Shown: positions 1 through 64,000 of the stretch, one piece after another | Layout: every line of letters starts with the position of its first letter | How positions within the stretch are numbered: the stretch's first letter is position 1 | NCBI GenBank assembly: GCA_963764165.1 | Contig: CAVXRD010000002.1 | Location: forward strand, 544,001-608,000 | Source: an uncultured Verrucomicrobiae bacterium | GTDB taxonomy: Bacteria > Verrucomicrobiota > Verrucomicrobiia > Limisphaerales > Palsa-1400 | Direction: 5' to 3' | DNA: 64,000 nucleotides | Made by a program: the position numbers and the translations under genes | The notes under the pieces: model-generated | Database searches by the model: none | Told to the model about the DNA's origin: nothing | The model's input: only the letters and a program-made list of their open reading frames with translations

Positions 1-195
1 GATGGCTCCCCTCGCACCGCCTTTGCCATCGCCGCCGTTCCGACCATTTTGCTGGTGATGAAGCGCGATGCCTTCACCGAACTTGTCCGCCGGGAGCCGA
101 CGCTGGGGATGATGGTGATGCGAAATCTGGCGCAAGATCTCGCCGCCAAACTGCGCACGGTCAACGAATCCCTGGCCGCTGGCAAAAAGACGTAA
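1..195 (+). CDS. Cyclic nucleotide-binding domain protein, 3' part (5'-truncated by window)
   Basis: Frame 1 reads DGSPRTAFAIAAVPTILLVMKRDAFTELVRREP...KKT*, resembling the PRTAT motif and C-helix of cNMP-binding domains; not in the ORF track. Confidence 0.65.
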   Translation, partial: DGSPRTAFAIAAVPTILLVMKRDAFTELVRREPTLGMMVMRNLAQDLAAKLRTVNESLAAGKKT

Positions 196-339
196 CCACG
201 CGCCGCGTGTTTAGACACTCGCAGAATCGGAAATCAGAAACCAGGCATCCGTCTTGTCCCTTGATCTCATTCCGGCCGAGGTCGAATGCTCGTTCGGACG
301 GCTTGCCTAAAATGACACTGATTCGTGGATGAAAATTCG

Positions 340-1605
340 TTACGCATTCGGCTTTTGTTCTATCTCTTCAGGCCTTTCCGGATCTCCGCCAACGAGGTCG
401 CCGGCCCGGCCCGAGCGCCAGCGGCGCAGCGTCCGCGCGAATTTAATCGGCCAGTCTCTGTCCATGAAAGGCTTTTCCAGAAAGACAAACAGCAACGCGC
501 ACGCCGAAACGATGGTCGTTGTGATAAGGGCAAACTGAATCAGCAAGTCCAGGGACAGGTTTGCCACTCGAATCTTCTCAGTAAACCTAAAAGCAAACAA
601 AAGGATGAAGTCGTGGTACAAGTAAATTGTATAACACATTCCGCCTATGACAGCGACCCACGAATTCCGCAGGAGCCGAGCGGCCAGCACGCCTCGAAAC
701 GCCGCCAGAAAACATGCAAAAACGGCCACCGGAAGAAGAACTGAAATCAAGTGCCCAGTGGCAAGAACCACCACAGCCAGCGCAATCGCGAACCCCAAGT
801 CCCACCAAGGGGAGCGGCTGAGCGACTCCAGCCTGCCGTCCACGAAAAGGTCCGCGAACAAAAATCCAACCAGAAACAAATGCAAGTTCCCGGCCAATGA
901 TGTCCAATATCGATAGTAGCTTCCGAAAAAGCATTCGGCGCACACGCCCGCGGCAATCAAAGCAATGAAGCAAGACCACCGGAGTATTTTATCTTTAACG
1001 AAGAAGATTCGAGCCAACCACGGCGCGAGCAGATAAAACTGAACCTCTACCTCAAGCGACCAAAGCACGATATTGGGGTAGGCATGGTATCCAAAGATCG
1101 CACTGTGCGCATAAATAAGGCTGCTGGAAATATGCGCGAGGGCAAACTGGAACCAGTCTGGATTGTGATATAAGCGCGTTTGCGACGGCGTGTGCCGTAA
1201 AACGAACGCGCAGAGCGCCAGCATAATGACGAGTTGAATGACGTAGGGCGGCTCAATCCTCGTCAAGCGCCGAAGGTAATACTCGCGCAAGTTTACAGCG
1301 GGCGCCCCGCGAAGTGCGTGCCGGGCAAATGGAACTGAAAGGATAAATCCGCTGATCGAAAAAAACAACGAGACCCCATAATGGCCTGCCGCAAAAACGG
1401 TGTTCAGCCAAAAAACGGGTTGCGTCCCCCCAGGGTTTGTGAACCCGCGCCGGACGGAATACATGCCTCGGACATGGTATGCGATAACTGCCATAATCGC
1501 CAAGAATCGAAGTCCATCAATCTGCGGGAGGATTTTCCTCCCAGGCGTCGTGACACGTGAAAGCCTTCCCAACAGATTCAATTTCAGATTCTTTAGGAAT
1601 AACAT
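340..1605 (-). CDS. Acyltransferase family 3 (OafA/YrhL-like) membrane O-acyltransferase
   Basis: IDGLRFLAIMAVIAYH, GVSLFFSISGFIL, RRLTRIEPPY, WSLEVEVQFY motifs; many TM segments. Confidence 0.9.
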   Translation of the reverse strand: MLFLKNLKLNLLGRLSRVTTPGRKILPQIDGLRFLAIMAVIAYHVRGMYSVRRGFTNPGGTQPVFWLNTVFAAGHYGVSLFFSISGFILSVPFARHALRGAPAVNLREYYLRRLTRIEPPYVIQLVIMLALCAFVLRHTPSQTRLYHNPDWFQFALAHISSSLIYAHSAIFGYHAYPNIVLWSLEVEVQFYLLAPWLARIFFVKDKILRWSCFIALIAAGVCAECFFGSYYRYWTSLAGNLHLFLVGFLFADLFVDGRLESLSRSPWWDLGFAIALAVVVLATGHLISVLLPVAVFACFLAAFRGVLAARLLRNSWVAVIGGMCYTIYLYHDFILLFAFRFTEKIRVANLSLDLLIQFALITTTIVSACALLFVFLEKPFMDRDWPIKFARTLRRWRSGRAGDLVGGDPERPEEIEQKPNA

Positions 1606-1872
1606 GAGGGAGGATTACGGACTCAATCCCGCATCGGCCTTTCTCGCCAGATGGAAAGCTGCGCTTGGAGAGCAGAAAAGGCCCTCAAAAGGCGCATTTC
1701 CGCTTCAACGAACATGGTAGAATAGGCTCCTGCCCGCACTGCGCATAATTAGCCGCGACGACAGGCCGGAGCAATGAGCATTTCACGGTATTTCCAAAGC
1801 GATGCCGTGGGAGCCGATCTATTCCCAATCGTTTGAGCGAAGCGTTCTTTTTGAACATAATATTGATGGGAC

Positions 1873-1901
1873 TTGTCAAGAAAGAGTTTGTGTTGTATAA
1901 T
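1873..1901 (+). promoter_or_regulatory. sigma70-type promoter
   Basis: TTGTCA (1873-1878), 17-bp spacer, TATAAT (1896-1901) upstream of the next CDS. Confidence 0.7.
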
Positions 1902-1926
1902 CGCTCCCCGGTTCGGCGAATACCTT

Positions 1927-2556
1927 ATGCGCAATTATATTTTTGGAAGTAAGAGCATGGATGACAACGCAGGCGCACTCCGTTCCCTTTTACTTTTCGC
2001 GCGACGATCGGCGAGTTTCCAATATGGCAGGCTCTTTTGCTTGGCGGCCGTGTTAACTTTGGTGCTTGCCCGTGGAGTAATTCTGCAAGCCCAGGTGGCG
2101 AGTTCCCCGTCGCAATTGGTGCGTCCCATAATGAAAGACCCGAACAAGCGGGTTGCTCCCAATAGCCTCGGTCGCGATTCAGCAAGCTCGGATGGGTCTA
2201 CGAATCCGCATACTTCCACCCGCCTCGCGCCAATGCGCCCGGCGGAGCCAACCTCCATTGTCGCAAAGGTGGATCCGGCCTTCGCGGCTTCAACGCTAAC
2301 CTTGGTCGGAACGGTGGATGGTTTGAGAGGCACTCTGTATGTGACAAATATTAGCTCGTCCGCCGTCAAGCCCCTTTTGCAAGTCGCGGTGTGTGATCAG
2401 AAAGGATTTAAGGTGGACGTCATCAACAAGACCGGTTCATTGCTGGAACCAAATGCCAGCGAGAAACTCGTTGTGGTTGGGACGAATCTCAACGCGATGG
2501 ACCTGAAACTCGTGCGCCTGGCGCCGGCCACCGGAGCGGCGGCAACAGCCAAATAG
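1927..2556 (+). CDS. Hypothetical exported protein
   Basis: Hydrophobic signal-like segment (LFCLAAVLTLVLARGVILQAQ) then a beta-rich domain; start moved downstream of the promoter (1927 or 1957). Confidence 0.6.
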   Translation: MRNYIFGSKSMDDNAGALRSLLLFARRSASFQYGRLFCLAAVLTLVLARGVILQAQVASSPSQLVRPIMKDPNKRVAPNSLGRDSASSDGSTNPHTSTRLAPMRPAEPTSIVAKVDPAFAASTLTLVGTVDGLRGTLYVTNISSSAVKPLLQVAVCDQKGFKVDVINKTGSLLEPNASEKLVVVGTNLNAMDLKLVRLAPATGAAATAK

Positions 2557-2562
2557 TCAGAC

Positions 2563-2642
2563 GGCAGGGCGAGACTCGGTCGAGCCCTGATTAAATTCCC
2601 GTCCCAAAATCCAATCAGGGCTCGACACAGTCTCGCCCTGCC
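2563..2642. repeat. REP-like inverted repeat pair
   Basis: GGCAGGGCGAGACTCGGTCGAGCCCTGATT...AATCAGGGCTCGACACAGTCTCGCCCTGCC between convergent genes. Confidence 0.8.
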
Positions 2643-4003
2643 GAGTTGGTCTGCAGCTTCCGCGCCCGCCAAATGTAGACCGGCAAGCCGAGGCTGATGA
2701 GTCCGAGGCCAACCGCGGATTCCTTTGGGTTCGTCATCAATGTATTGGCCAGCAGCCAAAGCGCGACCGCGATGAAAATGATTGGCACCGCCGGATATCC
2801 CAATGTTTTGTACGGGCGCGGCGCATCGGGCTGTCTCCGTCGCAGGACAAAAACCGCACCGGTCGCCGCCGCGTAAAAAATCATGCTCGCGAAAATGACG
2901 CAGTCGGTTAATTGGTCGAACGTGGCCGAAATCACCAGCAGCGAGGCCCACAAACCTTGCAGCAGAATCGCCGACACCGGCACGGCGGATTTTCCACCGA
3001 GCTTCCCGAAGCTCTCAAAAAACAAACCGTCCCGCGCCATCGCATAAGGTATCCGCGCGCCGGTCAGAATCGACCCGTTCAGCGCGCCAATAGTTGACAG
3101 CATCGCGGCGATGGCTACCAACTCCGCTCCGGAGCCCGGCAAGAAAGTCTGCGCCGCTTTCGACGCGACCGGCAGCGTCGCCTTGCCAAAACTGGTGCTG
3201 GAGGAGGCGATTTCGCCAATCGGAAGCGCGTAGAAATAAGCGACATTCACCACGCCATACACCAGCAGCACAATCGCCATTCCCACGATGAGCGCGCGAG
3301 GAATGTTGCGGCCCGGATCGCGAACTTCCCCCGCCGCCATCGGCATATTGTTCCAGCCGTCGAAAGCCCACAACGCCGCCAGCATCGCCGCGCCAAAAGC
3401 GGAAAAACCGCACCAATTTGGAATGCCGGGAGGCGTCCGGAAATGCTCCCACGACGCGGAGCGGGCAAAGAAAAACACGCCTCCCGCAATGGTCGCGATG
3501 GCCAGCACCTTGGCCAGCGTCAGCGCCGCCTGCACGTGCCCGCCGATGGCGACGCGAAGGCAATTGATTCCCGAGAAAGCCAAAATCACCGCAACCCCCA
3601 CCGCCTTCGTCCACGCCGAACTCATCGGCAGCAAAACAGCCAGAAATGTTGCGAAGGCCGCGCCGAAACTGGCGATCGAACCGGTGGAACCAATGACAAG
3701 GCGCATCCAGCCGAAGAGAAATGCGGGAATATTCCCGTAGGCCACGCGCAGGTAAACGTATTCTCCCCCTGCGTTGGGAAGCATTGCGCCAAGCTCGGCG
3801 TAACTCAGCGCCCCGGCGAGCGACAACATTCCCGCCGCTGCCCACCCCAGCAAAACCATCCACGGCGTTCCCACCGCCTGGGCCATGCGGCTTGTTTTCA
3901 GGAAGACACCAGTGCCGATAATTGTCCCGACCACCAGAGAAGTGGTGGCGCTGAAATCCAGTCCGCGAACCAGCTCGTGTTTGTCCTTGGCGAGGTCAGC
4001 CAC
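2615..4003 (-). CDS. APC-family amino acid permease
   Basis: GTIIGTGVF, YAELGAMLPNAGGEYVYL, WAFDGWN, RPYKTLGYP motifs; about 12 TM. Confidence 0.9.
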   Translation of the reverse strand: MADLAKDKHELVRGLDFSATTSLVVGTIIGTGVFLKTSRMAQAVGTPWMVLLGWAAAGMLSLAGALSYAELGAMLPNAGGEYVYLRVAYGNIPAFLFGWMRLVIGSTGSIASFGAAFATFLAVLLPMSSAWTKAVGVAVILAFSGINCLRVAIGGHVQAALTLAKVLAIATIAGGVFFFARSASWEHFRTPPGIPNWCGFSAFGAAMLAALWAFDGWNNMPMAAGEVRDPGRNIPRALIVGMAIVLLVYGVVNVAYFYALPIGEIASSSTSFGKATLPVASKAAQTFLPGSGAELVAIAAMLSTIGALNGSILTGARIPYAMARDGLFFESFGKLGGKSAVPVSAILLQGLWASLLVISATFDQLTDCVIFASMIFYAAATGAVFVLRRRQPDAPRPYKTLGYPAVPIIFIAVALWLLANTLMTNPKESAVGLGLISLGLPVYIWRARKLQTNSAGRDCVEP

Positions 4004-4004
4004 G

Positions 4005-4781
4005 TCAAAATTGGATGGCCGGCAAGAGCCACTTTTTCTGGCGTTTCAGATATTCGGGCTCCGGCATTTGCACCAGCACCGGCTTGGACGCGCCGTCGAG
4101 CCAGCCCAGCAAGGTCTCCATTGAGCTTTCCTTCATCGCCGTGCAGCCGCTGGTCGGCTTGCCCGGCCCTTTCCAAATGTGCATGAAAACACAGGAACCG
4201 GCCCCAGGCACCACGCCTCCAGAATTGTGGGCCACGAAAATTCCAAGCTTATACTCATCATCCGCCATTTTCATTTTCTCGGAGCTTTTCCAGTCGGGCT
4301 TCTCCACTGCCTTGCGATCCTTGACGATATTGTAATAGGTGGAATTGGTGTCGTCGATGCACTCGACACTGGAAGTGCATTGGATGTAAGGCAGTTTAAT
4401 TTCGGTGACGTCGTCCGGCGCGGCGTAGCCAAAGGCATAGGGAAGATGGAAAATACCGGCCGGGCTTCTGCCGTCGCCCTCGTGTTTTTGCGGATCATTC
4501 GGCACCAGGGCTGCGGGCTGATTGGTCATGCCAAGCCCCCACCCCATCCCGCTCCGGCCAACGACAATCGGCATTGCCGTCCCGACCTGGTCCCATCCGT
4601 TCTCCTTGCGTTCAAAATATCGCAACGTGCCGTCCGTGGCCGTCCAGTCCTTGGTGGTGACCACCACCATTTGGCGGGACATCGACATAGTTTCGAGGAG
4701 TGGAATCTGCGCATTTGCCTGCGCCGCGAGGGCGACAGAGGCCAAAGCCACAGCGGCACAGAGCTTACTCAAAAAAAGCAC
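4005..4781 (-). CDS. Secreted YkuD-like L,D-transpeptidase/carboxypeptidase family protein
   Basis: Signal peptide; KHEGDGRSPAGIF and GSCVFMHIW...PTSGCTAM catalytic His/Cys motif. Confidence 0.8.
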   Translation of the reverse strand: MLFLSKLCAAVALASVALAAQANAQIPLLETMSMSRQMVVVTTKDWTATDGTLRYFERKENGWDQVGTAMPIVVGRSGMGWGLGMTNQPAALVPNDPQKHEGDGRSPAGIFHLPYAFGYAAPDDVTEIKLPYIQCTSSVECIDDTNSTYYNIVKDRKAVEKPDWKSSEKMKMADDEYKLGIFVAHNSGGVVPGAGSCVFMHIWKGPGKPTSGCTAMKESSMETLLGWLDGASKPVLVQMPEPEYLKRQKKWLLPAIQF

Positions 4782-4850
4782 GGCGGGATGTTGACAAATG
4801 TTACGATTTCAAGGCAAGCTGAATCCCCCGTTGCCAAAGAATGGAGTGGA

Positions 4851-5003
4851 GTGGCCAAGAAACCCAAGAGTTTTTATTATCTGCTGCCGGGTCAGGGGCG
4901 CGGAGCGCGGAAGCGCTTCATACGCAACCTGATCGCGGCGATCATTGTGGGGATTATTACCTGCGGGCTTCTGGCATGGGTCTGCTATCTCATTGCAACC
5001 TAA
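4851..5003 (+). CDS. Small (50 aa) single-TM hypothetical protein
   Basis: GTG start; MAKKPKSFYYLLPGQGRGARKRFIRNLIAAIIVGIITCGLLAWVCYLIAT; fills the intergenic gap. Confidence 0.6.
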   Translation: MAKKPKSFYYLLPGQGRGARKRFIRNLIAAIIVGIITCGLLAWVCYLIAT

Positions 5004-5021
5004 ACACAACGTCTTGAATAA

Positions 5022-5858
5022 TTGCCTGTGGCAATTATTCAAGACGTTGTGTTCGAAAGCATCCTTAACGTCTCCGGGCTGACGATTCGCCGGGGGCAAA
5101 CAGTTATTCTCGATGCCATCCACTGGCGTGTTGAACCTGGCCAGCACTGGGTCATTCTCGGCGCGAACGGTTCTGGAAAAACATCGCTGCTGGCCGCTTT
5201 GACCGGTTACTTGACGCCGTCGTCCGGGGAAGTTGAAGTTCTCGGGCATCGTTATGGCCGTTCCGATTGGCGGGAACTGCGCCAGCGCCTTGGATTAGTC
5301 AGTTCCGCCATCCGCCAAAGAATTCCCGACGACGAACCCGCCTTGGACACTGTTGCCAGCGGAAAATTTGCGATGATCGATTTCTGGGGCAAAATGACCG
5401 CCGCAGACCGCCGCCGCGCCGCGCGGATTTTAAAGCAGGTCGAATGCGAACCGCTGGCCTCGCGCCCATGGCTGTATCTGTCCCAAGGCGAGCGCCAGCG
5501 CGTCCTGATTGGCCGCGCTCTGATGGCCGAACCCGCGATTCTTATCCTGGACGAGCCGTGCGCCGGACTTGATCCGGCGGCGCGCGAACGGTTCCTTCAA
5601 TTCCTCCAGCGCCTCGGCCAGCAGAAGAACGGGCCGACGCTGGTACTGGTGACGCATCACGTCGAAGAAATCATGCCCGTCTTCTCACATGTGCTGATTT
5701 TGAAGAGCGCGAAAGTGATGAAATCGGGTGAATTAAAAACCGTCTTGACCTCCGCCGCGCTGTCCGCCGCCTTCAACGAAACCGCCCGCCTCCGCCGCAA
5801 AAACGGCAGATATCAACTCACACTGTCCCGTCAAACACAATGGAAGCTGGACTCTTGA
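5022..5858 (+). CDS. ABC transporter ATP-binding protein (ModF-like)
   Basis: Walker A GANGSGKT, LSQGERQR signature, ILILDEP Walker B, VTHH; start uncertain (5022-5049). Confidence 0.85.
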   Translation: MPVAIIQDVVFESILNVSGLTIRRGQTVILDAIHWRVEPGQHWVILGANGSGKTSLLAALTGYLTPSSGEVEVLGHRYGRSDWRELRQRLGLVSSAIRQRIPDDEPALDTVASGKFAMIDFWGKMTAADRRRAARILKQVECEPLASRPWLYLSQGERQRVLIGRALMAEPAILILDEPCAGLDPAARERFLQFLQRLGQQKNGPTLVLVTHHVEEIMPVFSHVLILKSAKVMKSGELKTVLTSAALSAAFNETARLRRKNGRYQLTLSRQTQWKLDS

Positions 5859-5884
5859 CCCCAGCAGGCAGTCCTCGCTTCACT

Positions 5885-6748
5885 TCAACCCGTCGGGATG
5901 CGATTGGCCAGATCAACAAAAAATTCTTTTGACCAAAGCTCAACCTCGCGAGGGTCTTGCAGAAAAACCCGCACCTCATTGGCAGCCTCCCGGAAATTGA
6001 TTTCACCAAAGCGCTTTACGAGCAGAGCTTTTAAACTCTCCGTCGCAAGGGGTTCTCCCTTCCAGTATTTGGACTGGCGCATTCGGGCATCGAGGTGCTT
6101 CAAGTTGGGCACAACTTTTCGCCCCACATACCAGACGAAGTCATAATAATCCCGGCCCTTTACGCGGTTCTTCCACCCCCGGCACAAAACGGCGTGAAGC
6201 TTGCCAGCGAAAAGACTGCCCAGATCATAGAGCCTGACCTGGTAGGGAGTCGGCAAGATCTGGGAACGAAACTCGGTGCTGGCATCCGGCGGTGGCTGGA
6301 GATCCATCTCCAGCTTGATTCTAATTTTCTGATCCGAGTGCATTCTTCGCGCAAGCTCAGGAGGCGCGCCAATATAAAGCAGATTAAGCTGTGTGCTTCC
6401 TTTTAGAAATGCTGATTCAATCCCGGTTCGATTCCCCGATGAGCGACTCTCTGCTTCGAAAGTAAAACCCCAAGATTTCAGTTCGGTGCCAATGTCCGAT
6501 AGATACCGGTCAAGTCTAACGTCGGCGTTTGCTTCGAGCAGCGAAAAATCGAGATCCTCCGAGAATCGCCGCAGTCCGTGAAAGATTCTCAAAGCAGTGC
6601 CTCCATAAAAAGCGGCATTGGCGAAAAACCCCCTTCGCCACAGGCCGAGCAACGCCAGTTCTTGGACCACTTCACGCGCCGCATTCTGGTAATCAAGCTG
6701 AGTCTTTGGCTGGTAGGCAGCCAGCATGTCCCTTAGAGCGGAGTTCAT
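5885..6748 (-). CDS. AbiEii-family nucleotidyltransferase toxin (type IV TA)
   Basis: FYGGTALRIFHGLRRFSEDLDFS motif, KLHAVL, KGRDYYD. Confidence 0.9.
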   Translation of the reverse strand: MNSALRDMLAAYQPKTQLDYQNAAREVVQELALLGLWRRGFFANAAFYGGTALRIFHGLRRFSEDLDFSLLEANADVRLDRYLSDIGTELKSWGFTFEAESRSSGNRTGIESAFLKGSTQLNLLYIGAPPELARRMHSDQKIRIKLEMDLQPPPDASTEFRSQILPTPYQVRLYDLGSLFAGKLHAVLCRGWKNRVKGRDYYDFVWYVGRKVVPNLKHLDARMRQSKYWKGEPLATESLKALLVKRFGEINFREAANEVRVFLQDPREVELWSKEFFVDLANRIPTG

Positions 6749-7371
6749 TTAACGAAACCTTTCTTCAACGCAAATTGCCGGAGCAACCGAACAGCGGGGC
6801 TGCCATAGTTGACTGCACAGGATGCAAGTTCGGCCTTGTCCAAGCTCGTTCCAAGATCAATTCTCATTCCTTCGAGCCAGCGGGCTACGTCAGGCAGTGA
6901 TCGGAAGCCCGCCTCGAGAGCAATACGGTCACAAAGACCCTTTGTGGGGCTGGCTATGAGAAAAGGCAGATCCAAGTTCGTCACGCGCCGGATTCCCACA
7001 GGATAAACCTCTTCCGGCACATGCCGGTAATGATAGCGTCCAAAGGCGTTCTCGAAACTGGCCGCACGCTTGGTGGTCGCTGAGATGCATTCAATAACGG
7101 CTTCCGGTATCATTCCGTGCCATGCAAGCGCCGTTTCAAAGCTGACGTAGGAAGGACCATAGATGGAACCAGCCAAGCAACGAGCATCAATGTTCGGCCG
7201 ATTCGCATAAAGTCCGCGACGCAGTTGAATCAGCTCGCCGGAGCTTAACATTCTCGCAATTTTCCCACGAACATCGGAAACATCGTGCAGCAAATGTCGC
7301 ATGCGAATCGTGTCCAAAAGCAAATCTTGGCCAACGTCGGACGGGTGCTCAATTGTCTGATTAGGATGCAT
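6745..7371 (-). CDS. AbiEi-like antitoxin/transcriptional regulator
   Basis: LIQLRRGLY, PSYVSFETALAWHGMIPE, IASPTKGLCD; 4-bp overlap with the toxin gene. Confidence 0.85.
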   Translation of the reverse strand: MHPNQTIEHPSDVGQDLLLDTIRMRHLLHDVSDVRGKIARMLSSGELIQLRRGLYANRPNIDARCLAGSIYGPSYVSFETALAWHGMIPEAVIECISATTKRAASFENAFGRYHYRHVPEEVYPVGIRRVTNLDLPFLIASPTKGLCDRIALEAGFRSLPDVARWLEGMRIDLGTSLDKAELASCAVNYGSPAVRLLRQFALKKGFVK

Positions 7372-7472
7372 TATTTTAACGAGATAGTTGCATTTTAGGC
7401 AACTTTCTTGTAAAAATCAAACGTTTTTTATATTGTGTCTAATTGCCTCAACGACCTTGCTGCGCGACCGCT

Positions 7473-8330
7473 CTACGGGGGAAAACCAAACGACATTTTG
7501 ACGACCGAGTACTCGGGATGAATCCGTCCCTCTGTGGTTCGAATGACTAGTGGCGGTTCCGTCCAGGGCCTTTCGCATGCGGTTGGAGGAAGATCGGTCG
7601 TTTTGGCCATGCAAAATAGACCCAACAACGGAGGCTCGGGCTCGCGCAGCGTCACCGGGCGCCATCGAATGATCGTCAAACCCGCCGTCGTCGCGGCGGC
7701 TTCGACCCGGCTTTTTTGCGCGGGCGGAATCACTGGAAATACGCACACAAAAACTCCGCCGGGGTTCAGCCGCAGCGCCGCGTTGGCGCAATAATCGGAG
7801 ACATCGCCGCGCATTTCAAAACGGCAGGCAATTTTCTGGGGATGGTCCCCTTCGACGCCGCTGCCCGGCGGAAAATAGGGCGGGCTGCCAAGTATTAAAT
7901 CGAACTTTTCCTCCAGAGGCAAAACGGAGCGATCGCGGAAATCGCCGTGACGGATTTCGTAGCGCGCCTCCAGCCCATTCCAACGAGCCGATTTCCGGGC
8001 CAGGCGCGCGCTTTCTTCCTGCGCTTCGACCGTGACAAACCTCGCGCCCGCCAGCCGCCAGGCGGCAATCATTCCCACGGCGCCCAGTCCGCTGCCAAGA
8101 TCAAGGACTCTTTGCGCGGTCGGACAACAGGTCGTGCCATACCATGCTGTCAAGACGTCATCTGTCGAAAACCGGTGGCCATCGGCCAGTTGAAAAAGCC
8201 GAAAGTAGCCGCTGATGGCATCCAATGTTTCACCCGGTTCCACGACTGGCCCGCCGCCGAGTGCGCCGGGCGGAATCGGTCCCGGTTTGGCCCAGCCTTT
8301 AAATAGAGGTTCGGTGTGATCGCCGCCCAT
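7473..8330 (-). CDS. SAM-dependent methyltransferase (TrmN6/YfiC-like)
   Basis: GHRFSTDDVL, VLDLGSGLG, FDLILGSPPYF; start reassigned to ATG at 8330. Confidence 0.8.
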   Translation of the reverse strand: MGGDHTEPLFKGWAKPGPIPPGALGGGPVVEPGETLDAISGYFRLFQLADGHRFSTDDVLTAWYGTTCCPTAQRVLDLGSGLGAVGMIAAWRLAGARFVTVEAQEESARLARKSARWNGLEARYEIRHGDFRDRSVLPLEEKFDLILGSPPYFPPGSGVEGDHPQKIACRFEMRGDVSDYCANAALRLNPGGVFVCVFPVIPPAQKSRVEAAATTAGLTIIRWRPVTLREPEPPLLGLFCMAKTTDLPPTACERPWTEPPLVIRTTEGRIHPEYSVVKMSFGFPP

Positions 8331-8347
8331 GCCAGCAAGGTCGTTCT

Positions 8348-8629
8348 TCAATCGCCCAAATCCTGCGGGCCGTAGCGCGACCATGCCCAGATTCCCGCGA
8401 TCAATGCCACCGCCGTCACGCTCATCCAAATCGCGGACGAAATAAAATACGAGATGCCGATCATCGCCAATCCGCCAAACCACGGCCCCGCTGAACGCTG
8501 CTTTTTTCCGTAGATTGAAAAGCCGATCCCAATCGAACCCCAAATCAACGAGGCGATCAGCGTTGCCGTGCTGAACGAAAACGGCATACTCGGCCCGTTC
8601 TGAAAAGAATTAAGTGCGTTGGTGTCCAC
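8348..8629 (-). CDS. Small membrane protein
   Basis: 93 aa, three hydrophobic segments (SLIWGSIGIGFSIYGKKQ); in line with the lpxA operon. Confidence 0.7.
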   Translation of the reverse strand: MDTNALNSFQNGPSMPFSFSTATLIASLIWGSIGIGFSIYGKKQRSAGPWFGGLAMIGISYFISSAIWMSVTAVALIAGIWAWSRYGPQDLGD

Positions 8630-8650
8630 GATTTCCCTTGCAGCGCGCCG

Positions 8651-9418
8651 CTACTTGCTTATGCCGCGCTCGCTGGCGCGGACAAACTCTGTCAAATGCT
8701 TCAACTCCGGCAGCGCCGGCAGCGTTGATTCCATTTTTGATAGCGCGTTTGAAATGGTCAGGCCGTCGCGAAAAAGAATTTTGTAAGCCTGCTTGAGCGC
8801 GGCCTGGGCTTCCTCGGAAACGCCGTTGCGCTCCAATCCAACTTTGTTGATCGTGCGCGTGCAGGCGGGGTTTCCGTCGGCCAGCATGTAAGGCGGGACG
8901 TCCTGCACCACCTTCGAGCAGCCGCCGATGATCGCCATCGTCCCGATGCGGCAAAATTGATGCACCGCCGCCAATCCTCCGATGACCGCGCGATCCTCCA
9001 CCGTAATGTGCCCCGCCAGCGTCGCCACGTTGGACATGATGATGTGATTGCCCAGAGTGACATTATGCGCAATGTGGCAATAGGCCAGAATATGATTGTT
9101 CGATCCGACCGTCGTCACCTCGCCATCGCCCGTGGCGCTATGGATGGTGACGTATTCGCGAAACGTATTGTGGCTTCCGATCGCGGTGCGGGTGATGCCT
9201 CCCTTCCACTTCAAGTCCTGCGTTTTCAGCCCAATGCTCGCGAACGGGAAAATCTCGTTGCTCTCGCCCAGTGTCGTATGGCCATCAATGACAACGTGCG
9301 AATGAAGCTGGCATCGGTCGCCCAGCGTCACATGCTCGCCGATCACGCAATACGGGCCGATCTCGCATCCCTCGCCGATGCTCGCGTTTTTATGAATGAC
9401 AGCCGTCGGATGAATCAT
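8651..9418 (-). CDS. lpxA: Acyl-ACP--UDP-N-acetylglucosamine O-acyltransferase
   Basis: MIHPTAVIH start, hexapeptide repeats, QDLKWKG, HIAHNV, VHQFCRIG. Confidence 0.95.
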   Translation of the reverse strand: MIHPTAVIHKNASIGEGCEIGPYCVIGEHVTLGDRCQLHSHVVIDGHTTLGESNEIFPFASIGLKTQDLKWKGGITRTAIGSHNTFREYVTIHSATGDGEVTTVGSNNHILAYCHIAHNVTLGNHIIMSNVATLAGHITVEDRAVIGGLAAVHQFCRIGTMAIIGGCSKVVQDVPPYMLADGNPACTRTINKVGLERNGVSEEAQAALKQAYKILFRDGLTISNALSKMESTLPALPELKHLTEFVRASERGISK

Positions 9419-9428
9419 GCCGATAAGA

Positions 9429-9507
9429 GGTAGGGACGCCTCGCCAAGGCGTTCGGGGGGTGGCATTTTTCACGCGCAACCGGACGCCTCGGCGAGGCGT
9501 CCCTGCC
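9429..9507. repeat. GTAG-type REP pair
   Basis: GGTAGGGACGCCTCGCCAAGGCGTTCGG...CCGGACGCCTCGGCGAGGCGTCCCTGCC; close relative at 36219-36322. Confidence 0.85.
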
Positions 9508-9545
9508 TAAAATAACAACGATTTCCATAAGTTTCCGACAGCCGA

Positions 9546-10889
9546 TTAACTTCGCGCAAAAAGCATGAACGTCACTTCCGCTTCGCTGACGACTTCGCCG
9601 TTCACAAGACATGTGCCCTTCGCCTTGCCGATTTTCCCCCGCGATTTCGTCAACTCCACGTCGATATGCATCGTGTCGCCCGGCCGCACCGGCTTGCGCC
9701 AGCGGACGCTTTCAGCGGACATGAAGTAAGCCAGCTTGCCGAAGTTTTCGGCCTGGCGAAGCATCATCACTCCGGCCACCTGCGCAATCGCCTCCAGTTG
9801 CAGCACGCCCGGCATGATCGGCTGGTTCGGAAAATGCCCCTGAAAAAACGGCTCATTGATCGTCACGTTTTTCACACCAACGATTTTATTGCCATCAATC
9901 TTAATGATCTTGTCCACCATCAGGAACGGATAGCGGTGCGGCAAAACCTTCATCAAACGATCCGTGTCCAATTCCTCACCGTCGCGAATGACCACTGGTT
10001 CTCCGGGCGCGGATGGCGGCGGCGGTGGCGGCACAAAACTTTGCGCCGCTTCGATTGGCTTGCGCCTCTGGGCGGCAATCTGCCGGGCCACCTCGCAATT
10101 GGCCGCGTGGCTCGGTTTCACCGCCACGATGTGCGCCGCGATGGGGCAGCCGATCAGCGAAAGATCGCCGATGATGTCCAAAATCTTGTGCCGGACAAAC
10201 TCCTCCGGATAGCGCAATGGCTCGGTGGTCAGGATGGCATCATCCCGGATGACCACGGCGTTTTCCAGGCTGCCGCCTTTAATCAAGCCGCTTTTGATGA
10301 GGTATTCAATTTCCTCGAAGAAACAAAACGTCCGCGCGCTGGCCAAGTCACGCTCCCACGTCTCCGGCGTCACTTCGACGCTGAAAAACTGGGTGAAGCG
10401 GCCTTTGGAATCCGCGCTTGTGCAGGTGATTTTGAACGCTTCGTGCGGAAATACAGAAATCGTCGTGTCGTCCTTCTGAAAATAAATGGGCGACGTGACC
10501 TTGAACACTTCGCGCGGTTCGTCCTGCGCGGCAACACCGGCCGACTCGATCATCTTGACGTATTCCTGCGCGCTGCCATCGCCGATCGGCGGTTCATTGG
10601 CGTCCAATTCCACAATGGCGTTATCAACACCTCGTCCGGCAAAAGCGGCCAGAACGTGTTCAACGGTGAGGATTTTGGCATTACCCTTGGAAATGGCGGT
10701 GGAACGGTTGGTGGCGGAAACATTGCCAACGCAGGCTTCAATTTCCGGCTTTCCCTCCAGATCCACGCGCCGAAACCGAATCCCGGAATTAGGCGGAGCC
10801 GGCAGGAAGGTCATATTGACCCGGTTGCCGCTATGGAGTCCTATTCCCGCGAAACTCGCCGACTGCCGCAGAGTCTGTTGATGTAACAC
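9546..10889 (-). CDS. lpxC: Bifunctional UDP-3-O-acyl-GlcNAc deacetylase / 3-hydroxyacyl-ACP dehydratase (LpxC-FabZ fusion)
   Basis: GIGLHSG, TVEHVLAA, ARTFCF, RHKILDIIGDL (LpxC) followed by LPHRYPFLMVD, FFQGHFP, MPGVLQLEA (FabZ); GTG start at 10889. Confidence 0.95.
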   Translation of the reverse strand: MLHQQTLRQSASFAGIGLHSGNRVNMTFLPAPPNSGIRFRRVDLEGKPEIEACVGNVSATNRSTAISKGNAKILTVEHVLAAFAGRGVDNAIVELDANEPPIGDGSAQEYVKMIESAGVAAQDEPREVFKVTSPIYFQKDDTTISVFPHEAFKITCTSADSKGRFTQFFSVEVTPETWERDLASARTFCFFEEIEYLIKSGLIKGGSLENAVVIRDDAILTTEPLRYPEEFVRHKILDIIGDLSLIGCPIAAHIVAVKPSHAANCEVARQIAAQRRKPIEAAQSFVPPPPPPSAPGEPVVIRDGEELDTDRLMKVLPHRYPFLMVDKIIKIDGNKIVGVKNVTINEPFFQGHFPNQPIMPGVLQLEAIAQVAGVMMLRQAENFGKLAYFMSAESVRWRKPVRPGDTMHIDVELTKSRGKIGKAKGTCLVNGEVVSEAEVTFMLFARS

Positions 10890-11064
10890 CGCTGCATTTA
10901 GCCAACCCCGGCCCGGAAAGCCAATACGATTTTGCAGCCCATTCGAAGGACTACGGCGACCCGCTGCCGGTTTGCCCCGCGCCCGTTGACACCCCAAAGA
11001 GCGTCAATCATTCAGAGCAGAAGCCCAGTGTTCCAGCGCGCAGCGATAGCGATAGCCAGCCCAG

Positions 11065-11219
11065 CAATCCTGAAAGGATTGAATCATTCAGCCCACGGTT
11101 GGCCGATTCAGAGAGGCCTGCCCTGGGTAACGGCGTTCGAAGCCCACAACCCTGAAAGGGTTGAATCAGTCCCACAGATACCGTTCGTCCAACGCGATTT
11201 CGTGCCGCTGCAACACCGT
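11065..11219 (-). mobile_element. Relic of an IS200/IS605-type (Y1) transposase 3' end with flanking hairpin repeats
   Basis: Minus strand 11219-11166 reads TVLQRHEIALDERYLWD*; two hairpins CAA(T/C)CCTGAAAGG(A/G)TTGAATC at 11065 and 11147. Confidence 0.6.
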
Positions 11220-11620
11220 GACCCCTTTGACGTCGACGGCGCCACTCGCACCTTGCCAAGCGTGTCAAGGCGCTGGGCAATAAAGCCCGCAAAGGGTTCA
11301 ACGATATGGCCGAAGATCGAAGATCGACATTCGGCGGGCGCCGCGGATTCGACACCCCCGGGCGTTTTGGGACGCTTTGGCGCCGCATCTGTCGCGCATC
11401 GAGATGGACGACACGCAATGGAGTTTTCGGCGGGACGCCGAAGACGGCGGTCGGGACGACCGCGCTCCCCTAATCTGTCTCACGCCCCACCCCAGACGGT
11501 TTGGCCGCTTTTATCTTGATGCGCGGCCCATGGCGGGCTACCCTGCTCAGCTATTAACCGTGGCAGATCTCATGCGACCCGTTCATCCGTGTTTCTGCCG
11601 GTTTGCCGCGCCAAATCATC

Positions 11621-14600
11621 ATGAGAGCCTTTCTGTTTCGGAAGACCCCCGCCGCCTTTTTCGCTTCTTTGTTTTGGGCTTTTGCCATGGCCACGGTGAA
11701 TGAACAAGCCGAGCCTGTTCTCGGCCCTGCCCCGTCGATGGCGCTTCCAGCCGCCGCGCCTGCCATGGCGAAGCCCGGCGCAACCACCCCTCGCAAGGAT
11801 GACGCCAATGGAAATGTGGTGTTCACGGTCAACGGTAATTCGCGCGAAGAGGTTAGGGAATTCTACAACGGGGTTTATCTGGCATCCGAAAATGTGCCGA
11901 TGGAGTCCACGGCAAATGACGCCAACTGCTTTCCCGGCACAAATTCCGCGGCTTTTCAAGATTCAATTCAATGGCGAATCAACTGGTTCCGCGCCTTGGC
12001 GGGAATCCCGGCGGACATCACGTTTTCCGATTCGGAAGCAACCAACTGCCAGTCCGCGGCGCTGATGCTATCTGTCAATAATATGCTGGCGCACTCAGGC
12101 GTGCCTTTAACCTGGTCTTGCTTTGCGACGAATGGAACGAACGCCCTGTCTGCATCCAATATCGCGCTTGGCCTCAATGGACCGGATGCCATCACTGGAT
12201 ACGTGTGGGATTACGGGATGGAGAATTACTTCGTCGGGCATCGGAGGTTTATTTTGTATCCGCAAACGCAGGTCATGGCCACTGGCGATGTTCCGGCTCA
12301 GGACGGCCACTTGCCCGCCAACGACACGTTCGTCATTGATTCCAATTACGGCGGGCCTCGGCCTGCCACCACGCATCCCTTCGTCGCCTGGCCACCGCCC
12401 GGCTACGTCCCCTATCAGGTCGTCTTTCCCCAATGGTCGTTCGCCATGGGGACGCCTGCGGATATCGCCCTGGCGGAGATCACGATGCTCAGCAACGGAG
12501 TGCCGATGGCTGTCCAGACACAGCGGTTTTCCGGCGATGACGGCGAGGACACGATCGTCTGGTATCCAGCGGGCTTGGATTATACGAGCTACAATGCGCG
12601 CTTCCCGTTCGATGGAAATGATACGGTTTACACAATTTCGATCTCCAACATTATCGAGCAGTCGGGCACGGTTTCTGTCACTTATTGCGTTACCAATTTT
12701 GATCCCGCCGTGCCGGGGCCGGACTATGTCCCGCCTGCGGTGACGGGCCCGGCTGTTGTCGCCACGAACCTGTCAAACAATTACTCCGTCACGCCGTCCG
12801 CCAATCCAAACACGACGGGTTATCAATGGCTGGTTGCTTCCCTGGTCAGCGGCAATCTCACGGACAATGCCACCAGCGGATTGAAGAATTTTACCATGTC
12901 GCCGGCGCCGTTGGCCTCCGTGATCTCGAATGCGCCGGTTGGCTCGGGAAAATGCTTTCATTTGACCCATCATGCGGACACCGCGCAACTGCTTGAATTC
13001 AACGAGACTGTTTTTCCGGCCACGAATACGACCCTGAAATTCCAGAGCTATCTGGGACTGTCAACCGCCAGCGAAGTCGCGCGCGTGCAGGTCTCGACCG
13101 ACGCGGGAAAAACGTGGACCGACATTTTCACGCAGGCCGGCCCGTCGGGCCAGTCTTCTTTCTCTTCCAAGACGTTGTCGCTGGCAAAGTACGCGGGCGA
13201 AATGACGCAAGTGCGCTTCAATTACGATTATATTGGCAGCGGCTCGTATTACTCGCAGACCGCGCCCGGCTTCGGATGGTCTATTCAAAATATCGCGCTG
13301 GCGAATGCCGGCCAATTGGTTGACAGCACGACGAACTATGCCACCTCCCCGCAGTTCACCTTCGTGCCGACCCAGCCGGGCAGTTGGGCGCTCTTGGCTC
13401 GGCCGGTGATTTTTGGGCTGTTTGGCCTCAATTGGTCGGCGGCCTTGGCGGTTGAAACCCCGCCTGCCATCACGTCACAGCCGGCCAATGTCACGGTGGC
13501 CGAGGGCGGAACGGCAACTTTTCGCGTCGGACTAACCGGACCCGGCACGTTTTCCTATCAATGGCAATTCAACGGAACGAACATCCCCGCCGCCACAAAT
13601 TCCGCTTGCGCGGTGAAAAATGCGCAGTTGTTCCAAGCCGGTTCTTACGATGTCGTCGTTGCCACCGGCATCGGCGGAGCGAGTGTCACAAGCTCCATCG
13701 CCACGCTGACGGTGACGCCAACTCTCGGAAAACTCCACATCACGGGGCAGCCACAAAGCATTTCCGCGCCCATTGGAGGCGAAGCTTTCTTTAGCGTCTC
13801 GGCGATCGGAGAATCCGCCCTCAGCTATCGATGGGCCAAAAACGGGGCGAGCCTTTCTGAAGAGGGCGAATTCAGCGGCACGACAAATCCCGTCCTTGCC
13901 ATGACTGGAGTTCAGCCAAGCGACGCTGGCAGTTATAGTGTCGTTATCTCAGATGATCGCGGAACAGTGAAAAGCGCGGCGGCCGTTTTAACCGTCGAGG
14001 CGGCAATTTCTGTCGTCGTTTCGGGCAACGGCACGGTCTCCCCAAATTACGGCGGCAAAACGCTGCCAGTCGGAAAGACCTACACGATGACAGCCAAGGC
14101 CGGCCCCGGCGCCATCTTCGCCGGCTGGGGAGGCGCGGTCATCACAAACTCGGCCGCCGCTAAATTCATCGTGGAAAGCAACATGAGTTTCACCGCCACG
14201 TTTGTGACGAATCCGTTCATCCCGCTTCAAGGATCGTATTATGGGCTCTTTTGGCCGGACGGTTCGCCGCGCAATCAGACCAACTCCGGCGCGGTCACTT
14301 TGACCGTGAGCAGCCAGGGAGCGCTTTCTGGAAAATTGACCATTGGAACAAACACACCATCGCTGACCGGCCAGTTTTCTCTCGACGGTTTGGCAACCAT
14401 CGTCACGCCACGCAAGGGATCATCCACTCTGACGACGACGCTCCAGTTGAATGCGGCTGAGCAGACAATTTCCGGCGCGATCACCGACGGTTCGTTTACT
14501 TCGAGCCTTCTTGCCAACCAGCAAGTCTTCAGCACAAAACATTCGGCCATTAATTACGCGGGAAAATACACACTGGTCATTCCCGGCCAGCCGATTTCAG

Positions 14601-15238
14601 CGGACGGCCCGTTCGGGGCAAGTTTCGGAACCGCGACGGTCGCCACCAGCGGCGCGATCACTTTCAGCGGCACGCTTGCGGACGGAACCGCCGTAAGCCA
14701 ATCGAGCTACGTTTCGGAGGATGGCTATTGGCCATTATACATTCCCCTTTACAGCGGCAACGGCTCGCTCCTGAGTTGGAATTATTTCGGTCCCAGCCGC
14801 GCCGCCATTGCCGCGGCGAATGCCTTCGGGCTTTCCGCGGACGCAAGCTGGATCTGCCTCACCAACAAGATCAAAACCTCCCTCTACCGCGCGGGCTTCA
14901 CCAACGATCCAACCCCGGTATACGCCTCAACCTACGCAAGCTCGAACACGGTGAATTTGACGAACGGCCAAGTCACCTTGTTGCTGGAAAACGGATTCAC
15001 CGACACCATCCCGGTCAACATCAGCAAAGGCAAAGTCACTCTCGCGGGGGCCAACACAAACAAATTATCGTTGACGATCAGCCCCAGCACAGGCGCCATC
15101 AGCGGCACCTTCACCAATGGCTCCAAGACGCCGATAAAAATCAGCGGAATGCTCCTGCAAAGCGGCACCAACGCCGCCGGCTATTTCAGCGTCTCGAACA
15201 CGCCGGGCCTTTTTCTGCTGAGGCCGCCGTCAGAGTAA
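11621..15238 (+). CDS. Large secreted protein: CAP/SCP-like domain, Ig-like domains, divergent InlB-B-type repeat
   Basis: Signal peptide; WRINWFRALAG...AALMLS...HS...GHRRFILYP (CAP-like); PAITSQP..YQWQFNG..GSYDVVV Ig repeats. Confidence 0.75.
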   Translation: MRAFLFRKTPAAFFASLFWAFAMATVNEQAEPVLGPAPSMALPAAAPAMAKPGATTPRKDDANGNVVFTVNGNSREEVREFYNGVYLASENVPMESTANDANCFPGTNSAAFQDSIQWRINWFRALAGIPADITFSDSEATNCQSAALMLSVNNMLAHSGVPLTWSCFATNGTNALSASNIALGLNGPDAITGYVWDYGMENYFVGHRRFILYPQTQVMATGDVPAQDGHLPANDTFVIDSNYGGPRPATTHPFVAWPPPGYVPYQVVFPQWSFAMGTPADIALAEITMLSNGVPMAVQTQRFSGDDGEDTIVWYPAGLDYTSYNARFPFDGNDTVYTISISNIIEQSGTVSVTYCVTNFDPAVPGPDYVPPAVTGPAVVATNLSNNYSVTPSANPNTTGYQWLVASLVSGNLTDNATSGLKNFTMSPAPLASVISNAPVGSGKCFHLTHHADTAQLLEFNETVFPATNTTLKFQSYLGLSTASEVARVQVSTDAGKTWTDIFTQAGPSGQSSFSSKTLSLAKYAGEMTQVRFNYDYIGSGSYYSQTAPGFGWSIQNIALANAGQLVDSTTNYATSPQFTFVPTQPGSWALLARPVIFGLFGLNWSAALAVETPPAITSQPANVTVAEGGTATFRVGLTGPGTFSYQWQFNGTNIPAATNSACAVKNAQLFQAGSYDVVVATGIGGASVTSSIATLTVTPTLGKLHITGQPQSISAPIGGEAFFSVSAIGESALSYRWAKNGASLSEEGEFSGTTNPVLAMTGVQPSDAGSYSVVISDDRGTVKSAAAVLTVEAAISVVVSGNGTVSPNYGGKTLPVGKTYTMTAKAGPGAIFAGWGGAVITNSAAAKFIVESNMSFTATFVTNPFIPLQGSYYGLFWPDGSPRNQTNSGAVTLTVSSQGALSGKLTIGTNTPSLTGQFSLDGLATIVTPRKGSSTLTTTLQLNAAEQTISGAITDGSFTSSLLANQQVFSTKHSAINYAGKYTLVIPGQPISADGPFGASFGTATVATSGAITFSGTLADGTAVSQSSYVSEDGYWPLYIPLYSGNGSLLSWNYFGPSRAAIAAANAFGLSADASWICLTNKIKTSLYRAGFTNDPTPVYASTYASSNTVNLTNGQVTLLLENGFTDTIPVNISKGKVTLAGANTNKLSLTISPSTGAISGTFTNGSKTPIKISGMLLQSGTNAAGYFSVSNTPGLFLLRPPSE

Positions 15239-15250
15239 TGGCTCGCCAGT

Positions 15251-15700
15251 CTAACTGGGGGCAGCGAGTCGGTTTCGCGCTCGCTTAATCGTTGCGTTAT
15301 ATCTGGAGAGAATAACAGTCTGCGCAATCCGCACGGGGTTCTTAAGCGAGTGCTCCCATATTCGGATAACGCGCCAGCCGCGTTTCCGGAGAATTTTGCC
15401 CACCGCCACATCGCGCGCTTTATTCCTGCGAATTTTTGGAAGCCAATACTCCTTTCGGCTCCCAGGCATCCGGCCATGCCAGCGGCAGCCGTGCCAGAAA
15501 CAGCCATCCACGAAGACCGCCATGCGCTCTTTCGGGAATACAAAATCGGGCCGTCCGGGAACACGCTGATTCCGGCGCCATCCCGTAATGCCGCTGGCTC
15601 TGAAAATGGCGGCCAGCTTCACTTCCGTGCTTTTGTTGTTGGTCGACCTAATGGCCGCCATCACGCGCGACCGCTTCTCCACTGTGAACACATCTGGCAC
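15251..15700 (-). CDS. vsr: Very-short-patch repair endonuclease
   Basis: DVFTVEKRSRVMAAIRS, PGRPDFVF, FVDGCFWHGC, GWRVIRIWEH; GTG start at 15700. Confidence 0.9.
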   Translation of the reverse strand: MPDVFTVEKRSRVMAAIRSTNNKSTEVKLAAIFRASGITGWRRNQRVPGRPDFVFPKERMAVFVDGCFWHGCRWHGRMPGSRKEYWLPKIRRNKARDVAVGKILRKRGWRVIRIWEHSLKNPVRIAQTVILSRYNATIKRARNRLAAPS

Positions 15701-16073
15701 GGAAAGATGTTTACACCACCTCCCGGCCGCATAAAACCGGAAAGAACCCCAATTATTGGCAAGGGCACAAATCAGATTTTGCAAACTGATTTTCGCCCCT
15801 CCATGCCGTCGGCTCAGATTTTGTTTGCTTGGATTTGATTCGCTCCTGCGACAAATGCTCCTCAACAAAGGACTCCCCGGAAGGTGGTTAATCAACTTTC
15901 AAACCAGGCCAGACAGCGCTGGCACACCGTGGCATCGGCTCGGCGCAGCGAGCCGGCCCGGCCAAAAGCTGCTGTCCGCCCTGTTGGCGAATTTGGGCGG
16001 GGCAGGCTCATGTTTTTGAGCCATGCCCCACTAAATCGTGCAAAAATGCATTTTTTTGTGAAAAAAGCGGCCA

Positions 16074-16119
16074 AAAAACCTCTGGTAGGTTTTCTGTTTG
16101 CCTCCGCGCCTGCCAAAGT
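16074..16119 (+). promoter_or_regulatory. Dyad AAAACCT-N5-AGGTTTT plus TG-extended -10-like element upstream of the phage-like operon
   Basis: AAAAACCTCTGGTAGGTTTTCTG-N14-TGCCAAAGT; second copy at 29617-29662. Confidence 0.65.
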
Positions 16120-16196
16120 CGTGGCGCATGAGACGACTTAACAGTGTGTCCGGCGCCAAAACGCCCGACTTAGCCAGCCAATAAAATCACCATTCT

Positions 16197-16403
16197 ATGA
16201 AGAAAAAATTCGCGTCTATCCTCGCTGCGGCGGCGTTCGCCACCGCGGGCTGCAAAAATCCACTCGCCATTTCGGGCGACTACGCCACGCCAAAACAAAC
16301 GATCAGCGGCGGCGTCACAACAACCACCAACAGCGTCATTGTGACGGGTGGATACTCAACAACCAATCAAACCATCGGCGGTTCCGTCACCGTTGGAAAA
16401 TAG
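16197..16403 (+). CDS. Small lipoprotein
   Basis: MKKKFASILAAAAFATAGC lipobox-like; Thr/Gly-rich beta strands. Confidence 0.75.
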   Translation: MKKKFASILAAAAFATAGCKNPLAISGDYATPKQTISGGVTTTTNSVIVTGGYSTTNQTIGGSVTVGK

Positions 16404-16412
16404 GAAAACGAT

Positions 16413-16778
16413 ATGCGAAAACTATTATTCCAAGCCTTGTTGCCAAGTTCCTTGTTTCTCCAGGCTTGCGCTTGTCCGCACCGCAAGGCGGTTTCGTCGC
16501 ATGAGGTCGAGACCTACGCCGGGCGCGTGGACGGATTGGTCCGCCGCGAAACCTGGCGCGATTCCGAACAGGGGGGCGGGCAATTCGTCTTCACCGATCC
16601 ATCGGCGGCGCAACTGTTCGCCTCGCACACCAACCAATCGGCCCTCGGCGGCGGCTCCGTCTTCAGCGCGGGCGCGGTCGCCGTCGCGGTCGACACCAAC
16701 ACGCCGGCCATCATCGGCGCAGCGGGAACGGCAGTCGGAAATGTCATCGGCGCGGCGGCCAAGACCTCTGTCAAATAG
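16413..16778 (+). CDS. Probable lipoprotein with hydrophobic Gly/Ala C-terminal helix
   Basis: MRKLLFQALLPSSLFLQACAC; C-terminal IIGAAGTAVGNVIGAAAK. Confidence 0.7.
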   Translation: MRKLLFQALLPSSLFLQACACPHRKAVSSHEVETYAGRVDGLVRRETWRDSEQGGGQFVFTDPSAAQLFASHTNQSALGGGSVFSAGAVAVAVDTNTPAIIGAAGTAVGNVIGAAAKTSVK

Positions 16779-16782
16779 ATCC

Positions 16783-17592
16783 ATGAATACCCCATCCCCC
16801 AATCAATTCGATCCCCACAACGCCCGCGCGCTGTGTCTCGCCAGCGCTGAGGCTTATAATGCTGACGCGACTCCTCCCGAATCTTCCCTGCGATGCGAGG
16901 CCGCGGACACTCATGTTTGCATCCAGCGCCGCACCTCTTTCTCCGAGAGCGACGGCGGCGAAATGACCATCGCGTTTCGCGGCACCGCCGATTGGCGCAA
17001 CGCCCTGACCGATATGGATTGCAAGCTCATCCACGCCGGCGGCTATCGCGTCCACCGCGGTTTCCACCAGGCCGTCGAAGCCATCGACGCCAGCCTCACG
17101 GCTGCGCTGGGCGACGTTTCGGGCATGCGCCTGTGGGTCACCGGGCATTCCCTCGGCGGCGCGCTGGCGGAATTGTGGGCGCTGCGCGCGCTCGAGCGCG
17201 GCCATGACATAGCTGGAGTTTACACCTTCGGCCAGCCGCGCGTGGGCGATGCCGCGTTCGCCGCCTATTACGATTCACTGCTCAAGCCGCGCACATTCCG
17301 CGTCGTTCACGGCGACGATGTCGTCCCGCGAATTCCGTGGCTCCTCGCCAAGTATCGCCATGCCGGGAACGAAATCTTTTACCCCCGCGCCTCTTCGGCG
17401 GCATGGATCGCAAATTGTTCGTGGTGGCGGAAATTAATGTTTGACGTTGCGGCGGTCACCGGGGACTTGCGGGCAGGCCGCATCGGAGCATTGGACAGCC
17501 ATCACATCAGCAACTATCTCGCGCTCTTTTTCGAAACAGCGCCGTCCCGAACCTCAAACCGCTCCAACTCAAATTCCCATGATATTCTCTGA
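16783..17592 (+). CDS. Lipase class 3 family protein
   Basis: IAFRGT, VHRGF, VTGHSLGGALA nucleophile elbow, YTFGQPRVGD, DVVPRIP, C-terminal HHISNY; ATG at 16783. Confidence 0.9.
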   Translation: MNTPSPNQFDPHNARALCLASAEAYNADATPPESSLRCEAADTHVCIQRRTSFSESDGGEMTIAFRGTADWRNALTDMDCKLIHAGGYRVHRGFHQAVEAIDASLTAALGDVSGMRLWVTGHSLGGALAELWALRALERGHDIAGVYTFGQPRVGDAAFAAYYDSLLKPRTFRVVHGDDVVPRIPWLLAKYRHAGNEIFYPRASSAAWIANCSWWRKLMFDVAAVTGDLRAGRIGALDSHHISNYLALFFETAPSRTSNRSNSNSHDIL

Positions 17593-18004
17593 CATCTCCA
17601 ACGCTGAACTCGGCGCGTGGGTTTACGCCCTCGCGACCGTCATCCAAATCGTGAGCACCATCGCGATTCTCATCACCATTAATTCCAAGCAAAAACGGGA
17701 AATCAGTTTTGCGGGGGAAACAGTGGAGCGGAAGGAATTCGACAAGCATGTGGCCGAGAATTCCCTCGTTCACCAGCAGCTCTTTGCCAAAATCGGCGGC
17801 GTCGAGCGTGGGCTGGAATCGCGCCTCGCTTCCCGCATGGACAAATTCGAAACCGAAAGCGAGGACTCCCGCCGTTTGTTTCATCGCGACATCAGCGCCA
17901 TCGGCAACGACGTCGCCGCCCTCAAGAAGGAAGCCGAATTGGCCAACCAGCGTTCGCTCCAGATGGACGCGAAGATCGACCGCCTCATTGAACGCCCGAA
18001 ATAG
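17579..18004 (+). CDS. N-terminal TM + coiled-coil protein (Mu gp25-like / lysis-cassette type)
   Basis: One TM (AWVYALATVIQIVSTIAILITI) then heptad-rich helix ending MDAKIDRLIER; position before gp26/gp27/terminase. Confidence 0.6.
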   Translation: MIFSDISNAELGAWVYALATVIQIVSTIAILITINSKQKREISFAGETVERKEFDKHVAENSLVHQQLFAKIGGVERGLESRLASRMDKFETESEDSRRLFHRDISAIGNDVAALKKEAELANQRSLQMDAKIDRLIERPK

Positions 18005-18016
18005 AAGAATCCCACC

Positions 18017-18289
18017 ATGATACCCACCGACAAAATCGAACTCTTCGACAACGCCCTGCTGAAAATTCTCGAGGCCAACAATACGCCTTGGGGTTTGCAA
18101 TCGGCGGCCTTGTGCATGTTTGCCCGCGAATTTGGTTTCGCGCCCTCCGCGCCGGAAGCCGTCCCGCGCCTTGAGTATTTGACAGCCAAAGGAATGGCGC
18201 AGGAAGTTTCCAAGCAATTGAGCAAGGCCAATCGCGCCTGGAAAATCACGGACGCCGGACGCCGCTACCTCGACGAACAAGGACTCTGA
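18017..18289 (+). CDS. Small winged-helix protein (Mu gp26-like)
   Basis: RLEYLTAKGM...WKITDAGRRYL wHTH tail; synteny with the terminase genes. Confidence 0.6.
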   Translation: MIPTDKIELFDNALLKILEANNTPWGLQSAALCMFAREFGFAPSAPEAVPRLEYLTAKGMAQEVSKQLSKANRAWKITDAGRRYLDEQGL

Positions 18290-18294
18290 ACCAT

Positions 18295-18771
18295 ATGAGA
18301 ACCAACGACGAACTATCAGCCCTCAACGCCCTGCCCGCGCCGCAGCAACAGGAAATTCTCGAATTTCTGGAGGGTGGCGAGAATAAACCGGGGCGCTCCG
18401 CCGGCGAATGCGCCGAATGGCTTGCGGAGCGCGGCATCGCTGCAAACGTCGAAGCCATCCAGCGTTGGCAAACGCGGCAACTGCATCGCATTCGCATGGA
18501 ATGGTGCGAATCGATGACCGCCATCGCAATTGAAGACGCCCGCCGCCCGAACCACGTTTATTCAGACGAGGAGCTGCTGAGCATCGGCATCCGCCTTTTC
18601 AACGCGCTCGTCGTAAAAACGTGCCGGCACGAAAACCTCACACGAAATCAAACCGCGGAAATCCGGCGGCAAGCAATGATCCGCCTCGAGCACGAACTCG
18701 TCACGGAACTGGAGAAGTTCGCCGCAGCCAATTCTCATTCATCCCCTCCCTCCCATCCCTCGCATCTATGA
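18295..18771 (+). CDS. Mu gp27/DUF3486-like putative small terminase
   Basis: SALNALPAPQQQEILEFL...ECAEWLAERGI...AIQRW HTH pattern; ATGA-coupled to the terminase gene. Confidence 0.65.
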   Translation: MRTNDELSALNALPAPQQQEILEFLEGGENKPGRSAGECAEWLAERGIAANVEAIQRWQTRQLHRIRMEWCESMTAIAIEDARRPNHVYSDEELLSIGIRLFNALVVKTCRHENLTRNQTAEIRRQAMIRLEHELVTELEKFAAANSHSSPPSHPSHL

Positions 18772-20279
18772 ACGATTCACCACCGCCACCCGCCCCCAAT
18801 ATTCTGGATCGCACTTTTGCCGCCCCCGGAGCGGAGCTTCTGCCTTACCAAAAAGACTGGGCCAATGACTCATCGCGATGGAAATTTGGCCTGATGTCCC
18901 GCCAAGTCGGAAAGGACTTTGCCGCGGGCTTCGAAGGCGTCCGCGATTGCGTGGAGGCCGAGCTGGCCGGAAGAAAAGTGACATGGCTGATCGCCGCGCC
19001 CTCGGAACGGCAATCGCTCGAATCGTTGAACAAATGGAAAAATTGGGCCGAATCCTTTCACCTCGCGCTGGAAGGCGAAGAAATCGAACGTGCCGATGGC
19101 TCAGAGAGCCTGCTCTCGTCCGCCAGCATCACGTTTCCCAACGGCAGCCGCGTCATCGCCGTCCCCGGCCAGCCGGACACCGTGCGGGGATTCAGCGCCA
19201 ACATATTATTGACAGAATTCGCTTTCTTCGAGCGGCCTGAAGCCACCTGGCGGGCCATCCTTCCGAGCATCACCAATTCCAAAAGTGGCGGCGTCAAGAA
19301 AGTCCGCCTCATCACCACTCCCAACGGACTCGGCAACAAGGCGCATGACCTGTGGATCAAAAATTATCGCCCGCCCGGAAATTCTGCAACGGAATCGCGC
19401 GGTCAAACTGCTGCGCCGCCGGGCGCGAGTTCCCTTCTCCCATCGCCGATGTGGAAGTGCCATTTTGTTGACATACACAAGGCCGTCGCGCAGGGATTGC
19501 GGGCGGATATTGAGGAATTGAGGGCGGCGCTGGACGACCCGGAAGGCTGGTCGCAGGAATTTGAGTGCCAGTTCCTCGACGTCCAATCCGTCCTGCTCCC
19601 CTACGAACTCATCGCGACTTGCGAAAGCGCGGAAGCCACCGTCACCGCGCCGTTGGACTTCTGGCAAGCCGCCGCCGGGAGCCCGCTCGCGATGGGAATT
19701 GATTTCGGCCGCCGGCGGGACTTGACCGTCGCGTGGACACTCGCGCGCGTGGGCGACGTCTGGCAGACAATTGAAGTCCTGGTGCTCGACCAAACTCCCA
19801 CCGATCAGCAGGTGGAGATTTTGCGCCCGCGCATCCGCCGTTGCGGGCGCGTTTGCGTGGATTACACCGGGCCGGGCGTGGGTTTTGGCGATTACCTGGT
19901 GAAGGAATTCCACGAATTCAACCCGGCCCAGCACACGTTCGGCAAAATCGAGCCATGCACCTTTTCGCAAAACCTGAAAGTCGACATCTTCAGCAAATTG
20001 CGCATGGCCTTCGAGCATCGGGAATTGCGCGTGCCCGTCAACCGGGACATCCGCGAAGATTTGCATTCCCTCAGCCGCGTGAGCAATCCCAACGGCCAAA
20101 TCACCTACCGCGCCTCGCACACCGCCGACGGCCACGCCGACCGCGCCACCGCGCTGGCCCTGGCCCTTCGCGCGACAGGCGGCGGCGTCGGACAATCCGC
20201 TGCCGAATCCATCCCCCGCCCTCCCAATCCGCGAGATCTGGCCATGGCATCGGGCAATCGCAGCCGGTGGACATTATGA
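18768..20279 (+). CDS. Phage terminase large subunit (Mu gp28-like)
   Basis: LLPYQ, SRQVGKD, TVRGFSANILLTEFAF, ITTPNG, QEFECQF, GIDFGRRRD, VDYTGPG, GHADRATALAL. Confidence 0.9.
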   Translation: MNDSPPPPAPNILDRTFAAPGAELLPYQKDWANDSSRWKFGLMSRQVGKDFAAGFEGVRDCVEAELAGRKVTWLIAAPSERQSLESLNKWKNWAESFHLALEGEEIERADGSESLLSSASITFPNGSRVIAVPGQPDTVRGFSANILLTEFAFFERPEATWRAILPSITNSKSGGVKKVRLITTPNGLGNKAHDLWIKNYRPPGNSATESRGQTAAPPGASSLLPSPMWKCHFVDIHKAVAQGLRADIEELRAALDDPEGWSQEFECQFLDVQSVLLPYELIATCESAEATVTAPLDFWQAAAGSPLAMGIDFGRRRDLTVAWTLARVGDVWQTIEVLVLDQTPTDQQVEILRPRIRRCGRVCVDYTGPGVGFGDYLVKEFHEFNPAQHTFGKIEPCTFSQNLKVDIFSKLRMAFEHRELRVPVNRDIREDLHSLSRVSNPNGQITYRASHTADGHADRATALALALRATGGGVGQSAAESIPRPPNPRDLAMASGNRSRWTL

Positions 20280-20284
20280 ATGCC

Positions 20285-20629
20285 TCATCTGTTTTTGACG
20301 CCCCGTTTTCGGGCTGTCGCCGAGGCTTTGCGGCCAAGAATTGCCCCAACGTCTCGCGCGCCGTGCAAAACCCGGACAATCTCGACAGGGCGGCGCTTGC
20401 GCCTGTAAATAATCAAGTAACGCCTTACAAGCCAGAACTGCAGAGGTTCGTCCGCCAGGTCACCCCGCGAATGGCCAATCCCGGGCGTCGTGGCCAACTT
20501 GTTAAAAGCCTCGAAGATATCATCCCGCACGCGGTCAGCGGCATCAGGATTCTGCAATTCGATGGCATAATAATCCCAGATCTCGTCCAAATCGCCGCTT
20601 GCGGCGGGCGAAATAAGGAAGTCACTCAT
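20285..20629 (-). CDS. ParE/RelE-family toxin
   Basis: ISPAASGDLDEIWDY, PGIGHSR, YLIIYR, VEIVRVLHGARD. Confidence 0.9.
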   Translation of the reverse strand: MSDFLISPAASGDLDEIWDYYAIELQNPDAADRVRDDIFEAFNKLATTPGIGHSRGDLADEPLQFWLVRRYLIIYRRKRRPVEIVRVLHGARDVGAILGRKASATARKRGVKNR

Positions 20630-20892
20630 CGCTTGCGCGCGCGAAATTGGGCGCTCCGTTTCTTCATGCGCGCGTAAACCTGCTCACCACTGATGCCCTC
20701 ACCACGATCTAGTTCATTGAGGCCGGCCCGGATCTTTTTTCGCGCTTCATCCAAGTGCAGGGCTCGCAGATGATCTTGGTCCTCCAAGAGCCGCAGCCCT
20801 TCACGGATGACTTCGCTGGCAGATTGGTAGAGGCCGCTTTGCACCTTCCGGTTTACAAGCTGCTCCAATTCGGGAGTTAACGAAACATTCAT
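20626..20892 (-). CDS. ParD-family ribbon-helix-helix antitoxin
   Basis: MNVSLTPELEQLV...SGLYQSASEVIREGLRLL; 4-bp overlap with the toxin gene. Confidence 0.9.
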   Translation of the reverse strand: MNVSLTPELEQLVNRKVQSGLYQSASEVIREGLRLLEDQDHLRALHLDEARKKIRAGLNELDRGEGISGEQVYARMKKRSAQFRARKR

Positions 20893-21080
20893 ATTGATTG
20901 GCTGCCGTCAGCATATCCCGGCTGCGCCAAATACCAAGGAATAACCAAGCCTGTTATCGCAAAACGGATGTGCCAAAGTGATCGCATGAGTGAATATGTT
21001 AGGACGGAGAGGACGGGATTGAAGACCGAGGACTGCGGCGCGGGCGGCGTTTCGACCGCAGCCAAGGCGAACGACTGTCA

Positions 21081-21122
21081 CCAAATCTAGGCTATTCCAA
21101 CCAAATCCAACCAAATCCAACC
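21081..21122. repeat. 10-bp-period tandem repeat (CCAAATCCAA)
   Basis: ccaaatctag gctattccaa ccaaatccaa ccaaatccaa cc. Confidence 0.7.
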
Positions 21123-21200
21123 TGTTTTTTGAAAAATGAAATTATGGCGAATTAAGCCTTTGATGCGCGCGGGCGTTATTTTAAGCTGGCGTAACAACCA

Positions 21201-21353
21201 ATGTGGACCTTGCTCAAAGAGTTCCTTAAGTTTTGCCGCCAGGAGAAAAAATGGTGGCTGGTGCCGCTTATTGTCCTGCTGCTGGTGCTCGGCGCGATCA
21301 TCGTCTTCACCGCCACTTCCGGCATCGCCTGGGCGCTCTATCCTTTCATGTAA
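21201..21353 (+). CDS. DUF5989 / SxtK-like small membrane protein (50 aa)
   Basis: MWTLLKEFLKFCRQEKKWWLVPLIVLLLVLGAIIVFTATSGIAWALYPFM; KKWWL.P motif; below the ORF-track cutoff. Confidence 0.85.
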   Translation: MWTLLKEFLKFCRQEKKWWLVPLIVLLLVLGAIIVFTATSGIAWALYPFM

Positions 21354-21357
21354 TGTT

Positions 21358-23172
21358 GTGAAATGGATCTTAGGCATTTCCGCCTATTACCACGATTCCG
21401 CGGCCGCCCTGCTGCGCGATGGCCAGATTTTCGCCGCCGCCCAGGAGGAACGCTTCACGCGAATCAAAAACGAGCCGGATTTTCCCAAGCTCGCCATTGA
21501 GTTCTGCCTGCGGCGCGCGGGGTTGAAGCCGTCGGAATTGGACTGCGTTGTGTTTTACGACAAGCCCGTTTTGAAATTCGCGCGCCTGCTGGAAACGTAT
21601 CTCGCGGTCGCGCCCGGCGGCTGGCGGACGTTTCCAGAAGTAGTGTCCAATTGGCTCGGCGGAAAACTGGATTTGCGAAAAACCATTCGACAGGAATTGC
21701 CCGGCTTGCGAGCCGATTGCCCGATTCTTTTCACCGCGCATCACCAGGCCCACGCGGCCAGCGCGTTCTATCCTTCGCCATTCGAGACGGCGGCCATTCT
21801 GACCATCGACGCGGTCGGCGAATGGGCCACGACGACCATCGGGCGCGGGCGCGGCGATGACATCGAACTTCTGGAGGAAATTCGTTTTCCGCATTCGCTG
21901 GGCATGTTGTATTCGGCCTTCACGGACTACTGCGGGTTCCGCATCAATTCCGGCGAATACAAATTGATGGGCCTCGCGCCTTATGGCGAACCACTCTATG
22001 CCGACGCGATTTTTCGCGAATTGATCGATCTCAAGCCCGACGGATCGTTTTGGCTGAATCTCGATTATTTCAACTTCCTCCGCGGCACGACGATGACGAA
22101 CGCCCGGTTTCACGATTTGTTCGGAGGACCGCCGCGCAAACATGACGAACCGCTCCAGCAACGCCACATGGACGTGGCGCGCTCAATCCAGGCCGTAACA
22201 GAGGAAGTAGTCTTGCGCCTGGCCCGGCACGCGAAGGAATTGACGGGCGAAAAGAATCTCTGCCTCGCGGGCGGCGTCGCGCTCAATTGCGTGGCCAACG
22301 GGCGCCTGCTGCGGGAGCGTGTATTTGACAACATTTGGATCCAACCGGCGGCCAGCGATGCGGGCGGAGCGCTGGGCGCGGCCCTGGCGGCGTGGCACAC
22401 GCGGCGCGACAAGTCCGTTCCGCGCCCTCCTAAAACCGATGCCATGCAAGGCTCCTTGCTCGGCCCGGATTTTTCCGATGCGGAAATCGAAGCGACCCTG
22501 CGCAGCCACGACGCGAAGTTCCGACAGCTCGCCACCAGCGAGATGCTGGATGCCGTCGTGAAATTGCTGCAAGATGGCAAAGTCATCGGCTGGTTCCAGG
22601 GGCGGATGGAATTTGGCCCGCGCGCCTTGGGCAATCGCTCAATAATCGGAGATGCCCGTTCTCCACGAATGCAATCGGTGATGAACTTGAAGGTGAAGTT
22701 CCGTGAGTCGTTCCGCCCATTCGCGCCAATCGTCCGCCGCGAGCGGCTCGGCGATTATTTCGATTTGACGGAAGATTCACCCTACATGCTGCTGGTCGCT
22801 CCGATTCTGCCGAGCTTGCGGCTGCCCAATCCCGCTGGCATGCGCGGCTTGGAATTATTGAAACAGACGCGCAGCACGCTCCCCGCCATCACGCACGTTG
22901 ATTATTCCGCGCGAATCCAAACGGTGAAGCGCGAGGACAACGCGCTGCTGTATGAATTGCTTTCGCGGTTCGAGCAAGCGACTGGCTGCGGCGTGCTTGT
23001 CAATACTTCGTTTAACGTGCGCGGCGAGCCGGTCGTATGCTCGCCCGAGGATGCCTACCGCTGTTTCGTCCACACGGAAATGGATTATCTCGTGATGGGA
23101 AACTTTCTGCTGGATCGATTGGAGCAGCCAGCCCGCAACGTCGAGCGCCGCGTCGCGCCGCAACTGGACTAA
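21358..23172 (+). CDS. O-carbamoyltransferase (NodU/CmcH family)
   Basis: ILGISAYYHDSAAAL, QEERFTRIK, HHQAHAASAF, GEYKLMGLAPYG, GGVALNC, EFGPRALGNRS, NTSFNVRGEP; GTG at 21358. Confidence 0.92.
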   Translation: MKWILGISAYYHDSAAALLRDGQIFAAAQEERFTRIKNEPDFPKLAIEFCLRRAGLKPSELDCVVFYDKPVLKFARLLETYLAVAPGGWRTFPEVVSNWLGGKLDLRKTIRQELPGLRADCPILFTAHHQAHAASAFYPSPFETAAILTIDAVGEWATTTIGRGRGDDIELLEEIRFPHSLGMLYSAFTDYCGFRINSGEYKLMGLAPYGEPLYADAIFRELIDLKPDGSFWLNLDYFNFLRGTTMTNARFHDLFGGPPRKHDEPLQQRHMDVARSIQAVTEEVVLRLARHAKELTGEKNLCLAGGVALNCVANGRLLRERVFDNIWIQPAASDAGGALGAALAAWHTRRDKSVPRPPKTDAMQGSLLGPDFSDAEIEATLRSHDAKFRQLATSEMLDAVVKLLQDGKVIGWFQGRMEFGPRALGNRSIIGDARSPRMQSVMNLKVKFRESFRPFAPIVRRERLGDYFDLTEDSPYMLLVAPILPSLRLPNPAGMRGLELLKQTRSTLPAITHVDYSARIQTVKREDNALLYELLSRFEQATGCGVLVNTSFNVRGEPVVCSPEDAYRCFVHTEMDYLVMGNFLLDRLEQPARNVERRVAPQLD

Positions 23173-23181
23173 AACAAGAAC

Positions 23182-23589
23182 GTGAAAAGCCAGCCAAACA
23201 TAAAGGAAGATCCAAAGGAATGGCGCAAAGCCGGTCTGATGAGCGCGGGAGGATTGGCCGTCGGCATGAGCATCCTGCGGTGGCGTCACGTGCTGCCGGT
23301 GAGGGCGTGGGAATGCATTCTGGCCGCGCTCGTGCTGGTCGCGCTGGCGGCCATCGCGAAGCCGCGCCTGTTCCGCGGATTGTATCGCTTCACGACGCAA
23401 CTGAGTTTCGTGCTTGGAAAAGTCATCGGGCGAATTCTGCTGGCGGCATTCTTCTTCCTCGTGATCGTGCCGCTCGCCTTGGTTTGGCGGGTGATGGGAA
23501 AAGACCCGCTGAAATTGCGCCGGCCCACCAATGCGCAAACATATTGGACAAAGGCGCGACCGGCGTCTTCACTGGAGAATCTGTTTTGA
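23182..23589 (+). CDS. SxtJ-like membrane protein
   Basis: TM segments and GKDPLKLR...TYW tail; adjacent to the carbamoyltransferase. Confidence 0.75.
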   Translation: MKSQPNIKEDPKEWRKAGLMSAGGLAVGMSILRWRHVLPVRAWECILAALVLVALAAIAKPRLFRGLYRFTTQLSFVLGKVIGRILLAAFFFLVIVPLALVWRVMGKDPLKLRRPTNAQTYWTKARPASSLENLF

Positions 23590-23609
23590 GCACTCTAACA
23601 TCGCCGCAC

Positions 23610-24716
23610 ATGAATTTGGACATCGCATGGGCTAAGGCCGCGGATTTGTCGACCGTTCCATCGCCGTCGCTGCTGCTGGGCTTGCAGGCCATCGAGCGGA
23701 ATTTGCAAACCATGCTCGCCATGGCTGGCTCCCCTGCCCGCCTTCGCCCGCACGTCAAAACACACAAGCTCGGATGGCTGGTCGAACGGCAGATTGCGCT
23801 TGGGATTTCAACTTTCAAGTGCGCCACCATCGCCGAGGCGGAAATGTGCGCGCTGGCGGGCGCGGCGGATGTCCTCATTGCCTTCCAGCCGGTCGGCCCG
23901 AACATCGCCCGGATGCTGGCCTTGCGCGCCAAATATCCGTCAACTAAATTCTCCACGCTCGTCGATGACATGGGCGTTTTGAAAGCCCTCGCGGCCACCG
24001 GGGAGCCGCTTGAAGTTCTTCTTGACCTCGATGTGGGCCAGCATCGCACTGGCGTTGCCTCGGGACCGGAGGCGGTTGACCTGTATCGGGCGCTGGCGGC
24101 GGCCAAATCGCTGATCCCAGGCGGACTGCACACTTACGACGGGCATTTGAGCCAGACGGATTTCGCCGTCCGCGCCGCGGCCTGCAACGAAGCGGTGGAG
24201 TCGGTCGAGAAATTGCGCGCCGAGTTGCTGGCGCTTGGTTTTCCCGTGCCGAAAATTGTGGCGGGCGGAAGCCCCACTTTTCCCATTCACGCCAAGCGTG
24301 GCAGCCATGTGCAATGCAGTCCGGGAACGACCGTTCTTTGGGACGCATCCTCCGCCATCAAAACTCCCGATCTCGATTTTGCGCCCGCAGCCGTTCTTTT
24401 GACACGCGTCGTGAGCAAGCCGGGCGGAAATCGCGTATGCCTTGATCTCGGCCACAAGGCGGTTGGCTCGGAGATGCCGCATCCGCGCGTCGTTTTTCCC
24501 GATTTGCCGGACGCGCAATTCATCACGCACTCCGAGGAGCATCTGGTGTTGGAAACCGCGTCGGCAAATCGCATTTCGGTGGGCGATGAATTTCTGGGAG
24601 TGCCGTGGCACGTCTGCCCCTCGGTCGCCCTGCACGCGGAAGCCGTTTTGATTGACAGCGGCAAGGTGACCGGGCAGAGCCGCATTGAAGCGCGGGCGCG
24701 AAAACTCACGATATGA
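23610..24716 (+). CDS. D-threonine aldolase/DSD1-family PLP-dependent enzyme (fold type III)
   Basis: LRPHVKTHK PLP lysine, KCATIAEAE, HRTGV, YDGH, GGSPTF, DLGHKA, SEEH, PWHVCP. Confidence 0.88.
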   Translation: MNLDIAWAKAADLSTVPSPSLLLGLQAIERNLQTMLAMAGSPARLRPHVKTHKLGWLVERQIALGISTFKCATIAEAEMCALAGAADVLIAFQPVGPNIARMLALRAKYPSTKFSTLVDDMGVLKALAATGEPLEVLLDLDVGQHRTGVASGPEAVDLYRALAAAKSLIPGGLHTYDGHLSQTDFAVRAAACNEAVESVEKLRAELLALGFPVPKIVAGGSPTFPIHAKRGSHVQCSPGTTVLWDASSAIKTPDLDFAPAAVLLTRVVSKPGGNRVCLDLGHKAVGSEMPHPRVVFPDLPDAQFITHSEEHLVLETASANRISVGDEFLGVPWHVCPSVALHAEAVLIDSGKVTGQSRIEARARKLTI

Positions 24717-24756
24717 CCCCCAAATCAAGAGCACCGCTCGCCTGGCAGGTGAGCAC

Positions 24757-24821
24757 GGTAGGGCGAGGCTCCCGCCGAGCCATCTTCGCGAGGAATGGCT
24801 CGGCGGGAGCCTCGCCCTACC
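24757..24821. repeat. GTAG-type REP pair, perfect 27-bp inverted repeat
   Basis: GGTAGGGCGAGGCTCCCGCCGAGCCAT-N11-ATGGCTCGGCGGGAGCCTCGCCCTACC. Confidence 0.9.
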
Positions 24822-24843
24822 GAACCCCACTAGCAATTCGCGT

Positions 24844-26181
24844 ATGACATCGCGCGAGTGGTATTTAATTGCGCTCGCGGTGACCGGAGTCGGATTGCTC
24901 GTGCTGCTGGTTTCATGGGCGCGGCTCAATGCTTTCCTCGCTCTGCTTGCCGCCGCGCTGGTGGTTGGAGTGGCCGCGCATCAGCCCTTGATGGCCGTGG
25001 CCAATTCGTTTCAGGACGGTTTGGGATCCACCTTGCGCGGCGTGGCGGCGGTGATTTGCCTCGGGACAATGCTTGGCAAATTGCTGGCGGAATCGCGCGG
25101 AGCGGAAGTGCTGGCGAAGAATTTCGCGGCGGCCTTTGGCCCGAAGCGCGTGGGCTTGTGCCTCATGGCGCTGGCTCTGACGGTCGGGTTGACGGTGTGG
25201 TTCCCGGTGGGCCTTATTATGTTGACACCGGTCCTGAACAAGCTCGTGCAGGAAACGAAACGGCCGTTTCTCTATCTTGCTTTGCCGATGCTGACACCGC
25301 TTTCGGTGATGCATGGATTGATGCCGCCGCATCCCGGGCCGGTGCTGGCCATCAACGCGCTCCACGCCAACACAGGCAAAGTGCTGCTGTGGGGTTTGGT
25401 GCTGGGAATACCGGTCGCGATCATTGCCGGGCCGATCTTCGCGCGATTGGCGGATCCTCGCGGGACCAGCAAAGGCGTGGCGGCTGACGAGCCGGAGCCG
25501 CATCCCGGCTCGCGCCCGCCGACTTTTGGTTTGACGCTCTTTTCCATGCTGCTGCCCGTCGGTTTGATGACCATCGCTTCCATCGCGGATGTAACGATGG
25601 CGGATGGGCGGGTTCGGCACATGCTGGATTTTGCGGGCAATTCCTCGGTGGCGCTCTTCATCGCCGTGCTTTTTGCGCACTGGTCGCTCGGGGTGCGCTG
25701 CGGATTTCGGGCGGGGCTTTTGCTCAAATTCACGGAGGATGCGGTTGCCGCCATCGGCATGACCATTCTCATTGTGGGAGGTGGCGGAGGCTTTGCCCAC
25801 GTCCTGCAAACGACCGGCGCGGCCGATTCTATGGGCTCGCTGGCTGCGGCGATTCATCTGCCTCCCCTGCTCTATTGCTGGATGGTTTCAGCATTCATCC
25901 GCGTGGCGACCGGCTCGTCGACTGTTGCATTGACAGCAGCTTCCGCCGTGATGGCGCCCGTAATAACGGCGGATCCGACCATCAATCGCGAGCTGGCGGT
26001 GATCTCGATTGGCTGCGGCTCGCTCTTTCTTTCGCATCTCAATGACGGCGGATTTTGGATTGTCAAAGACCGGCTGAACTTATCGGTCGCCGAAACGTTT
26101 CGCGTGTGGTCAGTCTGTGAAACCATCATTGGATTGTCCGGCCTCGGGCTGACACTGCTGGCCAACGCGATTGTCAAATGA
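24844..26181 (+). CDS. GntP-family sugar-acid permease
   Basis: LNAFLAL, GTMLGKLLAESRGA, HGLMPPHPGP, RVATGSSTVA, SHLNDGGFW. Confidence 0.9.
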   Translation: MTSREWYLIALAVTGVGLLVLLVSWARLNAFLALLAAALVVGVAAHQPLMAVANSFQDGLGSTLRGVAAVICLGTMLGKLLAESRGAEVLAKNFAAAFGPKRVGLCLMALALTVGLTVWFPVGLIMLTPVLNKLVQETKRPFLYLALPMLTPLSVMHGLMPPHPGPVLAINALHANTGKVLLWGLVLGIPVAIIAGPIFARLADPRGTSKGVAADEPEPHPGSRPPTFGLTLFSMLLPVGLMTIASIADVTMADGRVRHMLDFAGNSSVALFIAVLFAHWSLGVRCGFRAGLLLKFTEDAVAAIGMTILIVGGGGGFAHVLQTTGAADSMGSLAAAIHLPPLLYCWMVSAFIRVATGSSTVALTAASAVMAPVITADPTINRELAVISIGCGSLFLSHLNDGGFWIVKDRLNLSVAETFRVWSVCETIIGLSGLGLTLLANAIVK

Positions 26182-27254
26182 GCCATCCTTTTCTCCTCGA
26201 CGCGCACCTCGACCTCGCACTGAATGCCATCGAATGGAATCGCGATTTGACGCGGCCCCTCTCCGAACTTCGCGAAGCCGAGGCCGGCATGAATGACAAG
26301 CGCGGACGCGGGCGAGGAACTGTGTGCTTCCCGGAAATGCGGCGCGGCAAAGTGGGTTTGGCGGTGGTGACGCAGCTTGCGCGTGTCAGCACGAACGATG
26401 GACTCAATCCCGTCGCCGTCTGGCAATCCCCCGCGCAGGCGTGGGCCATGACGCAAGGGCAACTGGCCTGGTACCGCGCCATGCACGAAGCGAGAGAAAT
26501 CCGGATGATTGACAACCGCATCGCTCTGGATGAGCACGTCGCGAGTTTGGAGAAAGGCGAAGCTGGCGCGATTGGCTGCATTCTCAGCCTCGAAGGCGCG
26601 GATTCGCTCATCTCGCTGGCGCACCTGGAGCGAGCTTATTCGCGAGGACTGCGCGCGATCGGCCCCGCGCACTACGGGCCGGGACGTTACGCCCAAGGCA
26701 CCAAATCCACCGGCGGGCTTCCGGCGACGGGGCGTGAACTGCTCAAGGAAATGGAGCGGCTTGGAATTATTCTTGACGTAACGCATTTCACGGACGAGTG
26801 CTTTTGGGAGGCGCTGGAAATTTACCCGGGGCCGGTTTGGGCCAGCCATCACAATTGCCGCGCGCTTGTCGCCGGCCAGCGCCAATTGAGCGACGATCAA
26901 ATCAAGGCGCTGATTGAGCGTGACGCCGTCATTGGCGCGGCGATGGACGGGTGGATGATCGTGCCAGATTGGATCCAGGGCCAGACCACTTCCGACGAGC
27001 GCGATTTGAAACTGGAGCAATTGGTTTTTCATATTGACCACATCTGTCAACTATCCGGCAATTCCAATCACGTGGGCCTCGGCTCGGATTTGGACGGCGG
27101 ATTTGGAACAGAGCAAACGCCGCTCGATTTGAACAGCATTGGCGACATGGGAACGCTGCTGGATTTGCTGCGCGCGCGCGGCTGGAGCGAGAACGACCTT
27201 GCCAAATTCGCGCACGGAAATTTCCTGCGGGTTCTGCGCCGCGCCCTGCCGTGA
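26178..27254 (+). CDS. Membrane dipeptidase (peptidase M19) family protein
   Basis: DAHLDLA, SLEGAD, ILDVTH, ASHHNCRAL, GSDLDGG. Confidence 0.88.
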   Translation: MSHPFLLDAHLDLALNAIEWNRDLTRPLSELREAEAGMNDKRGRGRGTVCFPEMRRGKVGLAVVTQLARVSTNDGLNPVAVWQSPAQAWAMTQGQLAWYRAMHEAREIRMIDNRIALDEHVASLEKGEAGAIGCILSLEGADSLISLAHLERAYSRGLRAIGPAHYGPGRYAQGTKSTGGLPATGRELLKEMERLGIILDVTHFTDECFWEALEIYPGPVWASHHNCRALVAGQRQLSDDQIKALIERDAVIGAAMDGWMIVPDWIQGQTTSDERDLKLEQLVFHIDHICQLSGNSNHVGLGSDLDGGFGTEQTPLDLNSIGDMGTLLDLLRARGWSENDLAKFAHGNFLRVLRRALP

Positions 27255-27439
27255 ACCATTGCGAGCGGGGCGCAGACCTACCGGCGCAATCAGGGAAAAA
27301 ATGAGGTGAATTTTCTTGCAGGAACGGCGTGCAGAGCGCATGATGAGAACATTGGAACTGCACGCGGGGAAAGTGCAGCCGCTCTTTGGAAAAACGGGTT
27401 GCCGCGGCCGTTCAAATAACAACCGCGGACTACAATTTA

Positions 27440-27614
27440 CCCTGCCATGCTCGTGATTAAAAACAAAGTCCTTGAACCGTAAATAGTCAGCAAGGAGCCC
27501 TAACCTCGGTAGTGGCCGACAGGCCTTGACTGGAAGTCGTAAGCAATCGACTCGGCTCCAAATGTTCATACCAGCAGTTCAAAGGAACTGTTTATACACG
27601 GCATTACGGTGGGG
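27440..27614 (+). ncRNA. ssrS: 6S RNA
   Basis: About 175-nt rod: CCCTGCCATGCTCGTG..GTCCTTGAAC pairs with GTTCAAAGGAAC..CACGGCAT..GGTGGGG; central bubble; inner stem GGAGCC/GGCTCC; TACAAT just upstream and T-run downstream. Confidence 0.8.
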
Positions 27615-27720
27615 TTTTTTTATTGGCGGGAACGCCTCCCTTGGCGGCTAATGGTCCTTGTCCTCATCCCGGATTTCAAATTGGGTTGACCTCGAAGCCC
27701 GCGGCGGTATCGTGCGCTTC

Positions 27721-28815
27721 ATGAAATCGCTGTATCTGCTGCCGATGCTGGCTGTGGTCATGTCGGCATTCTCCCAAAACGGCCCCGCTCCTGAAGTTTC
27801 CGCCGATGGCCGCGTCACCTTCCGCCTGAAATCCACCAACGCGCAAAGCGTGCTGGTGCAGTGCGAGAGCCTGGCTCGTGAGCCCATGGCCAAGGATGAC
27901 AAGGGGGTCTGGTCCTTCACCACGCCGGCGCTGGAGCCGGATTTTTACGGATACTCCTTTATTGTTGACGGCGTGCGGGCGCTGGATTTGAACAACCCGC
28001 TGCAAAAATACAATCTTCTCAACACGGAAAGCCAGGTTCACGTTCCCGGCCCGGCTTCCCTTGCGTGGGAAGTCAACGATGTTCCGCACGGCGTCATTCA
28101 TCGCCACTTTTACCATTCCAAGGCGGCCGGGGATGACCGCGCGTTCTTCGTCTATACGCCGCCGGGATATTCCATTTCCGGCCCCGCCCTGCCGGTCTTT
28201 TGCCTGCTGCATGGATTCAGTGATGACGCGTCCGCCTGGTGTTCGGTGGGCCAGGCGAATATTATTTTTGACAACCTGATTGCCCGCGGAGAGGCCAAGC
28301 CGATGGTGGTCGTCATGCCGCTCGGATACGGAACGATGGAAGCGCTTTACCGCAACGGCCGCGCGCGGGATCCCGGGTTTAACCAGCGCAGCACAAACCA
28401 GTTTCGCGCGACGTTGATGGATGAGGTTCTGCCGCAAGTGGAAGCCGCCTATCACGTTTCCAGCGATCGCCAGCAGCGCGCCATCGCCGGACTCTCGATG
28501 GGCGGGGCGGAATCTCTCACGGTGGGGTTGAATAACCTCGATCACTTCTCGTGGATCGGCGCGTTCAGCGCCGGCGGGGTCGGCACGAATTTCCCGGCGA
28601 CCTTTCCGACGCTTGACGCCACGGCCAACGACCGCCTTCGCCTGCTGTGGATCGCCTGCGGGAAAGAGGATGGGCTGTTCGAGCCAAACCGGAAATTCGC
28701 GGAGTGGCTCGACAGCAAAGGCGTGCATCACACCTGGACAGAAACCGCCGGCGCCCACAGCTGGCGGGTGTGGCGGCGGAATTTAGCGGCCTTCACTCCG
28801 CTTCTTTTCAAGTAA
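27721..28815 (+). CDS. Secreted esterase (CBM48-like N-domain + alpha/beta hydrolase)
   Basis: DGRVTFRL, VYTPPGY, LLHGFSDD, AIAGLSMGG, GAHSWRVWR. Confidence 0.88.
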   Translation: MKSLYLLPMLAVVMSAFSQNGPAPEVSADGRVTFRLKSTNAQSVLVQCESLAREPMAKDDKGVWSFTTPALEPDFYGYSFIVDGVRALDLNNPLQKYNLLNTESQVHVPGPASLAWEVNDVPHGVIHRHFYHSKAAGDDRAFFVYTPPGYSISGPALPVFCLLHGFSDDASAWCSVGQANIIFDNLIARGEAKPMVVVMPLGYGTMEALYRNGRARDPGFNQRSTNQFRATLMDEVLPQVEAAYHVSSDRQQRAIAGLSMGGAESLTVGLNNLDHFSWIGAFSAGGVGTNFPATFPTLDATANDRLRLLWIACGKEDGLFEPNRKFAEWLDSKGVHHTWTETAGAHSWRVWRRNLAAFTPLLFK

Positions 28816-28835
28816 CTTGCGAAACGGGCGAGGCG

Positions 28836-29552
28836 ATGAAATGGTACGTTGGCACCAGCGGATTCTCCTACAAGGAATGGCGCGGGCCGTTTTATCCCGA
28901 AAAACTGCCCGCCAGGCGCATGCTCAATTTCTACGCCGGGCATTTTCGCTCGGTGGAAATGAACGGCACTTTTTACCGCCTGCCGAAAGCGAGCGCCATC
29001 GAGGCGTGGACGAGGGAAGTGCCGCCTGATTTCAAGGTTGTCCTCAAGGCGCCGCAAAAAATGACGCATCGCGAGCGCTTGAAAAACTCAGCCAAGTCCG
29101 CGAAGGAATTTCTTGAATTGGCAAATGTCCTTGGCCCGCGCATGGGGCCCGTGCTTTTCCAACTGCCCGGATTCATCAAGAAAGACCAACCGCTCCTGGG
29201 CGATTTTCTGGCCATGCTGGACGGCCGCTGCCGTGCCGCATTTGAATTCCGCCACCAGAGCTGGTTTGAGGACGATGTGTTCGCGACGCTGAAGAAGCAT
29301 CAGGCAGCCTTGTGCATCGCCGATGCGGAAAACGACCTGATTATCCCATTTGTCGCAACGGCGAAATGGGGCTATTTGCGATTGCGGAGGACCGTTTACA
29401 AAAAGGCCGTGCTCAAGGCGTGGGCCAGCCGCATCGCTGCGCAAAAATGGAAGGAAGCTTTTGTTTTTTTCAAACACGACGACATTGGACGCGGGCCGAA
29501 GATGGCGCGACAATTTCTTGCGTTGGCCGGGCCGCCGCCAGGCAGTGACTAA
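28836..29552 (+). CDS. DUF72 family protein
   Basis: VGTSGFSYKEWRGPFYP, VEMNGTFY, LFQLP, EFRHQSW, YLRLR. Confidence 0.9.
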   Translation: MKWYVGTSGFSYKEWRGPFYPEKLPARRMLNFYAGHFRSVEMNGTFYRLPKASAIEAWTREVPPDFKVVLKAPQKMTHRERLKNSAKSAKEFLELANVLGPRMGPVLFQLPGFIKKDQPLLGDFLAMLDGRCRAAFEFRHQSWFEDDVFATLKKHQAALCIADAENDLIIPFVATAKWGYLRLRRTVYKKAVLKAWASRIAAQKWKEAFVFFKHDDIGRGPKMARQFLALAGPPPGSD

Positions 29553-29616
29553 GCGACCCGTTCCGTTGGCGTTATTCGTTTCAATTTTTCCCAATATTTC
29601 TTCAGAAATCGCGCTG

Positions 29617-29662
29617 AAAAACCTCTGGCAGGTTTTCTGATTTCATTTCCATGTGCCACACT
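29617..29662 (+). promoter_or_regulatory. Second copy of the dyad + extended -10-like motif
   Basis: AAAAACCTCTGGCAGGTTTTCTG-N14-TGCCACACT; 22/23 identical to 16074-16096. Confidence 0.6.
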
Positions 29663-29719
29663 GCCTCCATCCATGAATATATGACAGCACCGCGGAACCG
29701 GCTCCCGCCGCCTCCCGAA

Positions 29720-29737
29720 TTGTCACGCAATTGTCAC
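29720..29737 (+). promoter_or_regulatory. Pho box
   Basis: TTGTCAC-GCAA-TTGTCAC direct repeat with 11-bp period upstream of pstS. Confidence 0.8.
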
Positions 29738-29807
29738 GAGGTTTCCTTTTCTTCGCCTTATGGCGTGGATAAACTGCCGCCATGGTTGCAGCGGCTCGGA
29801 TTGTGAG

Positions 29808-30839
29808 ATGAAGATGCATGGAACGTTGACAAGGCTGGCGCGCGCGATGGTGAGCACGGCTATTGTCTTGGCGTGCGCGGGGCGCGTGCCGGCTCAATTG
29901 CTCATTAACGGCGCGGGCGCAACCTTTCCCTATCCCATTTACTCCAAATGGTTTGACGAATACAGCAGGGTCGATCCTTCCGTTCGCTTCAATTACCAGT
30001 CCATCGGCTCCGGCGGCGGACAGAAACAAATCATGCAGGGGACGGTCGATTTCGGCGCGACGGACGGGCCCATGAGCGACCAGAACCTCTCCAAGGCGCC
30101 CGCAAAAATTCTCCACGTCCCCACGGTGGCCGGGGCGGACGTCATTGCTTACAATTTGCCAGGCGCGCCGAAGCTGCGCCTGGACGGCGCAGCCATTGCC
30201 GCCATGTTCCTCGGCCAGATCACCCGCTGGAACGACTCGCGGCTGGCGGCGCTTAATCCGGGTGTCGCTTTGCCGGCGATGGATTTGCTGCTGGTGCATC
30301 GCGCGGATGGGAGCGGGACGACTTACATTTTCGCCGATTACCTGAGCAGCGTCAGCCCGGAATGGCTGCGCCGGGTTGGGCGCGGCACCTCTGTCAAATG
30401 GCCGGCGGGACTCGGCGCGGAAGGAAACGAGGGCGTGACCAGCCAAATAAAAACAATGCCCGGCGCGGTCGGCTACGTGGAGTTGATTTACGCGGTGCAG
30501 AACAAGCTTTCCTGCGCCACTGTCAAGAATGCGGCGGGAAATTTTATCGCGCCGTCTGTGAAGTCCGTGGCCGAGGCGCTGGACGCCGCGACGATTCCCG
30601 ATGATTTCCGCTTTTCCATGGTCAATCTCGCGGCCCCAAAAGCCTATCCGATATCCGGCGCGACATGGCTGCTGATTTACCAGCAGCAGCGCGATCCGGT
30701 CAAAGGCAGAAAATTAGTGGAGTTCCTTAAGTGGGCCATGAAAGATGGCGAAGCCATGGCGCCATCGCTCGACTACGCTCCCTTGCCGCCCGCGTTGCAC
30801 AAACGCGTGCTGGCTCAAATCGAGGGCATACGGTATTAA
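29808..30839 (+). CDS. pstS: Phosphate ABC transporter substrate-binding protein
   Basis: GAGATFPYP, YQSIGSGGG, DFGATD, HRADGSGTT, YPISG. Confidence 0.95.
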   Translation: MKMHGTLTRLARAMVSTAIVLACAGRVPAQLLINGAGATFPYPIYSKWFDEYSRVDPSVRFNYQSIGSGGGQKQIMQGTVDFGATDGPMSDQNLSKAPAKILHVPTVAGADVIAYNLPGAPKLRLDGAAIAAMFLGQITRWNDSRLAALNPGVALPAMDLLLVHRADGSGTTYIFADYLSSVSPEWLRRVGRGTSVKWPAGLGAEGNEGVTSQIKTMPGAVGYVELIYAVQNKLSCATVKNAAGNFIAPSVKSVAEALDAATIPDDFRFSMVNLAAPKAYPISGATWLLIYQQQRDPVKGRKLVEFLKWAMKDGEAMAPSLDYAPLPPALHKRVLAQIEGIRY

Positions 30840-30848
30840 AGCGCGCCA

Positions 30849-31811
30849 ATGAACGCAGCCGCCACAGAGCGAAGCATGATTCTCGCCCCGCCGTCGAAGG
30901 CGGGCGACGCGATTTTCCGAGGGCTGACCTGGGCCATGGCGATGTCGGTGTTCGTGCTCATCGTCGTGCTGGGCTGGGAACTGTTTCAAGGCTCCAAACT
31001 TTCGGTGAAGCAATTTGGCTGGCCGTTTTTAGTCCGCGCAGACTGGAATCCCGTCAGCGGAGAATTCGGGGCGCTGCCGTTCATTTTTGGCACGATGGTG
31101 ACTTCCGTCCTGGGTTTATTGATCGCCCTGCCGCTGAGCCTCGGCGCAGCCATCTATTTGACAGAGCTTGCGCCGAAATGGATTCGCCAGCCCGCGATGA
31201 CCTTGATCGAATTGCTCGCGGCCGTGCCCAGCATTGTTTTGGGGCTTTGGGGGATGGCGGTGCTTGCTCCCTGGCTGGGCGAGCACGTATATCCGCTTTT
31301 GCAGAAGGCGTTTGGTTTTCTGCCGATTTTCCAGGGTCACATCTACGGGCCTTCGATTCTTTCGGCGGCCATCATCGTGGCGATCATGATTGTTCCCATT
31401 GTCACATCGATAGCGCGCGAGGTCTTCCGTTCCGTGCCAGACTCGCAGCGCGAAGCCGCCTTCGCCCTCGGTGCGACGCGCTGGGAAGTCATCCAACTCG
31501 CCGTTTTGAAAGGATCGCGCCGCGGCATTTTCGGCGCTGCCATGCTCGGCCTTGGCCGCGCTCTGGGCGAAACGATGGCGGTGACAATGGTGATCGGCAA
31601 CAGCACGACGATCCCGAAATCGCTCTTCGCCCCGGGCTGCACATTGGCCAGCGGATTGGCGACGGAATTTGGCGAAGCTTCGGACGATATGTATTTGAGC
31701 GCGCTGTTCGAGCTTGGCTTGGTGCTTTTGCTGGTGACGATTGTCACGAATATTTTGGCGCATGTGCTCGTCGGCGCCGTCACCAAACCAGCGCAGGCCG
31801 CCAGCGGATGA
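30849..31811 (+). CDS. pstC: Phosphate ABC transporter permease
   Basis: ELLAAVPSIVLGLWG, EAAFALGATRWE, LGLGRALGETMAV. Confidence 0.95.
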   Translation: MNAAATERSMILAPPSKAGDAIFRGLTWAMAMSVFVLIVVLGWELFQGSKLSVKQFGWPFLVRADWNPVSGEFGALPFIFGTMVTSVLGLLIALPLSLGAAIYLTELAPKWIRQPAMTLIELLAAVPSIVLGLWGMAVLAPWLGEHVYPLLQKAFGFLPIFQGHIYGPSILSAAIIVAIMIVPIVTSIAREVFRSVPDSQREAAFALGATRWEVIQLAVLKGSRRGIFGAAMLGLGRALGETMAVTMVIGNSTTIPKSLFAPGCTLASGLATEFGEASDDMYLSALFELGLVLLLVTIVTNILAHVLVGAVTKPAQAASG

Positions 31812-32662
31812 GCGAGCGCCTCACCCAACGCCGCCGTTTTGCCAGCGCCGCCGTTTCGGCGCTTTGCCTGCTCAGCGCCATCGTCGTGATGCTGCCGATG
31901 GCTTTCATCCTGTTCCATTTGATCCGCCTCGGGGCCGGCGCCATCGACTGGAATTTTTTCACCCAATTGCCAAAGCCCGCCGGCCAGCCCGGGGGCGGAA
32001 TGGCCAATGCCATTGTTGGAAGCTTCGTCCTGCTGCTGCTGGCGATTTTAATCGGCGTGCCGGTGGGAATTCTGGGAGGAATTTATTTGACGGAGTTTGG
32101 CCCGCGGCGGCTCAATTGGGCGGTTCGCTTCATTGCGGATATTTTGAGCGGGACGCCTTCCATCGTTTGGGGAATTGTTGTTTACGCCTTGATCGTCGTG
32201 CCGATGAAGGGCGCCTCGGCGTATGCGGGCGGATTGGCGCTGGGGCTGATCATGATTCCGATGGTCATGCGCTCCACTGAGCAAATGCTTTCGCGCGTGC
32301 CGCATAGCTATCGCGAAGCGGCCATGGCGCTGGGAATTCCCAAGTGGAAAAGCGTCATCCACATCGTCCTCAAGGCCGCGGGCAAAGGCATCGTGACCGG
32401 CGTGCTGCTGGCGTGCTCGCGCGTCGCGGGCGAAACGGCGCCGCTGCTTTTCACCGCGTCCGGCAACCAGTTTTGGAGCCACAGCCTCTCGGAACCGATC
32501 GCATCGCTGCCACGTCAAATATATAATTACGCCACCGCTCCTTACGAAGACGCGCGGCGGCAGGCGTGGGCGGGAGCGCTGGTGTTGATGGCGCTGGCGC
32601 TGGCTTTCAATGTCATCGTGCGCGCCATCACGCGCGGATCAAATGTTCCAGTGGCAAAATGA
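31808..32662 (+). CDS. pstA: Phosphate ABC transporter permease
   Basis: GGMANAIVGS, GTPSIVWG, EAAMALG, RVAGETAPLLFT; ATG at 31808. Confidence 0.95.
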   Translation: MSERLTQRRRFASAAVSALCLLSAIVVMLPMAFILFHLIRLGAGAIDWNFFTQLPKPAGQPGGGMANAIVGSFVLLLLAILIGVPVGILGGIYLTEFGPRRLNWAVRFIADILSGTPSIVWGIVVYALIVVPMKGASAYAGGLALGLIMIPMVMRSTEQMLSRVPHSYREAAMALGIPKWKSVIHIVLKAAGKGIVTGVLLACSRVAGETAPLLFTASGNQFWSHSLSEPIASLPRQIYNYATAPYEDARRQAWAGALVLMALALAFNVIVRAITRGSNVPVAK

Positions 32663-32685
32663 TCAAATCGGCATCATACTAACCT

Positions 32686-33333
32686 ATGCAATCCTACTTC
32701 GATGAGGAGCTGTCGCAGTTCAAGGAGAAGCTCCTGCTGATGGGCAGCTACGCGGAGAGCGCGGTCAGCCTCGCCGTCCAATCCCTCGTCGAACGCAAGG
32801 ATGACCTTGCGCTGCAAGTGCAGGAAGACGACGATTTGATGGATCAACTGGAAATCGAAATCGACGACCAGGCGATCAACTTGCTGGCCAAAGCGCCGCT
32901 CGCTTCGGACTTGCGCCTCATCACTGTAGCCATGCGCATTTCACAAAATTTGGAGCGCGTTGGCGATGAAGCGACAACGATTTCCCGCCGCGCGATTGAC
33001 TTGAATCAGGAGCCTCCGTTGCGGGCATTTGTGGACATCCCCAGCATGGCGCGCATAGCTTTGGGATTGCTAAAGGAGTCGCTCGATTGCTTCGTTCGCA
33101 AGCAACCTGAATTGGCTCGCGCCATCATTCCGCGCGACAAGGAAGTCGACGCCTTGAATCGCCAATTGCATCGCGAACTCGCGAAGTTAATGGCGGAAAA
33201 TCCAGCGACCATCAACCGCTGTTTGAATTTGATGACCGTCTCGAAAAGCCTTGAGCGCGTGGCAGATCATGCGACGAACATCGCGGCGCAGGTTGTCTAT
33301 TTGTGCGAGGCGAGGGATATCCGCCACGCTTAG
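32686..33333 (+). CDS. phoU: Phosphate signalling complex protein
   Basis: PLASDLRLI, LERVGDEA, LERVADHATNIA. Confidence 0.95.
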   Translation: MQSYFDEELSQFKEKLLLMGSYAESAVSLAVQSLVERKDDLALQVQEDDDLMDQLEIEIDDQAINLLAKAPLASDLRLITVAMRISQNLERVGDEATTISRRAIDLNQEPPLRAFVDIPSMARIALGLLKESLDCFVRKQPELARAIIPRDKEVDALNRQLHRELAKLMAENPATINRCLNLMTVSKSLERVADHATNIAAQVVYLCEARDIRHA

Positions 33334-33842
33334 AAAGGGAGGCGGATATTTTCCTTCACCCACTTTACCGCCGCTTCGCGCATGAGGATTTCAGCAGTGG
33401 GATGCTGCGTCGAGTCGATATAAGTCGGGCCATATAACTCGTAGGCGCCCGGGCGAACCATCATTTTCAGCCGAATAGCGTGATTATTCTCGTCAAATTG
33501 GATCATCGCAAATTTCAATCCTTCTCCACCCGACATAACTCCGACCGGCAGGACTCCCAAAAACAGCACCAACCGGTGCCGCTTAAGCGCATCAACCCTG
33601 TAACATGCAACTCGTATATCCGAAAAATATTTATCTTCGTTGCCGAGAGCAGAAATCACTTCATCCCTGGTTCGATGAATGATACTCGCCGATGAAAAGT
33701 CCTCTCGCGGATGCTGGGAAATCTGTATCCGCCGTGACGGCAAGGGCGGGAATGCGCACCCGGGCCACGCGATGAAACCGGCGGAAGCGAGAGCCAACGC
33801 CAACAGGCAGCCAACTTTTGTTCTTAAGCGAATCAAGTTCAA
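33330..33842 (-). CDS. Hypothetical protein, possible lipoprotein
   Basis: Hydrophobic N-terminus with Cys (WPGC); fills the gap downstream of the kinase gene. Confidence 0.5.
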   Translation of the reverse strand: MNLIRLRTKVGCLLALALASAGFIAWPGCAFPPLPSRRIQISQHPREDFSSASIIHRTRDEVISALGNEDKYFSDIRVACYRVDALKRHRLVLFLGVLPVGVMSGGEGLKFAMIQFDENNHAIRLKMMVRPGAYELYGPTYIDSTQHPTAEILMREAAVKWVKENIRLPF

Positions 33843-33873
33843 CCATTCAAAAATGGTTACGCAACGCGCGAAG

Positions 33874-35343
33874 TCAAGCAGCTTGCGCTGTCAGCCGAAT
33901 GGCAACTTCAAGCCCAGAGGGCTCGAGGTTTCGGCACGCGACCACGCCGCCGCATGATTCAATGCACTTCTTGACAATCGCCAACCCGAGGCCGACGCCT
34001 CCCGTCTCGCGATCACGCGAGGCATCCGTGCGATAGAACGGGTCAAAGATGCGCAGCAAGTCGGCTTGCGGCACTCCGGGGCCGCAATCGGAGACCGTGA
34101 CGGCAATCTTGTCATGCTCGCGTTGCGCGGCGACCGTAATCGGTCCGGCTGCGCCTGCGTAACGGACGGCATTGCGAACCAAATTTGACAGCGCCCGAGT
34201 CAACATGTCGGAGTCCGCCGTCGCGACAATATCCTCACTGGCGTCAACAACTATTTTCACCTCGCCAGTCGACTCGCGACGAACGGCTTTTTCAATCGCT
34301 TCCCGCACATTGACCGGCTGCAAGTTCGCCGCGGGCGCAGTGAGCGAGGCCTTGGAAAATGAAAGCAACTCGTTCACCAGGCTTGATATGTGCCCGGCCT
34401 CCTCGTCCGCGCGGGCGACGTAATCCTTCTGCTCCCCGCCCGCCCGCTGCTCGAGAATGCCGAGCGAGACGCGCAATTTGGCCAGGGGCGAACAAAGCTC
34501 GTGCGCGACGTCTCCCAAAAAGCGCTTCTGCCCTGTCACCAATCCATCAAGCCGAGCTGCCATTTGATTGACAGATCGGCCGAGGTCGCCCAGCTCATCG
34601 CGGCGGGTTTCCGGAACACGCGTCTCAAAGCGGCCCTCGGCGATTTGCCGCGTGGCGGCGGTCAATTGCGCGATGGAGCGATTGATGCCGCGCATCATCG
34701 GCAGCCACAGCAGCGCGGAAAGCCCGATGGCCGCCAATCCAACTTTAATCCACGGCCCGACCTCAAAGAAAAGGCCGCCCGCGCCGAGTGTTTCGGAAAC
34801 GAGAATCAAGTTGGCCGGCTCCGGGTGCGATTCGTGAATCCTGAGCATCGCCCGCACGATCACCCAATAGCGCGACGGGTCTTTGGTGTGGCTCATCGCT
34901 TTCGGGCGGGGATCACGCATCATGCCGCGCGGCCCCTCGTGCGGCGGACGCTCCCCCTCTGGTCCGGGGTCGGGATTCCGCTCCGGCCGTATGTGGTGCG
35001 GAGGGCCTCCCAGCCGCTGGCGAATTTCTGCCGGCAACTCCATCGCGGCACCGGCGGTCTGGCTGCCCTGCCCGTCGAAAACAACGAAATGCACTTTGTT
35101 CTGATAGGCGCTGTCGCATTGCTGAAGCGTGGCTGTCCACTTGTCTACCGGCTCGTCGCGCAGCGCGTTGAGAATGATTTCGCTTTCGCCGTCAATGCGC
35201 TCGCTTGCATCCGACGGCAGCAGCCAATCCGACCCGGTGCGAAACTGGGCGCTGAACGTCACCCAAAACATGCCGGCCAGCAGCGCCAGGTTCAGCAAGA
35301 ACAGCAGCAGGATGCGGGCGGATAATGGAAAACGGCGCGGCAT
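33874..35343 (-). CDS. Sensor histidine kinase (HAMP, HisKA, HATPase; CpxA-like)
   Basis: RRDELGDL, DVAHELCSPL, NLVRNAVRY, DCGPGV, GGVGLGLAIV. Confidence 0.93.
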   Translation of the reverse strand: MPRRFPLSARILLLFLLNLALLAGMFWVTFSAQFRTGSDWLLPSDASERIDGESEIILNALRDEPVDKWTATLQQCDSAYQNKVHFVVFDGQGSQTAGAAMELPAEIRQRLGGPPHHIRPERNPDPGPEGERPPHEGPRGMMRDPRPKAMSHTKDPSRYWVIVRAMLRIHESHPEPANLILVSETLGAGGLFFEVGPWIKVGLAAIGLSALLWLPMMRGINRSIAQLTAATRQIAEGRFETRVPETRRDELGDLGRSVNQMAARLDGLVTGQKRFLGDVAHELCSPLAKLRVSLGILEQRAGGEQKDYVARADEEAGHISSLVNELLSFSKASLTAPAANLQPVNVREAIEKAVRRESTGEVKIVVDASEDIVATADSDMLTRALSNLVRNAVRYAGAAGPITVAAQREHDKIAVTVSDCGPGVPQADLLRIFDPFYRTDASRDRETGGVGLGLAIVKKCIESCGGVVACRNLEPSGLEVAIRLTAQAA

Positions 35344-35348
35344 GGCGG

Positions 35349-36098
35349 TTATTCAGCCTCGGGATTGATGAGCATGTAACCGACGGAACGAAACGTCCGG
35401 ATGAACCGCGGCTGCTTTGGATCATCGCCCAATTTCTTGCGGAGCGACCAGATATGGACGTCGACCGATCTGTCAAAAACATCGTAATTCCGCTCGGCCA
35501 CGGCCTCGACCAATTCTTCGCGCGATTTCACCCGGCCGCGCGAACGCGCGAGGGCGGCCAGCAAATCGAATTCAAGCGCTGTCAAATCAATGGGCCTGTC
35601 GCCGACCACGGCCCGGCGCGTTCCGGGATTCAGCCGCAACTGGCCCACCACAATTTCAGCGTCCGCTTTTCCCTCGGCTTTTGTCGCGGCGGGAGTGGCT
35701 CGGCGCATGACGGCCCGCAGGCGCGCCAGCAGTTCGCGTGTGGAAAACGTCTTTGGCAAATAATCGTCCGCCCCCACCTCCAGGCCGGCGATGCGGTCCG
35801 CCTCGTCGCCACGCGCTGTCAACATAAGAACGGGGACGGTCGTCTTGGCGCGGAGATGCTTGAGCACCTCGAACCCGTTCATCCCGGGCAGCATGACGTC
35901 AAGTATAACGGCGCTCCATGGTTCATCGAGTGCGAGTTCCAAGCCATCGGGTCCGTTGTGGGCGGCGGTCACCGCGTAGCCGAGCGGCTCGAGGTATTCG
36001 CGAATCAAGCGGCACAACGCGCGATCATCGTCGATGATCAGCAGCCGCGAGCCGTCACTCTTGGCGGCATCGGCTTGATTTGCAATTGGCGCAGGCAT
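35349..36098 (-). CDS. OmpR-family response regulator (CpxR-like)
   Basis: IIDDD, LDVMLP, LTARG, GADDYLPK, DRSVDVHI, IRTFRSVGY. Confidence 0.93.
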   Translation of the reverse strand: MPAPIANQADAAKSDGSRLLIIDDDRALCRLIREYLEPLGYAVTAAHNGPDGLELALDEPWSAVILDVMLPGMNGFEVLKHLRAKTTVPVLMLTARGDEADRIAGLEVGADDYLPKTFSTRELLARLRAVMRRATPAATKAEGKADAEIVVGQLRLNPGTRRAVVGDRPIDLTALEFDLLAALARSRGRVKSREELVEAVAERNYDVFDRSVDVHIWSLRKKLGDDPKQPRFIRTFRSVGYMLINPEAE

Positions 36099-36140
36099 CT
36101 TTGCGTTACGATAACGGCTATCTCAAAAAACGCCGCAAAA

Positions 36141-36156
36141 TTAACCTTTCCTTAAC
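36141..36156 (-). promoter_or_regulatory. Possible OmpR-family autoregulatory box
   Basis: GTTAA-N6-GTTAA direct repeat (11-bp period) upstream of the response regulator. Confidence 0.4.
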
Positions 36157-36218
36157 AATTTTGATCCGCCCGGCAAGAATCGCGGCAGGGTGAGGCTGCC
36201 GATGAACTGTTTTGTGAA

Positions 36219-36322
36219 GGTAGGGACGCCTCGCCGAGGCGTCCGGGGTGAGGCGTCGTTGATCGGTGCGGCCCACAAAAACTTTCACGCGCAACCGGAC
36301 GCCTCGGCGAGGCGTCCCTACC
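36219..36322. repeat. GTAG-type REP pair
   Basis: GGTAGGGACGCCTCGCCGAGGCGTCCGG...CCGGACGCCTCGGCGAGGCGTCCCTACC. Confidence 0.88.
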
Positions 36323-36350
36323 ATTGCCGAGGCTGCTTGACGATTGATGG

Positions 36351-39300
36351 TTAACATGAGCGGATGCTCTCCAATTGCTGATCGAGGCGCTTCGGCGAAA
36401 TCGGATAGGCGGTGCCGAGTTCCTGGGCGAAGAGCGAGACTTTGAATTCTTCAAGCATCCATCGGAATTTTTCGAGCTGGGCTTTCGCTTCGCCTGATAA
36501 GTCGCGTTGGGACTGGAGCTTTTTCAATTCGGCGGCGTAAGGCGCAAGCTGGCGGACGCGCTCTTCGTTCTTGGCGGGATTTGTTCCGGCGCGTTCGATG
36601 CGCAGCAGCAAGGCTTTTAAGTAGCGCGGTATTTCCTGCAGTCGGGCGTAGTCCAATTTTTCCAGAAAGCGCGGGCCAACCAGAATCGCAAGCTGCTCAC
36701 GCAAGGGATTCGCGGGTGGCGCTGGCGGCGGCGCGCCGAGCTGGCTGAGCGAGGAGAGCGTTCGTGCACGGGGCGCTGCTGCGGCGGAGGGAGCAGCGCC
36801 GAGGCGTTGTTGAGTTTGCTGGCGCAGTTGTAAAACCAATTGCAGACGATCTATGAATTGCATCGCCAAACCAGGGAACCGGCTTTTCGCGGCTGCAACG
36901 GCGGCGTCAAAATTGGCCCGCGTGAGGGCGGCGAAATTCTCGATCGAAAGCACATGGCGCTTCAGGTGCTCGAGAGCAGTCTCGCGCAATTCCCCGCTGT
37001 CGCCGATGCCCGCGTAGAGCGCGTCCAATTTGCTCAGCGCTCGCAAATCCTTTTCAAGCCACGCCAAGTCTTTCTGCACCGCCAGTTCGACCATACGCCG
37101 GATTCCAATGACTGAAGCCGCCTTCGCCGCATCACGATTTCGAAACAACCGAACATTCACAGTGCCCTCGGCGAATTCGAGCCCTGGCCACGCGTACATT
37201 TCCACGCCCGGCTTTTCGGAAATAGCGATCCGCTCGGGCAAGTCGCCAAACGTCCAATCGGTGATTCCGAAGCGCTCCCATTTTTCGGCAACGCGGGTCC
37301 AATCGGGATTTTCCAGTTTTGGCGCCGGGGCGGGATTCTCTTCTTTCAAAGAGCGCTGCAATTGCGCCAAGTCGCGGCTCACCCGCAGCGCGCCGCTGCT
37401 GTCAACAATCGCAATGCGCGGGCGCAGATGAGCAGGCGCCGCGTCCGCCGGCCAATCCGATCCCTTCACTGGAACGCCGAAGCGCCGCGAAAGAAACGCG
37501 GCGAAATCCTGCAATAACGAAGCTCCAGCGGGCTGAAAATCGCGCAGGATTTCCGGCACTTTCGGCGGGAATGGCATCAATTCGCGCCGAATCGATTTCG
37601 GCAATGCGCGCAGCAAATGATTGACAATCTCCTCGCGAAATCCCGGCACAGCCCACTCCAGGTTTCCCGCCTTCGCGGATGAAACGACGCTGGCGGGAAT
37701 GTGAATGGTCACGCCGTCGTGCTCTTCGCCCGGTGCATACGCGTAGGCAAGATTGACCGGCTGGCCGCCTACCGGCACTTGATCTGGAAAAGCCGCCGCG
37801 TCGTAAGCCATCCCTTGCCCTCCGGCCAATTCCGCCTCGGTCACGCATAATTTTTCCACCATGCCCGGCTCGTCGAGCAGACGATTCATTTCGTGCAGCG
37901 AAGAAACGCTCTCGATGTGCTTCGCGTAAAATGCCGCAAGAGCGGAATCAATATCCATCCCATGATGACGAACGCGCGTCCGCCAGTTCTCGATTTTTTC
38001 CCGCACGCCGCGATTGTGCGCCATGAATCGATAACCGGGCGGCAATTGCGGAGTGGCCGGCTGCGCCGCTCTCAATACTCGCACCTCGTCTCGATCATCC
38101 TCGTCCGCCTCTTCGGCTCCGCGTCCCATGCCGGGAAATATATTCTCCTCCACCAGCGCCGACCGGATGAAAATCGCGGTGGCTTCCTGCGGCTTGATGT
38201 TTCCGAAACTTGCCTTGCGCCGCAAAATTTCCAGTCCGTTCAGGCTGATGATTTCGTCAACAAGAACATTTCCCGCCGCGGCGCTCCAGCGGGGATTTTG
38301 ATGCGCGACTTTGCAGCAATGCGGCGCGACCTGATAAATCCACTGCGGATCAATTCCCGCCAGCGTGCGGGCGAAAAGTTGAGAGGTTTCGACCATTTCG
38401 CCCGCTACCAGCCACTCGGGTTGCGTTGATTTCGGTTTTGGCGGCGGCTTGCCGCCTTTCTGATGCGGCTTGCGCGGAGGTTCGCCTCTCGCATAAAGCG
38501 CCGAGCCTGGAAACATGGAGACGAGGCGGTTGCCCGCCATTTTGTAAGTATTGCGCTCCTCCCAATGCGCCACATGCCCAATTAATCCCGCCAGAATGCT
38601 GCGATGAATCGCATCGTAAGCGGCGTTGCTCTCGTTGAGTTTGAGGCCGCCCAGATCATCAAGCGCATCGTGCAGTTGACTGTAAACATCCTGCCATTCG
38701 CGCATGCGAACGTAGGAAAGAAAACGCGCCTTGCAGAATTTGCGGCGCTGCCCTTGCGTGCGAAGCTGATCCCATTCGTCGTGAACGGCATTCCAGATGT
38801 TTAACAGCGTCAGAAAGTCCGATTGTGGATCGGTGAATTGCTTGTGCGCGGCGGCGGCGGCGTCCTTCTGATCAAGCGGGCGCTCGCGCGGGTCCTGGAT
38901 GCTTAATCCCGCCGCGATGATGAGCAACTCGGCGGTCGCGTGCTCGCTCTGCGATTGCATCAGCATCCGCCCGAGCGTGGGATCAATTGGCAGCCGCGCC
39001 AAATCGTCGCCCAATCGCGTCAGCGCGCGCTGGTCGTCGAGCGCGCCGAGTTCCTGAAGCAACGCGAAGCCGTTGGCGATGGCAGCGGGCGTGGGCGGCT
39101 GGACGAACGGAAATGTTTCCACGTCGCCGAGATGAAACGCCTTCATCCGCAAGATCACCTCCGCCAGATTGGCCCGTTGAATTTCCGGCTGGGTGAAGAG
39201 CGGACGCGCGGCAAAATCCTCCTCCGAGTAAAGCCGGATGCACACGCCCGACTCGACACGTCCGGCGCGGCCTTTGCGCTGGTTGGCGCTGCTTTGCGAA

Positions 39301-40463
39301 ATCGGCTCAATGGGAAGACGCTTGATGCGGCTGCGCGGATTATAACGGCTCATGCGCGCCAAACCTGAGTCAATCACATAGCGGATTCCAGGAATGGTGA
39401 GCGACGTCTCGGCGATGTTGGTCGAGATGACAATTTTTCGACGCGATGAAGTCGAGAAAACACGCTGCTGTTCGCCAGCGGTAAGCCGTCCGAACAGCGG
39501 AATGACTTCCGCCTCGCCATTAAAACGGCCTTCAAGCTGATCGGCGGTTTCGCGAATGTCGCGTTCGCCGGGCATGAAAATCAGAATGTCGCCCACGCTT
39601 GATTCGTAGAGGATTTGCTCGGCGGCCTGCACCGCTGCGTCGACATAATTGATGTCACCACGCTCGTCTTCGGCGTTCTCGAAAGGCTGGTAAATCGTTT
39701 CGACGGGAAACATTCGCCCCGAAACTTCAATGATCGGCGCGTTTCCGAAATGCTCAGAAAATGCCTGCGTATCAATAGTCGCGGAGGTGACGATCAACTT
39801 CAAATCCGCCCGCTTCGCCAGCAGGCCCTTCAAATGGCCGAGCAAAAAATCGATGTTCAAACTGCGTTCGTGCGCTTCGTCAATGATGATGGCGTTGTAT
39901 TCGGAAAGAGTCGGATCGCCCTGCGTCTCGGCTAGCAGGATTCCGTCGGTCATCATCTTGATGTAAGTGCGGTTGCTTGAGCGGTCGTCAAAACGAATTT
40001 TGCAACCAACCTCCTCTCCCCACGTCACGTTCAATTCGTCGGCGATGCGCTGGGAAATGGAAAGCGCCGCCACCCGCCGCGGTTGCGTGCAGCCAATTTT
40101 TGCCTGGATGCCAAGGCCTGCTTCGAGGCACATTTTGGGAAGCTGCGTCGTCTTGCCAGACCCCGTTTCGCCCGCGACGACAATGACCTGGTTTTTCCGA
40201 ATTGCCTCGACGATTTCGCCCGCCCTTGCGGTGATGGGCAAATCCGGGGGATAGCTCGGCTGCGGGACGCGCCCCCGCCGCTCCTCGCAAAGCGCGATGG
40301 AGTCGTAGACTTCCTTCAAGAGCCGTTCGAGAAGCTGTTCGCGATGATCGGCGTGATGCTGGTCGCGCAAAATCCGACCCAACCGCCGCCCCAATCGCAC
40401 CCAATCGGGCAGCAGACATTGCGGCAGCAGCGTCTTAAGTTCGTTTATCCAGGCGTCCGGCAT
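36351..40463 (-). CDS. hrpA: ATP-dependent RNA helicase HrpA
   Basis: GETGSGKTTQLP, TQPRRVAA, DEAH, SAT, QRKGRAGR, C-terminal RWMLEEFKVSLFAQELGT. Confidence 0.95.
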   Translation of the reverse strand: MPDAWINELKTLLPQCLLPDWVRLGRRLGRILRDQHHADHREQLLERLLKEVYDSIALCEERRGRVPQPSYPPDLPITARAGEIVEAIRKNQVIVVAGETGSGKTTQLPKMCLEAGLGIQAKIGCTQPRRVAALSISQRIADELNVTWGEEVGCKIRFDDRSSNRTYIKMMTDGILLAETQGDPTLSEYNAIIIDEAHERSLNIDFLLGHLKGLLAKRADLKLIVTSATIDTQAFSEHFGNAPIIEVSGRMFPVETIYQPFENAEDERGDINYVDAAVQAAEQILYESSVGDILIFMPGERDIRETADQLEGRFNGEAEVIPLFGRLTAGEQQRVFSTSSRRKIVISTNIAETSLTIPGIRYVIDSGLARMSRYNPRSRIKRLPIEPISQSSANQRKGRAGRVESGVCIRLYSEEDFAARPLFTQPEIQRANLAEVILRMKAFHLGDVETFPFVQPPTPAAIANGFALLQELGALDDQRALTRLGDDLARLPIDPTLGRMLMQSQSEHATAELLIIAAGLSIQDPRERPLDQKDAAAAAHKQFTDPQSDFLTLLNIWNAVHDEWDQLRTQGQRRKFCKARFLSYVRMREWQDVYSQLHDALDDLGGLKLNESNAAYDAIHRSILAGLIGHVAHWEERNTYKMAGNRLVSMFPGSALYARGEPPRKPHQKGGKPPPKPKSTQPEWLVAGEMVETSQLFARTLAGIDPQWIYQVAPHCCKVAHQNPRWSAAAGNVLVDEIISLNGLEILRRKASFGNIKPQEATAIFIRSALVEENIFPGMGRGAEEADEDDRDEVRVLRAAQPATPQLPPGYRFMAHNRGVREKIENWRTRVRHHGMDIDSALAAFYAKHIESVSSLHEMNRLLDEPGMVEKLCVTEAELAGGQGMAYDAAAFPDQVPVGGQPVNLAYAYAPGEEHDGVTIHIPASVVSSAKAGNLEWAVPGFREEIVNHLLRALPKSIRRELMPFPPKVPEILRDFQPAGASLLQDFAAFLSRRFGVPVKGSDWPADAAPAHLRPRIAIVDSSGALRVSRDLAQLQRSLKEENPAPAPKLENPDWTRVAEKWERFGITDWTFGDLPERIAISEKPGVEMYAWPGLEFAEGTVNVRLFRNRDAAKAASVIGIRRMVELAVQKDLAWLEKDLRALSKLDALYAGIGDSGELRETALEHLKRHVLSIENFAALTRANFDAAVAAAKSRFPGLAMQFIDRLQLVLQLRQQTQQRLGAAPSAAAAPRARTLSSLSQLGAPPPAPPANPLREQLAILVGPRFLEKLDYARLQEIPRYLKALLLRIERAGTNPAKNEERVRQLAPYAAELKKLQSQRDLSGEAKAQLEKFRWMLEEFKVSLFAQELGTAYPISPKRLDQQLESIRSC

Positions 40464-40604
40464 CAGGGGTAAAGGATAGCAGTCATTCGATGCGGGTGAA
40501 AGCGGAAGACGGCCGGGTGCGGCGGAAATGAGTGGCGCGGACGTGCCGAAGACCCGCCGCAGAGCGTGACTGTGATCCCGTCTTTGATCCGCTCCCGGCC
40601 AAAA

Positions 40605-42941
40605 TTAAGAACGAGCCCTGCTTGGAGCTTCGCCAGAACCAGATGGGTGCGCAACTGCCTGGCAGGCAGGGGACCGACCCGAGCCGTTTAACTTCTGGCG
40701 GTAAAGCATAAAGGCGAATGTCCCCAATGCGACGGCCAAACCAGCCAAACCCAGGCCGATCACAAAAGGTTTGCGCGCGACCAAGTTCAAATCGACCAGC
40801 AGGTAACTGCCAAAGCCGCAGCCAGCCAAACCGCCAACGAGCATTCTCCAGCGGGAATGGAACGGAGCCAAAACCAGGAATAACACCGCGGCGCTCAAGT
40901 AACAGGCGACGTCCACCCTTGCCAAGGGGTCTGTGCGGTGAGATAAGGCATTGGCGAAAAGCGCCGTCAAAATATGGATAAGGGCCAAAAACTCCAGCCA
41001 TTTGCCCGCCCGCCGCTGATCCAGGCTGCTGGACTTCTCGGTCAATAATGTCAGTGTCAAAAACAAAAACCCATTCAGAACCACGGAGAAGGCGCGCAAT
41101 CGATCCTGATCGAAGTAGGGCGACATGCGGGCTGTCACGCCGAGCATCTGCAATGTCGGCCCGTTGTAGGCGATGACGTCAAGGGAGCCAACCAAAGCCA
41201 CCAGCGCCGCCGCGCGGTAAGGCATCGTCCAGCGCACTCTTCCTTTCCTTTCAAACTTCAGGCCCGCAAATTCCAAGAGCATGAGAGGCAGGCACCAGAG
41301 CGCCTGGACTTCAGGTTTTTGGTCCAGCCAGTTGAACAGCAGCAGGAAACTCAGGTAACTGGACACAGTTAGAATCGCGGTCGTCCAGGCAAAGCCTGTC
41401 ATTCGCAGGTTGCGAAAGGCCACAAGCGAAACGGCCAGCGCAGCCAGCGATGCCACAAAAACCTGGCTGTTGGTGAAGGTTCCCGGAAAGAGTTGGACGA
41501 CTTTCTCCGGCGCCGATGAAAGCAGGCCCGTTTCCGCCACCAATGCCAGCACGGAGGGCGCAACGGTCAGAACAGCGCCAGCCAGGAAGTTGGCTGCGGC
41601 CAGAGGTTCGCGAAGCCGTCGCGCGGCCTGGCCGGCAACCATCAACGCCAGCGTAAAGCTTGCAGGCAGGAACCATCGCCAAGGCGCGCCGAGTTCAGCT
41701 CGAAGCATCCCCACCGTGAGGACTGTGGCCACGACGCCAAGCCAGACGCCGCTCGACAATACCGTTTGCAAAAGCGTGATTTTCCGCGCGTCCACCAGCC
41801 AATAATCCTCATCCGCCAACAGGCGGCGATGGACGATTTCCAGGGAATCACATTCTTCGCGCGAAATGATTCGCTGGCTTTCCCACGCGCGGGCGTGATG
41901 GGAGTATTCGCTAATGTTCCGCCGAAGCATGTCGTTGTACAACTTCGGCTTCAACCGCGTCGGCTCCCCTGCCAGATACCGGCCCAATTCAATGGCAACG
42001 TCGCGGGCGCTCGGCCTGTCGCCTGGAGTCATGGCAAGGCAGGCCAGGCAAATGGCCTGCAAATCCTCAGGCACCCCCACAGCGGCATCCCGCAAGAACG
42101 GCGGTGGCGTTGTGGCGATGGCTTCGAGCACCGCTGCCGCCGTGTGGCGGGCGTACGCCGGACGCCCCGCAAGCACTCTGAACATCACGCTGCCGAAGGA
42201 GAAAACATCCGACGCCGGAGTTAGCACTTCACCGCGAGCCTGTTCCGGTGAAGCATATAGCGGTGTTCCTTCAAATCCCTTGGCCGCTTCCTTCGGGTGT
42301 TCCAGTGCAACGGCTAGTCCGAAATCGAGAATGCGCGGGCGCAAATCGGGACTGACCATCACATTTTCCGGCTTCAAATCGCGGTGCAAAATTCCGTGCT
42401 CATGCGCCACGGAAAGCCCGCGCGCCACCTCCCGCAATAATCGGGCTTTCTGGCCGAAGTTCAGCTCCGCCGAAGCACGGTCCAGCGGAAACCCTTCCAC
42501 CCGTTCCATGACAATGGCCGGAGGATCTGTTTCGTCCAGGACGGAATAAATCGTAACGATGGCCGGATCGGAAAGGGCGGCAATATGCCGTGCCTCGCTC
42601 AAAATGCGGTTTCGAACTTCAGGATCGGCGCGGCGATGCAATACTTTGATGGCCACCGGCCGGTTGAGCTTTTCGTCATGCGCCGCGTAGACGATCCCGA
42701 GGCTGCCCCGGCCAAGGCGGCCTTCCATTCGAAAGCCCGGCAGTTTTGGCGGTTGCGTTTGGCCAATAGAACCGGAAGGCAGAAAGCGGCCGGCTTGCTC
42801 ATGGGCCTGCAGCAGCGAGCGCACTTCGCCGCGCATTTTGGTGTCGCCCTGTTGAGCCAGAAATGCTTCGCGGGCGGAGCCTGCCGGAAGCTCCAGAGCC
42901 CGGGAAAACAAGCTTTCAATTGTGGCAGCCGCATTGTCCAT
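40605..42941 (-). CDS. Hanks-type Ser/Thr protein kinase with polytopic membrane C-terminal domain
   Basis: LGRGSLGIVY, VAIK, HRDLKPEN, DFG, GTPLYASPE, SDVFSFG; then many TM segments. Confidence 0.88.
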   Translation of the reverse strand: MDNAAATIESLFSRALELPAGSAREAFLAQQGDTKMRGEVRSLLQAHEQAGRFLPSGSIGQTQPPKLPGFRMEGRLGRGSLGIVYAAHDEKLNRPVAIKVLHRRADPEVRNRILSEARHIAALSDPAIVTIYSVLDETDPPAIVMERVEGFPLDRASAELNFGQKARLLREVARGLSVAHEHGILHRDLKPENVMVSPDLRPRILDFGLAVALEHPKEAAKGFEGTPLYASPEQARGEVLTPASDVFSFGSVMFRVLAGRPAYARHTAAAVLEAIATTPPPFLRDAAVGVPEDLQAICLACLAMTPGDRPSARDVAIELGRYLAGEPTRLKPKLYNDMLRRNISEYSHHARAWESQRIISREECDSLEIVHRRLLADEDYWLVDARKITLLQTVLSSGVWLGVVATVLTVGMLRAELGAPWRWFLPASFTLALMVAGQAARRLREPLAAANFLAGAVLTVAPSVLALVAETGLLSSAPEKVVQLFPGTFTNSQVFVASLAALAVSLVAFRNLRMTGFAWTTAILTVSSYLSFLLLFNWLDQKPEVQALWCLPLMLLEFAGLKFERKGRVRWTMPYRAAALVALVGSLDVIAYNGPTLQMLGVTARMSPYFDQDRLRAFSVVLNGFLFLTLTLLTEKSSSLDQRRAGKWLEFLALIHILTALFANALSHRTDPLARVDVACYLSAAVLFLVLAPFHSRWRMLVGGLAGCGFGSYLLVDLNLVARKPFVIGLGLAGLAVALGTFAFMLYRQKLNGSGRSPACQAVAHPSGSGEAPSRARS

Positions 42942-43416
42942 GACACCGCAGTATGCAGCCGAGCTTAAATCATTTCCCTCAAAAAGAAAGATTCCTCGCT
43001 GTTCAGCGGAATAGCCGGGTGAAAGTCCGGCTTGCGGCAATCCCAAAAGGATTCGCGCCCCTCAAGCAGCAACAACACCGCGCGGCCATTCCGCGGAAAC
43101 ATGCGCCCCTCTTGCTGTTCATTTAACATTTTCTCCTTTGTTTTAGTCAACTAAATAGAAGCAATTCCACATAGGCGGCTCAGGCAATACCCTGATGCTC
43201 CGATGGGACTGGCAAACGACTCTGCGGTAGGCGGTTTTGCGCTTTCCGCCTGAGCCTTTCTTCCGTGTCCATGAACAGGCTTCGCTCCTATTGCGGCTGG
43301 CCGCAGACAGGCGAAGCTATAGGCAAGAAGATCGGACTGGGTAGGAACCCGGTCAAGGCCGAAAGGCCAGAATAAAAAGCAAGTGTTAGTAAATGTCAGT
43401 AATGAAAGGCCAGCAT

Positions 43417-44031
43417 ATGAAAAATTCAAACATTGTTAAAGTTACCGCGTGCGTTGCCACACTTTGTGTGGCCTCCGCAGGCAGTGTCGCCGTGGCGGAT
43501 ACGACCACGAACACCACCACCACAACCCAGGCCACCCAAGTGGTGGCCAAGACCAGCACGCTAGTTGGAACCAAGGTTGAGAATCAGCAAGGCCAGTGCC
43601 TTGGCCGCATCAGCGACATTGTTGTTGATTTCAACAACAATCAGGTGTCCTACTGCGTCTTGAGCGTGAAGCATGGCTTCTTCGCCAAGACCCGCTACAT
43701 TCCAGTCCCGCTGGCGGCTTTCCAGCCCGGCGCCTCTGGGAACACCCTGATCCTCAACGCCAGCAAGGCGAATTTGGCCCAAGCCCGCGGATATGAGAAT
43801 GGCCAATGGCCGTCCTCGATCACCCCGGCTTGGGGCGCTGAACCCGCCCCGACCGTCGAGCTTCCCCCTGTGGAAGTCTTCGGGCCGGAGTACATTCCCA
43901 CGTCTATACCGGTCACGATCACTCACTACGGTGATCCTGCGCTGGGCGGCACGATGCCCCTGCCCCGGACCGCCTCCAACGCGATTGACGAAATGACGGA
44001 TGGAGTCTACAACGGCTTCCCGGTGCGCTGA
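43417..44031 (+). CDS. Secreted PRC-barrel domain protein
   Basis: Signal peptide; STLVGTKVENQQGQCLGRISDIVVD...YCVLS...YIPVPL. Confidence 0.85.
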   Translation: MKNSNIVKVTACVATLCVASAGSVAVADTTTNTTTTTQATQVVAKTSTLVGTKVENQQGQCLGRISDIVVDFNNNQVSYCVLSVKHGFFAKTRYIPVPLAAFQPGASGNTLILNASKANLAQARGYENGQWPSSITPAWGAEPAPTVELPPVEVFGPEYIPTSIPVTITHYGDPALGGTMPLPRTASNAIDEMTDGVYNGFPVR

Positions 44032-44049
44032 GCTTAAGAAGATTGACCT

Positions 44050-44113
44050 CTGGCGAACCTGCTTGGGTTCGCCAGGAGGGCTGGCAAGGCCTGGCAGAAC
44101 GAGTTCTGCCAGG
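44050..44113. repeat. Two related hairpins (REP- or terminator-like)
   Basis: CTGGCGAACC-N6-GGTTCGCCAG and CCTGGCAGAAC-GA-GTTCTGCCAGG downstream of the PRC gene. Confidence 0.5.
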
Positions 44114-44345
44114 TCGCTTGCTTTTGCACTAGGGCGCGCCACTCACGCACGGCTTCTTTGGCATCAGGGATTCTCATCCTAAGCTGACCCCACCCCGCTG
44201 GGATTTTCGAGCGCCTCAAGCTGCCACGCCATGCGGCTATTCCACGGAAAACAGCGGGGCGCCCAAAGAAAGATTTTTGATCCCTTCCTTGCGCCTTTCT
44301 CGCTTGAGATCGATGAAGGGCAAATGCCCGCGAAAGAAATAAGCT

Positions 44346-45032
44346 ATGAAACGTTGGGCTATAATCGTTGCGCTCCTATATGCGTTTATGCTGGCGGTGT
44401 TGGCGCTGCCGGTTGTTTGCATGGCGGGATTCGATCATGCCAATTGGAAGATCGAGGACTTCTTCGAACTGTGCCGAACATGGCAGTGGTGGCTCTGGCT
44501 GGCATTGATGGGTGCGGCTCAACTGGCCCTGCTAGCGGTGCCAGTCCGATTCGCCAGCAGACGGCCAATGACACGCCGGCCGCTCGCGATAACCGTAGTC
44601 ACATCGGCCTTGATGATGGGAGCGCTGGGCGCTGGCGCATTATGCTCTCTTTGCGAAGCCATATTTGGCGAGCGGTCTCTCGCCGACGACACGCGCCTAG
44701 GCGCATTTAGCTCGTGGGGGCCGCTGATCCTGGGCCTGGCCGGATGGATTATTTGGGCCTGGATATTTTTGCGCATGAGCCGAGCCTCCGACACCCAGGA
44801 TTTTATCGCGCGCCAAGGCAAATGGCTTTTGAAGGGAAGCATCGCCGAATTGCTGGTCGCAGTGCCAACTCACATCGTCGCCCGGTCTCGCGATTATTGC
44901 TGCGCCGGGATAATGACTTTCATTGGCCTGACGCTCGGGCTTTCGGTTCTGCTTTTTTCATTCGGCCCCGGCGTCTTCTTCCTCTTCGTTGCCCGCTGGC
45001 GGCAGCTTCATCCAGAGGCATCCCGCCCATGA
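44346..45032 (+). CDS. Hypothetical membrane protein
   Basis: About 6 TM; LLKGSIAELLVAVPTHIVARSRDYCCA. Confidence 0.75.
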   Translation: MKRWAIIVALLYAFMLAVLALPVVCMAGFDHANWKIEDFFELCRTWQWWLWLALMGAAQLALLAVPVRFASRRPMTRRPLAITVVTSALMMGALGAGALCSLCEAIFGERSLADDTRLGAFSSWGPLILGLAGWIIWAWIFLRMSRASDTQDFIARQGKWLLKGSIAELLVAVPTHIVARSRDYCCAGIMTFIGLTLGLSVLLFSFGPGVFFLFVARWRQLHPEASRP

Positions 45033-45153
45033 ATCCCCGGCGGGATGCCGGAAAACTTTTAAATTTTTTGACACGATCCCGTCGAAAACTTCGCTTCTAT
45101 TAGCGGAGACCCGTGAAGTCTCGCTCGAAATAACAATTAACAAATCTTGAAGT

Positions 45154-48100
45154 ATGAATTTGATGCCCTCCAAGAAGGAAATAGCGCTCTTCTCGCTTCT
45201 TTTGGCCGTGATAACCCAAGGGGTGGCCCAGCCGGTTGTCCTGACCAACATTCCCGTATCCTCTGGAAGCCTGGCGGCGGTTAATCCGGCGCTGAACCGA
45301 ATTTATATTTCTGCCGGCGATAACAACTCACCACAGACCCTGGTAATCGACGGGGTAACATTCAATCAAATCACCGTGCTGGCGGGCTGGGGTGCGGGAG
45401 TGGATTTGGACAACAACGATGTCTGGACGGCAAATGTCTACGCAGGGACCGTCACGCCATGGAATAGCAGCGATGTGTCTCTCGGGAGTGTGCAGTTGGC
45501 GGATTGTCCGATTGCTATCGGCGTGGATTCTCCCCATCGGGTGGTGTGGGTCGGGGCGCAATGCGGCGGAGGCAACGATCCGCTCTGGGCCATCGACGCG
45601 GACACGGACGCGATTATCGATGGACCCATTTCCAGCGGCGGCGTGCAAGGCCCTGTGTTGGTGAATCCGGCAACGGGCCTGGTCTACATCGCGCCCAGCG
45701 GAGTTCCCGAAGAGATTAACCCCACGAATTTTGCGGTCACGTCCACCGCTTTCGGGCCTGTATTGGCGGTCAACGCGGCGGTCAACCTTCTCTACGCGCC
45801 AAACTCCGGAACCAACCTTCAAATCATCAATGGCACCTATCCCGAGACGGTTCTAACCAATGTCGCCCTGCCCTTTTCATTTAGCCCGAATATTGGCGTC
45901 AATCCGGTTCTCAACCGCATTTATGCGGGCAATAGCGGATCGAACACGGTCGTCATCCTCAACGCCACCACCGGCCAATACGAGGGAAGCATTTCTTTGG
46001 GCGCCGGTGTCACGAGCGTGCAAGCCGTATTGGCGGACGACGTCCGCAGCCGCGTCTATGCCACGGCCATCGTTGGGGGGAGTCCCATGCTTTATGTTAT
46101 ACAAGACTCCATTGTTGAAGGCGGCGTCTGGACGGAGAAAAGCGCTCTTCCAGCCGGCGCCAATTTTCCGGTGGCCGCTTCGGTGAATGGAATGGCTTAT
46201 GTGATGGGCGGATTTAATGGCTCCCCTCTCTCCAGCTTCTATAGCTACAACCCGCTGTCTAACACTTGGACTACCCTGCCGCCCATGCCGGGCGGCCGCT
46301 ACCAAATGGACGGCGCCGGCGTCATTGGCAGCAAAATATATGTCGCAGGGGGCTGGACCATTTCTCCACCGCTGCCGAATAACAATCTATGGGTTTATGA
46401 CACCGTGGCCAATTCATGGAGCTCCACCAATGCACAAATGCCGTTGTTGAGCGCCGACGGCGCGGGCGGAGTCATTAGCAACAAATACTATGTGACAACG
46501 TCTGACGATGGTTACGACGGCTATTATAACTTCTTGCATGTTTACGATCCGTCTCTCGACACTTGGACGCAATTGGCCGGCTCCCCTGTCCCCCATTCGC
46601 AGCCCGGTTATGGCGTTATCGGGAGCAAATTGTACGTCGCGGGCGGAAACGATGGCTCGGCCAATTCAACTCAGTTGGACGTCTACGACCCCGCCTCAGA
46701 CACATGGACGACCAAGTCGCCCATGTCCACTCCAAGATCTGGTTGCGGCAGCGCTGTTCTCAACGGAAAACTTTATGTCTTCGGCGGCTATGATGGAACC
46801 AACTACCTGAGCAGCATGGAATCCTATGATCCCAAAAGCGATAGCTGGACCACGGAAGCCCCAATGCTCACCCCGACCGATGGCGCCGCAGGGGCCAATG
46901 TGAACGGAGTCATTTATGCCATCGGAGGAAGTGACAGCGTGCAAACTCTTTCCAGCAACGAAGCCTTTGCCACCTTGAATATCTCCCTCGTCTCCATCAA
47001 CGATCCTGTCATGAAGAATCCGGCACAAATCGCAAGCGACGGCATTAACTTGTATGTCTCGGGCGTGGGCACAAACAATAACCAGTGCATTTTCCGCGTG
47101 CCCATAAGCGGGGGTCCCGCCGCCATCGTTTATAATGCATTAAATCCCTGGCAGGTTGCGGTGATTGGAACCAATTTGTTTTGGATTGATCCAAACGCGG
47201 GCCCTGTTGGCGACACCGAGATTCTGCGCGGATCCACGACTGGCACCGCGCCGCTCGCGCCCATTTATGTCGGCGAGCAGGTTGGGCAACCTATTGTGGA
47301 TGGCGTTGGTCTGACAACCGACGGTTCGGAACTCTACGCGGCCGATGAAGTGGATGGAACCGTTTGGCGCCTCAACCCGGACGGCAGCGGGCTGACCCAG
47401 CTAGGCCCGCAACGTTATTCAGGCTACTTCTCCACAGAGCATGTGAATACAATCGCAGATTATCAAGGGGTTCTTTATGTCGCGGATTCTGGCAAGGCTG
47501 GCGTGGATAGCCCGCAAGTCCTTAGCATCGCCACCAATGGCTCGTCGTTTGCGACTCTAGCTTCCGGCGCGCCGTTCGTCAGTCCAGGCAGCATCGCTGT
47601 TGGCAATGGCATGATTTATATCGCCGACGAAGGCGCAACGAACACCATTTGGCAGATGCCCATCTCTGGGGGCGCCCCGACTCCGCTTGTTTCCGGGCCG
47701 CCTTTCGTGTCAATCGCGGGGCTTGCCTACGTGAATGGCACGCTTTTTGTCGCAGATTATGTCGGGGATGCTATATATGCCATCAATCTGCCACAACCCG
47801 CCATTTCCGCCGAACCAGCCAATAGCACTGCCACCAGCGGCGGCTCGACCACGCTGACGGTCGGCGTGGCCGGAAACGGCCCTTTCAGCTATCAATGGCA
47901 ATTGAACGGGGCGAATATTGCGGGAGCAACCAATGCGACACTGGCCATCTCCGGCTTCTCCGACGCCAACGCCGGACTCTACACGGTTACTGTTAACAAC
48001 GCGTGGGGCAGCGTGACCAGCGCGCCAGTCAGCGTGGCCGGCGTCGATATCAAGATGCTCGCCACCGTGGTTATTAACGGCTTCCCAGGACTGACCTACA

Positions 48101-48240
48101 GCGTCCAATCCACCGCTTCTCTTTCGGGGAATTGGACTACGCTGACAAATTTGACTTTGGAATCGAGTCCGACTCTTTACGTGGATTACACGTCCCTTAC
48201 CAATTCCCATCAATTCTACCGTGTTGTGCCGATTCCATAG
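45154..48240 (+). CDS. Secreted multi-beta-propeller protein (YncE-like + Kelch + NHL-like) with Ig domain
   Basis: AVNPALNRIY repeats; Kelch repeats YVAGG...YDP..DTWT; LYVAD repeats; SYQWQLNG Ig. Confidence 0.8.
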   Translation: MNLMPSKKEIALFSLLLAVITQGVAQPVVLTNIPVSSGSLAAVNPALNRIYISAGDNNSPQTLVIDGVTFNQITVLAGWGAGVDLDNNDVWTANVYAGTVTPWNSSDVSLGSVQLADCPIAIGVDSPHRVVWVGAQCGGGNDPLWAIDADTDAIIDGPISSGGVQGPVLVNPATGLVYIAPSGVPEEINPTNFAVTSTAFGPVLAVNAAVNLLYAPNSGTNLQIINGTYPETVLTNVALPFSFSPNIGVNPVLNRIYAGNSGSNTVVILNATTGQYEGSISLGAGVTSVQAVLADDVRSRVYATAIVGGSPMLYVIQDSIVEGGVWTEKSALPAGANFPVAASVNGMAYVMGGFNGSPLSSFYSYNPLSNTWTTLPPMPGGRYQMDGAGVIGSKIYVAGGWTISPPLPNNNLWVYDTVANSWSSTNAQMPLLSADGAGGVISNKYYVTTSDDGYDGYYNFLHVYDPSLDTWTQLAGSPVPHSQPGYGVIGSKLYVAGGNDGSANSTQLDVYDPASDTWTTKSPMSTPRSGCGSAVLNGKLYVFGGYDGTNYLSSMESYDPKSDSWTTEAPMLTPTDGAAGANVNGVIYAIGGSDSVQTLSSNEAFATLNISLVSINDPVMKNPAQIASDGINLYVSGVGTNNNQCIFRVPISGGPAAIVYNALNPWQVAVIGTNLFWIDPNAGPVGDTEILRGSTTGTAPLAPIYVGEQVGQPIVDGVGLTTDGSELYAADEVDGTVWRLNPDGSGLTQLGPQRYSGYFSTEHVNTIADYQGVLYVADSGKAGVDSPQVLSIATNGSSFATLASGAPFVSPGSIAVGNGMIYIADEGATNTIWQMPISGGAPTPLVSGPPFVSIAGLAYVNGTLFVADYVGDAIYAINLPQPAISAEPANSTATSGGSTTLTVGVAGNGPFSYQWQLNGANIAGATNATLAISGFSDANAGLYTVTVNNAWGSVTSAPVSVAGVDIKMLATVVINGFPGLTYSVQSTASLSGNWTTLTNLTLESSPTLYVDYTSLTNSHQFYRVVPIP

Positions 48241-48290
48241 CGGCAAGCGGAGATCGACTTAATGACGAAGCCATATATCGAAAATAAAAA

Positions 48291-49424
48291 ATGAGAGCAA
48301 TTATCTTAACTATGGCGGCAATAGGCGCATCAGCCGGCCTCCTTTGCGCCGGGCCGCTTGATTCCTGGACGAGCCGCAGTTCGGGAGCCGCCAACGTACT
48401 TTATGGGGCCACTTTTGCCAATGGCACTTTCGTGACGGTAGGGGATTCTGGAACGCTGCTAACCTCGCAGGATGGCATTAATTGGACGAACCAAAACATC
48501 GGGAACCCGAATATCGGCGCTGGCATCACCTACGACGGCAGCCTCTGGGTAGCATCGGGTTTTGGAGGCGCCATTATGACTTCCACAGATTTGCATTCGT
48601 GGGCGCCGCAAAATTCCGGGACCACCAATTTGCTTTTAAAGCTTCGTTATGTTAATGGGATGCTTGTCTCGGTCGGACAAAACGGCACCATCTTAACCTC
48701 CGCCAACGCCACGAACTGGACCAGCCAAAATTCTGGCACAGCCACTCAACTCCAAGGCATCGCCTACGCCAATGGAACTTTTGTGGTCGTTGGGCAAAGC
48801 GGCGTCATCCTAAGTTCCCCCGATGCTGTCACATGGACAGCCAGGGTTTCGGGGATTTCGGGGGATTTGACCGGTGTCGTTTTTGGCAATGGCCTGTTTG
48901 TGGCGTCCGGAAATAACGCCCCGAGCGGAGGCGGCACGATCCTTACTTCGCCGGAAGGAATCAATTGGACGAAACAAAATTCCCAAGCGCCGAATGAACT
49001 CAGTGGCATCACTTTTGCCAACGGCATATTTGTCGCGGTAGGCAGCGCGGGCGGGCCGCATCAAAATATTGACACCTCGCCGGATGGAACAAATTGGACG
49101 CTGCGAAGCTCGGGACTCGGCCCAAGCCTGTATAGCGCCGCGTTTGGGGCTGGCACTTTTGTCGCAGTGGGCGGCGCCACTTCCGGCGCCATCCTTCAAT
49201 CCGGGAGCACCTCCCTGACCATTATCCAGCCCGAACTGGCGGCAGGCTCGTTTACGGGCACTATTAACAATGGTGTCGGGCAGAAATCCGTTGTGCAGGC
49301 GTCGACTAATCTAACAGATTGGCTGGACATCGTTACCAACCTCAGCACTCCTTCAACATCCTCCTTTCAAGACACCAACGCGGGCGTTCTCCAGCACCGG
49401 TTTTACCGCGCGGTGGCGCCGTGA
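48291..49424 (+). CDS. Secreted BNR/WD40-like repeat protein
   Basis: Repeats of FANGTFVxVGxxGTILTSxDGxNWT. Confidence 0.8.
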   Translation: MRAIILTMAAIGASAGLLCAGPLDSWTSRSSGAANVLYGATFANGTFVTVGDSGTLLTSQDGINWTNQNIGNPNIGAGITYDGSLWVASGFGGAIMTSTDLHSWAPQNSGTTNLLLKLRYVNGMLVSVGQNGTILTSANATNWTSQNSGTATQLQGIAYANGTFVVVGQSGVILSSPDAVTWTARVSGISGDLTGVVFGNGLFVASGNNAPSGGGTILTSPEGINWTKQNSQAPNELSGITFANGIFVAVGSAGGPHQNIDTSPDGTNWTLRSSGLGPSLYSAAFGAGTFVAVGGATSGAILQSGSTSLTIIQPELAAGSFTGTINNGVGQKSVVQASTNLTDWLDIVTNLSTPSTSSFQDTNAGVLQHRFYRAVAP

Positions 49425-49936
49425 TCTTTTTCTGACAGCGCTTCCTTCCGCAGCTTTTTCGCAATCAGCCAATCAAGCGAGAAGGCGCCGGGGCCGAAGC
49501 AGAAGACAATGACCGCGGCGAGCATGAAAAGGAACGGGGCCGCGCTGACGAATTTGTCCGGATCATCGAAGAGGTGTTTGACAGAGTCAATGTCCGCTGT
49601 CAAATAGGCGATGGTCATGGTAAAAATCAACGGGATCGAGACAAGGCGCGAGCCAAGCCCCGCCAGCAGCAGCAGGCCGCCAAAGCATTCGGTTCCCCCC
49701 GCCAGATAAACATTGAACTTTGGAAACGGGATGTGAAGACGCTGGAAGAATTCGGTTTTGCCGGGGATATCCATCAGCTTCCCCTTGCCGGTCTCGAAGA
49801 ATTGCCAGCCCCAATACAAGCGGATGGCGAGCAAGAGCGGCGATTGCAGCGATTCCCCTGCCCTGACAAGCAATCGGTAGCTCCGGCGGAGGATGCAGGT
49901 TTCGCATTTTTCGGCGGCTTTGGCGGTTTGTTCCAT
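49403..49936 (-). CDS. DoxX family membrane protein
   Basis: IRLYWGWQFFETGKGKL, ECFGGLLLLAGLGSR, GPGAFSLD. Confidence 0.9.
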   Translation of the reverse strand: MEQTAKAAEKCETCILRRSYRLLVRAGESLQSPLLLAIRLYWGWQFFETGKGKLMDIPGKTEFFQRLHIPFPKFNVYLAGGTECFGGLLLLAGLGSRLVSIPLIFTMTIAYLTADIDSVKHLFDDPDKFVSAAPFLFMLAAVIVFCFGPGAFSLDWLIAKKLRKEALSEKDHGATAR

Positions 49937-49991
49937 ATTGTCCTAAAGGCAGAATGTCAAAATGAGGCAAAGCATGTCAACCGAACGGGCC

Positions 49992-50055
49992 GGCAGGGCG
50001 ACGCTCCTGCGGAGCCTTCCCCGCAAAGACGGCCCGGCGGGAGCCTCGCCCTGCC
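49992..50055. repeat. Degenerate REP pair
   Basis: GGCAGGGCGACGCTCCTGCGGAGCC...GGCCCGGCGGGAGCCTCGCCCTGCC; same family as 24757-24821. Confidence 0.75.
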
Positions 50056-50071
50056 AAGATTTGCTCGATCA

Positions 50072-50323
50072 TTAAGCCGCTTTGCAGCCGCCTTTGCCCT
50101 TGCAGCTATTCTTCCCCTTGCAGCCCATGTCGCCGGAGTTGCAGCCGCCCTGGCCTTTGCAGCTATTCATGCCTTTGCAATCGTGCTTGGCGCTCGCCGA
50201 TCCAGATGACGCGGCGGCCTTGCCGGAATCGTCGCTCGAACTGCAGCCGGCCAATCCCATCGTGCCCGCAACCATTCCGGCCACTGCGGCACTAATCATC
50301 AATGTTCTTGCTGTTCTTGTCAT
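50072..50323 (-). CDS. Exported Cys-rich peptide (bufferin BufA2-like precursor), lipoprotein-type signal
   Basis: ...MGLAGC lipobox; HDCKGMNSCKGQGGC...GCKGKNSCKGKGGC; ATG at 50323. Confidence 0.8.
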   Translation of the reverse strand: MTRTARTLMISAAVAGMVAGTMGLAGCSSSDDSGKAAASSGSASAKHDCKGMNSCKGQGGCNSGDMGCKGKNSCKGKGGCKAA

Positions 50324-50415
50324 AATATCTGTTTGTTTGATTCTGCGTTTTATTTGACTCGCCGAACTTTTCCTGGCACGGCCCATTGCCGTGAAACCGA
50401 TGTGTTCGACGCCTG

Positions 50416-50444
50416 TTCGTCGCGGCTGCAGCAGAAACCTTACA
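50416..50444 (-). promoter_or_regulatory. Putative ECF sigma promoter of the Cys-rich peptide/doxX genes
   Basis: TGTAAGGTTT-N10-CGCGACGAA, same as 51551-51579. Confidence 0.75.
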
Positions 50445-50459
50445 AGGACCTTTGGAAAT

Positions 50460-50765
50460 TTATTTCCTCCCGGACTGAAGCCGCCGTTTGATGCGTTCAC
50501 GGGCTTCGGTGGACAAGCTTGCCGCGGGCGCCTCTTGAATATCGGCGGAGTGCTCGTGGGCGGAAGCGTGCAAGAGCGCAATCTGCTTCCCATAACGGGC
50601 GCACCATTTGCAAAGAATGAGATGGCCGCGCAAGCCAAACGTTTCCAGCGGCGTCAATTTTCGATCCAGCGCGGCGGATTGAAGCCGAGTGGCTTGCTTG
50701 CAGCTCATTGATACCGTGCCCAGCCATCTTGCGGCTTTACGGAGAAAATTTCCTGATTCGTTCAT
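50460..50765 (-). CDS. Zinc-binding (zf-HC2/ZAS) anti-sigma factor
   Basis: SCKQATRLQS...HLILCKWCARY (HxxxCxxC). Confidence 0.85.
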   Translation of the reverse strand: MNESGNFLRKAARWLGTVSMSCKQATRLQSAALDRKLTPLETFGLRGHLILCKWCARYGKQIALLHASAHEHSADIQEAPAASLSTEARERIKRRLQSGRK

Positions 50766-50826
50766 TGGCGCTTCGGACGCGAAAGCATGAGTCCAACAAG
50801 GTTGGTCGCGGCATTGATTCGGATCC

Positions 50827-51474
50827 TTACATTTTCTTTGCAATTTTTTCCGCCGCCTCGCTCTTCCCAAACCAATTGATTTCCATGCAGCGCCGCAACG
50901 CCATCCGCGCCCGGTGCAGCATCACCCAAAGGTTGCTCTCGGAAATATTGAGGGTCGCGCAGATTTCCTTGCTCCCAACGCCATCGACCTCGCGCATGAC
51001 AAACACGGCCCCCACCTTTTGCGGCAGCTTGTCGGAGCAGTTGCGGAACGTCTGCCAAAAGACCGCGTCGTCGAGGCTGGCGCCCGGATCGGGCCAGTCT
51101 TGAGGGGCGCGGTCAGCCAGCCAGCCATCCTTGAATGCCCCTTGGGACACAAACCGATCCCCCTCCTCATTCGCGTAAAACTCCATGTCGGTGAAAGACT
51201 TTTCGCGGCTGGCTTTGCGGTAGTAGTCGGAAATTTTATTTTTAAGGATGCCGACCAGCCAGCTTTTCTCGGCGGAACGCCCGGAAAAACTTTGTCCCCC
51301 CTTGAGCGCGGCGAGGAAAGTCTCTTGCACGGCATCCTCCGCTTGTGTTTCGTCACGCAGGCGCATCATGGCGAAACGGAACAGGTAATCGCCATGCAGT
51401 TCGACCCAGCGTTCCGGATCGGACAATCCCGTTGCCGCCGCTTGGATTTCCGGCGGCGGGCTTTGAATTGGCAT
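50827..51474 (-). CDS. ECF sigma factor
   Basis: HGDYLFRFA, AEDAVQETF, WLVGILKNKISD, NLWVMLHRARMALRRCME; start 51474 or 51516. Confidence 0.9.
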   Translation of the reverse strand: MPIQSPPPEIQAAATGLSDPERWVELHGDYLFRFAMMRLRDETQAEDAVQETFLAALKGGQSFSGRSAEKSWLVGILKNKISDYYRKASREKSFTDMEFYANEEGDRFVSQGAFKDGWLADRAPQDWPDPGASLDDAVFWQTFRNCSDKLPQKVGAVFVMREVDGVGSKEICATLNISESNLWVMLHRARMALRRCMEINWFGKSEAAEKIAKKM

Positions 51475-51550
51475 TGGACCATCGTCTGCTCGCACGCAGA
51501 AAGTGTCATCGTTCATGCGACAAAGGCAAGCCCGGGAAGGACCGAAATAG

Positions 51551-51579
51551 TGTAAGGTTTGAGAGGCCCGCGCGACGAA
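51551..51579 (+). promoter_or_regulatory. Putative ECF sigma promoter of msrBA
   Basis: TGTAAGGTTT-N10-CGCGACGAA. Confidence 0.75.
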
Positions 51580-51676
51580 TGGGTGGCGCAATGGTTCGAA
51601 AAACCCTTGCGCCGGACGCGACTGGCTGGATATTGCATCCAGAGCGCGAGCTGAAACGATTAACGATTGGAGCATT

Positions 51677-52750
51677 ATGTCATCGATCAAATTCGCCACC
51701 GTGGCCGCAGCCGCATTGCTGGCGGCCGGATTTTTGTGGTTTAAGCACACTGGAAATGCGCAGCCGGCCGAGCCATCAACTTTCGAGCCGGCCCTGGTCA
51801 AAGATTTCAAAAAACCCGATGAGGCCCAGCTAAAAAAGAAACTTACCTCGCAACAGTTCGCTGTCACCCAGAAGTGTGGAACCGAGCCACCCTTCCAGAA
51901 CGCCTATTGGGACAATCACAAACCCGGAATTTACGTGGACGTGGTTTCGGGCCAGCCGTTGTTTAGCTCGCTGGAGAAATTTGATTCCGGGACTGGCTGG
52001 CCTAGCTTCACCCAGCCGCTCGCCAGCACCAACGTCGTCGAGAAAACGGATTCCACCCTTGGCATGACGCGGACCGAAGTGCGGTCAAGCGCGGCGGATT
52101 CGCACTTGGGCCACGTTTTCAATGATGGGCCGGGGACGAACGGCTTGCGCTATTGCATTAATTCAGCCGCGCTGAAGTTCATTCCCGTCGAGGAGATGGA
52201 CCAGGCCGGTTACGGGGAATATCTGGAGCCATTTGTGAAGGCCGGGCTCGCCAAGCCGGTGACCCATGAAACAGCGATTCTTTCCGGAGGCTGTTTTTGG
52301 GGAATGGAGGAAATCATCCGGAAAATACCGGGCGTTGCGAAAACAACTGTCGGCTTCTGCGGAGGAATCACGCCCGACCCGACCTATGAGGAAGTTTGCA
52401 CGGGCAATACCGGACACGCCGAATCAGTCGAGATTCTTTTCGATCCGGCCAAAATCAGCTACGAAAAGCTGCTGGATTATTTCTTCCGGATGCACGACCC
52501 AACGACTTTGAACCAGCAGCACAACGATCGCGGGACGCAATATCGCTCGGCCATTTTTTACGTCACGCCGGAGCAGAAACAAATCGCCGAGCGCGTCAAA
52601 GCGCGGTGGGACAAATCCGGCAAATTCAGCAAGCCCATCGTCACTGAAATCACGGCCGCGACGCCCTTTTATCCCGCGGAAGAATATCACCAGAAATACC
52701 TGGTCAAGCACCCGCATGGTTACAATTGCCACGTGCTGCGCGATGAGTGA
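51677..52750 (+). CDS. msrAB: Bifunctional methionine sulfoxide reductase (MsrB-MsrA order), N-terminal export signal
   Basis: [29 protein letters not shown] (MsrB); [19 protein letters not shown] (MsrA). Confidence 0.95.
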
Positions 52751-52914
52751 CGGAAGGCGATTTGGCAAAATTCGGCGGATAATTTTTAATCTGGAACGAC
52801 CGAACTCAGGAAAAGAGACGGATGCGCAAACCTGCCGCTTGTCTCGCTCAAATTGGGCCTCCCGCGTTCGCGGCGAGCGCTTGATTTCGCTGGCTGGGAA
52901 GGCACACTCATCGG

Positions 52915-55900
52915 ATGTGTAACCACGATCAATGGCGGGAAGGCGCTCTCGCGATTCTCTGCTGCGCAATCCTCCAGCCGTTCTTTGCGGCGGCCCAAGG
53001 CAACGTCACCACTTACCATAACGACAATGCCCGCACCGGCCAGTACCTGACGGAAACGAATCTCACCCTCGCCAACGTCAATACGAACACGTTCGGTTTG
53101 CTTTTCTCCCAGCCCGTCGATGGCCAGATTTACGGCCAGCCGCTTTACGTCGCGGGCGTGAACATCGCCAACAAGGGAATTCACAACGTCGTGGTCGTCG
53201 CCACTGAAAATGACAGCGTGTATGCGTTTGACGCGGATAATAATTTGGGCAGCAACGCCGCGCCGCTGTGGCAGACCAATTTTCTCAACGCCGCCGCGGG
53301 CGTGACGGCGGTGCCAAATGGCGACGTCGGCTCCGGGAACATCGCGCCAGTCATCGGCATCACGAGCACTCCGGTTATTGATCCTGTCACGCAAACTGTC
53401 TACGTCGAAGCCAAGACAAAAGAAGTGACGTCCAGCACGACTAGTTACGTCCACCGGTTGCATGCCCTGGACTTGGGATCTGGGGCGGAAAAATTTGGCG
53501 GGCCGGTGGTCATTTCGCCTGTTGTCAAAGGCACGGGCGATGGAAACGATGGCTCTGGCAATGTCCCGTTCAACGGATTGCGGCAGTTAAATCGCCCTGG
53601 TCTGCTGCTGTTGAACGGCGTGGTTTACATTGCCTACGCCTCCCACGGCGATAACGGCCCCTACCACGGCTGGATTCTTGGTTTCAACGCCCAGACTCTG
53701 AAGCCGCAGGGAATTTACATTACGACACCCAACGGCGGATTGGGAGGCTTCTGGGAGGCTGGCGACGGCCCATGCGCCGACACCAACGGGGCGATATACG
53801 CCGTCACCGGCAACGGATCGTTCGACGGTTCCACGAACAGCGATTACGGGGACAGTTTTGTCAAATTGACGGTCTCCGGCACGAATCTCACCCAGGCCGA
53901 TTATTTTACGCCTTATAACCAAGCCAGCCTCTCCGGCTCGGATCTGGACGTGGGCAGCGGCGGCGCGCTGCTGTTGCCGGATGCGGCTGGCAGCGCCACG
54001 CATCAGCACCTTATGACGGGTGGAGGAAAATCTGGAATCCTTTATCTGGTGGATCGGGACAATCTTGGGCACTTCAATTCCGCGAACAACAACCAGATTG
54101 TGCAATCGCTGACCGGGCTGCCCGGGTTGTTTTCGACGCCAGCTTATTTCAATGGCATGATCTACGTGATCGGAGGCGGAGGATCACTGGAAGCTTTTAC
54201 CTGCACCAACGGCGCGTTCGGGACGACACCCGCGGCGACCGGCCCAGAAGGATATGGGTGGCCCGGAGCAACGCCCTCCATCTCAGCAAACGGCGCCAGC
54301 AACGCCATCGTTTGGGCCGTGCAGCCGGCTGGTTCGGCTATCTTGCGCGCTTATAACGCGACTAATGTCGCCATGGAAATCTACAACAGCACCCAGGCAG
54401 GAAGCCGTGACGGCCTGGGCGCCCCGGTTAAATTCACCTTGCCGACCGTTGCCAACGGCAAGGTCTACGTCCCGACGGCTGCGGCAGTGGCGGTCTTTGG
54501 CAACGGTTTATGGGGCACGCCGCCGACGATCACGCCCAACGGCGGCGTTTTTACAAATTCCATCACCGTTTCGCTTTCATCGAGCGTTGCCGGCGCCATG
54601 ATTTATTACACATTGGACGGAACGGTTCCGACGACAAGCTCGACGCCGTATACTATTCCTTTCACTCTGACAAATGCGACGGTGGTCCAAGCCATTGCGA
54701 GCGCGCCAAACGAAAACATCAGCAATCCGTCGGCAGCGCTGTTTTACCCGGTCACCTCCAATACCGTGATTGCTGGATTCGGCGCGGGTTGGACTTTGAA
54801 CAACGGGGCGGCGCTCTCCAGCAACGTCCTCACGCTGACGGACGGCAATGGCGGGGAAGCGCGCACCGCGTTTTACAACACGCCGGTCTACATCGGCTCG
54901 TTCAACGCGCAATTTGTTTACCAGGGCGTGGGCGAAGCGGACGGCACCGCATTTGTCATCCAAGATTCCAGCAGCGGGACTGGCGCATTGGGCTATTCCG
55001 GCGGCGCATTGGGCTACGGCGGAATCACGCCAAGCGCGGCGGTCGAATTCAATCTTTACAGTGGGGCCGGCGGCAGCGGCACCGCTTATGCCACCGATGG
55101 CGCAACCGGAACCTATAACTCGACGCTTCCATTGAACCTCGACGACGGCAATCCCGTGTGGATTTCCTTGAATTACGATGGATCCTATTTGACCGAACGC
55201 CTGGACGACCTCGTCACCGGCGACGTTTATGAGACAAATTACCAAGTGATCCTCGCGTCAACGCTCGGCAGCAACATTGCGCTGGTCGGCTTCACCGGCG
55301 GCACTGGCGGGAGCGTGTCGGTGCAAACGATCTCGGATTTCATTTTCACCGAACTCTCGCCGCCTGCTGCTTCGCCGACGTTTGCGCCAAACGGGGCCAT
55401 ATTCACAAATTCGATTTTGGTCTCCATCAACGCGCAAGGGAGCGGCGGGCAGATTTATTACACGCTGGACGGATCGTTCCCGAGCACGAATTCCATTGCC
55501 TACACGGGTCCGTTTCTCTTGACAAACACGGCGGCCATCAAGGCAGTCGCAATCACTCCGAACGCCGCACCCAGCGCGCCTGCATTTGCCTTTTTCGGAG
55601 AGCAATCGGTTGGGACGGGCATTTCAGCATTCGGCGGCAACGGCGCAGGATGGACTTTGAACGGTGGCGCGACGGTCACCGGAGATGTCCTTGAATTGAC
55701 TGACGGAAACGGAAGCGAGGCGCGAAGCGCCTTTTTTAACACCCGCCAGATCGTCACGAACTTCGTCGCCCGCTTCATTTATCAAAGCACCGGCGGCGCG
55801 GACGGAACGACTTTCACTCTCCAAAACGCCGCCACCGGAGCAAGTTCGCTAGGAGGAGGCGGCGGAAATTTGGGCTATAACGGCATCACGCCGAGCGCGG

Positions 55901-56436
55901 CCGTCGAATTCAACCTTTACTCGGGCCAGGGTGGAACCGGAACCCGCTTCGCGACCGACGGGACGACCGGCGGCTACACTTCGACGCTGCCCCTTGACCT
56001 CGGCGCCAATGATCCGATCTGGGTTTCTCTGATTTACGACGGCGCGACGATGGCGGAGCGGCTGGTCGATCAGAACAACGGCAACACATTCACCGCCTCC
56101 TACGCGGTTAACCTCGCGAGCGTCATCGGAACGAATATGCCGTGGGTCGGTTTCACGGGCGGAGACGGCGGCGTGTCATCCATTCAGACGGTGACGGATT
56201 TCACCTTTTCGCCGCAATTTGCCGCGCCGGCCCTGAGCGCCTCGCTTTCCGGCTCGCAATTGACGCTCAGTTGGACGGCGGCTCCTGTCACGTATATCGT
56301 GGAATTCACAACGAATCTCGCCAATCCCACCGTGTGGCAGCAGGTGTCCCAGGCTCCTGTAACAACCGGGAACCGCGTCACCGTCAGATTGGCTGCCGGC
56401 TCCACCAATGCGTATTATCGATTGAAAGCGCAATAA
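52915..56436 (+). CDS. Large secreted protein: PQQ-like propeller + 2x (chitobiase/Fn3-associated + legume-lectin-like domain)
   Basis: VTTYHNDNARTG, IYYTLDGT.P twice, WTLNxGA...LTDG...ADGxxF...VGFTGG twice. Confidence 0.8.
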   Translation: MCNHDQWREGALAILCCAILQPFFAAAQGNVTTYHNDNARTGQYLTETNLTLANVNTNTFGLLFSQPVDGQIYGQPLYVAGVNIANKGIHNVVVVATENDSVYAFDADNNLGSNAAPLWQTNFLNAAAGVTAVPNGDVGSGNIAPVIGITSTPVIDPVTQTVYVEAKTKEVTSSTTSYVHRLHALDLGSGAEKFGGPVVISPVVKGTGDGNDGSGNVPFNGLRQLNRPGLLLLNGVVYIAYASHGDNGPYHGWILGFNAQTLKPQGIYITTPNGGLGGFWEAGDGPCADTNGAIYAVTGNGSFDGSTNSDYGDSFVKLTVSGTNLTQADYFTPYNQASLSGSDLDVGSGGALLLPDAAGSATHQHLMTGGGKSGILYLVDRDNLGHFNSANNNQIVQSLTGLPGLFSTPAYFNGMIYVIGGGGSLEAFTCTNGAFGTTPAATGPEGYGWPGATPSISANGASNAIVWAVQPAGSAILRAYNATNVAMEIYNSTQAGSRDGLGAPVKFTLPTVANGKVYVPTAAAVAVFGNGLWGTPPTITPNGGVFTNSITVSLSSSVAGAMIYYTLDGTVPTTSSTPYTIPFTLTNATVVQAIASAPNENISNPSAALFYPVTSNTVIAGFGAGWTLNNGAALSSNVLTLTDGNGGEARTAFYNTPVYIGSFNAQFVYQGVGEADGTAFVIQDSSSGTGALGYSGGALGYGGITPSAAVEFNLYSGAGGSGTAYATDGATGTYNSTLPLNLDDGNPVWISLNYDGSYLTERLDDLVTGDVYETNYQVILASTLGSNIALVGFTGGTGGSVSVQTISDFIFTELSPPAASPTFAPNGAIFTNSILVSINAQGSGGQIYYTLDGSFPSTNSIAYTGPFLLTNTAAIKAVAITPNAAPSAPAFAFFGEQSVGTGISAFGGNGAGWTLNGGATVTGDVLELTDGNGSEARSAFFNTRQIVTNFVARFIYQSTGGADGTTFTLQNAATGASSLGGGGGNLGYNGITPSAAVEFNLYSGQGGTGTRFATDGTTGGYTSTLPLDLGANDPIWVSLIYDGATMAERLVDQNNGNTFTASYAVNLASVIGTNMPWVGFTGGDGGVSSIQTVTDFTFSPQFAAPALSASLSGSQLTLSWTAAPVTYIVEFTTNLANPTVWQQVSQAPVTTGNRVTVRLAAGSTNAYYRLKAQ

Positions 56437-56761
56437 ACTGCCGCTCGGCCAACGGGGCGGCAAACCGAAAGCGCCGACGCCCCAATCCGCCAGCCCACCG
56501 AAGCTTCGCGTCCGGGCCAAGGATGAACACAAGTTGTTTATGTTCAGCACATTACAAGTAACTGCTTTACAGGCCCCCCTGCGATTAAATAATCTGACAG
56601 AATTGGTGTAACCAACGGGTCCGGAATGGCGTCTGTTTGCATTTAGAGGAGGCAATATAGCCAAAAGAGTTACATGCCCGAAAATTCTTCTTCACACGAT
56701 TGCGTGTTTCCCCACGATTTCGGACTTGACTGTCGCGGGCGAATTTTTTAAAAAAATGCCC

Positions 56762-59700
56762 ATGAAAACTAACTGCGTTCCGTGGCGGGGAGGAGCCATG
56801 ACGTTAATCTGCTGCTCTATTCTTCAGCCGCTTATTTCAGCGGCCCAAGGTGATGTTCTCACCTATCACAATGACAATGCCCGCACCGGCCAGTATTTGA
56901 CAGAGACAAATCTGACTCTGGCCAACGTGAATACCAACTCATTCGGACTGCTCTTTTCGCAGGCGGTCGACGCGCCGATCTGGGGCCAGCCCCTGTTCGT
57001 GGCGGGAGTGGCGATCACAAACAAAGGAACACACAATGTTGTTTTCGTCGCCACCGGAAATGACAGCGTCTACGCCTTCGACGCGGACGATAATTCCGGC
57101 AGCAACGCCGCGCCCCTGTGGCAAGTGAGTTTCCTGTCGCCCTCCAACGGCGTGACGGCGGTGCCGGGGCCCGATGTCTTTTTTCCCGGCATCATCGGCG
57201 TATCGAGCACGCCCGTGATCGATCCCGTTTCGAAGACCATTTACGTCGAGGCGCAAACCAAGGAAGTTAGCGCCACGGGCACCAATTACGTGCACCGCCT
57301 GCACGCGCTGGACCTGGGTTCAGGCCAGGAAAAATTCGGGGGGCCAGTTGCAGTTTGCGGATTGGTTCCTGGCGCAGGCGATGGCAATGACGGGGCAGGC
57401 AACGTGCCATTTGACGGTCAACTCCAGCTAAATCGCCCTGCCCTGCTGTTGGCCAACGGTGTAGTCTACCTTGGGTTCGCAGGGCACGCAGATGCCGGCA
57501 ATTATCACGGCTGGCTTGCAGGCTACAATGCTCAAACTTTGCAGCCGCAAGGAATCTATAATTCCACCCCAAATGGCTGGGCCGGTGGAATCTGGCAGAG
57601 CGGCGACGGTCCTTGCGTGGATGACAGCGGCGCGATCTACGCCATGACTGGCAATGGCACCTTTGACGGAGCCACCAACAATAATTACGGCGATAGCGTT
57701 GTAAAAATAATCAACGACGGGACGAATATGGTGCAAACGGACTCTTTCACCCCGTTTAACCAGGGACTCCTCTACGCCACAGACGGCGACCTGGGTTCCG
57801 GCGGCCCAATGGTGCTGCCAGATGAGACCGGAACATCCGCCACGCCGCACTTAATGGTTGGCGGCGGCAAAGATGGAATTCTGTATTTGCTGGACCGGGA
57901 CAATCTCGGTCAATTTAATGCTGATTTCGATCAAGTCGTCGATCAGATTGACTGGGCTGGAGCGCAGTTTTCAACCCCGGCTTATTTCAACGGCATGATT
58001 TACATCTGCGGCGTAGCCCGGCCTTTGCAGGCAATCGCTTGCACGAATGCGACTCTTGGCAAAACGCCCGCTGCGGCAAGCCCGGCGCCCTTTGGCTCCC
58101 CCGGAGCCACTCCATATATCTCCGCCAATGGCAGCAGCAACGCCATCGTGTGGGCCGTCCAGTACCACGGGAGGCGCTGTTCTCCACGCCTACAATGCCA
58201 CCAATATTGCAGACGAACTTTACAACAGCACGCAAGCCGGAAGCCGCGATGTCCTGGCTGTAGTGCAGAAGAATGCTCCGCCAGCAGTGGCCCACGGCAA
58301 AGTCTACGTGCCCACGGCCTCGAGCCTCGCCTTCTTCGGGATCGGTTATTGGAGCGCGCCGCCGGTCATCTCGCCCAACAGCGGCCTGTTCACCAATTCC
58401 GTCACCGTCACGATTTCCAGCGATGTGGTCGGCGCGCAAATTTATTACACGCTGGACGGAACAAGCCCCAGCCTTTCTTCAACGCTCTACACTGCCGCGT
58501 TTACGCTTAGCAATGCCACCGAGGTGCGGGCCATCGCCGCCATGCCGGGCGGCGGCCAAAGCTCGGCAAGCGAAGCGCTTTTTCTGCAGGCAGTCACAAA
58601 TGCGGCTATCGTTGATTTCAACGAAGGATGGACATTGAACAACGGGGCCGCGATTTCCACCAATGGCCTGACGGTAACGGATGGAGGCTATTTTGAAGGG
58701 CCGACAGCCTTTTTCAGCACACCCGTTTATGCGGGGGCATTTGATGCTGAGTTTATTTACCAAGCCACCGGCGTCGCGGATGGAATGGCGTTTGTCCTTC
58801 AAGACACCACCAACGGCGCAAACGCTGTCGGCATCGGCTACGAAGGGTTAGGGTACATGGGCCTCGCGCCCAGTGTCGCGCTTGAGTTTAATTTTTATAG
58901 CTTCGGCCTGGGCACGGGCACTGCCTGGGCTGAAAACGGCTCGCTCGGCCCCTTTAACGCGACAGGCTCGGTGGGCCTGGGTTCGGGAGATCCGATTTGG
59001 GTTTCGCTCCATTACGACGGCACCGTTTTCGCCGAGACTCTCGATGATCCGATTAGTGGCGGATTCTTTACAACAAACTTTGTGGTATCCATCCCCAACA
59101 TTCTGGGAACGAACACGGCTTTTGTCGGGTTTACCGGCGGCACGGAGGAGGTTTCATCTGTGCAAACCATCTCGGATTTCGTCTTCACCGAGCTTCCGCC
59201 TCCAGCGCCGCCGCCCGTCATCACACCAGAGGGCGCGCTCTTCACCAACTCGGTTTTGGTCACGCTCAGTTCACCATTTCCCGGCGCCCAGTATTATTAC
59301 ACGGTGGATGGGACAACTCCCACCACCAACTCCATTTTGTACACAGGCCCAATCCTACTCACCAATACCACAGCGCTCAGAGCCGTGACGCAGGCCCCGG
59401 GATTATCGCGTGGTCTGCCGGATTATGCATTCTTCGGCGCCCAGTCCGTTGGAACTGGAATAACGGCCTTCGGCGGAAGCGGGACAGGCTGGACCCTTAA
59501 TGGAAGCGCATCCGCAAGTGGAGATGTGCTCCAACTGACGGACACCAATTATTTCGAGGCTGGCAGCGCTTTCTTTAATGCGCCGCTGCCCGCGACCAAC
59601 TTCGTGGCTCGTTTCATTTATCAAGCCACCGGTGGCACCCACGCCGCGGATGGCGCGGCTTTTGTGATCCAGAACTCTCCCGGCGGACCAAGCGCGCTTG

Positions 59701-60284
59701 GAGGCTCATCGGAATCATTGGGGCTGTCAGGCATCTCTCCGAGTGTGGGACTCGAACTTCACCTTCTCAGTTACACCGGCGGGAGCGGGACTCAATTGGG
59801 AATTAACGGCGCATCCAGCTCCTTCGACTCGACCCTGCCCCTGGATCTGACCAGCGGCGACCCCATCTGGGTTTCGCTGATTTACGACGGCACTACTCTC
59901 CAGGAAACGCTTGTCGATCCAGCCAATGGGAGCACCTATGCCGCTTCCTACGCCGTCGATATCGCCGGTATTGTCGGGACGAGCCAGCCTTGGATTGGGT
60001 TTGCCGGCTCCGACACCTTCTGGGCTTCCGTGCAGACAATCTCGGACTTTACATTCTCCCCGCAGTTTGCCGCGCCCGCCCTCAGCGCCACGTTTTCGGG
60101 AACGCAAATCAGCTTGAATTGGACCGCCACCCCCATCAACTACGTCGTCGAAAGCACAACCAACCTCGCCAATCCAACGGTATGGACGCCAGTGACCCAA
60201 TCGCCGGTAACGGTTGGGGACCAAGTAACGTTCACTGCGCCTGTTAGTTCGACTAATACATACTACCGCTTGAGGGCACGTTAG
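56762..60284 (+). pseudogene. Tandem paralogue of 52915-56436, frameshifted near 58163
   Basis: Homology continues from ...NAIVWAVQ in one frame to TTGGAVLHAYNATN in another; could be a sequencing error. Confidence 0.75.
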
Positions 60285-60395
60285 ATCGCGTCAAACAACA
60301 GAATCCAAGTTCTTTCTGGGGTAACCCATACAGCCACTTATCGAACATATTCTGGCTTGACCCGCCCCAGACGATGCGGTTCAATGTACCGTCGA

Positions 60396-61985
60396 ATGAC
60401 CGCGCTGAAACAGGAGATCCAAACCGCCCTGCGAGCTGTTGCCAAACTTCTGGCTCTCATCGCGTTATGCGCAAGTGCCGCCGCCCAGACTGCCTTCACC
60501 TACCAAGGACGATTGAATGACGCCAACGGCTCTGCAAACGGCAATTTCGACTTTGCTTTTACACTTTACACGGACCCGGAAAGCGATTCGCTGGTTGCCG
60601 GACCGCTAACCAATGGCGCGGTGGTGGTGACAAACGGTTTGTTCACGACGATCGTCGACTTCGGCCCGGGAGCATTCAACGGTTCCAGCAACTGGCTCTC
60701 GATTGCTGTGCGCACCAACGGCGGCACAATATTTACGGCGCTTAGCCCGCGACAACCGCTTACTCCCGCCCCGGTGGCGATCTATGCGCTCAACGGCCCG
60801 GCCCAAACGATCCCTCCCGGATCCATCACGGGCAGCCAGCTCGCCGCGCAAAGCGTGTCGACGACCAACCTCACTCTTGCCAGCGCCGTCAGCATGGTCA
60901 CCGGCAACATTGCGGCCTACGGCCTGCGTCGGTTCGCCTGGTCGAATACCATTGCCGAATGGTCGTCGATCCACCGCCCGTTTTTCTTTTCGACCATTGG
61001 CAGCGGCTGGACTGAGGATTCAGAGTTTGGCGGAGTCGTCACGAACATCTTCTCCTATATGCCGTGCGCGGGCTTCGCCTCGACCATATGGTACCAGGAC
61101 CCGGTCACGATCACCTACGGGCCCGTGACAGGTCAGGATACGGCGCTATTTGCCAATGGTGATGACACAAATTGGCATTCGTCCTACTTTATCTTGACAA
61201 ACGTCGGCAACATCATTTCCCCCGTGGCTGTGCCATTCTCCTCCGCGGTTAACGGCTTGATCACCAGCGACGTTACCAGTGTTTCGTATTTGGCCAACCC
61301 GAAAGCAGGGTCCTTCGCGGTTGAGATCCGCACCAATGGTGACTATTATGCGAATTTCACCAATCTTGACTCGACCTGGAAGACCGTCGCCACAGTCAAC
61401 GCTTCCAACACATCGTGGATAGGTCGCACTCTATGGTGGACAAATTCCCAGCCGATGCTGGCGCAGTTGCGCGTGCGCGCGACGAGCCCGGGTCAGACTC
61501 CCATCGTGGACTTCGCTCAATGGAACAGTTCGGTAACCAACGGCGTTATCCTTTCTCAATATGGACATCAGGCTTCCAGCTTATGGTGGAACCAGACAGA
61601 CACGAACAAAGTGTTCCCGATTTGGCAGGGTTGGCGTCCAGATCTGATTTTGCTCACGGGCGGCCTGGGTGACGGGATTGCGCTGGACTCCAACATCGTC
61701 ACCGAGTTGCAATTGATGAAGGCCGGTTTTCCAAATTCCGATATTGTGGATGTCGGCGTGCATGAGATTATTGCGCCCTATACAGACGTGTTTGAGCGCT
61801 CATACTGCTTCTCCCAAGGAATTCCTTACTTCGACGGGCAAGCTGCCTCAATGGCGGCATGGGGCAGCTATAGCAATGGATTTGCCATCGGGATGTATCA
61901 AGACGAGGCTCACTTAACCGTGGCAGGTTACGCCGTTTTCAGTCAATTGTTATGGTCCTGGCTGGATTTGACAGGTGTTCATTGA
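60396..61985 (+). CDS. Secreted protein with N-terminal TAFTYQGRL domain and SGNH-like C-terminal region
   Basis: Signal peptide; RPDLILLTGG and DEAHLTVAGY (DxxH). Confidence 0.65.
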   Translation: MTALKQEIQTALRAVAKLLALIALCASAAAQTAFTYQGRLNDANGSANGNFDFAFTLYTDPESDSLVAGPLTNGAVVVTNGLFTTIVDFGPGAFNGSSNWLSIAVRTNGGTIFTALSPRQPLTPAPVAIYALNGPAQTIPPGSITGSQLAAQSVSTTNLTLASAVSMVTGNIAAYGLRRFAWSNTIAEWSSIHRPFFFSTIGSGWTEDSEFGGVVTNIFSYMPCAGFASTIWYQDPVTITYGPVTGQDTALFANGDDTNWHSSYFILTNVGNIISPVAVPFSSAVNGLITSDVTSVSYLANPKAGSFAVEIRTNGDYYANFTNLDSTWKTVATVNASNTSWIGRTLWWTNSQPMLAQLRVRATSPGQTPIVDFAQWNSSVTNGVILSQYGHQASSLWWNQTDTNKVFPIWQGWRPDLILLTGGLGDGIALDSNIVTELQLMKAGFPNSDIVDVGVHEIIAPYTDVFERSYCFSQGIPYFDGQAASMAAWGSYSNGFAIGMYQDEAHLTVAGYAVFSQLLWSWLDLTGVH

Positions 61986-62004
61986 TTCGGCGCTTAACCA
62001 TTCT

Positions 62005-62712
62005 ATGACAGCGAAGGAGATCGTAGCGGCCCTGAAGCCTCTCGGCAATGAGTCTTACAAAAAGATTCTGCTGAACCACGGCATTCAAGAGCCCGTCTTC
62101 GGCGTCAAAGTCGAGGATCTGAAAAAAATTCAAGCCAAAGTCAAGAAGAACTACCAGCTGGCGCTTGACCTTTACGATACCGGCATCTACGACGCCATGT
62201 ACCTTGCCGGATTGATCGCCGACGATGCCAAGATGTCGAAAGCCGATCTCAAGAAGTGGCTGGCGAAGGCCAATTGCTCTTCCCTCGCCGAGTACACGGT
62301 GGCATGGGTCGCGTCCGAAAGCCCGCACGGCTGGGAATTGGCAAACCAGTGGATTGATTCAAAAGATGAGACGGAGGCTTCCTGCGGCTGGGCGACTCTG
62401 CGCAGCCTGGTCGCCATCAAGCCGGATTCAGAATTAGACTTGACGGCATTGAAGAAGCTTTTGCAGCGCGTGCAAGCGGCCATTCATCAGCAGCCGGACC
62501 GCGCGCGTTATGCCATGAACGGCTTCATGATCGCGCTCGGAACATATGTTGAACCGCTCACTGAGGCAGCCTTGAAAACCGCCGCCGCCATCGGCCCAAT
62601 CTCGGTAAACATGGACGGCACCTCGTGCAAGGTCCCTTCGGTCGCGGAGCAGATTCAAAAGGCCCAAAAGCGCAAAGCCATCGGCAAGAAACGCAAATCC
62701 GCCAAGTGCTGA
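62005..62712 (+). CDS. DNA alkylation repair protein (AlkD-like)
   Basis: FGVKVEDLKKIQ, LYDTGIYDAMYLAGLIAD, RYAMNGF, TSCKVP. Confidence 0.85.
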   Translation: MTAKEIVAALKPLGNESYKKILLNHGIQEPVFGVKVEDLKKIQAKVKKNYQLALDLYDTGIYDAMYLAGLIADDAKMSKADLKKWLAKANCSSLAEYTVAWVASESPHGWELANQWIDSKDETEASCGWATLRSLVAIKPDSELDLTALKKLLQRVQAAIHQQPDRARYAMNGFMIALGTYVEPLTEAALKTAAAIGPISVNMDGTSCKVPSVAEQIQKAQKRKAIGKKRKSAKC

Positions 62713-62966
62713 CGGGATAGCGTTCCAGCCTCGTTAAACCAGCGCGTTCGGCGCGATCAGGTTCCCGCTGCTGAGCCGCTGCCATGATTCCCGCGCTCAT
62801 GCGAACCATGGGAATGGCGGGAACAATGGGCCGCTTCGGCAGCCTCGCCCTGCCGGCCTCCCATAGTCATCGGACGAATTATCTGGCGCCGCGATTATAT
62901 GGCAATTTTTGCTTTCGCAGATTAGATTCCGAACCGCTGGCCGCTTTTGGCGCGCCAGCCCAGCTC

Positions 62967-64000
62967 ATGCAGGATTCGACGACCAGCGCAACCTCCAGCC
63001 GCGAGTATCCCACCGGGGAACTCGTTCGGCGTCTGCTGGCTTTGGCCTGGCGGCATCGGGTGGATTTTATCTTGTGCGTGGCGCTAAGCCTGGTGCTTCT
63101 TCTCCTGGGCTTGGTCGGATTGCAATTGCTCGGCGTTGTCATCGATGTCATCCGGCACACATTGGATCCGAAGCTGATGGAGCCGCGGTACCCTTTCGGA
63201 TGGAAGCCTCCGGCAGCATGGTCGCCGATCAAAATCGTCTCCGTCCTGGCGGCGGCGATTGTTGGGCAAGCGGTCTTGCGGGCGGTGCTCACCTATTTTT
63301 TCAACCTCACCACCGCGAGCCTGGCTCAGGCCAAGATTGTGCCGGATCTTCGCCACAGCCTATATGCGCGATTGCAGCGGTTGAGCTTTCGTTTTTTTGA
63401 TGTTCACGGCTCCAGCTCGATCTTCAACCGCGTGACCGGCGATGTTCAGAACACGCGCCTCTTCATCGACGGCGTTCTTTTGCAAGGGCTCAATATGGTG
63501 CTCACATTGGCGACGTATGCGGTGTTCATGTGGCGGATTCATCCGGGGTTGACGCTGGCGTGCTTGTGGGTGGCGATTCCCCTCTGGTATGTGACCACTT
63601 ATTATTCCGGCCGTCTTCGCCCCATGTATTTGCGGAACCGCGAATTGTCCGACGACCTGGTGCAATTGTTCACCGAGAGCGTCAAGGGCATGCAAACGAT
63701 TAAAGGCTTCGCCGCCGAGCCTCACCAAATCCGGCGCTTCGCCGAAGCGAACAATAACGTCTCAACACAGCAGCGGCGCATATTCGCCGACCTATCGGTG
63801 TTCACGCCGCTGACGCAGTTCCTGTCGCAAGCGAGCCTTGTCATTTTGTTCGCCTACGGCGGCTGGCTTTATGTGAAGGGGCAAATTTCGCTCGGCAGCG
63901 GGCTCGTTGTCTTCGCGGGCTTGCTTCAACAGTTCAACGGACAGGTCGCCAACATTTCGAACATAGCCAATTCCATCCAGCAAAGCCTCGCTGCGGCGCG
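62967..64000 (+). CDS. ABC exporter (MsbA-like), transmembrane domain, 3'-truncated by window
   Basis: ATG at 62967; DLRHSLYARLQRLSFRFFD...IFNRVTGDVQ; absent from the ORF track because no stop is reached. Confidence 0.85.
   Translation, partial: MQDSTTSATSSREYPTGELVRRLLALAWRHRVDFILCVALSLVLLLLGLVGLQLLGVVIDVIRHTLDPKLMEPRYPFGWKPPAAWSPIKIVSVLAAAIVGQAVLRAVLTYFFNLTTASLAQAKIVPDLRHSLYARLQRLSFRFFDVHGSSSIFNRVTGDVQNTRLFIDGVLLQGLNMVLTLATYAVFMWRIHPGLTLACLWVAIPLWYVTTYYSGRLRPMYLRNRELSDDLVQLFTESVKGMQTIKGFAAEPHQIRRFAEANNNVSTQQRRIFADLSVFTPLTQFLSQASLVILFAYGGWLYVKGQISLGSGLVVFAGLLQQFNGQVANISNIANSIQQSLAAA

Follow-up and report, generated by a model that had tools for sequence, protein, structure and literature searches.

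The seven genes that lie here among host genes in the order of a Mu-like phage late operon raise the question if they are the remnant of a truncated prophage or part of a system that the host has retained, with its head and tail genes located elsewhere in the genome. We analyzed this question in the window (the whole stretch of 64,000 nucleotides), in the rest of the genome and in related genomes.

The lysis and packaging module

The original prediction described seven packed, co-oriented and uninterrupted ORFs between vsr and parDE, with no other phage genes in the window. Coordinates and gaps were confirmed: all seven ORFs are intact, the intergenic distances are 9, 4, -14, 12, 5 and -4 nt, and the module is flanked by Vsr on one side and by ParE/ParD directly after the large terminase (TerL), where no portal gene follows. 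The proteins of a separate complete prophage of this genome (C4) match the window inside the module only.

16197..16403, + strand: ORF1, small lipoprotein, 68 aa, invariant Gly-Cys lipobox in 12/12 aligned homologues
16413..16778, + strand: ORF2, lipoprotein, 121 aa, glycine-rich hydrophobic C-terminal helix (alignment of 14 homologues; hydropathy)
16783..17592, + strand: ORF3, class-3 lipase, 269 aa, GHSLG motif, Lipase_3 PF01764 with E 4e-30
17579..18004, + strand: ORF4, 141 aa, one N-terminal transmembrane (hydrophobic) helix and a coiled coil
18017..18289, + strand: ORF5, winged-helix protein, 90 aa, Mu gp26-like
18295..18771, + strand: ORF6, 158 aa, located before TerL, fold match to the G20C small terminase (TerS)
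18768..20279, + strand: ORF7, large terminase, FluMu gp28-like, 503 aa, Terminase_6N/6C and phrog_2 TerL with E 2e-34

The predicted lipase, terminase, lipoprotein and membrane/coiled-coil labels were all recovered, and a Gly/Ala-Cys lipobox is kept across the orthologues of both ORF1 and ORF2. ORF1, which has a paralogue within the lysis region of the C4 prophage, may act as an accessory of envelope lysis. By its architecture ORF2 could be a spanin-like protein; its AlphaFold model is unreliable (pLDDT 50) and too poor for a fold search. The ORF3 lipase is a candidate lytic enzyme; related phages carry a lipase in the equivalent slot, it is missing from the module of one relative (G001), and no endolysin was recognisable in the module. 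A feature match of ORF4 in the Atlas to the DUF2730 releasin cluster (score 0.91, 171 shared features, rank 19) hints at a protein like Mu gp25 (releasin), and neither a direct hhalign to gp25 nor the comparison with ORF28 of phage B3 was significant. ORF5 aligned with B3 ORF29 (hhalign 82.7%, E 1e-5), a protein whose annotation notes a similarity to Mu gp26, and with Mu gp26 directly at 8.7%.

ORF6 is probably the small terminase, considering its position before TerL and its best fold match in the PDB, the G20C small terminase (Z 6.8, rmsd 1.4 over 50 residues). The earlier assignment to a DUF3486-like family found weak support: the viral DUF3486 model gave E 0.19 and a Pfam search gave no match for 16 of 16 aligned members. 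Matches to Mu gp27 (E 0.06) and to B3 TerS (E 0.01) were weak as well. The protein evolves fast, with about 30% identity to its congeners, and is devoid of the C-terminal tail found in most orthologues.

In ORF7 the Walker A motif reads GKD and the Walker B motif TE, and all three nuclease aspartate motifs are intact. PMC5737356 terms the Walker B aspartate strictly conserved. A dead motor as the meaning of this pair could be ruled out: it is present in 118 of the 120 top TerL homologues and also on the transposase-bearing phage contigs L235, L239 and L241. Because it is common to both, we regard it as an inherited reciprocal swap.

Head, tail and regulatory genes at distant loci

The suggestion that the host has retained a split system was supported by the rest of the genome, which contains portal, head and tail genes. 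Including the module, four distant loci were found, all from B3/Mu-like transposable phage stock.

C1:1257311-1271835: portal-head-tail operon, 14.5 kb, with portal, protease, capsid, adaptor, tube and tail tip
C1:1228980-1230372: candidate-activator locus, divergent genes for a tandem winged-helix protein and an XRE protein, fixed beside ilvE-clpC
C2:2144485-2146139: repressor/Gam locus, XRE repressor and a divergent small operon with Mu Gam as its last gene

The 14.5 kb operon, with matches including Mu portal, Mu protease, gp36 and tail spike, holds the only Mu-portal match of the genome, on a contig other than that of the window. Position and aligned homologues point to its 351-aa protein as the capsid; against the PDB its profile matched 3bjq alone (E 0.33). 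No sheath gene was recognised in this operon. The suggested search for a gpT capsid and a Mor/C activator gave no match to the Mu gpT family and none to the Mor/C family (PF08765) in the whole genome. Since the complete C4 prophage is also devoid of Mor/C, this phage group uses another activator. For the 131-aa protein preceding Gam, a MuB remnant is the most that the comparison allows (hhalign E 0.1).

The four loci sum to about 21.7 kb and are 27 kb to more than 1.5 Mb apart or on separate contigs, so that one headful would not be expected to hold all of them. They contain no MuA, full MuB, gpF, gpG or full tape measure. A MuA profile search of the genome matched the C4 prophage only, and MuA, gpG and tape-measure homologues are confined to this prophage. 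A tape-measure homologue belonging to the split system was not found in this genome; those of relatives are short, about 190-300 aa. The tail-tip genes share 61-86% identity with their C4 prophage counterparts and the neck and tube genes 27-41%, a gap which suggests receptor swapping.

The family of the tandem winged-helix protein is present in 24 of 31 genomes, gave no match in the congener from which the system was lost, adjoins ilvE-mcsA in eight genomes and gives a tree with genus-level agreement with RpoB. This co-occurrence suggests that the protein could be the activator of the late operons. Its PHROG matches were weak and to excisionase only, and a PDB search gave no match.

A palindromic motif upstream of both late operons

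Two copies of a palindromic motif are located in the window.

16061..16119, + strand: late-promoter-like motif, palindrome AAAACCT-N5-AGGTTTT (16075-16093) and an extended, non-canonical -10-like box (16111-16119), about 80 nt before ORF1
29604..29642, + strand: second, dispersed copy, pointing at a pstS-like gene (29847)

The copy before ORF1, which the original prediction did not mention, is presumably a promoter, and an Rfam search of 15800-21400 returned no known RNA for it. The portal operon on contig C1 is preceded by the same motif. Among genomes the late-operon motif varies, and inside each genome it agrees: in a matrix of the upstream motifs the diagonal was the best match in 9 of 9 rows. 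The C4 prophage has a palindrome of like design ahead of its lysis genes.

Genome-wide we counted 60 copies, 59 of which point into a downstream gene; the dispersed ones precede gyrB-, dnaK-, rpsL- and dnaX-like genes, among others. The copy number spans 2 to 81 among relatives, and in G019 both copies are located at the two late operons only. A signature exclusive to a gene transfer agent (GTA), true for G019, is therefore ruled out for the genome analyzed here with its 60 copies. Putative mobile promoters have been described as closely similar upstream sequences ahead of unrelated genes in one genome (PMC3575422), and the motif resembles them in this respect. It differs in that its origin appears to be a phage late promoter, a source not named in the available portion of that article.

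Conservation and selection in related genomes

Portal and capsid were found as single orthologues in 11 of 12 further genomes of four genera within the Limisphaerales (g1, g3, g5 and g8), with a capsid identity of 83-92% in 10 of the 11 carriers. The split arrangement is kept in these relatives with unchanged gene order and host genes upstream of the portal. The tail tube was present in 14 of 18 genomes of the family; elsewhere in the order it was seen in 11 of 382 genomes, with 29-45% identity. At TerL loci with at least 61% identity the portal was adjacent in 13 of 60 cases and MuA was found in 0 of 31 (clade loci with at least 7 kb upstream); at 60% identity or less the counts were 68 of 70 and 21 of 47, and the loci are not mutually independent. 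All TerL matches in IMG/VR were outside the clade. At least four genomes with the split arrangement have kept Gam, several genomes carry solo TerS-like/TerL copies, and a full-length match to the MuA of the C4 prophage was found in this genome only, out of 31.

The trees of TerL, portal, tube and capsid each recover genus g1, and those of portal and tube also reproduce the g8 splits of RpoB. This agreement is at the genus level and was judged by eye; the RpoB support for joining the four genera is weak (66/96). Transposase-bearing phages were located outside the system's clade in the head-tail trees. Nesting of the terminase among active prophages, named beforehand as a sign of an ordinary prophage, was seen in part, as one phage-like metagenome contig (L327) falls into the g1 terminase clade and the transposase-bearing phages stay outside. 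Judged from these phylogenies, inheritance of the system is shown to be mostly vertical.

All seven ORFs are under purifying selection. In comparison with a close relative, dN/dS was 0.06-0.20 at an unsaturated dS of 0.27-0.61 (ORF1 0.20 over 31 codons, ORF2 0.11, ORF3 0.16, ORF4 0.06, ORF5 0.13, ORF6 0.19, ORF7 0.14). For the capsid the ratio was 0.05-0.09 versus 0.04-0.05 for RpoB, and the system is retained across genera with synonymous sites near saturation. Most of the checks proposed beforehand, among them those of gene order, trees and selection, spoke for a split system retained by the host; variable sites, listed as evidence to the contrary, were encountered in part, as the neighbors of the module differ between genera.

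Some genomes carry lesions or losses. The capsid gene has 1-nt indels in G004 and G019, G019 has additionally a stop in the tube gene and a frameshift in the lipase gene, and G011 has an interrupted protease and gave no match in a TerL search. The lesions in these three genomes may reflect decay or sequencing errors. In the congener G002 the tail-tip genes alone remain. Genera g7, g9 and g10 have different head and terminase types, and G014 contains a divergent, contiguous version whose head is an exception to the agreement with RpoB; these cases suggest that modules were exchanged with phages.

Proposed function and alternatives

We consider it probable, from gene content and conservation, that the seven ORFs form the lysis and DNA-packaging operon of a GTA-like system that was domesticated from a B3/Mu-like transposable phage and is spread over several loci. 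When the system is induced, its tandem winged-helix protein would bind the palindrome and switch on both late operons, and TerS and TerL would then load the proheads with DNA of the host chromosome. Packaging out of the chromosome is what a Mu-type motor does in any case. The split element itself would be unable to replicate or to be packaged in one piece. The lipoproteins, the lipase and the releasin-like protein would free short-tailed particles, through which DNA of the host would be injected into kin, and Gam would shield the DNA ends. A wider proposal is tentative: the system, domesticated from a transposable phage, may be a GTA that arose independently in soil Verrucomicrobiota and is shared by the whole family, with activator and late promoter co-evolving in each species and the promoter having colonised tens of host-gene sites in several species. 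If this spread is true, induction would in addition alter the transcription of host genes or create start points of packaging throughout the chromosome.

The main rival is a domesticated particle that does not serve gene transfer, i.e. a DNA-filled killer, a decoy or a means of DNA release by lysis, with loci and switch as above and no useful delivery of the DNA. PBSX of Bacillus is such a DNA-filled killing particle. The genomic evidence for domestication fits this explanation equally well, and the missing tape measure and tail-tip genes resembling those of the resident prophage, with the receptor swapping they suggest, agree with it. However, portal, protease and capsid are conserved together with a terminase whose motifs are intact, a set of genes beyond the needs of a tail-only weapon, the operon has no recognisable sheath, and Gam persists in split genomes; we regard this explanation as rather unlikely.

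Improbable in our view is an anti-phage or helper-dependent element that makes nothing alone and whose repressors, terminase pairs and capsid interfere with related phages or are complemented by them. Two XRE loci are retained, solo terminase copies and exchange of modules with phages occur, and the similar palindrome of the resident prophage makes cross-activation conceivable. By the MuA query, however, most carriers show no such helper, and the near-complete head-tail-lysis set exceeds what interference needs. Varying neighbors, the lesions in three genomes and the loss in G002 would suit an ordinary decaying or rearranged prophage without current function, a very improbable reading that is already largely refuted by the selection on all seven ORFs, the retention across genera near synonymous saturation and the matched promoter-like motifs at separated loci.

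Relation to known systems

By the criteria of PMC9662315, GTAs consist of caudoviricete-derived proteins, form caudovirion-like particles with mostly random host DNA, are completely endogenised, in many cases at several loci, cannot fully package their own genome, are inherited mostly vertically and deliver DNA to other cells. Proteins of caudoviricete origin are represented here by TerL, Mu portal, Mu protease, gp36 and tail spike; on the genomic side, endogenisation is seen in four transposase-free loci among host genes; and mostly vertical inheritance applies to TerL, portal, tube, capsid and the candidate activator, with the G014 head and L327 as exceptions.

As in RcGTA, CcGTA, BaGTA and BhGTA/VSH-1, genes of phage origin for head, tail, packaging and lysis are spread over several loci, a likeness that here concerns the genes. 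Vertical inheritance, purifying selection and tail-tip exchange with phages are shared with the multi-locus RcGTA as portrayed in PMC5026251, and a separate activator locus, here a candidate, with CcGTA, where it is GafYZ (10.1101/2023.11.12.565669). The FluMu gp28-like terminase and the Mu-type portal appear to differ from those of known GTAs. Further differences are the host phylum, the separation of terminase and portal, and the genome-wide spread of the putative late promoter in some species.

The best matches among named phages are Mu/B3-like (30-35%). The late gene order (lysis, gp25-like, gp26-like, TerS, TerL, portal, protease, capsid, gp36) is that of Mu and B3, with the gp26-like protein and TerL recognised here and the gp25-like protein and TerS putative, and unsplit relatives have a central repressor with divergent early genes as in B3. 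Gam and a palindromic late motif are shared with transposable-phage kin, i.e. Mu, B3 and Verrucomicrobiota relatives (IMG/VR contigs L156-L162 and L235-L243, and the C4 prophage). In contrast to an active Mu/B3-like prophage the loci are scattered, without MuA, single-copy and host-tracking, and ParE/ParD instead of the portal follows TerL; unlike Mu, the genome has no Mor/C-family protein. Unlike a tailocin, the system has retained portal, protease, capsid and TerL under selection.

PMC9662315 lists functional GTAs of alphaproteobacteria as well as of a sulfate reducer, a methanogen and a spirochete. In the openly accessible literature, as far as its text was available, we found no description of GTAs of Verrucomicrobiota or of Mu-derived GTAs, and the main text of PMC13626063 contains neither "Verruco" nor "Mu-like". 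If the proposal is true, a GTA of Mu/B3 descent in the Verrucomicrobiota, a group abundant in soil and peat, would add one more independent domestication, and would provide direct experiments with a named candidate switch and its putative binding site, along with a mobile promoter whose origin can be traced. The family also holds side by side a complete prophage, a transposase-less contiguous cluster, split loci and loss, stages that allow the route from prophage to GTA to be tested.

The seven-gene module

The original prediction of seven tightly packed ORFs on one strand, none interrupted, was correct in its coordinates. The genome that carries them on contig C2 comprises 7.0 Mb and is 97% complete.

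15251-15895, Vsr, flank of the module
16197-20279 (+), two lipoproteins, lipase, ORF4, ORF5, ORF6 and large terminase TerL (ORF7)
20285-20892, ParE/ParD, flank of the module

Pfam and PHROG agreed on the class-3 lipase and the large terminase, and the small winged-helix protein ORF5 was gp26-like, as proposed for a counterpart of Mu gp26. The assignments of ORF4 (TM/coiled-coil protein in the gp25 slot) and ORF6 (DUF3486-like HTH protein) held in part: topology and one Atlas match make ORF4 releasin-like, and position and a weak fold match make ORF6 a probable small terminase. Mu gp25 is a single-helix protein, N-out and C-in, in the available text of PMC9239132. From the lipase, which holds the corresponding slot in related phages, we infer a putative lysis role of the module; no endolysin was recognised within it. 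The closest terminases among titled records come from Verrucomicrobiota, some from Limisphaerales, and two stand under other labels. Vsr and ParE/ParD are local additions, since the relatives' loci examined lack them beside the module.

All 22 clade members have GKD as Walker A of the terminase; Walker B is TE in 21 and SE in one, against DE in the outgroups of the same alignment. Because the GKD/TE pair also occurs in MuA-bearing phages, we read the reciprocal swap as functional. The nuclease aspartates are intact. The swap spans a broad group of Verrucomicrobiota phage terminases (window 18768-20279 is one case) and is not described in the available text of PMC5737356.

Further loci of the system

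The proposed search for Mu-like portal and tail genes elsewhere in the genome revealed a single Mu-type portal, on contig C1, and two smaller loci were found.

C1:1270390-1271835, Mu-type portal, the only one in the genome
C1, portal operon of 14.5 kb with host genes around: portal, then protease, capsid candidate, gp36 adaptor, tube candidate and tail-tip genes
Beside ftsQAZ, third locus: XRE repressor divergent from a short operon whose last gene is Mu Gam
Beside ilvE-mcsA-mcsB-clpC, fourth locus: 152-aa tandem winged-helix protein divergent from another XRE-type protein

The portal operon contains no terminase and lacks the tape measure and the extra adaptor-to-tail genes of related IMG/VR phages. 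In whole-genome searches the gpG and tape measure profiles matched only in a prophage on contig C4, and gpF matched nowhere; MuA, also sought as proposed, was detected in this prophage alone and not in the split loci. An uncalled ORF of ~76 aa (C2:2145450-2145690, minus strand), conserved in several relatives, precedes a MuB-like remnant.

The C4 prophage (C4:317700-351900) is separate, transposable and apparently complete, with MuA/MuB-like genes, a tape-measure candidate at the far end and, by our reading, a non-Mu, HK97-like head. The tail-tip genes of this prophage and of the domesticated operon share 61-86% identity, which suggests recent exchange. The prophage MuA has a full-length match in one of 31 genomes and partial matches in five.

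Late motif and candidate activator

A motif containing a palindrome lies upstream of each late operon, lysis/packaging (window 16061-16119) and portal. When the regions upstream of the lysis and portal operons were compared across nine genomes, the same-genome pair scored best or joint best in 9/9 rows and 8/9 columns, with own-genome scores of 31-48 of 50 versus 24-29 for 60 random upstream pairs. Counted with differing patterns and thresholds, matches numbered two in G019 (exactly the two operons), three in G025, 22 in G006 and 81 in G008. The genome studied here has 60 copies (up to 9 mismatches in 39), 59 of which lead into a gene of the same orientation, where the background rate is 54-60% (p about 2e-12); among 27 sampled copies in G008, inspected by eye, the share is about two thirds where a downstream gene is called. 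The same-design palindrome before the lysis genes of the C4 prophage argues for a phage origin of the motif, which may be a packaging site. About 58 dispersed copies lie upstream of host genes (e.g. window 29604, C2:2310189, C2:2293931, C3:640750), by reading of the sequences gyrB-, dnaK-, rpsL-, lysS-, dnaX-, smc- and lepA-like among them, and 28 of the 60 copies have short tandem repeats of 10 nt behind them.

The best candidate activator of the late operons is the winged-helix protein, given its family's presence in 24/31 genomes, the lack of a match in G002, genera g2, g4 and g6 and the 64%-complete G029, its position at the ilvE site in eight genomes and its fast divergence (39-54%) along genus lines. 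A homologue is an early gene of related phages.

Conservation and inheritance

Of 30 further family genomes, 11 have a single copy each of portal and capsid, all of genera g1, g3, g5 and g8 (11/12 genomes there); the exception, G002, has neither. Host genes precede the portal operon in ten of the 11, and G014 has a divergent contiguous version. The lysis-TerL module has no portal after it in G001, G004, G006, G019 and G025. Contig ends truncate it in G003, G008, G017 and G022, and no match turned up in G011. Conservation of gene order was confirmed for the split itself but not for the module's neighbours, which vary, nor for G002 with its loss. In genera g10 and g7 the cluster is contiguous and keeps these lysis and tail genes but has other heads, with MuA absent from the stretches read; in G012 (g9) the genes are spread over two contigs. 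The tail tube is present in 14/18 family genomes versus 11/382 others in the order. Transposase-less contiguous clusters with differing head modules are L163 and L167 (g7, both with RND efflux upstream among shared flanking genes) and L043, L051 and L053 (g10).

The RpoB tree recovers g1, g3, g8, g10 and g7, its deeper grouping being weakly supported. The expected congruence of terminase and species trees was seen for g1, also recovered by portal, tube and capsid; portal and tube trees recover g8 with RpoB's internal pairs. Terminase nesting among complete active prophages, named beforehand as a sign of an ordinary prophage, had one partial counterpart, contig L327; the other phage contigs fall outside the domesticated clade. 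As L327 nests among g1 terminases, yet is contiguous with phage-like accessory genes, exchange with phages continues. In a survey of 169 TerL loci from three collections, some of them duplicates, a portal was adjacent in 13/60 and MuA in 0/31 at >= 61% identity versus 68/70 and 21/47 at <= 60%, a cut picked after the data were seen; loci with < 1.5 kb downstream (portal) or < 7 kb upstream (MuA) were dropped.

The dN/dS check indicated purifying selection: all seven ORFs gave 0.06-0.20 at dS 0.27-0.61 against a 90%-identical metagenome contig. When relatives were compared with this genome, with dS near saturation, TerL gave 0.10-0.29, portal 0.07-0.23, capsid 0.05-0.09 (0.41 in G014) and RpoB 0.04-0.05.

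Possible function

The system is very probably domesticated and its loci co-regulated. We consider a gene-transferring particle its probable product, because portal, capsid and motor are conserved and, with replication gone, host DNA would be left as the substrate for packaging. Against this stand the absent tape measure, lesions in G004, G011 and G019, the loss in G002, variable module neighbours and the exchange of one head type for another between genera. A particle that kills or serves as a decoy appears unlikely, an anti-phage or helper-dependent element more so, and decay, with the seven ORFs under purifying selection, is the least credible.

The available text of PMC9662315 characterises GTAs by phage-derived proteins, multi-locus endogenisation, vertical inheritance, particles, content and delivery; the first three were found here on genomic evidence. 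Unlike active Mu/B3 prophages it has no MuA and a split late operon, and unlike tailocins it retains the head. Titles and abstract openings of the papers found on GTAs in Verrucomicrobiota or Mu-derived GTAs contained no description of it.

Additional gene copies and a split gene

The genome contains solo TerS-like genes (C1:1236191, C2:1192459 and at least six further matches), two of them directly behind the late motif. Solo TerL copies in several relatives (L045-L049, L054, L055) arose inside the domesticated clade, and one has a copy of the early promoter in front of it. In L076, L081 and L086 (three genomes, three genera) the 849-aa tail-tip gene is broken in two near residue 305, which suggests tolerated fission and not random decay.

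Follow-up and report, generated by a model that had tools for sequence, protein, structure and literature searches.

A class-3 lipase as a putative accessory membrane-lipid hydrolase in a Mu-like lysis cassette of Limisphaerales with no recognised endolysin

Tailed phages of walled bacteria are normally expected to carry an endolysin, and in phage Mu the spanin genes lie downstream of it. LysB, known from the mycobacteriophages Ms6 and D29, is a cutinase-like enzyme that accompanies an endolysin and acts on the mycolate envelope of mycobacteria. Pairs of a lipase and a lipoprotein are also known as effector and immunity proteins from type VI secretion, and gene transfer agents such as RcGTA are spread over several loci, lack a transposase, are kept across genera and share an upstream motif. 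According to PMC9239132, Mu carries the SAR endolysin gp22 and spanins, its DUF2730 protein gp25 is a releasin, and 33 of 34 phages have an endolysin at most five genes upstream of DUF2730. The DUF1353 family has phospholipase A2 activity and adjoins a muramidase, and no secretion phenotype was found for ttaP, the DUF1353 gene beside the muramidase TtsA (PMC11525133). In open-access text, a lipase was found to be described once for a lysis cassette of Gram-negative hosts (PMC12173070, in which the LysB of Ms6 is cited), and no description of such a cassette that lacks an endolysin was found.

In this study, a lipase-bearing cassette was analysed in a 64,000-nucleotide stretch of DNA from an uncultured Verrucomicrobiae bacterium, referred to as the window. 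The cassette and the element in front of it comprise the following features.

16045-16130, + strand: promoter-like module with a 19-bp palindrome (16075-16093), found as a sequence pattern; promoter function is putative
16197-16403, + strand: lipoprotein 1, 68 aa, rich in Thr, Val and Gly, lipobox TAGC, no family match
16413-16778, + strand: lipoprotein 2, 121 aa, lipobox LQAC, u-spanin-like outline
16783-17592, + strand: class-3 lipase, 269 aa (Pfam Lipase_3, triad, AlphaFold model)
17149-17151, 17317-17319 and 17500-17502, + strand: codons of the lipase triad Ser123, Asp179 and His240
17579-18004, + strand: TM/coiled-coil gene, 141 aa, N-terminal TM segment, resembles the DUF2730/Mu gp25 releasin family
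18017-18289, + strand: Mu gp26-like winged-helix protein, 90 aa (hhalign 97.7%)
18295-18771, + strand: 158-aa gene in the position of Mu gp27 (small terminase), placed by position and synteny alone
18768-20279, + strand: Mu-type terminase large subunit, 503 aa, last gene of the cassette

The lipase had been noted in a preliminary description as flanked by two lipoproteins and a TM/coiled-coil gene and overlapping the latter; this arrangement stands, the two reading frames sharing 14 bases. Pfam and PHROG searches with the 158-aa gene gave no match. Neither a portal nor a capsid gene was found in the region read around the cassette, the portal gene lying on another contig and not after the terminase. 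The cassette is flanked by a Vsr endonuclease gene (15251-15670) and a ParDE pair (20285-20892), in which 6 bases separate the end of the toxin gene from the stop of the terminase, and further upstream by a gene for a 1211-aa protein with Ig and MAM-like domains (11603-15238). In the clade of the window terminase (18768-20279) the usual Walker B DE is replaced by TE, a type common to prophage and host-kept terminases (L022-L025, L039, L073). Several orphan terminase genes occur per genome, most with a gp27-sized partner (G007, G006 and others; L031, L033-L036, L026-L028, L051, L052).

The lipase matches Pfam Lipase_3 (PF01764) with 105 bits against a cut-off of 22 (E 3.6e-30). Ser123 in GHSLG, Asp179 in DDVVP and His240 in HHISNY are invariant among 37 aligned relatives, and in a pattern check all three motifs were present in 39 of the 47 lipases of its clade. 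In a Foldseek search, the AlphaFold model (pLDDT 83) aligned with fungal class-3 lipases and with a feruloyl esterase (E 3.9e-13). A strongly hydrophobic N-terminus is absent from all 47 lipases of the clade. No peptidoglycan hydrolase domain was found in the window lipase by Pfam, PHROG or fold searches, and no carbohydrate-binding or virion-attachment domain in Pfam or in the predicted structure. Thus, alignment, fold and N-terminus agree with the complete-looking Ser/Asp/His triad and the lack of a signal peptide that had been noted before. Judged from sequence and model, the protein is a member of the class-3 lipase family with the fungal-lipase fold, and ester hydrolysis is its predicted activity. 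It resembles LysB in being a serine alpha/beta hydrolase without signal peptide, encoded in a lysis cassette and apparently aimed at a lipid layer, but it is of the fungal class-3 type, its host, whose best named relative is a Limisphaerales genome, has no mycolate envelope, and no endolysin was found in its clade. With no partner endolysin recognised and the wall pathway of the host interrupted, it would be more than an ordinary LysB analogue.

In a quick tree of 95 sequences the window lipase falls into the 47-member clade with an SH-aLRT support of 98, and the members come from Mu-like phages and prophages of Limisphaerales. Thirty-four of the 47 are followed within 4.5 kb by a terminase matched by profile, and 12 more precede the same run of TM, gp26, gp27 and large gene, judged by size and look; one lacks this gene order. 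The lipase homologues of the clade are therefore regularly found beside gp26, gp27 and terminase (46/47). Homologous cassettes that normally carry an endolysin and only sporadically the lipase would have spoken against the preliminary description; in those of the clade no known endolysin was found, and the lipase is a regular component. In the family of the host (f1), 13 of the 15 readable cassettes contain the lipase, one of the 13 in broken form. It has been cleanly lost from an otherwise intact cassette in G001, where lipoprotein 2 is kept, and is broken in G019; from this loss and breakage, the lipase appears to be dispensable to the cassette. It also evolves faster than its neighbours, with 43% identity where the TM gene, gp26 and the terminase reach 70-84%. 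Compared with G004, the lipase has a dN of 0.57 and a dS of 1.33, the latter near saturation. In every gene of the cassette dN is lower than dS, and among the lysis genes this is least pronounced in the lipase, again with dS near saturation. Single-protein scans of viral contigs for relatives gave no match, and annotated phages yielded three weak matches alone, to cyanophage or unannotated proteins. A scan of the genome collection returned mostly distant lipases, with four of 80 loci read. Among more distant viral lipases, endolysin-type neighbours (GH108, GH73, M23, M15) are present in few loci.

The downstream genes tie the cassette to Mu. The TM gene matches DUF2730 in hhalign with 93% probability (E 2.8e-7), a comparison in which TM-coiled-coil profiles can match by composition, and gave no direct Pfam DUF2730 match. 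As in Mu, the DUF2730-like TM gene is followed by gp26- and gp27-like genes and the terminase. In viral loci selected by their terminase, a known endolysin is present in the matching region in 28 of 54, counted from labels carried over from cluster representatives and for plus-strand genes. The DUF2730-like and gp26-like genes, together with the endolysins of these related loci, identify the window cassette as a lysis region, and the earlier designation as a phage-like lysis cassette is upheld by these two genes and the Mu-type terminase. The difference to Mu lies in the remaining content: neither an endolysin within five genes upstream of the TM gene nor a two-component spanin was recognised in the window cassette, which instead has the lipoproteins and the lipase.

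On the other hand, the proposal that the lipase occupies the endolysin slot did not hold. In four viral loci (L186, L192, L226, L201) the order is GH108 endolysin, lipoprotein, class-3 lipase and a gene in the DUF2730/gp25 position, so that the hydrolase is downstream of the endolysin where both occur and the lipase takes the spanin position of Mu. Moreover, many relatives without endolysin also lack the lipase, which argues that it did not swap in for an endolysin. The lipases of the four loci fall outside the 47-member clade, and the pairing is therefore likely to have arisen more than once. The position is shared with other enzymes. In L294 an M15-type endolysin is followed by DUF1353 in the place of the lipase, in L236 and L241 DUF1353 is immediately 3' of lipoprotein 2, in L286 a lipoprotein with a PLD domain occupies the cassette region, and a second alpha/beta-hydrolase family is found in the lysis region of four loci, inverted in one. 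TtaP offers a parallel as a cell-associated lipid hydrolase adjoining phage-derived envelope genes (PMC11525133), and its family, DUF1353, fills the position of the lipase in related phages; its fold is unrelated to that of class-3 lipases. The convergence of unrelated lipid hydrolases on one position points to a membrane-lipid substrate and is the main argument for the reading given below. Other proteins were seen in comparable places. A more distant Mu-like phage encodes an unclassified 189-aa soluble protein in the endolysin position (L271:7805-8374), a candidate for an unrecognised wall hydrolase that has no relatives among the loci examined. A fold search with the 170-aa slot protein of L040 gave no match. 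A Caspase-family (Peptidase_C14) protein is in the lysis position of G121 (L336:6906-7652), and a similar-looking one adjoins a lipoprotein among tail genes in G118 (L412:9981-10790).

The search for an endolysin was extended from the window to the whole phage group. No Pfam or PHROG endolysin family was detected among the seven cassette genes, in agreement with the absence of amidase, muramidase and peptidase motifs noted before. The complete prophage on contig C4 of the same genome likewise gave no endolysin, with 49 proteins compared against Pfam and 37 against PHROGs. A set of 33 endolysin-type queries, which recovered 4/4 controls, had no match in 53 clade loci (887 kb) or in 26 other Limisphaerales loci (314 kb), and three additional queries likewise gave no match. 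In 36 whole viral records, five of them at least 90% complete, GH108 was found in three, all of which are the controls, and Amidase_2 in none, the set holding no positive record for Amidase_2. Eight whole records and another four prophages gave 213 new cluster representatives, of which 149 were scanned, the rest being short or scanned before; no endolysin was recognised in the 149 proteins, and a sub-threshold NlpC/P60 match appeared among tail-tip genes alone. Most proteins of these phages match no family, so an unrecognised wall hydrolase can hide among them, and the result is to be read as none recognised, not as none. A complete 42.5-kb phage with terminal repeats and a lambda-type terminase (G342, L399-L401; L241:9959-11076) carries lipoprotein 2 and DUF1353, and no endolysin was recognised in it.

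The preliminary description had seen the lipoproteins as spanin-like or as immunity factors. Lipoprotein 1 has a 57% identical copy in the C4 prophage. Lipoprotein 2 combines a lipobox, whose Cys19 is invariant among aligned homologues, with four beta strands predicted by a low-confidence model (pLDDT 60) and a C-terminal Gly/Ala helix (G105-x3-G109-x3-G113). This outline resembles u-spanins of the T1 gp11 type, with an N-terminal lipid anchor, a beta-rich middle and a C-terminal helix (PMC7830690). The likeness ends at the helix, which is rich in Gly and Ala and of weak hydrophobicity, the best 19-residue stretch scoring 0.5-1.6 among 25 homologues, and no sequence or fold match was found; a fold search and an Atlas look-up gave no named match. 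Lipoprotein 2 is thus predicted to be an outer-membrane, u-spanin-like protein. It is found with the lipase, with DUF1353 and without any hydrolase, which speaks against a role in immunity, and the lipase occurs with several unrelated lipoproteins. The spanin-like part of the earlier suggestion therefore fits lipoprotein 2 in outline, and the immunity part is weak, there being no strict pairing.

The module in front of the cassette links it to distant loci. The palindromic module lies 104 bases before lipoprotein 1. Its pattern matches 36 times in the genome (the window and 35 further sites) and not at all in shuffled sequence, and the module is described by its palindrome and an ATG about 32 bases behind it. 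One copy is 145 bases upstream of the portal gene that heads a separate head-tail block on contig C1 (L427, G000:C1:1257311-1271835; related loci L428, L418-L426), a Mu-type portal being the first gene of this block. A similar sequence precedes the cassette in G001, G004 and G006. Two copies precede orphan gp27-like genes (C1:1236191, C2:1192459), and most stand before ordinary host genes at a distance of 200-900 bases. A third block comprises repressor and Gam genes. The window cassette makes up the part with the lysis genes and the terminase in a Mu-derived phage that is split over three loci. Orthologous head-tail blocks that start at the portal were found in nine more genomes, with capsids 83-92% identical, and the split element is conserved in four genera, the capsid gene being present in 11 of their 12 genomes and in none of the other 29 searched. 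Endolysin searches of these blocks gave no match, and with four queries a transposase was detected nowhere but in the C4 prophage. In this genome, the structural block that matches the cassette has its tail-fibre gene divided into two pieces. The C4 prophage itself (G000:C4:317700-351900; L042, L021, L041) is complete, transposable and equipped with its own lipase cassette, whose proteins are 29-58% identical to those of the window. The window element is comparable to RcGTA in that it is multi-locus, has no transposase in its blocks, is kept across genera and shares an upstream motif. As expected of a gene transfer agent, its structural genes are kept across a host clade without replication genes. 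It differs from RcGTA in being Mu-derived and in having a release module without a holin-endolysin pair, and packaging and transfer of DNA would be putative functions.

The wall genes of the host were also inspected in its 97% complete genome. The division cluster (L061, G000:C2:2146000-2165999) reads ftsI-murF-mraY-ftsW-murG-murB-ddl-ftsQAZ, with murE, murD and murC absent from their usual places, and mpl lies elsewhere (L062:6635-8032). There are three Mur-ligase matches genome-wide, namely MurF, Mpl and a weak third that is probably FolC, and no transglycosylase domain or class A PBP was found in the genome. Still present are murB, murF, mpl, mraY, murG and ddl, together with both SEDS/PBP pairs and an amidase, and the host therefore probably still makes some wall; a host devoid of any wall was ruled out, most of the pathway being present. 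The loss of murC, murD and murE with murF and mpl retained suggests tripeptide salvage or a non-standard stem peptide. Among 55 terminase-bearing genomes, murE was found in 17 and not in 38, distributed by whole families. As a marker, murD (likewise patterned by family, found in 178 of the 301 genomes of the order and not in 123) is misleading, since G126 and G109 keep it and lack murE.

A hand-made table relates murE to the occupation of the slot in 48 readable cassettes. G301 is left unassigned, its division cluster not being assembled, those of G051, G008 and G294 are partly assembled, and a further 41 terminase loci, which lie at contig ends or have no cassette, were excluded. Of the 35 murE-less loci 21 have a slot hydrolase, of the 12 murE-bearing loci none, and kin are not independent in this count. 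Counted by family, the ratio is 6/8 to 0/6 with a Fisher p of 0.01, which becomes 0.14 if two doubtful rows are assigned the opposite way. The link is no more than suggestive, and murE loss may be one event. The murE-bearing loci are, judged by eye, mostly remnants with holin-like and Rz/Rz1-like genes. Loci without slot hydrolase (14/35 murE-less, 12/12 murE-bearing) are likewise without a recognised endolysin, and the absence of the endolysin is thus linked neither to the lipase nor to the loss of murE.

Taken at a probability of roughly 55%, the lipase is an accessory membrane-lipid hydrolase in an endolysin-less lysis cassette of Limisphaerales Mu-like phages. These phages and the tamed, host-kept copy likely break out mainly by attacking membranes. 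The lipase, predicted to hydrolyse envelope phospholipids, would be made late and in the cytoplasm and would aid lipoprotein 2 and the gp25-like inner-membrane protein in opening the cell, as an accessory and not as the sole lysin. It may attack the inner membrane from inside, or the outer membrane once the inner one has been made permeable by the gp25-like protein. No dedicated hydrolase would then be needed for a wall that is thin or has few cross-links, and the window copy would help to release the particles that the split, host-kept element makes. A more far-reaching version is tentative, with the odds against it: that a phage group and its GTA-like derivative lyse Gram-negative hosts free of any endolysin, by a phospholipase together with a u-spanin-like lipoprotein and a protein of the releasin family, and that they can do so because loss of MurC/MurE and class A PBPs has left the hosts with a minimal, salvage-fed wall.

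It is unlikely that the lipase is instead a functional substitute for the endolysin, an esterase whose target, as with LysB, would be an ester link, either of an unusual wall or of a wall-to-membrane tether in hosts unable to build a standard stem peptide. All resolved hosts with a slot hydrolase do lack murE, and the closest solved folds include a feruloyl esterase, but the same enzyme class adjoins ordinary GH108 endolysins and is exchangeable with the phospholipase A2 family DUF1353, and the family-level p of 0.01 to 0.14 may reflect a single loss of murE. To our knowledge, no ester link of this kind has been described in a wall or wall-membrane tether. Somewhat lower still stands the view that the membrane proteins do the lysis and the released lipase removes membrane debris, LPS acyl chains or surface polymers, which would free particles or make the next infection easier. 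A dispensable, fast-evolving enzyme without export signal would suit this, and a Pseudomonas phage lipase encoded upstream of holin and endolysin acts on the cell surface (PMC12173070, citing PghP). Such a helper is harder to reconcile with the lack of a carbohydrate-binding or virion-attachment domain, with the tight translational coupling between lipoprotein and TM gene, and with the retention of the lipase in a host-owned element.

Phage-carried cargo in the form of a Tle-type antibacterial lipase with a lipoprotein as immunity factor is very improbable. The lipase without signal peptide does adjoin lipoproteins, but the cassettes read contain no secretion or delivery gene, the lipase has a fixed position in the late operon, and partners are not strictly paired, lipoprotein 2 being found without lipase (G001) or with DUF1353 and the lipase with unrelated lipoproteins. 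Least probable of all is that the window lipase is a decaying piece of an old prophage without current role. The loss in G001, the breakage in G019 and the divided tail-fibre gene would be expected of such a leftover; the intact triad, dN below dS (with dS near saturation), the upstream module shared with the structural block and the capsid identity across four genera all argue against it.

An endolysin-less clade that swaps lipid hydrolases into its cassette would add a membrane-first route to lysis. It would also give the DUF2730 family a case without an endolysin to release, and it would point to overlooked wall biology in abundant soil Verrucomicrobia.
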